44,848 nucleotides of DNA, from contig NC_069003.1 of NCBI RefSeq assembly GCF_001194135.2, forward strand, positions 197,412 through 242,259. Direction: 5' to 3'. Below the pieces are notes generated by a model. The model was not told the origin of the DNA. It saw nothing but the letters and a program-made list of their open reading frames with translations, and did not search any database. Below are positions 1 to 44,848 of the stretch, piece after piece. The DNA is from Octopus bimaculoides. Its lineage: Eukaryota. Each line of letters opens with the position of its first letter. The stretch's first letter is position 1. Both the position numbers and the translations under genes were made by a program.

Positions 1-13282: not shown

Positions 13283-13761
13283 TCAATGGCTCCAGATATT
13301 ATGTGATTAACATTGCCATGAATACAATGTCTGAAATAAGGTTTTAATTTAAACAATAATGCTGTTTTTTAAATTGCATCTGGTAAAATTTTATATATTT
13401 TATTTATTTATCTTCTTTTTTCTTTTTTTCATTTTCAAACAACTTTCAAATAAAATGTACCCACTCTAACCATACATATCAACTTTTGCTACTGAAATAA
13501 TTTTGTAATAAACTTTTTAAAAATCCAAAATCAACATAAAAAAAAAAGAAAAAATTCAATGCACAATGATTATTATGTTTTTGGTTATTTAAATGACATA
13601 TCAATATTTGTTTAATATGTATGAAATTGCAGTCTTAACAAAAATAAAGTTGCTTGTGATATTAAGGACTTAATATACTAATTGAGACTGTTTTGATAAT
13701 TAATGTCAGCCTAGACTAGCGAGAGCAATATTTGCTTAGGATTATCTCATTGTTATTATCA

Positions 13762-13965
13762 GTGGATTGGCAGAACTGTTTAGGGTGTTGGACAAACTAC
13801 CTTGTTGGATTTAGGGCAGTATTTTGCATTTTGAGTTCAAATAGCACCGACATCAACTTTGCCTTTCTTTCTTCTGGGGTAGATAAACTAAAGAACCACT
13901 GAAGCACTGGGTTCAATTTAGTCAAGCGGCCCCACTCACCTTCACCTCACCTTTGTGTCTAAGTT
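13762..13965 (+). mobile_element. tRNA-derived SINE (family B), diverged
   Basis: tggcagaactgtt..gagttcaaat..caactttgccttt..gataaactaaagaacca. Confidence 0.65.
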
Positions 13966-14384
13966 AGAAATAGAATCATAGACTGAAACTATTGGTAGAA
14001 TGAAGGAGAAAATGTTTGTCGGCAGGAGTTAGTTGTAGGGCTTTTGTGTCTGTGTTTCATCCTGCTGAGACTGGCTTTCAAGGTCGGCAGAATATAGCAC
14101 CGGTCTTGTATTGAGAAATGGGTTGTGTAAGTGATTGGATTGTGAAGCTAAGATTAATATTAGATTAAGCAACATCTCAGCATATGTGCTCCAGGTGGGA
14201 CTGACAGGTAAACATAAGAATTGCTTCTGTGAGTCCTCTCTGCAGATTACCTCAATGATGGATGATGGAATCTTTATTTTACTGTGGCTGACAATTTCAG
14301 TTGACAGGCAATTCTTCAATGGATTTCATGGTGTACAGGGGGGGTTATGGCTTTGGTTCTAGAAGTGAGGAGGGTACAGGGCTG

Positions 14385-14880
14385 TAGGCGTTCTGTGATG
14401 CTGATATCATTTTGATCTGCTCTATGAACTTCAAGGAAACCCACCAGCCACCTAATCACCTATCAAACTGGTGGACACACAACACAGATTCCCTGCAAAA
14501 TGGGGAAAGGTTGAAGCTTGTGAATGCAATATCCTTTTCGAGTGAAGAATGTACTTCCCAATACAGGTTAGTAGTTGGTGACTTTAGACTTTGAGCTAGA
14601 AGGACTCAGGTGCAAACCAATCTGGAAAAGGGAGATATGGAAGCTTAAGGATCCTTTAAGCAGTCAGAGATTTAGAGAGGTCCTAACTGAAGCACTTGAT
14701 GGAAAGGAGGAGAAAGAGACTTGTAATATAGAGAAGAACAACTGGTAGTTCTCATGAGACCAACTGTTGAGGGCTACAGACCATGAGTGATGTGGTGGTG
14801 GTGAAACAGAGAAATCGAGAGTGCCATAAACATGAAGGCGGCGGCTCAGAGGGATCAGAGGAATGAGAGCAGCAGAAAAC
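14385..14880 (+). mobile_element. RTE-clade LINE fragment (endonuclease C-terminus and linker), frameshifted
   Basis: FCDADIILICSMNFK / PTSHLITYQTGGHTTQI / SFSSEECTSQYRLVVGDFRL / LKDP / EDNW, typical of RTE endonuclease regions. Confidence 0.75.
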
Positions 14881-15619
14881 TATGTCCAGTGTTGCTTTGT
14901 TAAGCTATACACAAACCAACCAGTGGAGACAAGAATATATTTATCAAAGGTTTATTACTTTATGTACAAGAGGGCTTAAGTTGCCAGTTGAATTCAGATT
15001 CATTTAACATTCCATTGCTAACATTATTTTGTTTCCCTTGGTGTACAGCCTTATTTTAAAACAAATTCTTATTTGATTGGGGGTCTTACTTTTATGAAAC
15101 TTATTATCATTATTTTATTACTATTATTATTTTTAATACTCTTTGATCCTTTCAGAGTCGATCAAATAATTATCTGTCAATCACTAAATTCGATAACTTG
15201 GATTGTGCTCTCTTCTTGTAAATTGGAATAACTAATTAAATTCAAATAAGCCGACTCTGGATTGTTCAACTCCAAATGGAGCGAATGAAGAGGTGAAGGA
15301 AGTTATCTCCCTTGTCATAGGAATATTTAAAAAAGTCTGCTTTTTCTGATCTCTGGAAAATGACGAAACCTAAGAATTCACTTTATTCTTTTACCTTTTT
15401 AATTGTTTCAGTCATTAGATAACGGCCATACTGGAGCACCACCTTGAAGACTTTTTAGTCGATTGAATCGACCCCAGTACTTTTTTTTTTTTTAAGCCTG
15501 GTAATTGTGGTGGGTTGCGGGGACGTAAACACCAAGACTAGTTGTCAAGCGGTGGTTTCACACACACGCACACAGATACATATCTATATATGTGTATGTA
15601 TTTTTGCATCGAAGGTCGG

Positions 15620-15676
15620 CGATTGTCGTACGCTGAAGAAGGGAAATAACCCTGAAACTCGAGTACGTACGTATCG
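15620..15676 (+). ncRNA. Type I hammerhead ribozyme, copy 1; predicted cleavage after GUA at 15665
   Basis: stem I cgtacg 15627-15632 / 15666-15671; CTGAAGA 15633-15639; stem II aggg-aaataa-ccct; GAAA 15654-15657; palindromic stem III ACTCGAGT; GUA triplet. Confidence 0.9.
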
Positions 15677-15970
15677 TAGATCAAGATAGGAAGGATAACC
15701 TCCCTTGGCAAATACAGACAGGACACAGAAGTGTGTCGATAGCCAGCTGGAGGAGATGTCCTCCTGGGGCTAAAAGCAACAGTAACATCCACCCTTCGGG
15801 GTCAGCCACATTTAAGTGGCAAATATACTTCACTTTATCGTGCAGTTACTGTTAATATCTCGTTCAGAGATTTAACATTGCTTGTTTTCAGTTTTTCGAT
15901 ATCAGTGAATAATTTCACTGGAAAAACTTATATATATTTGCCAAGGGATGCCTTTTGCATCGAAGGTCGG

Positions 15971-16027
15971 CGATTGTCGTACGCTGAAGAAGGGAAATAA
16001 CCCTGAAACTCGAGTACGTACGTATCG
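15971..16027 (+). ncRNA. Type I hammerhead ribozyme, copy 2; predicted cleavage after GUA at 16016
   Basis: identical in sequence to copy 1, exactly 351 nt downstream. Confidence 0.9.
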
Positions 16028-16374
16028 TAGATCAAGATGGGAAGGATAACTTCCCTTGGCAAATACAGACAGGACACAGAAGTGTGCCGATAGCCAGCTG
16101 GAGGAGATGTCCTCCTGGGGCTAAAAGCAATAGTAACATCCACCCCTTGGGGTCAGCCACATTTAAGTGGCAAATATACTTCACTTTATCGTGCAGAGAG
16201 AGAGATGTCGGGCTTCCTTCACTTTCTGTCTACCGAATCCAAACACAAAGAATAGAAGATACTTGCCTAAGTGGAATTGAACCCGCAACCATGTGGCTGT
16301 GAAGGGAGCTTCTTACCACACGGCCAATCCTGCGCCTTTAGATTGTTTTCTTTGATAAAAGATCCTACACACTG

Positions 16375-17100
16375 TAGATATTTCTTGTCATCTAACTTGG
16401 ACACAATGCAGCAATGGATTGCTAACTGGCAGCTCAAACTGGATGTTGACAAGTGCATCACGATACATTTTGTGGAGTAAAACCTGGAATTTTACCTTTT
16501 CCTTACTCTACACCAGAAAAATTTGCTGGTGAGCATCACCTTGGTGTTATTGTTAACAACGATCTGCTTCGAATGAACCGTGTTTCTAAAATCGTCAAAA
16601 CTGCCGAAAGTGTATTAACATCACCCAGTAACACCTTTGTCAGCCACTCACCAGCTATCTCTAGAAAACTACAAATAGCTATAAAGCATCAACCCTTAAT
16701 TTTGTATCTCCAGTCTGGGACCCCTATCTTGTTTAACCTAGTGATCTGCTGGAGGTTGTCCATAGACGTACAATAGACATTGGTCACTGCCATTTGCTGA
16801 ACATTTTGCTTCTTTGGGTAGGGACAAACTAAAGTTGAAAGGAGCCCACGAAATTATTCACCATCTTTCCAGCGATAACTTTGGCCAACCTTTGAAATCA
16901 ATTCTTCTTTTCAACTCGTGGACATGCTTATATAATTAAATTAAAAACAGAAATAAAAATAAAGCAGTAGAGCACCCATGATTTTCAGAAACATTCTTTC
17001 ATGTTCAGAATTGTCGAAGCATGGAATAAACTCCCCGTGTCAGTTGTTACATATCAGGGCACATCACCTTCAAAAATTTCATGTTGTATTCAGTGTGCTG
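16375..17100 (+). mobile_element. CR1-like LINE 3' remnant (reverse transcriptase C-terminus)
   Basis: LDTMQQWIANWQLKLDVDKCITIHF; HLGVIVNNDL..VSKIVKTAE; terminal FRIVEAWNKLP motif; many stops and frameshifts. Confidence 0.8.
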
Positions 17101-17601
17101 TGTACGTCTAGCTTTTCATTGCAGTCTGTCTTCACTTGATTTATCTCTGCTTTCTGTCTCCACAGTTTTAACATTTTGATGAGCTGTAAAGAACCTGAAC
17201 GTTGTATGCAATAATCCCATTTTTGGTTATTGTCGTTTTAAAGAGATTTATTCAACAATAAGGCATGAGTGCATGCTTAAGAAGTTGATTTGCAACCACG
17301 TGGTCCCTGTTTCGATCCCACTGATCGATGATTGAACGGGGAAAAAAGTATTCGATACTGAAGGAGAGTAGAGTAATTTACATGGACAGCACCAGTTGTC
17401 TATTGCTCTGGAACAGCCGAAATATATTGCTCCCCTCCCCATATACCCACATACGTATTCGAAAATCTCCCTGGGAGTGGAGCAAGAATAATGGAAGCAT
17501 ATTCTTTCTGATTTTTATATTTACTTAAGTTCTTCGATTTGTACTTCTCTGTTTAATATCCATACATGCGTTCTTAGGCGTTGGTGCGTGGTAAGAAGTT
17601 T

Positions 17602-18490
17602 ACTTCCGGTTTGACGATGTCCTTCGTGTTTATTCCGTTCGCTGTGAGTTAACGTTTTTATTGTTGAAATTCTGTTATTTTTTTGTAAATTATTGTTAAA
17701 AACTGTTTATTTTTTAACTGTTGCCTGTTTGCAGACTTTGTTGAACTGTTTTATTTCCCGATATAACGGGAAATAGTAAAATTTCTGTAGTCATTTGGCG
17801 TTCATTCGTTCGTTGGATTTTTAACTGAGTACATTTATATAATTTAGCCTTTGTAGAGCATTGTTGAACTGCACCCCTCCCCTAAAGTGGGGTGGGATTT
17901 GAACTGTTGTTCCTCCTGCGAGGAAGTAATTTTTGAACGAAAGAAAAAAAAAAAAGAAACCTATAATTTTCTTTTGGAAACAAACTGCTTTTCATCCGTT
18001 GTTTGGCTTCATTGAGCTGCGCCCCACTTCCTCTGACAAAGTGGGATTTGAACTTATATTGATTACAAAAGAAACAAATTTGGAACAGTGCTTTTTTTTC
18101 TGTGTGTTTTCTACTAATTTATCTCAACCGAAATGTCGGTGGAGATAATAAGAGCCAAAATGCTCTCTCGAAGAGAGTGATGCTTTGGAAGCTAACCAAC
18201 CTCCAAGACAAGTTACCAAAAGGCTTTGCGGCAGTCGCCGCTGTACAAATGGAAAGTCTGAAGATCCCACTGGGGGACCCCCCAGGAGATGTTCAAAAGA
18301 ATAAAATTGAAAAATGTCTGGCACCAATATGGAATGACATTATTTACGTTACAAGAGGGGGGAAATTTGGCACAGTAGAAGCCAGATTTAGGACGATAGA
18401 GAAGGCCCGCGAGCATTCTGTCTGCCCGTTGAAGACGAAGGAAGTGGTGCTTCTGCTGACCTATATGGGGCGGCGCACGTCTGGGGTTTT
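17602..18490 (+). mobile_element. Probable 5' UTR plus truncated ORF1 of an L1/Tx1-like LINE
   Basis: begins ACTTCCGG, long T-rich leader, then a non-repetitive open frame (18102-18545 in the track) ending abruptly at a hAT fragment; clade assignment is inference. Confidence 0.4.
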
Positions 18491-18494
18491 GATC

Positions 18495-18900
18495 AATTCC
18501 AGCTCGTTCTTCCTCCTTCTAGACACCTATTTGAACATAACATAGCATCTGAGGAATTTAGTCAATATGAGAAATATCTGGAATACTATCAAAAATAATG
18601 CAATGGTATTTACTCTGTTTCACTTCATCGATGACTTTCTTTCTCACTTGATCTCTCAAGGCGTTCACCAATTCATTCTGAATTTTTGGCGAGAGACAGG
18701 GATTTGTAAACTTATCAATTTTTACTTTCACCAAATGTTCACATAAAACTGGGTCGAAATTTCCAATCAGTTGAACAAGCTCCAGAAAATTTCTTTCATT
18801 TTCAATTGCCTTCTCAACTCGAATATCTTCTCTATGGCCTCGTAAAGCTAGGTTTTGCTTAGCAAGAAACCTGATTATATCCAAGAATCTAGTCAGGAAT
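18495..18900 (-). mobile_element. hAT-superfamily transposase fragment (ZMYM1/DUF4371-like)
   Basis: FLAKQNLALRGHRE..NFLELVQLIGNFDPVL..LSPKIQNELV..KYHCIIFDSIPDISH; a possible element end lies near 19065-19115. Confidence 0.85.
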
Positions 18901-20566
18901 TGCTTCCATTTTTGTTTTTCATTTTCAACGAGAGTTTGTTGTTCTTTGTCTTTTACTGATGATAAATTTAGATTTTAAGGAAATTTTAATTGCTACTTTA
19001 CATTATTAAAGTCTATAATATTTATACTGCATTTTTATTAATGATATATTAATACAAATAAATTGCGCCGCCCGGGAGGTGGATCGCTCTCCCCGCCCCC
19101 TCTTGGTACGCACCCAAGTATCATATGGATCCTGGTTGGGAACCACCGTGGGATTCCATCAAGGATGTAAGGATTGCAAGGAGGGCTTCTTAACCTTATC
19201 GACACACAGACAGACAGACTATTTAACCAAAGACAAACTGTTTACTCTTTTTATCAAACAACAAACTGAGACTTCATTTAACAATTCACAACAATTATTC
19301 CACCGTTTATTGTCATTTTCTAAAATTTATAATGGTTTTTTTGTTTTCCTCGTCATCGTCTACTTTCTCTCATCTTTTCTCCTCCTCTTTCTCATCATGT
19401 CTTCTTCTTCTTCTATTGTCCAGCTTTGTCATTCCCTCCTCTTCCCCTCTACCGTCCATTCATCTATCACAATGTGTGTGTGTGTGTGTGTACATGGAGA
19501 ATCAAATATCACTGTCAAGTCAGACTGCCTGTCCGTGTGTCTCTCTGTTTATCTCTCCTTGAGACAGCCATTATAATAATGGGCGTGAAAAGATTTAGTA
19601 AAGATGGAGACAGAGAGAGAGAGGGGGGTGAGGTGGACGACTGGTTTACAGTCCTTGTGTCTTTACAACGACACCAGCAGCTGTGGTGGTAATAAGAAAA
19701 GGGGAGTGGGGTGAGGGTGCTGAGATCAGGAATTGGAGGTTGTTGTTTAATCTAAGGTCATCCTTGATCCAGCTGACTTATAACCAAAGACATTTCAGCC
19801 GTGACCAGCCCCACTTTTTTTTTCCTGCGTGCAGGCAATCCTGGATTATGTTATCCAACGTGACCTTTTTTTTTTTTTTTAATGCAGTAGGGTGTTATTT
19901 GAGGAACAATTGGCTGCTACATCTATTAGGTTAAGATACTGCGATGAGGCTCACGAACTGGCAGAGATGTAGGAGGCGATGGTGGTGGTGATGGTAGACG
20001 TCGGATGAAGAGGAGTGGCAGTTGTGTGTGTGTAAAAAGAAGCCGACAATGAGATAACTGTGGAACTGTAGAAATGTGACTGGAACTTCGGGTCTAAATC
20101 CCAAGAACAACTAAAATACATTGTCGGGCAAACGAATAAACATATGTAAATAATATTTCTTCCTTCTTGGTGTTGAGTCTTCGATATTTACTGCTTACTC
20201 CAACGCGAGAACCAAAAAAAAAAAAAAAAAGAAAACCGTTTAATATGCAACACAGGCAGTAAACAAAAAATAAAACAGAACAGAGTGGTGACTTTTAGTA
20301 GAGATGACCCGGAAGTTGTTCCTCTTCGATTATTATCGCAAACAGCAGTAGCTTTCTTTAACTGAATACACGTCGTTGATTGGTCGAAGTTACCCAAATA
20401 CGACAACTTTAACACGAAATAACTTCTAAAAGACCAAATTTTGTCAAAAATGTTCAAAGTAAACCGTGTTCTGCGTGAGACATTCCACCAGTATACGAAG
20501 TTTCAAACTGTTTAGTTAAAAAAGATTAATTAAAAAACCCGTGAGCCAAATTGAACAGATCCATGT

Positions 20567-20730
20567 ATGTATTTGTGTATCTGTGTTTGGCCCCTGCCAT
20601 CGCTTGGCCCCTACCACCGATGTTGGTGAGTTTATGTCTCCGTAACTTAGCGATTCGGCAAAACAGACCGATAGAATAAGTTCTAGGCTTACAAAGAATA
20701 AGTCCTGGGAACTGAAACAAGTAAATGAAT
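20567..20730 (+). mobile_element. SINE family A 3' module
   Basis: ccgtaacttagcgattcggcaaaacagaccgatagaataagt..ctgaaacaagtaaa. Confidence 0.7.
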
Positions 20731-22944
20731 ATATATATGTATGTGCGTGTATATACACATGCATAATTGTGTATGCATATGTGTATGTATACGTATATGT
20801 ATGTATGTTTGTATGTGTGTGTGTGTGTGTGTGTGTATGGCATACAAGACCCATTTTACCTGTCACAGCTCATACAACTGAACGTCGACCCCTTCCGCGA
20901 CAGCAAAACAAGATCCCTTCCCCCCACTCCTTTCCTCTCTTATTCTCTCCCTCCCTCTCTCTCCCTCCCTTCTCTCCCTTCTTTCCACAAAACAACAAAA
21001 ACCCTTCGACACCAGTTGGTGGTCCATTGAGAGGCGGGAAGGAAGGAAGGAAGGAAGAACTGAAACTGAGATCTTGTTCCCTTTTCAGCAATTTTCACAC
21101 ATTCAATTTTAGTCAACCCCACCCTCCGNNNNNNNNNNNNNNNNNNNNNNNNNNNNNNNNNNNNNNNNNNNNNNNNNNNNNNNNNNNNNNNNNNNNNNNN
21201 NNNNNNNNNNNNNNNNNNNNNNNNCCCCCCCATATGCAATTGTTAAATTATCTGATTCTATTATACACCCGCAGACAAGATTTCACTGTATACACATTGG
21301 TTGTTCATTTACCTGCTATTATACACTCAGCGGGTTTGACCGTGTATACACGGTTAGTCATTCAATTATCTGATATTATACACACCGGTATTCTACTGTT
21401 TGTAGACAACAACGGGGTTTGTTGAATTATTTGAATCACTTGAAGCCATAAACGTTTAACTTATTCTTTAGCTGAGATTTTGCTCACAACATTCTCGTGA
21501 TTGATGTGGAAGAAATAATAGGCTGTTGATGCAGGAGAATAACCTCAGTTTAGACATTCAATATAACTTCTTACTTTCTACTAAACCAGAGGTTCTAGTA
21601 GCTGTTCCGGAGATTTAGCAACAACAACAGCCTCATTTTTATTGACTTAACGAAGGATATTCTTTGTGGTCGCTTGACTTGCCAGAAATAACAACTAAAT
21701 CTCCCTGAAAGCACATCGCACTCACTTTCAGTGTCTAAATGGGAAATCAGATAATTACGTCTGCAACATCTTCCTTCCAACTTCACTTTTCATTTACTCC
21801 ATCAGGACTGACCCGTGGATAAACAACGACAATAACAACAGCATCAACAAGAAGGATCTCGAATTTCTTTACTTCTATTATTGTATTGGAACTTGCAGAC
21901 ACAAATGCCGACGTCGACGATGACCACCACCACCACCAACAACAACAACACTTCAACAAGCCTCAAATTCTTCTGATTTCATTTGTATTTCAAAGAAGCC
22001 TTCACAGCATCCATCACCAGAATTTTGACTTCAGTTTCTAATTCGTAGCGTTAAAAGACAATTGCCAAAACGCTTGCTTCGGGTCCCCCCCCCCCTATCC
22101 CACCTCAATTTGTTCCTCCATTCATGTTAAATTGTCTCTAATTAAGCCTTAAGCTGATTTATTACACAACACGCAGTTTTCTCGTTCCGAAGAAATTAGA
22201 ACTTCATCAATTTTTGTCTTTTCCTAAATTTATGAGTTAATCTGATGTGGAAGATGGAAGTTTTCATATCAGCTGGAGATTTTTAAAACGAGGACAAACT
22301 ATAAAGGAGAATAAATCTTCAAAAATTGTAAAGCAATTTTGACAGACGTTGAATAGAGTCACCAGTAAACTTTATTCGATTCTGAGAATGGATTCAATTG
22401 CAGTGAACGTGAAGGATAAAGCAAAGCAAGGAAACTTGTTTGTACAGCTCCCATTACAACTTTCTGTTCATGCTTCGAGAAAATGTTTAGGATTTTACAA
22501 GACAGGAATATAAACTGATCACAATAACTTTCTCAAGTTTTATCCAAAGTTTGGTATTTATTTGCTCTCCTATCAATGAAAACACATATTTTTGTTCTTG
22601 TTAGTTTTTAAAATTTTTATTTGTCATCTCTACCTTTGTCACCACAACATCATAAGCAACATAATTACTGTTGTTATCATTATTGTCATAGTTGCTAGTA
22701 CAATATCTTCGTCATAGCAGCATTGTCAACATAATCCCACTGTTAACATTAATGTGAATATAAACATCGTTCGCATCGTAACCTCGTTGCGAATATCAGA
22801 AAATTATCATTATAGCAACACGTTGCCATCATAACATATTTACCAACGTAACACCACTGTCATTATTGTCAACCTAATAACATCGTTAAAGTAACACAAT
22901 AGACACCATTGTCAACATATAACCATTGCCAACGTAATAAGGAG

Positions 22945-23330
22945 CCCTCCGTCGGTTACGACGACGAGGGTCCCAGCTGATCCGATCAAAGGAACAGCCT
23001 GCTCGTGAAATTAACGTGCAAGTGACTGAGCACTCCNNNNNNNNNNGGGTCCCAGCTGATCCGATCAAAGGAACAGCCTGCTCGTGAAATTAACGTGCAA
23101 GTGACTGAGCACTCCACAGACACGTGTACCCCTAACGTAGTTCTCCGGGAGATTCAGCGTGACAAGGCTGACCCCTTTGAAATACAGGTATAACTCGTTT
23201 TTGCCAGCTGAGTGAACTGGAGCAACGTGAAGTAAAGTGTCTTGCTCAAGGACACAATGCGTCGCTGAGAATTGAACTCATGACCTTAAAATCGCGAGCC
23301 GAATGCCCTAACCACTACGCCACTCGCCTT
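22945..23330 (-). mobile_element. tRNA-derived CORE-type SINE (family C)
   Basis: minus strand reads gtggcgtagtggttaggg (A box) ..gagttcaattc (B box) ..gtgtccttgagcaagacactt (CORE-like); a degenerate relative lies at about 9655-9775. Confidence 0.75.
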
Positions 23331-25210
23331 CACAACATAATACATTCACCAATATAACATCATCATCATCGTCGTCATAGTACAATAGCTATTATTATCA
23401 ACAACACAATTTTAATGGTGAGGCGATTATCAAAATAACACAATTGTCTCTGTAACTAACATCTTTTTCAACATAACATCATTGATTCTTCATAATGTTC
23501 TTGTCATCATTATTACGATAACACAATTAATTATCAACATGAATACGCACTTATTAGCATAATTGTTAGGTTAACAGAATTGTTAAGTAACACCATTGTC
23601 AATATAAAACTCGTCAACGTTGTATTATCCCATAACACAACTGTCGTTTGACTACAGCCTCTATAATAATAATAATAATAATAATAATAATGCTATCTGC
23701 ACGACCCCATTGTCGATATAATATGATCGCGCCCTCCGCCCCCGGCAACAAGAACACCTTCAAAATGCAAATGTTATGACAAGAATCTCTCTAAAAGCAA
23801 CAGCTGAACGACGACAACAACAACAACAACAATCTATCGAATTTCGTTATTTAAAATTAAATAATTTGTTATTTTTTAAAGTAAATATTTAATTTTCCTA
23901 ATTTTCCTGCTTGTGACTGTTCACACGTCTTCCCTTTGCAAAGTCGACATTTCTCATTTGTAAGATCTTCCCGTATTTTCGGTTGAATCGCAGCCTCTAC
24001 TCCCAACCCCAAGGCTTCACTAAAAATTAAAAGAAGACTTGATTGGAACGGGAGAGATAATAAATTGAAGAAACGCTAATGCAAAGGATAGAATTATAGC
24101 GAATCCGGAGACCAAGTCTTCGATGTCAGAGTTAATAATTTGAATGCTTAAACAGTTGATGTCGGGAGAAAATGAAAACGACAAACAAAAACTGGGGGGA
24201 AAACAAAAACAGGAAAAAACAGCAATTTGCGTCTGGCCCTGACATTGTCCGAATCTGAATCCTTAGACTAATATATGGCAGAATATAAGAATAGCGCTAA
24301 TTCACACAATAACCTATAAACGATCAATTGAATTCCAATAAATCGGATTGATGGTGATGACGATATTGCAGAGAATTACGACGAAGCATTTATCCTGTCC
24401 GTCTGTTGTTTTATCCACCCGTCTAAAAATAGCTTTTTGGTTTCGTTCAATATGCTAAGAGCATCGATGATTCTGGAAACACAAAACGAAAGTCAGCTGC
24501 AACAACAACAACAACGGCAAATATAACGATAACAACTTGTACAACAACAACAACAAAACCAATTTAATTGAAGAATAGCCATTGTTAATTGCATTAGTGT
24601 TGTTATACAGACACACACACACATACACATACACACACATACTCTCGCACATATATATGTATGTGTGTGTGTGTGTATACATATGCATATATACATTCAT
24701 ACACACATACACATAACACGTATATATTCTTTTACTGCTTTCAGCGATTGGACTGCGGCCATACTGGGGCAGCGCAGCCTTTATGGGTTTTAGTCGGGAA
24801 CTAATTTTATCGTTCTCCGTGAATCAAACTGCTAAGTTTACCGTTTCGCATTTTAGCACGAAGACATTCAATTCATAAACACCGCAAAATATTTTCATTT
24901 ACCGACTTTACATCGATATACCCACACATACACACAATATACATACATATACACAGACACGCATACACACATATATGTAATCCTCACACGTAATTCGTGA
25001 TATCTCACGTATTAACGATCAAGGGTACACATCCACCTACATCAAACCACGACAACAGACGAAGACAAGTGGAAATTCGTAGCACAAAACCCAACGTCCG
25101 AATAAAAACTGAGTGAAGCCTCATCAGTTCCGAGCAACGATTATTTGGAAACCAGGCTGAAATTAAGAAATCGAACGGAACAAAATACGGAGACCTGAAC
25201 GAGGATAATA

Positions 25211-34740: not shown

Positions 34741-36582
34741 ACACACACTCACACTCATGTTTTTCCTCTTTATAAATTCATCTTTTTGTCCGCCTCCTCC
34801 AACTACATATGATAAGAAAAAAAAAGTTATTTTGAAGGCGATATATTTGATACTTTCTAAAGAATTATCAAACACATTTAGCAAACATTAAAGGAACTAA
34901 ATTTCCTAAGAAGAATGAATATTCTTTCTAATTTTTGTCACAGTCAGCAATTTTGAGAAGAGTGATCAATTTTGATTTCATAAACCCCCAGTAGTTGACT
35001 GGTATTTATTTTATTGAAAGGCAAAGTTGATCTTGGTAGTATTTGAACTCAGAAAGTAAAGAACTGGAGAAAATGCAGCATGCTAATGGTTCTGTCAGCT
35101 CCCTGCCTTTAAGAAGTGTGAATAATGACAAAATATTTCACAATCTGAAAACTGTTTCCCCATTGCTTGCTTCATGTTCTTGCTTGATGGGGATCGGATC
35201 ATCCCAGGTTAGTGGTCCCAGAAAAGTTGTGTAGAGCCAACCAGGTCCACCTGCGCTCTCCATTGCTGGGGGTTCTGTACCAACCCATCTGCATGCATCC
35301 TTCATTGGAATCTTCAAAATTTTCTCTGGAATTCTGAAATTTCACCGAGGTTAAGAATTGTGACTCTAAAGTTATTAAATGAATGAATTTAAATTTATTT
35401 ACTGAAGGTTTTATGATTGCCAAAGGCAGTGTGGGTGTCAGTGGAGCTATGTAAATACAAATATTGTAATTATTCATGTAAGGGATGACACTTCTATGGC
35501 AGTTGTAGATTTGCTTTGATTTAATTGACATGAAGTGAAGGAAACGTTTAATTTTTCACTGAATAATTATTTATTGTTGATCATAACTTCATTTTAGTTG
35601 TTTTAATTGCACTGGAGTAACTAGGACTATATTATTTAATGTTTTCTTTTCTCCATTTAAGATGGTAGGATGTGTGATTTGAAAGAGAATTGGCTGCTAT
35701 TTTTGCTGTCATGTCTACCAGCCATATAGAAGCCTTCTCAGTGATTCAGTTGTTTGTATAATTTGTCATTGAATGCTTCAGGAATGTCTTGGAAAATTTC
35801 AACAGGGAAATATCAATCAGAAAGTTAGGTTTTTAAAACTTTTTAGAGCAAATACACAGTAATCAATAGCAACATAAAAATTGGTATTTCATAGTGTGTG
35901 TGTGTGTGGGTGGGGGTGGGGGGTAGCTCGTGATCTCTTTAAGCTTGCTAGAAGTTGGTTCATGAAGTCACTTCTTATCATTACTCTTGTTATTTATTAC
36001 ACATTTTCTTTTTATTTTTATGTCAAAAACTGGGACTGTTTTTCTCTATCTACAATGATAAGTATGTCTACTACTACTCCTATTACTGCTACTACTACCA
36101 CCTCCACCACCACCACCACTAGACTGCTACTACTTATAATAATGGTTTCAAATTTTGGCACAAGGCCAGCAATTTGAGGGGAGGGGTTAAGTCAATTGCA
36201 TCAATCCCATTGCCCAACTGGTACTTAAGGATGAAAGGCAAAGTCAAAGGTCTGAAATTAGCCTGTACTTGATTCGTACTCTATTTTATTGCCATTTTCA
36301 AGGATGAAAGGCAAAGTTNNNNNNNNNNNNNNNNNNNNNNNNNNNNNNNNNNNNNNNNNNNNNNNNNNNNNNNNNNNNNNNNNNNNNNNNNNNNNNNNNN
36401 NNNNTAAGGATGAAAGGCAAAGTCAAAGGTCTGAAATTAGCCTGTACTTGATTCGTACTCTATTTTATTGCCATTTTCAAGGATGAAAGGCAAAGTTGAT
36501 TTCTGTAGGATTTCAACTCAGAATGTAAAGAACCACAAGAACTCTCTCCCTCAACGCATTTCTTCTGAGACTTACTACCCTC

Positions 36583-36624
<42 letters not shown>

Positions 36625-36769
36625 CAGTTACTCGTTGACTTGAAGGACCCATGAATGCTGTTGGTTCAACTACTTTCTCTTCACCAAATAAATAAAATAA
36701 ATTTAAAAGAGGTTATAGGTTCATTTCCACCTCCTGGACATTGATTTTTATCAATGTTGGTCTCAAGGC

Positions 36770-36975
36770 TGGCACAACTGTCTGCACCTCAGGCAAAATG
36801 CTTTTTTATGCCAGTCTGTCTTTACATTTTGAGTTCAAATTCCACCGAGGTCAACCTTGCCTTTCATCTTTCCAGGGGTTGATAAAATAAGTACCAGTTA
36901 CATACTGAGGTTGATGGGATTGTCTAATCCCCTCTCCTCAAAATTGCTGGCCTTGTGCCAAAATTTGAAACCAAT
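36770..36975 (+). mobile_element. tRNA-derived SINE (family B)
   Basis: gagttcaaattccaccgaggtcaaccttgcctttcatc..ataagtaccag..ggccttgtgccaaaatttgaa. Confidence 0.75.
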
Positions 36976-37120
36976 ATTCATCTTGTTCTTTCTCTCTCTT
37001 CTTCTTTCTCTCTCTTCTTCTTTCTCTCTCTTCTTCTTTCTCTCTCTTCTTCTTTCTCTCTCTTCTTCTTTCTCTTTCTCTTTCTCTCTCTCTTCTTCTT
37101 TCTCTTTCTCTCTCTCTTCT

Positions 37121-37153
<33 letters not shown>

Positions 37154-37220
37154 TCTTCTTTCTCTTTCTCTTTTAGTGCTGCTGTTATTGTTCTCTCTCT
37201 CTTTCTCTGTTGAAATCCAG

Positions 37221-37384
37221 GAAACTTGCCGGAAAGACACTGTTTATAACTGGTGCAAGTCGAGGAATTGGCAAATACATTGCTGTGAAAGCTGCTCGTG
37301 ATGGTGCCAATGTGGTTATTGCTGCCAAAACTGCTGATCCACATCCAAAACTTCCAGGAACAATCTATACTGCAGCAAAAGAAG
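37221..37384 (+). CDS. HSDL2: HSDL2 coding exon 2 (Rossmann TGxxxGIG)
   Basis: tccag|..|gtaaca; [54 protein letters not shown]. Confidence 0.95.
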
Positions 37385-37440
37385 GTAACACCTATCCTCT
37401 GTCTCTTCGTTAAACTGTGTGTGTATGTATATATACATGC

Positions 37441-37473
<33 letters not shown>

Positions 37474-37487
37474 TGAAAATATAAATG

Positions 37488-37554
<67 letters not shown>

Positions 37555-37639
37555 CAAACATAAAAATATAAACAAACATATATATATATATAACACACAC
37601 ATATAAAATTATATACGAACATATATATAAACACATACA

Positions 37640-38330
37640 TACCATGAGTATTGAAAAAGTAGGTACAACTTTTTTTATTTGCTAGCACAAGATGTTCAAA
37701 TTGCCCGTTCTCCTCTCTACAAAGCTACAACCATTTCTATCACAAGCAATGCTGTTGTCCCATCATTTTTTAAAATCCTTTTTGGAAATTTCAGGTCTGC
37801 CCCCTATTCTACCCGCTTCTTCACAATCTCTCTCACCTGATTTGTGTCATCAAGTTATTGTCCCTGAATCATACAGGTGAAAATCAGAGAGATGCTAGAT
37901 CCATGCTTTTTGGTGCAGGGGTGGATCGGGGGAGAGGCACTGAGCAGCCCCAATTTGCTGATTGCTTGATTTGTTGTCAAGCATACGTGTGGCCAAGCAT
38001 TCTCATGGTGAATATGAGATATTTTCAGATTCTTCTTCCAAATGGCTTCTCTAAGCTTTTTAAGTGTCTCAATGTACCTTTCAATGTCCACAATACAACC
38101 ATATTCCAGAAAATTAAGGAGAATGTTCTTGTAATCCTCCAAAACAGTCACCATGACTTTCCATTTCAATCCCTGATCTCCTTTTTAAGGTCTGGAGACA
38201 AACTGTGGCACCATTCCAACATTTGTTTTGCTATCATAAAGATAGACCCTCATTTCATTCCCTACCACCAAGTCAGAAAAAAACTTGTCTTCCTTAGCTT
38301 CAAATACTTCTAGTTGATAAGAGCAGACTA
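37640..38330 (-). mobile_element. Decayed mariner element in HSDL2 intron 2
   Basis: RYIETLKKLREAIWKK..HHENAWPHV..TNQAISKLG on the minus strand. Confidence 0.75.
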
Positions 38331-39370
38331 TCGTCCTTGAGATATTTTATCTAATGATTGAATATCAAGCATTCTGTAGTGTATTTGGTAAAATTTGGTA
38401 ACATGGTTCCTTAGTAACTCATAAATATTTGCTTTGAATCTCAACAATCGGTGTTTCTCTATTCTGCCTTATGTTGGGGATTCTAATGTCTAATATTGTA
38501 ATATTTAATATTAGTTCTAAATCTGGTTAACCAGCAACAAGGAAACTACCCCGAATCTCTTTCATAATACTTGTTATATTTATCCTGTCTTTGTGAACCA
38601 TATCATCATTGATTATAGATTTCCAATGAGTCAGTCATTGCTTCATTGCAGTTTTGGTTGGAAGAATGACAAGGGAGTGTCTGTGTAACTCTGCAATAAT
38701 ACCACAAGATATTTTTGTTTAATGTACAAAATTAGCAGCTGTTTCTTGTTGATGGATGTATTTTTTTAACTACTGCATTCTCTTTCTCTCTCTCTCTCTC
38801 TCTTTCTCTCCCTCTCGTGTGTATCATAGGCAACAGCTTTTCTTTCAATCATGTTATATTGAAGACAATCTCATGTTCAAATTCCATCTTTTCGAGGAAA
38901 GAGAGTTTCCATATTTTCTTTTAAGTTATTTATGTTTAATGTGAAACACTAATGTCCGCATATTTACCAATCTTTCATGATTTTCCTGATTTTATTTCTT
39001 CAATGAAATGTTAAGAACCTTAGGAATAAAATTGGTCCAAATTAAACATAAAAGACTTAAAAGGAAATGTTTTTGTATACCTTCCATTTATTAAATTTCC
39101 CCAAACATCAATCAAATCAATCAATCAATCAGTCAATCTGAGTTTATAATAGAATACACTACTTGCTTCCCCCTGCCCCCCGACCATGGTACCAAGGTGT
39201 ATGATTGATCCCAAGACCACTTGTTGCTAAAGAAGCTTCTTAATCATGGATCCATGCCTGTTTGTGTAAAATGTGTGTAAAGGATCTCAGGAATGTCCCA
39301 GAGTCTTCGATCCATGGATTTAGGGTTAACAACAAACTTCTAAAGTCTGGTTTCTTTTTTGTTCGTCCAG

Positions 39371-39584
39371 TTGAGGAAGCTGGAGGGAAAAGCCTGCCGT
39401 GTATTGTTGATATCCGTTATGAAGACCAAGTGCAGAAAGCTGTGGATGAAACGGTGAAGACATTTGGAGGCATTGATATCCTTGTCAACAATGCCAGTGC
39501 CATTAGCCTTACTGGAACTCAGCAAACACCAATGAAGAAATACGACCTCATGATGGGCGTCAATGCCAGAGGGACTTACCTTTG
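39371..39584 (+). CDS. HSDL2: HSDL2 coding exon 3
   Basis: tccag|..|gtttgt; (V)EEAGGKSLPCIVDIRYEDQVQKAVDETVKTFGGIDILVNNASAISLTGTQQTPMKKYDLMMGVNARGTYL(C). Confidence 0.95.
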
Positions 39585-39623
39585 GTTTGTATTCCCTCTC
39601 CATCTCTATCTCTGTCAACCTTG

Positions 39624-39669
<46 letters not shown>

Positions 39670-40363
39670 CATCATCATCATCATCGTTTAGGCCGTAAAA
39701 TCCATTGTTGATCGGGTAATTACTTTTACTGTTTCTTGGGCCGAGAAGCTAGAAAAATGGGTTTATCATATTGTAGAGGGATAGTTTTACGGAATCCAGT
39801 TGACTGCGACGGCACTGAAAAGGCAGCAGATCAAGTGGATCATCACTGTTCATATAGAAAAAGCATTGCACGTTGTCGTGTGTTGGTTTGGTGGTCGTTT
39901 TTTTATTGATTAGGATTATCAGTAACTAATAGTGAAATGAAATGACAAATGCTGTGTCCTGTCAGTGAGATTTAGGTTTACTTGTCCTGTCTGTGTGTAT
40001 AAAAGAAAAACATGTCATAACCGGAGTAGAAAAAAAAGATGGCTTTGTGTACAAACTTCTGTTTGTTCTTCAAGTTGCAATGCAGCAACGTTTAATGTTT
40101 GGCCTTGATTTTTATCAATGCTCATGGCAAAAGAAAGAAAGTGGGATAGGAACCTGTAAGGGCTTAAATTTGAATGGGACATTAGATGGTACAACTACTT
40201 GTATGTGAGGAATGAAGATGGTGTCACGTTTACCACAACCAGTGAGAATTTTTGCTTCAATGCAGTTCGTCATCAGTTTTGTGTTCGATTAGTGTTGCCT
40301 CCCTTGAACCATTTACTTTCACTTTATGGGACAAACAAACACACAAATGGACAATTTCTCTCT

Positions 40364-40394
<31 letters not shown>

Positions 40395-40400
<6 letters not shown>

Positions 40401-40660
40401 TAGCACTATAGCCTGGCTTTGCACGGGATGANNNNNNNNNNNNNNNNNNNNNNNNNNNNNNNNNNNNNNNNNNNNNNNNNNNNNNNNNNNNNNNNNNNNN
40501 NNNNNNNNNNNNNNNNNNNNNNNNNNNNNNNNNNNNNNNNNNNNNNNNNNNNNNNNNNNNNNNNNNNNNNNNNNNNNNNNNNNNNNNNNNNNNNNNNNNN
40601 NNNNNNNNNNNNNNNNNNNTGTAGAAACGGAGAATTTCGTTTATATTGTGTGTCACTCAC
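40395..40660. mobile_element. Possible Helitron-like non-autonomous element end, mostly in a gap
   Basis: actagc..cctggctttgcacggg start following (TA)n; the rest is N. Confidence 0.3.
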
Positions 40661-40689
40661 TAAAAAGAGGAAATTTTAAAAATCTGTTG

Positions 40690-40731
<42 letters not shown>

Positions 40732-41173
40732 CCCCCCCTCTCTCTCTCTCTCTCCCTCTCTCTCTTTACACCGTCGCTAGAAGGGAACTTAACTCAAGCT
40801 CCGACTGTTAGGAAGGAAGAAAAAAAAAATAAATGGTTGATTCCGGGCATTTTCGACCATGCAGAATCCATTGGTTGTAGTGAAACTGAAAGTGTTTTGC
40901 TACAGAACAGTTGTTTTTTTTAATAAACTTTAGAATGAATTATTGCAATGTAACCATCTTTGTGGTATCATAGCTAAAGGCAGTTATCTAAGATGTAACT
41001 TCCTCTGTAACACCATAACTAATGTGTTGTCTGACATATACTGTCATATATCTGTGTAGATGTAAATATGGGAAAATCTTTCATCTCTAAGGACAATATT
41101 AATTACTTCCAAAAATTATTCTAAAATTCTTGTTTTCTAAATTTTTCTTTATATGATTCTACCTTGTTTCCAG

Positions 41174-41277
41174 CTCCAAGGTCTGTATCCCTTACTTGAT
41201 GAAGTCGGAAAACCCTCACATCTTGAATCTTAGCCCTCCTCTAAACATGAACCCGAGATGGTTTACCAATCATGTGG
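41174..41277 (+). CDS. HSDL2: HSDL2 coding exon 4
   Basis: ttccag|..|gtacgt; SKVCIPYLMKSENPHILNLSPPLNMNPRWFTNHV. Confidence 0.95.
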
Positions 41278-42344
41278 GTACGTATCCCTACTTTGTTGTG
41301 GCTGTAATACCCTTGGTCCACTCTCATTTCAGCCATCTTTTTTACACATAAAGCATTATCCAGTATTTATCCTCTCCTTATAAGTTAGTAAGATGGGATT
41401 GAAGGAGGAGGATAATTATTTCAGGGACATTTCTTTCTAATATCCATCCAATAGGATATCATAGCTATTGCCTATAGATTCTTTACTTATTCTCTTCATG
41501 ACCTCTGACCAAACTCATCAATAATTGTATCAGTCATAGGTATTTTCTCTCCTATGAACCTGCTGTGTGCCTGCATGTCTATATTTGACTTTCTTTTCTA
41601 TTTGTTATAAGATTAAAATACTTATCCTTGTACATGCGATTCAGCCATTTGAAGATTCTTATTTTCTGGATTTCTAGTTGAACAGTTTTATATTTACTGT
41701 TATCAGTTTCCCTAATTCCCTTGTCATCATCTCCTAATAGCAGCATCTGCACATTTACTGGTGGCTTTTACATGTATCTGGTCTCTTTTGTTAGCTATGA
41801 ACTTGTAATTTGTTATGTTCAATAAATAAGGTAACCAGACAACTGTGAAACAATGTAACAAACTGACAAACCTCTTTATGAACCAGCAATCAATATTCCT
41901 TGTGAACTAACGGACACATCCCGACTTCACTGTAAACTAAACATGAATTTCACTCACCTCTGACCTCACTTGGATCATTACTGTTTATACTTTACTTGGA
42001 CCAGTCTATCTCTTGCAAGGGTGTGTTGTCACTCTCATCACAACAGAACTTATCTCAGTTTACCACATGTAAATGCTAATGTGCCTGCATAGAGAAGCGA
42101 CTGTTTAGTTAAAAGTATGTGGTGTGTATAGTTTGGTGTGAAGATATTGACATGTGTATGCTGATGTATATATATTTCTATATGCCAGGAACAATTGAAA
42201 TATTTGTATATATATGGCTGTGCAAGAGTGGTACATATGTGTGTAGACTTGTATATGTGTCTGTGTACAAGTATTTATATTAGAATAGAAATTATGTAGT
42301 GTATATATGTGTTTGCTTTTCTATAAATGTATGTATACAGAGGC

Positions 42345-42670
42345 AAAGTGGCTGAGTTCCTTTCAAGCGTTGGGCCTCACGGAGGCAATGACCAAGACCT
42401 TTGGCATTATGCCATGCTTGAGAAGAAGACCCATCAAGCCGAGCAAAATCACAGCCATGGCAGATGCCAGTGTTATGCAAATGGAACCGGTGCTGGTGGG
42501 ACATAAAAGCACCCATTACACTCTGAGTGGTTGGCATTAGGAAGGGCATTCAACCGTAGAAACCATGCCAAATCAAACTGGAATCTGGTGCAGCCTTTCC
42601 AGCTTATCAGCCCTGGTCAAACCGTCCAACCCATGCCAGCATGGACAACAGACTTTAAATGATGATGTTG
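42345..42670 (+). mobile_element. RTE-tailed SINE or LINE 3' end with (GAT)n tail
   Basis: ends ccaacccatgccagcatggacaacagactttaaatgatgatg, homologous to the 5890-6102 tail. Confidence 0.55.
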
Positions 42671-43177
42671 ACATATGTATGTGTGAGCGTAAATATGATG
42701 GATGACCGGTGAGGGTCCAGCAATTTGTTGCCAAACAACCTCCTCCTGCACAGAGAATTTCTTTTCAGTGAGACCAAATGTTCGTCTTGCCACGCATTGG
42801 CTCCTTTTCGCTCCATCAAATCAATTTAGTTAAGATGTTTAATTGATATTATGAGCAGCTTCCACTGCTTTGAACTTCTACAATAAAACAGCATGGATTT
42901 ACGTTTTTGTCAGCTTTAATTATGCAAACAAAACCATTAATTAGTGCAATTATCCTTACACTAACTTTATATGAGTGTGGTTGTGAAGTGAGAACGAGTG
43001 CATTCAAACTGAAATACTCAAAGTTTTCCTTCTTCTTGTTAAAAACAACACAAAACACCTTTCAACGATGAACTTCGTTGAGTTTTATTGTTTTCTTTTT
43101 GTTCATTTTGAAATTGTGTTTCTTTTGTAAACCTCTTTACACTTTTTGTGCACCAAATATTCTCTGTTCTTTCACAG

Positions 43178-43279
43178 CATACACCATGGCCAAATATGGT
43201 ATGTCTATGTGTGTTCTGGGAATGTCTGGTGAACTCCAGTCTCATGGAATTGCTGTGAATGCCTTATGGCCCAGAACCG
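43178..43279 (+). CDS. HSDL2: HSDL2 coding exon 5 (catalytic YxxxK); gene continues beyond the window
   Basis: tcacag|..|gtaaga; (A)YTMAKYGMSMCVLGMSGELQSHGIAVNALWPRT. Confidence 0.95.
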
Positions 43280-44019
43280 GTAAGATTATCTTCTCTCACA
43301 CCTTCATTTTCTACCTCATTCGCTTTCTCTCTGCCCGTCTCTCTTATTCTTTCTCTCTCTCTCTGCCCGTCTCTCTCTCTCTGCCTGTCTCTCTCTCTCT
43401 GCCTGTCTCTCTCTCTCTGCTTCACTTTCTCTCTCAAAGTGTCTACTTCTCTTCTCTCTTGTAGCATGTGTCTACACACACACCAGTGAAATTCTATAAT
43501 AATCCTTTCTACTAGAGATGCAATGCCTGAAATTTGTGAGGAGGGGTTAAGTTGATTACATTGATCCCACTGCATAACTGGTACTTATTTAATTAACCCC
43601 AAGTAAATTGTGATTGTGTTGATAATATCTATAAAAATCATAAGATTTATTGTGAATATTCAAATGAGGAATTTGCTTCGTTTAATTTTATTTTAAGAGA
43701 ATAAATATTTTTCTTTTGAAAGTTTGCATTTCATCATTTTGTAAAAGCACCGAGAAAATTGGTAGAAGTTAAACTAAAATTATCTTATGCCATATTTCCA
43801 TATATTACCCCATGGTGGCAAAAGTACCAAAGTTACCTATCATATGATAGGCAACACACTAGCATGTGTCTGTGTATATATATGTCTATTAAACAAAATG
43901 AGATAACAAAGCCAAGGATGTGAGGAGTTTTCAGGACATTTATAAGGAAAAAGATATCTAGTTTTACAGCTGTTTCTGGGATACTATGGATATCCCTTAT
44001 AACTATATATATATATATG

Positions 44020-44175
44020 GTGGTGATCTGGCAGAATTGTTAGCACACTGGGTGAAATGCTTGGTAGTATTTTGTCTGTCTTTAAGTTCTGAGTTCAATT
44101 TTGTCTTTCATCCTTTCAGGGCTGATAGAATAAGTACCAGTCATGCACTGGGACTAATGTAATTGACTTAAATTC
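44020..44175 (+). mobile_element. tRNA-derived SINE (family B)
   Basis: ggtggtgatctggcagaattgttagcacactgggtgaaatgctt..gagttcaatt..aataagtaccag. Confidence 0.75.
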
Positions 44176-44848
44176 TCTTGGGTATGAGTATATAACCCCC
44201 CCCNNNNNNNNNNTGCATCCATCTGCCAAGACATGTTGAACTGGTGTGGCAGAGTTGGCTCATCCAATCAGCGTGATCGTGAGCTCAAATTCATGGCCTC
44301 CAACATCAGACCATCGATGGTGGACAGAACATTCTGAGGCCTTCATCCTGCAGCTGACTGAACATGGACAATCCAATCAAAAATTCATATATGTATGTGC
44401 ATTTGTGTGTGTGTATATATATAACGAAGTGTCAGCACAAAGCAGTGTATAAGTACAAGCAGAATTATATATATATATATGCATTTTTTTTTCCTTAAGG
44501 TTTTCAGGTTCTGGGTATATATAAATAAGAAATCCATTCTAAATTATCTCAATCTCTTCTCCGCTGACATACTACGACAAAGTCTCCAAGATGCAGATAA
44601 GATAGAGATTTTTATTTATTTACGGCCTCAACATCTCATACCTTCTGCGCTTTAGTCTGCTCGCTATTATTTATCTTGTTTCTCTCCATGAAATTCAATT
44701 GAATTCAGTTTTTGTCTTAAATTCATACTTATTCATTTTCTAAGCTTCCTAAATTCATGCTACTTATATATTCTATTCACCTAGGTTTCATTGCTGTTTT
44801 AAAAATTACGATTTATGCATTGTTGTCTCTCAAATATTTAAAATCTAC

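Follow-up and report, generated by a model that had tools for sequence, protein, structure and literature searches.

A tandem array with type I hammerhead motifs inside an Octopus bimaculoides SINE, probably a copy of a non-LTR retrozyme

We analyze a 44.8-kb stretch of the Octopus bimaculoides genome (hereafter, "the window"), in which a short array of a non-coding 351-bp repeat lies on the plus strand between the two parts of an older, tRNA-derived SINE. Each repeat unit carries a complete type I hammerhead motif, and the array is probably a copy of a non-autonomous non-LTR retrozyme. The array, the RNA monomer predicted from it, and its two flanks are the following:

15602-16196, plus strand: entire array, 1.7 tandem copies of a non-coding unit of 351 bp (98% identity, period 351)
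15666-16016, plus strand: predicted 351-nt RNA monomer, with cleavage after 15665 and 16016 (from the repeat search and folding)
15400-15601, minus strand: left flank, the 3' part of the host tRNA-derived SINE, ending in (CA)n(TA)n and collinear with the SINE copies at 31421-31503 and 33630-33749
16197-16340, minus strand: right flank, a AGAGAGAG run and then the tRNA-like head (5' part) of the left-flank SINE (matched to other SINE heads)

The array and its probable insertion site

The array is 595 bp long and consists of one full unit (15602-15952) and a truncated second one (15953-16196), which together amount to 1.7 units. Aligned start to start at a distance of 351, positions 15602-15845 and 15953-16196 are 98% identical, with 6 transitions in 244 nt, or an inter-unit divergence of 2.5%. 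The positions of unit 1 that differ from unit 2 (15688, 15700, 15736, 15780, 15795, and 15797) all lie outside the hammerhead region, and 5 of the 6 fall on unpaired positions of the predicted RNA fold (P ~ 0.04, a post hoc comparison). The period of 351 bp is absent from the TRF output; a repeat search of the window did recover the array. That search found no terminal repeats in it besides the tandem units themselves. Assembly gaps (N runs) stand beside microsatellites near 21.0, 28.37-29.05, 34.4-34.7, and 40.4 kb of the window. Tandem arrays may have been collapsed in the assembly, so that the 351-bp array may in fact differ in length from what is assembled here.

The 351-nt monomer has a GC content of 42%, and the longest open reading frames of the array encode 84 and 71 amino acids, both on the minus strand. 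A search with the 71-aa minus-strand frame and with a five-frame chimera of the array found no relatives among 5.8 billion protein clusters, which also cover assemblies built from public sequencing runs. With frames of at most 84 aa and no relatives in this collection, we rejected the reading of the array as a protein-coding element. A preliminary description, made from the letters before the source was disclosed, had proposed a tandem pair 351 nt apart in 15602-16196, had seen no evident protein coding, and had taken the DNA to be from a cephalopod; the comparison of the units and the frame search bear out the first two points, and the source is indeed Octopus bimaculoides.

The two flanks belong to one SINE. 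On the left, 15519-15601 aligns with 31421-31503, which is part of the 3' portion of the element; on the right, 16270-16340 aligns with two SINE heads (28178-28248 and 31918-31988). Between the two parts, the copy at 31330-31990 has a (CA)n(TA)n simple repeat that leads into ...ATATATACGACGGGCTTC; the borders of the array within its own host SINE read ...ATATGTGTATGTA on the left and AGAGAGAGATGTCGGGCTTCC on the right. As a single SINE is split by the array at the internal (CA)n(TA)n, the 1.7-mer looks like an insertion into the central microsatellite of the element. The ends of the array do not coincide with the predicted cleavage sites: one lies 64 nt upstream of the first, the other 180 nt downstream of the second. 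No target-site duplication is recognizable at the array borders. Penelope-like elements (PLEs) have a bias toward microsatellite targets, which blurs such duplications (PMC8557442), and by analogy the position of the array in a SINE microsatellite fits this bias. The host SINE copy is old, being 74-82% identical to the other copies in the window. A tRNA scan found no tRNA in the SINE heads, from which we take it that the heads are too diverged. In a separate copy of the SINE (31330-31990, minus strand), the central microsatellite is expanded by 164 bp of (AT)n and also holds some 160 bp of sequence unrelated to the element; this part of the SINE seems to be a recurrent target of expansion or insertion.

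No gene model overlaps the array site. Within 10 kb on either side of a bHLH open reading frame at 25211-27103, the only called genes are the bHLH gene itself and an HSDL2-like gene. The bHLH gene is a single exon of 630 aa, resembles Olig/BHLHE22 (PF00010 in its orthologues), and carries a (TTC)24 run encoding poly-Ser in addition to long His/Gln runs; its closest relatives are a 416-aa model in O. vulgaris and a 631-aa model in O. sinensis named 'protein enabled homolog'. The 630-aa frame has an exact match on chromosome CM046623.1 of the O. bimaculoides assembly GCA_001194135.2. The HSDL2-like gene occupies approximately 32650-44848, with adh_short and SCP2 domains in its product and exons visible, e.g., at 39262-39600 and 43078-43300. 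An ABHD-like exon is found at about 2740-2912. A relic of a hAT/ZMYM1-like transposase lies at 18561-18974 on the minus strand (DUF4371, Pfam E = 7e-8), 2.4 kb from the array. When selected neighboring open reading frames were compared with Pfam, this DUF4371 relic was the only match, and no reverse transcriptase (RT) or GIY-YIG frame was found in or adjoining the array, nor did these frames reveal a PLE in the window; two pieces that look like RT (16271-16773 and 29899-30378) had no Pfam match.

Hammerhead motifs and predicted RNA folds

Both units contain the string CTGAAGA-AGGG-AAATAA-CCCT-GAAA-CTCGAG-TA (15633-15665 and 15984-16016), for which 0.01 matches are expected by chance. The parts of the hammerhead in each unit, all on the plus strand, are the following:

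15620-15676: hammerhead 1, type I (from sequence reading, pattern match, descriptor, and folding)
15620-15623 and 15673-15676: helix I extension of hammerhead 1, CGAU paired with AUCG
15627-15632 and 15666-15671: helix I of hammerhead 1, CGUACG on both strands, 6 bp
15633-15639: core CUGAAGA of hammerhead 1
15640-15653: helix II of hammerhead 1, AGGG/CCCU with loop AAAUAA
15654-15657: GAAA of hammerhead 1
15657-15664: helix III palindrome ACUCGAGU of hammerhead 1, with A17 at 15665
15971-16027: hammerhead 2, with the same sequence as hammerhead 1 and A17 at 16016

The conserved core is complete and the three helices of a type I hammerhead are present in both units (C3 U4 G5 A6 A7 G8 A9, G12 A13 A14, A15.1-U16.1, and A17), as the preliminary description had stated and as pattern match and descriptor both recovered. 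Helix I is open, so that the 5' and 3' ends of the hammerhead lie in it, and an internal loop (UGU/U) separates it from the CGAU/AUCG extension. Helix II consists of 4 bp (one A-U and three G-C) closed by AAAUAA. Helix III has only 2 bp (A-U and C-G) and a UCGA loop, which together form the palindrome ACUCGAGU. The motif departs from the commonest consensus in having A at position 7, A-U instead of the usual G-C at 10.1-11.1, and GUA rather than GUC as the cleavage triplet. Such departures are tolerated in hammerheads and may lower activity. The cleavage sites that had been proposed, after A15665 and A16016, are right for the main register; a second register that had been missed lies 4 nt downstream because GUAC is repeated (15666-15676 and 16017-16027). 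It passes the descriptor with predicted cleavage after 15669 and 16020, a helix III of 2 bp with an 8-nt loop 3, and a weaker helix I of 5 bp.

We assessed how readily such a motif arises by chance using a descriptor that required the core, a helix I of at least 4 bp, a helix II of at least 3 bp, A15.1-U16.1 plus at least one further base pair, and H17. On either strand of the 44.8-kb window, it matched only the two hammerheads of the array, both on the plus strand, and a viroid-like arrangement with ribozymes in both polarities was rejected on this ground. In 500 dinucleotide shuffles of the window, the descriptor found 0.002 matches per shuffle, and no shuffled window had a match with a helix I of at least 6 bp and a helix II of at least 4 bp. 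As the two copies are duplicates of each other, the hammerhead counts as one independent event, and even so counted the motif is far beyond chance.

The Rfam hammerhead models do not recognize it. Across the whole window there was no match at the gathering score, and a scan with the Rfam Hammerhead_1 model, which the preliminary description had proposed as a check, left the motif unmatched even at E ≤ 10, as did the other hammerhead models, on an 801-nt slice (15500-16300) and an 81-nt slice (15610-15690). The only Rfam matches in these slices were chance-level ones below threshold, to miRNA, U2, and BsrC. Twenty metagenome loci bearing hammerheads with the same helix III were likewise without an Rfam match at the gathering score; since the models missed these as well, the non-match at the array is weak evidence, their sensitivity for the subtype being doubtful. 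Membership by Rfam thus fails, a result that we ascribe, with some doubt, to low sensitivity of the models for this hammerhead subtype. Annotation by covariance models can miss the octopus subtype.

In metazoans, the canonical type I hammerhead has a helix I of 6 bp, a helix II of 4 bp, and a helix III of 1-2 bp with a small palindromic loop (PMC4209133), and these ribozymes act as dimers in tandem repeats (Cervera and de la Peña 2014, PMC4209133). By sequence, the octopus architecture is the canonical one, point by point.

Folding of the circular 351-nt monomer gave a minimum free energy (MFE) of −120 kcal/mol, against −79.7 ± 5.0 for shuffled sequences (z = −8.1); none of 200 shuffles was as stable, and 64% of the bases are paired. 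In the predicted fold, helix I runs outward into a long closing helix that includes a perfect 14-nt pairing (15701-15714 with 15935-15948), and this helix would hold both ends of the cleaved RNA together. For the 64-nt hammerhead domain alone, the canonical fold has −12.1 kcal/mol, with helix III itself contributing +0.9, and the MFE of −19.2 kcal/mol belongs to another, inactive pairing. When two domains are folded together, the MFE structure is a double hammerhead in which helix III grows to 8 bp and the helix I strands are exchanged; its −44.7 kcal/mol is better than 2 × −19.2. In the 595-nt transcript of the array, the double hammerhead in cis has −211.0 kcal/mol, only 0.6 above the MFE of −211.6, versus −201.4 for two single hammerheads, which is 10 above the MFE. 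The suggestion that stem III is poor as a monomer and able to pair between copies is thus upheld by the calculations. The predicted folds favor the double hammerhead over two single ones, although a requirement for the dimer is not certain. They also fit the published idea that multimers are cut and the monomeric circle is spared (PMC4209133; PMC6155905).

Identity, age, and activity of the element

Non-LTR retrozymes are tandem repeats of 150-450 bp, present as dimers to multimers, with type I hammerheads and a GC content below 45-50% (PMC7229834). They lack an LTR, PBS, and PPT, give rise to highly self-paired circular RNAs of about 170-400 nt, and co-exist with PLEs; in the mussel Mytilus galloprovincialis, a family of 350-390 bp has been described (PMC7229834). 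In a 2026 preprint, retrozymes are argued to derive from the pseudo-LTRs (pLTRs) of PLEs. PLEs have been reported in Octopus species (PMC8557442), and Penelope elements have been recently active in O. vulgaris (PMC13282606). At the octopus locus, a hammerhead is present in every unit of a 351-bp tandem repeat (1.7 units), the GC content is 42%, there is no LTR and no frame above 84 aa, and the predicted monomer is highly self-paired (z = −8.1). An autonomous PLE would have an RT and GIY-YIG frame between its hammerhead repeats; here the units abut. We consider it likely that the array represents a non-autonomous, non-LTR retrozyme in Octopus bimaculoides with a type I hammerhead in each unit, and the retrozyme proposed in the preliminary description is supported by the size and GC content of the unit, by its strong self-pairing, and by the lack of coding. 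Against it stand the facts that one locus was seen and that it has no recognizable target-site duplication, as well as the difference between the predicted MFE fold of the monomer and the active hammerhead fold.

If the array is a retrozyme, its life cycle may be pictured as follows. In a plus-strand transcript of at least two units, the hammerheads would pair via the palindromic helix III to form a double hammerhead; alternatively, each could fold alone, aided by loop contacts. Each ribozyme would cleave after its GUA triplet, at A15665 and A16016, and release a 351-nt RNA with a 5'-OH and a 2',3'-cyclic phosphate. The long closing helix would bring these ends together for circularization, most likely by the host tRNA ligase. 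The circular or multimeric RNA would then be copied, probably by a Penelope-like RT/endonuclease that passes more than one turn round the template, and insertion at simple-repeat targets would leave tandem arrays with arbitrary ends, e.g., a 1.7-mer. Transcription, cleavage, circularization, the ligase, and the Penelope-like helper are all inferred here by analogy with the retrozyme family.

A BLAST search found no other copy of the unit in the 44.8-kb window, nor did 46 kb of DNA from O. vulgaris and O. sinensis yield one (about 91 kb of Octopus sequence in all). The loci of these two species, which were reached via the bHLH gene, end at the equivalents of 17.8 and 18.3 kb of the window and thus stop about 1.6-2.1 kb short of the equivalent of the array site. 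That site, some 9.6 kb upstream of the bHLH gene, would fall to the immediate left of 429099 in O. vulgaris (OX597836.1) and of 10263579 in O. sinensis (CM016881.1). As to age, a paper on O. vulgaris repeats implies a clock in which a Jukes-Cantor (JC) distance of 0.065 corresponds to about 18 My (PMC13282606). On that clock, and if the units were identical at insertion, their divergence suggests an insertion roughly 3.5 My ago, with a wide error. This is less than the 13-33 My quoted for the split of O. bimaculoides and O. vulgaris (PMC13282606), and an empty site would be predicted in the sister species.

The exact hammerhead pattern had no match in viral contigs or in metagenome contigs. 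A looser pattern scan of the metagenome contigs returned 47 with ...CUGAUGAU(N11-14)UGAAACUCGAGUA..., that is, with the same helix III and triplet. These 47 share the exact GAAACUCGAGUA module and have U.U at 10.1-11.1, a short helix I, and, in some cases, inverted pairs. Apart from these unrelated hammerheads, the scan gave only chance matches. Examples, from contigs L013-L123, are the following:

L098: 31-62
L029: 3249-3280 and 1127-1158
L023 and L069

The L098 motif is found 49 nt 3' of an open reading frame of 713 aa that has YRDDG and, toward the C-terminus, a Cys-rich part and a GIY..YIG-like end; in L029, there is a frame with a weak RVT_1 match. RT-like frames adjoin at least two metagenomic GAAACUCGAGUA hammerheads, although Pfam does not confirm their domains. 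From their sequences, these loci look like PLEs with minimal hammerheads, and when they are read in this way, the helix III module is tied to the Penelope-like class.

Three other readings of the array deserve consideration, and the one that we find hardest to set aside, while still judging it unlikely, is that of a dead relic, in which the hammerhead is intact by descent and the locus, perhaps with its entire family, has ceased to be transcribed and to move and persists as a fossil in the SINE. The small size of the array, its truncated second unit, and the 2.5% divergence of the units would agree with this, as would the age of the host SINE copy (74-82% identity to the others), the single copy in about 91 kb of Octopus sequence, and the lack of related frame fragments among the protein clusters searched, those from assembled public sequencing runs included. 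That both hammerheads are identical and complete despite 6 substitutions elsewhere argues the other way, if weakly (the chance of this is about 0.09 for an 80-nt ribozyme), and the divergence is itself low and would correspond to roughly 3.5 My for units that were inserted as identical copies. In any case, the relic reading bears on the present activity of the element, not on its nature.

The nature of the element is at stake if the array is instead a pseudo-LTR pair or a deleted remnant of an autonomous PLE and not a separate non-autonomous family. Hammerheads with a small palindromic helix III do occur in the pseudo-LTRs of PLEs (PMC4209133), the 2026 preprint derives retrozymes from these same pLTRs, and the helix III module of the octopus hammerhead adjoins RT-like frames in metagenome contigs. 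We nevertheless hold such an origin to be improbable, given that the units abut directly with no internal region, that no RT or GIY-YIG frame was found in or beside the array (among the neighbors tested, only DUF4371, 2.4 kb off), and that the hammerhead is of the canonical kind, with a 6-bp helix I plus internal loop and a 4-bp helix II, rather than the minimal kind of PLEs. Far less probable still is that replication slippage duplicated a stretch of DNA in which a hammerhead-like motif had arisen by chance, without any RNA function. Such an origin would account for the lack of an Rfam hammerhead match and for the single locus; the descriptor statistics from the 500 dinucleotide shuffles (0.002 matches per shuffled window, none with helices so long) led us to reject it, and it would also leave to coincidence that the hammerhead sits exactly where an RNA with a self-pairing z of −8 closes on itself and that its architecture agrees point by point with the family consensus (PMC4209133).

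Returning to the retrozyme reading, we found in full-text searches of the literature no detailed account of hammerheads or retrozymes from any cephalopod, octopus included; 235 Rfam Hammerhead_1 hits are listed, but not discussed, in the genome paper on the giant squid (PMC6962438). With retrozymes already known from molluscs and the hammerhead motif on record for a cephalopod, the octopus family looks like an undescribed member of this class. A bolder version, which we regard as doubtful, is that of an undescribed and recently active cephalopod family whose A10.1-U11.1/A7/GUA variant escapes Rfam, which makes 351-nt circles and inserts into SINE microsatellites with the aid of PLEs. If it were true, Rfam-based annotation of cephalopod genomes would miss the family, and abundant 351-nt circular RNAs could arise in octopus tissues.

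Retrozymes are of interest as one of the few animal sources of abundant, ribozyme-made small circular RNAs, and their mobility has so far been inferred. Cephalopod genomes abound in SINEs and Penelope elements, and an octopus family would add this group to the known hosts of retrozymes. With the array inside a recognizable SINE, its ends and simple-repeat target can be read directly, and sister species could date the insertion and reveal the empty site. The array leaves the current picture of retrozymes unchanged and is, in this respect, a fairly ordinary find.

Comparison with known systems

The closest parallel is with the metazoan non-LTR retrozymes (Cervera and de la Peña 2020, NAR 48:5054), which likewise have a type I hammerhead in each short tandem unit, a similar unit size, low GC content, no LTR or open reading frame, and a highly self-paired predicted circular RNA. 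Examples are found in Mytilus galloprovincialis (350-390 bp), Acropora millepora (220-240 bp), and the axolotl (about 330-350 nt). With the mussel retrozymes, the octopus array also shares a mollusc host whose genome holds PLEs, those of octopus being known from the literature. It differs from the metazoan retrozymes in its octopus-specific sequence, in being a 1.7-mer only, and in the A-U at 10.1-11.1.

A further parallel is with the classical type I hammerheads of satellite DNA, those of newt satellite 2 and presumably also of Schistosoma Sm-alpha, to which the preliminary description had likened the loop II and stem I bulge geometry. Common to such hammerheads and the octopus motif are a 6-bp helix I that leads through an internal loop into an extension, an A-rich loop 2 of 6 nt, and a helix III so short that its palindromic loop permits pairing into a double hammerhead (PMC6155905; PMC4209133). 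From both of these systems the octopus hammerhead differs in sequence and host. With the minimal hammerheads of PLE pseudo-LTRs, the likeness is in the palindromic helix III, the presumed dimeric action, and a GAAACUCGAGUA module identical to that of the metagenomic hammerheads. Unlike the octopus motif, these minimal hammerheads have a longer helix II with an unpaired base at its start, their helix I is short and lacks defined loops, and they flank an RT-EN frame of about 3 kb.

Plant LTR retrozymes and viroid-like circular RNAs are more distant. The former have type III hammerheads, LTRs, a PBS and PPT, 4-bp target-site duplications, circles of 600-1000 nt, and high GC content; the latter are RNA replicons with ribozymes in both polarities, whereas the octopus array has them on the plus strand only. 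What the proposed octopus cycle would share with both is that multimers self-cleave to unit-length, self-paired circles.
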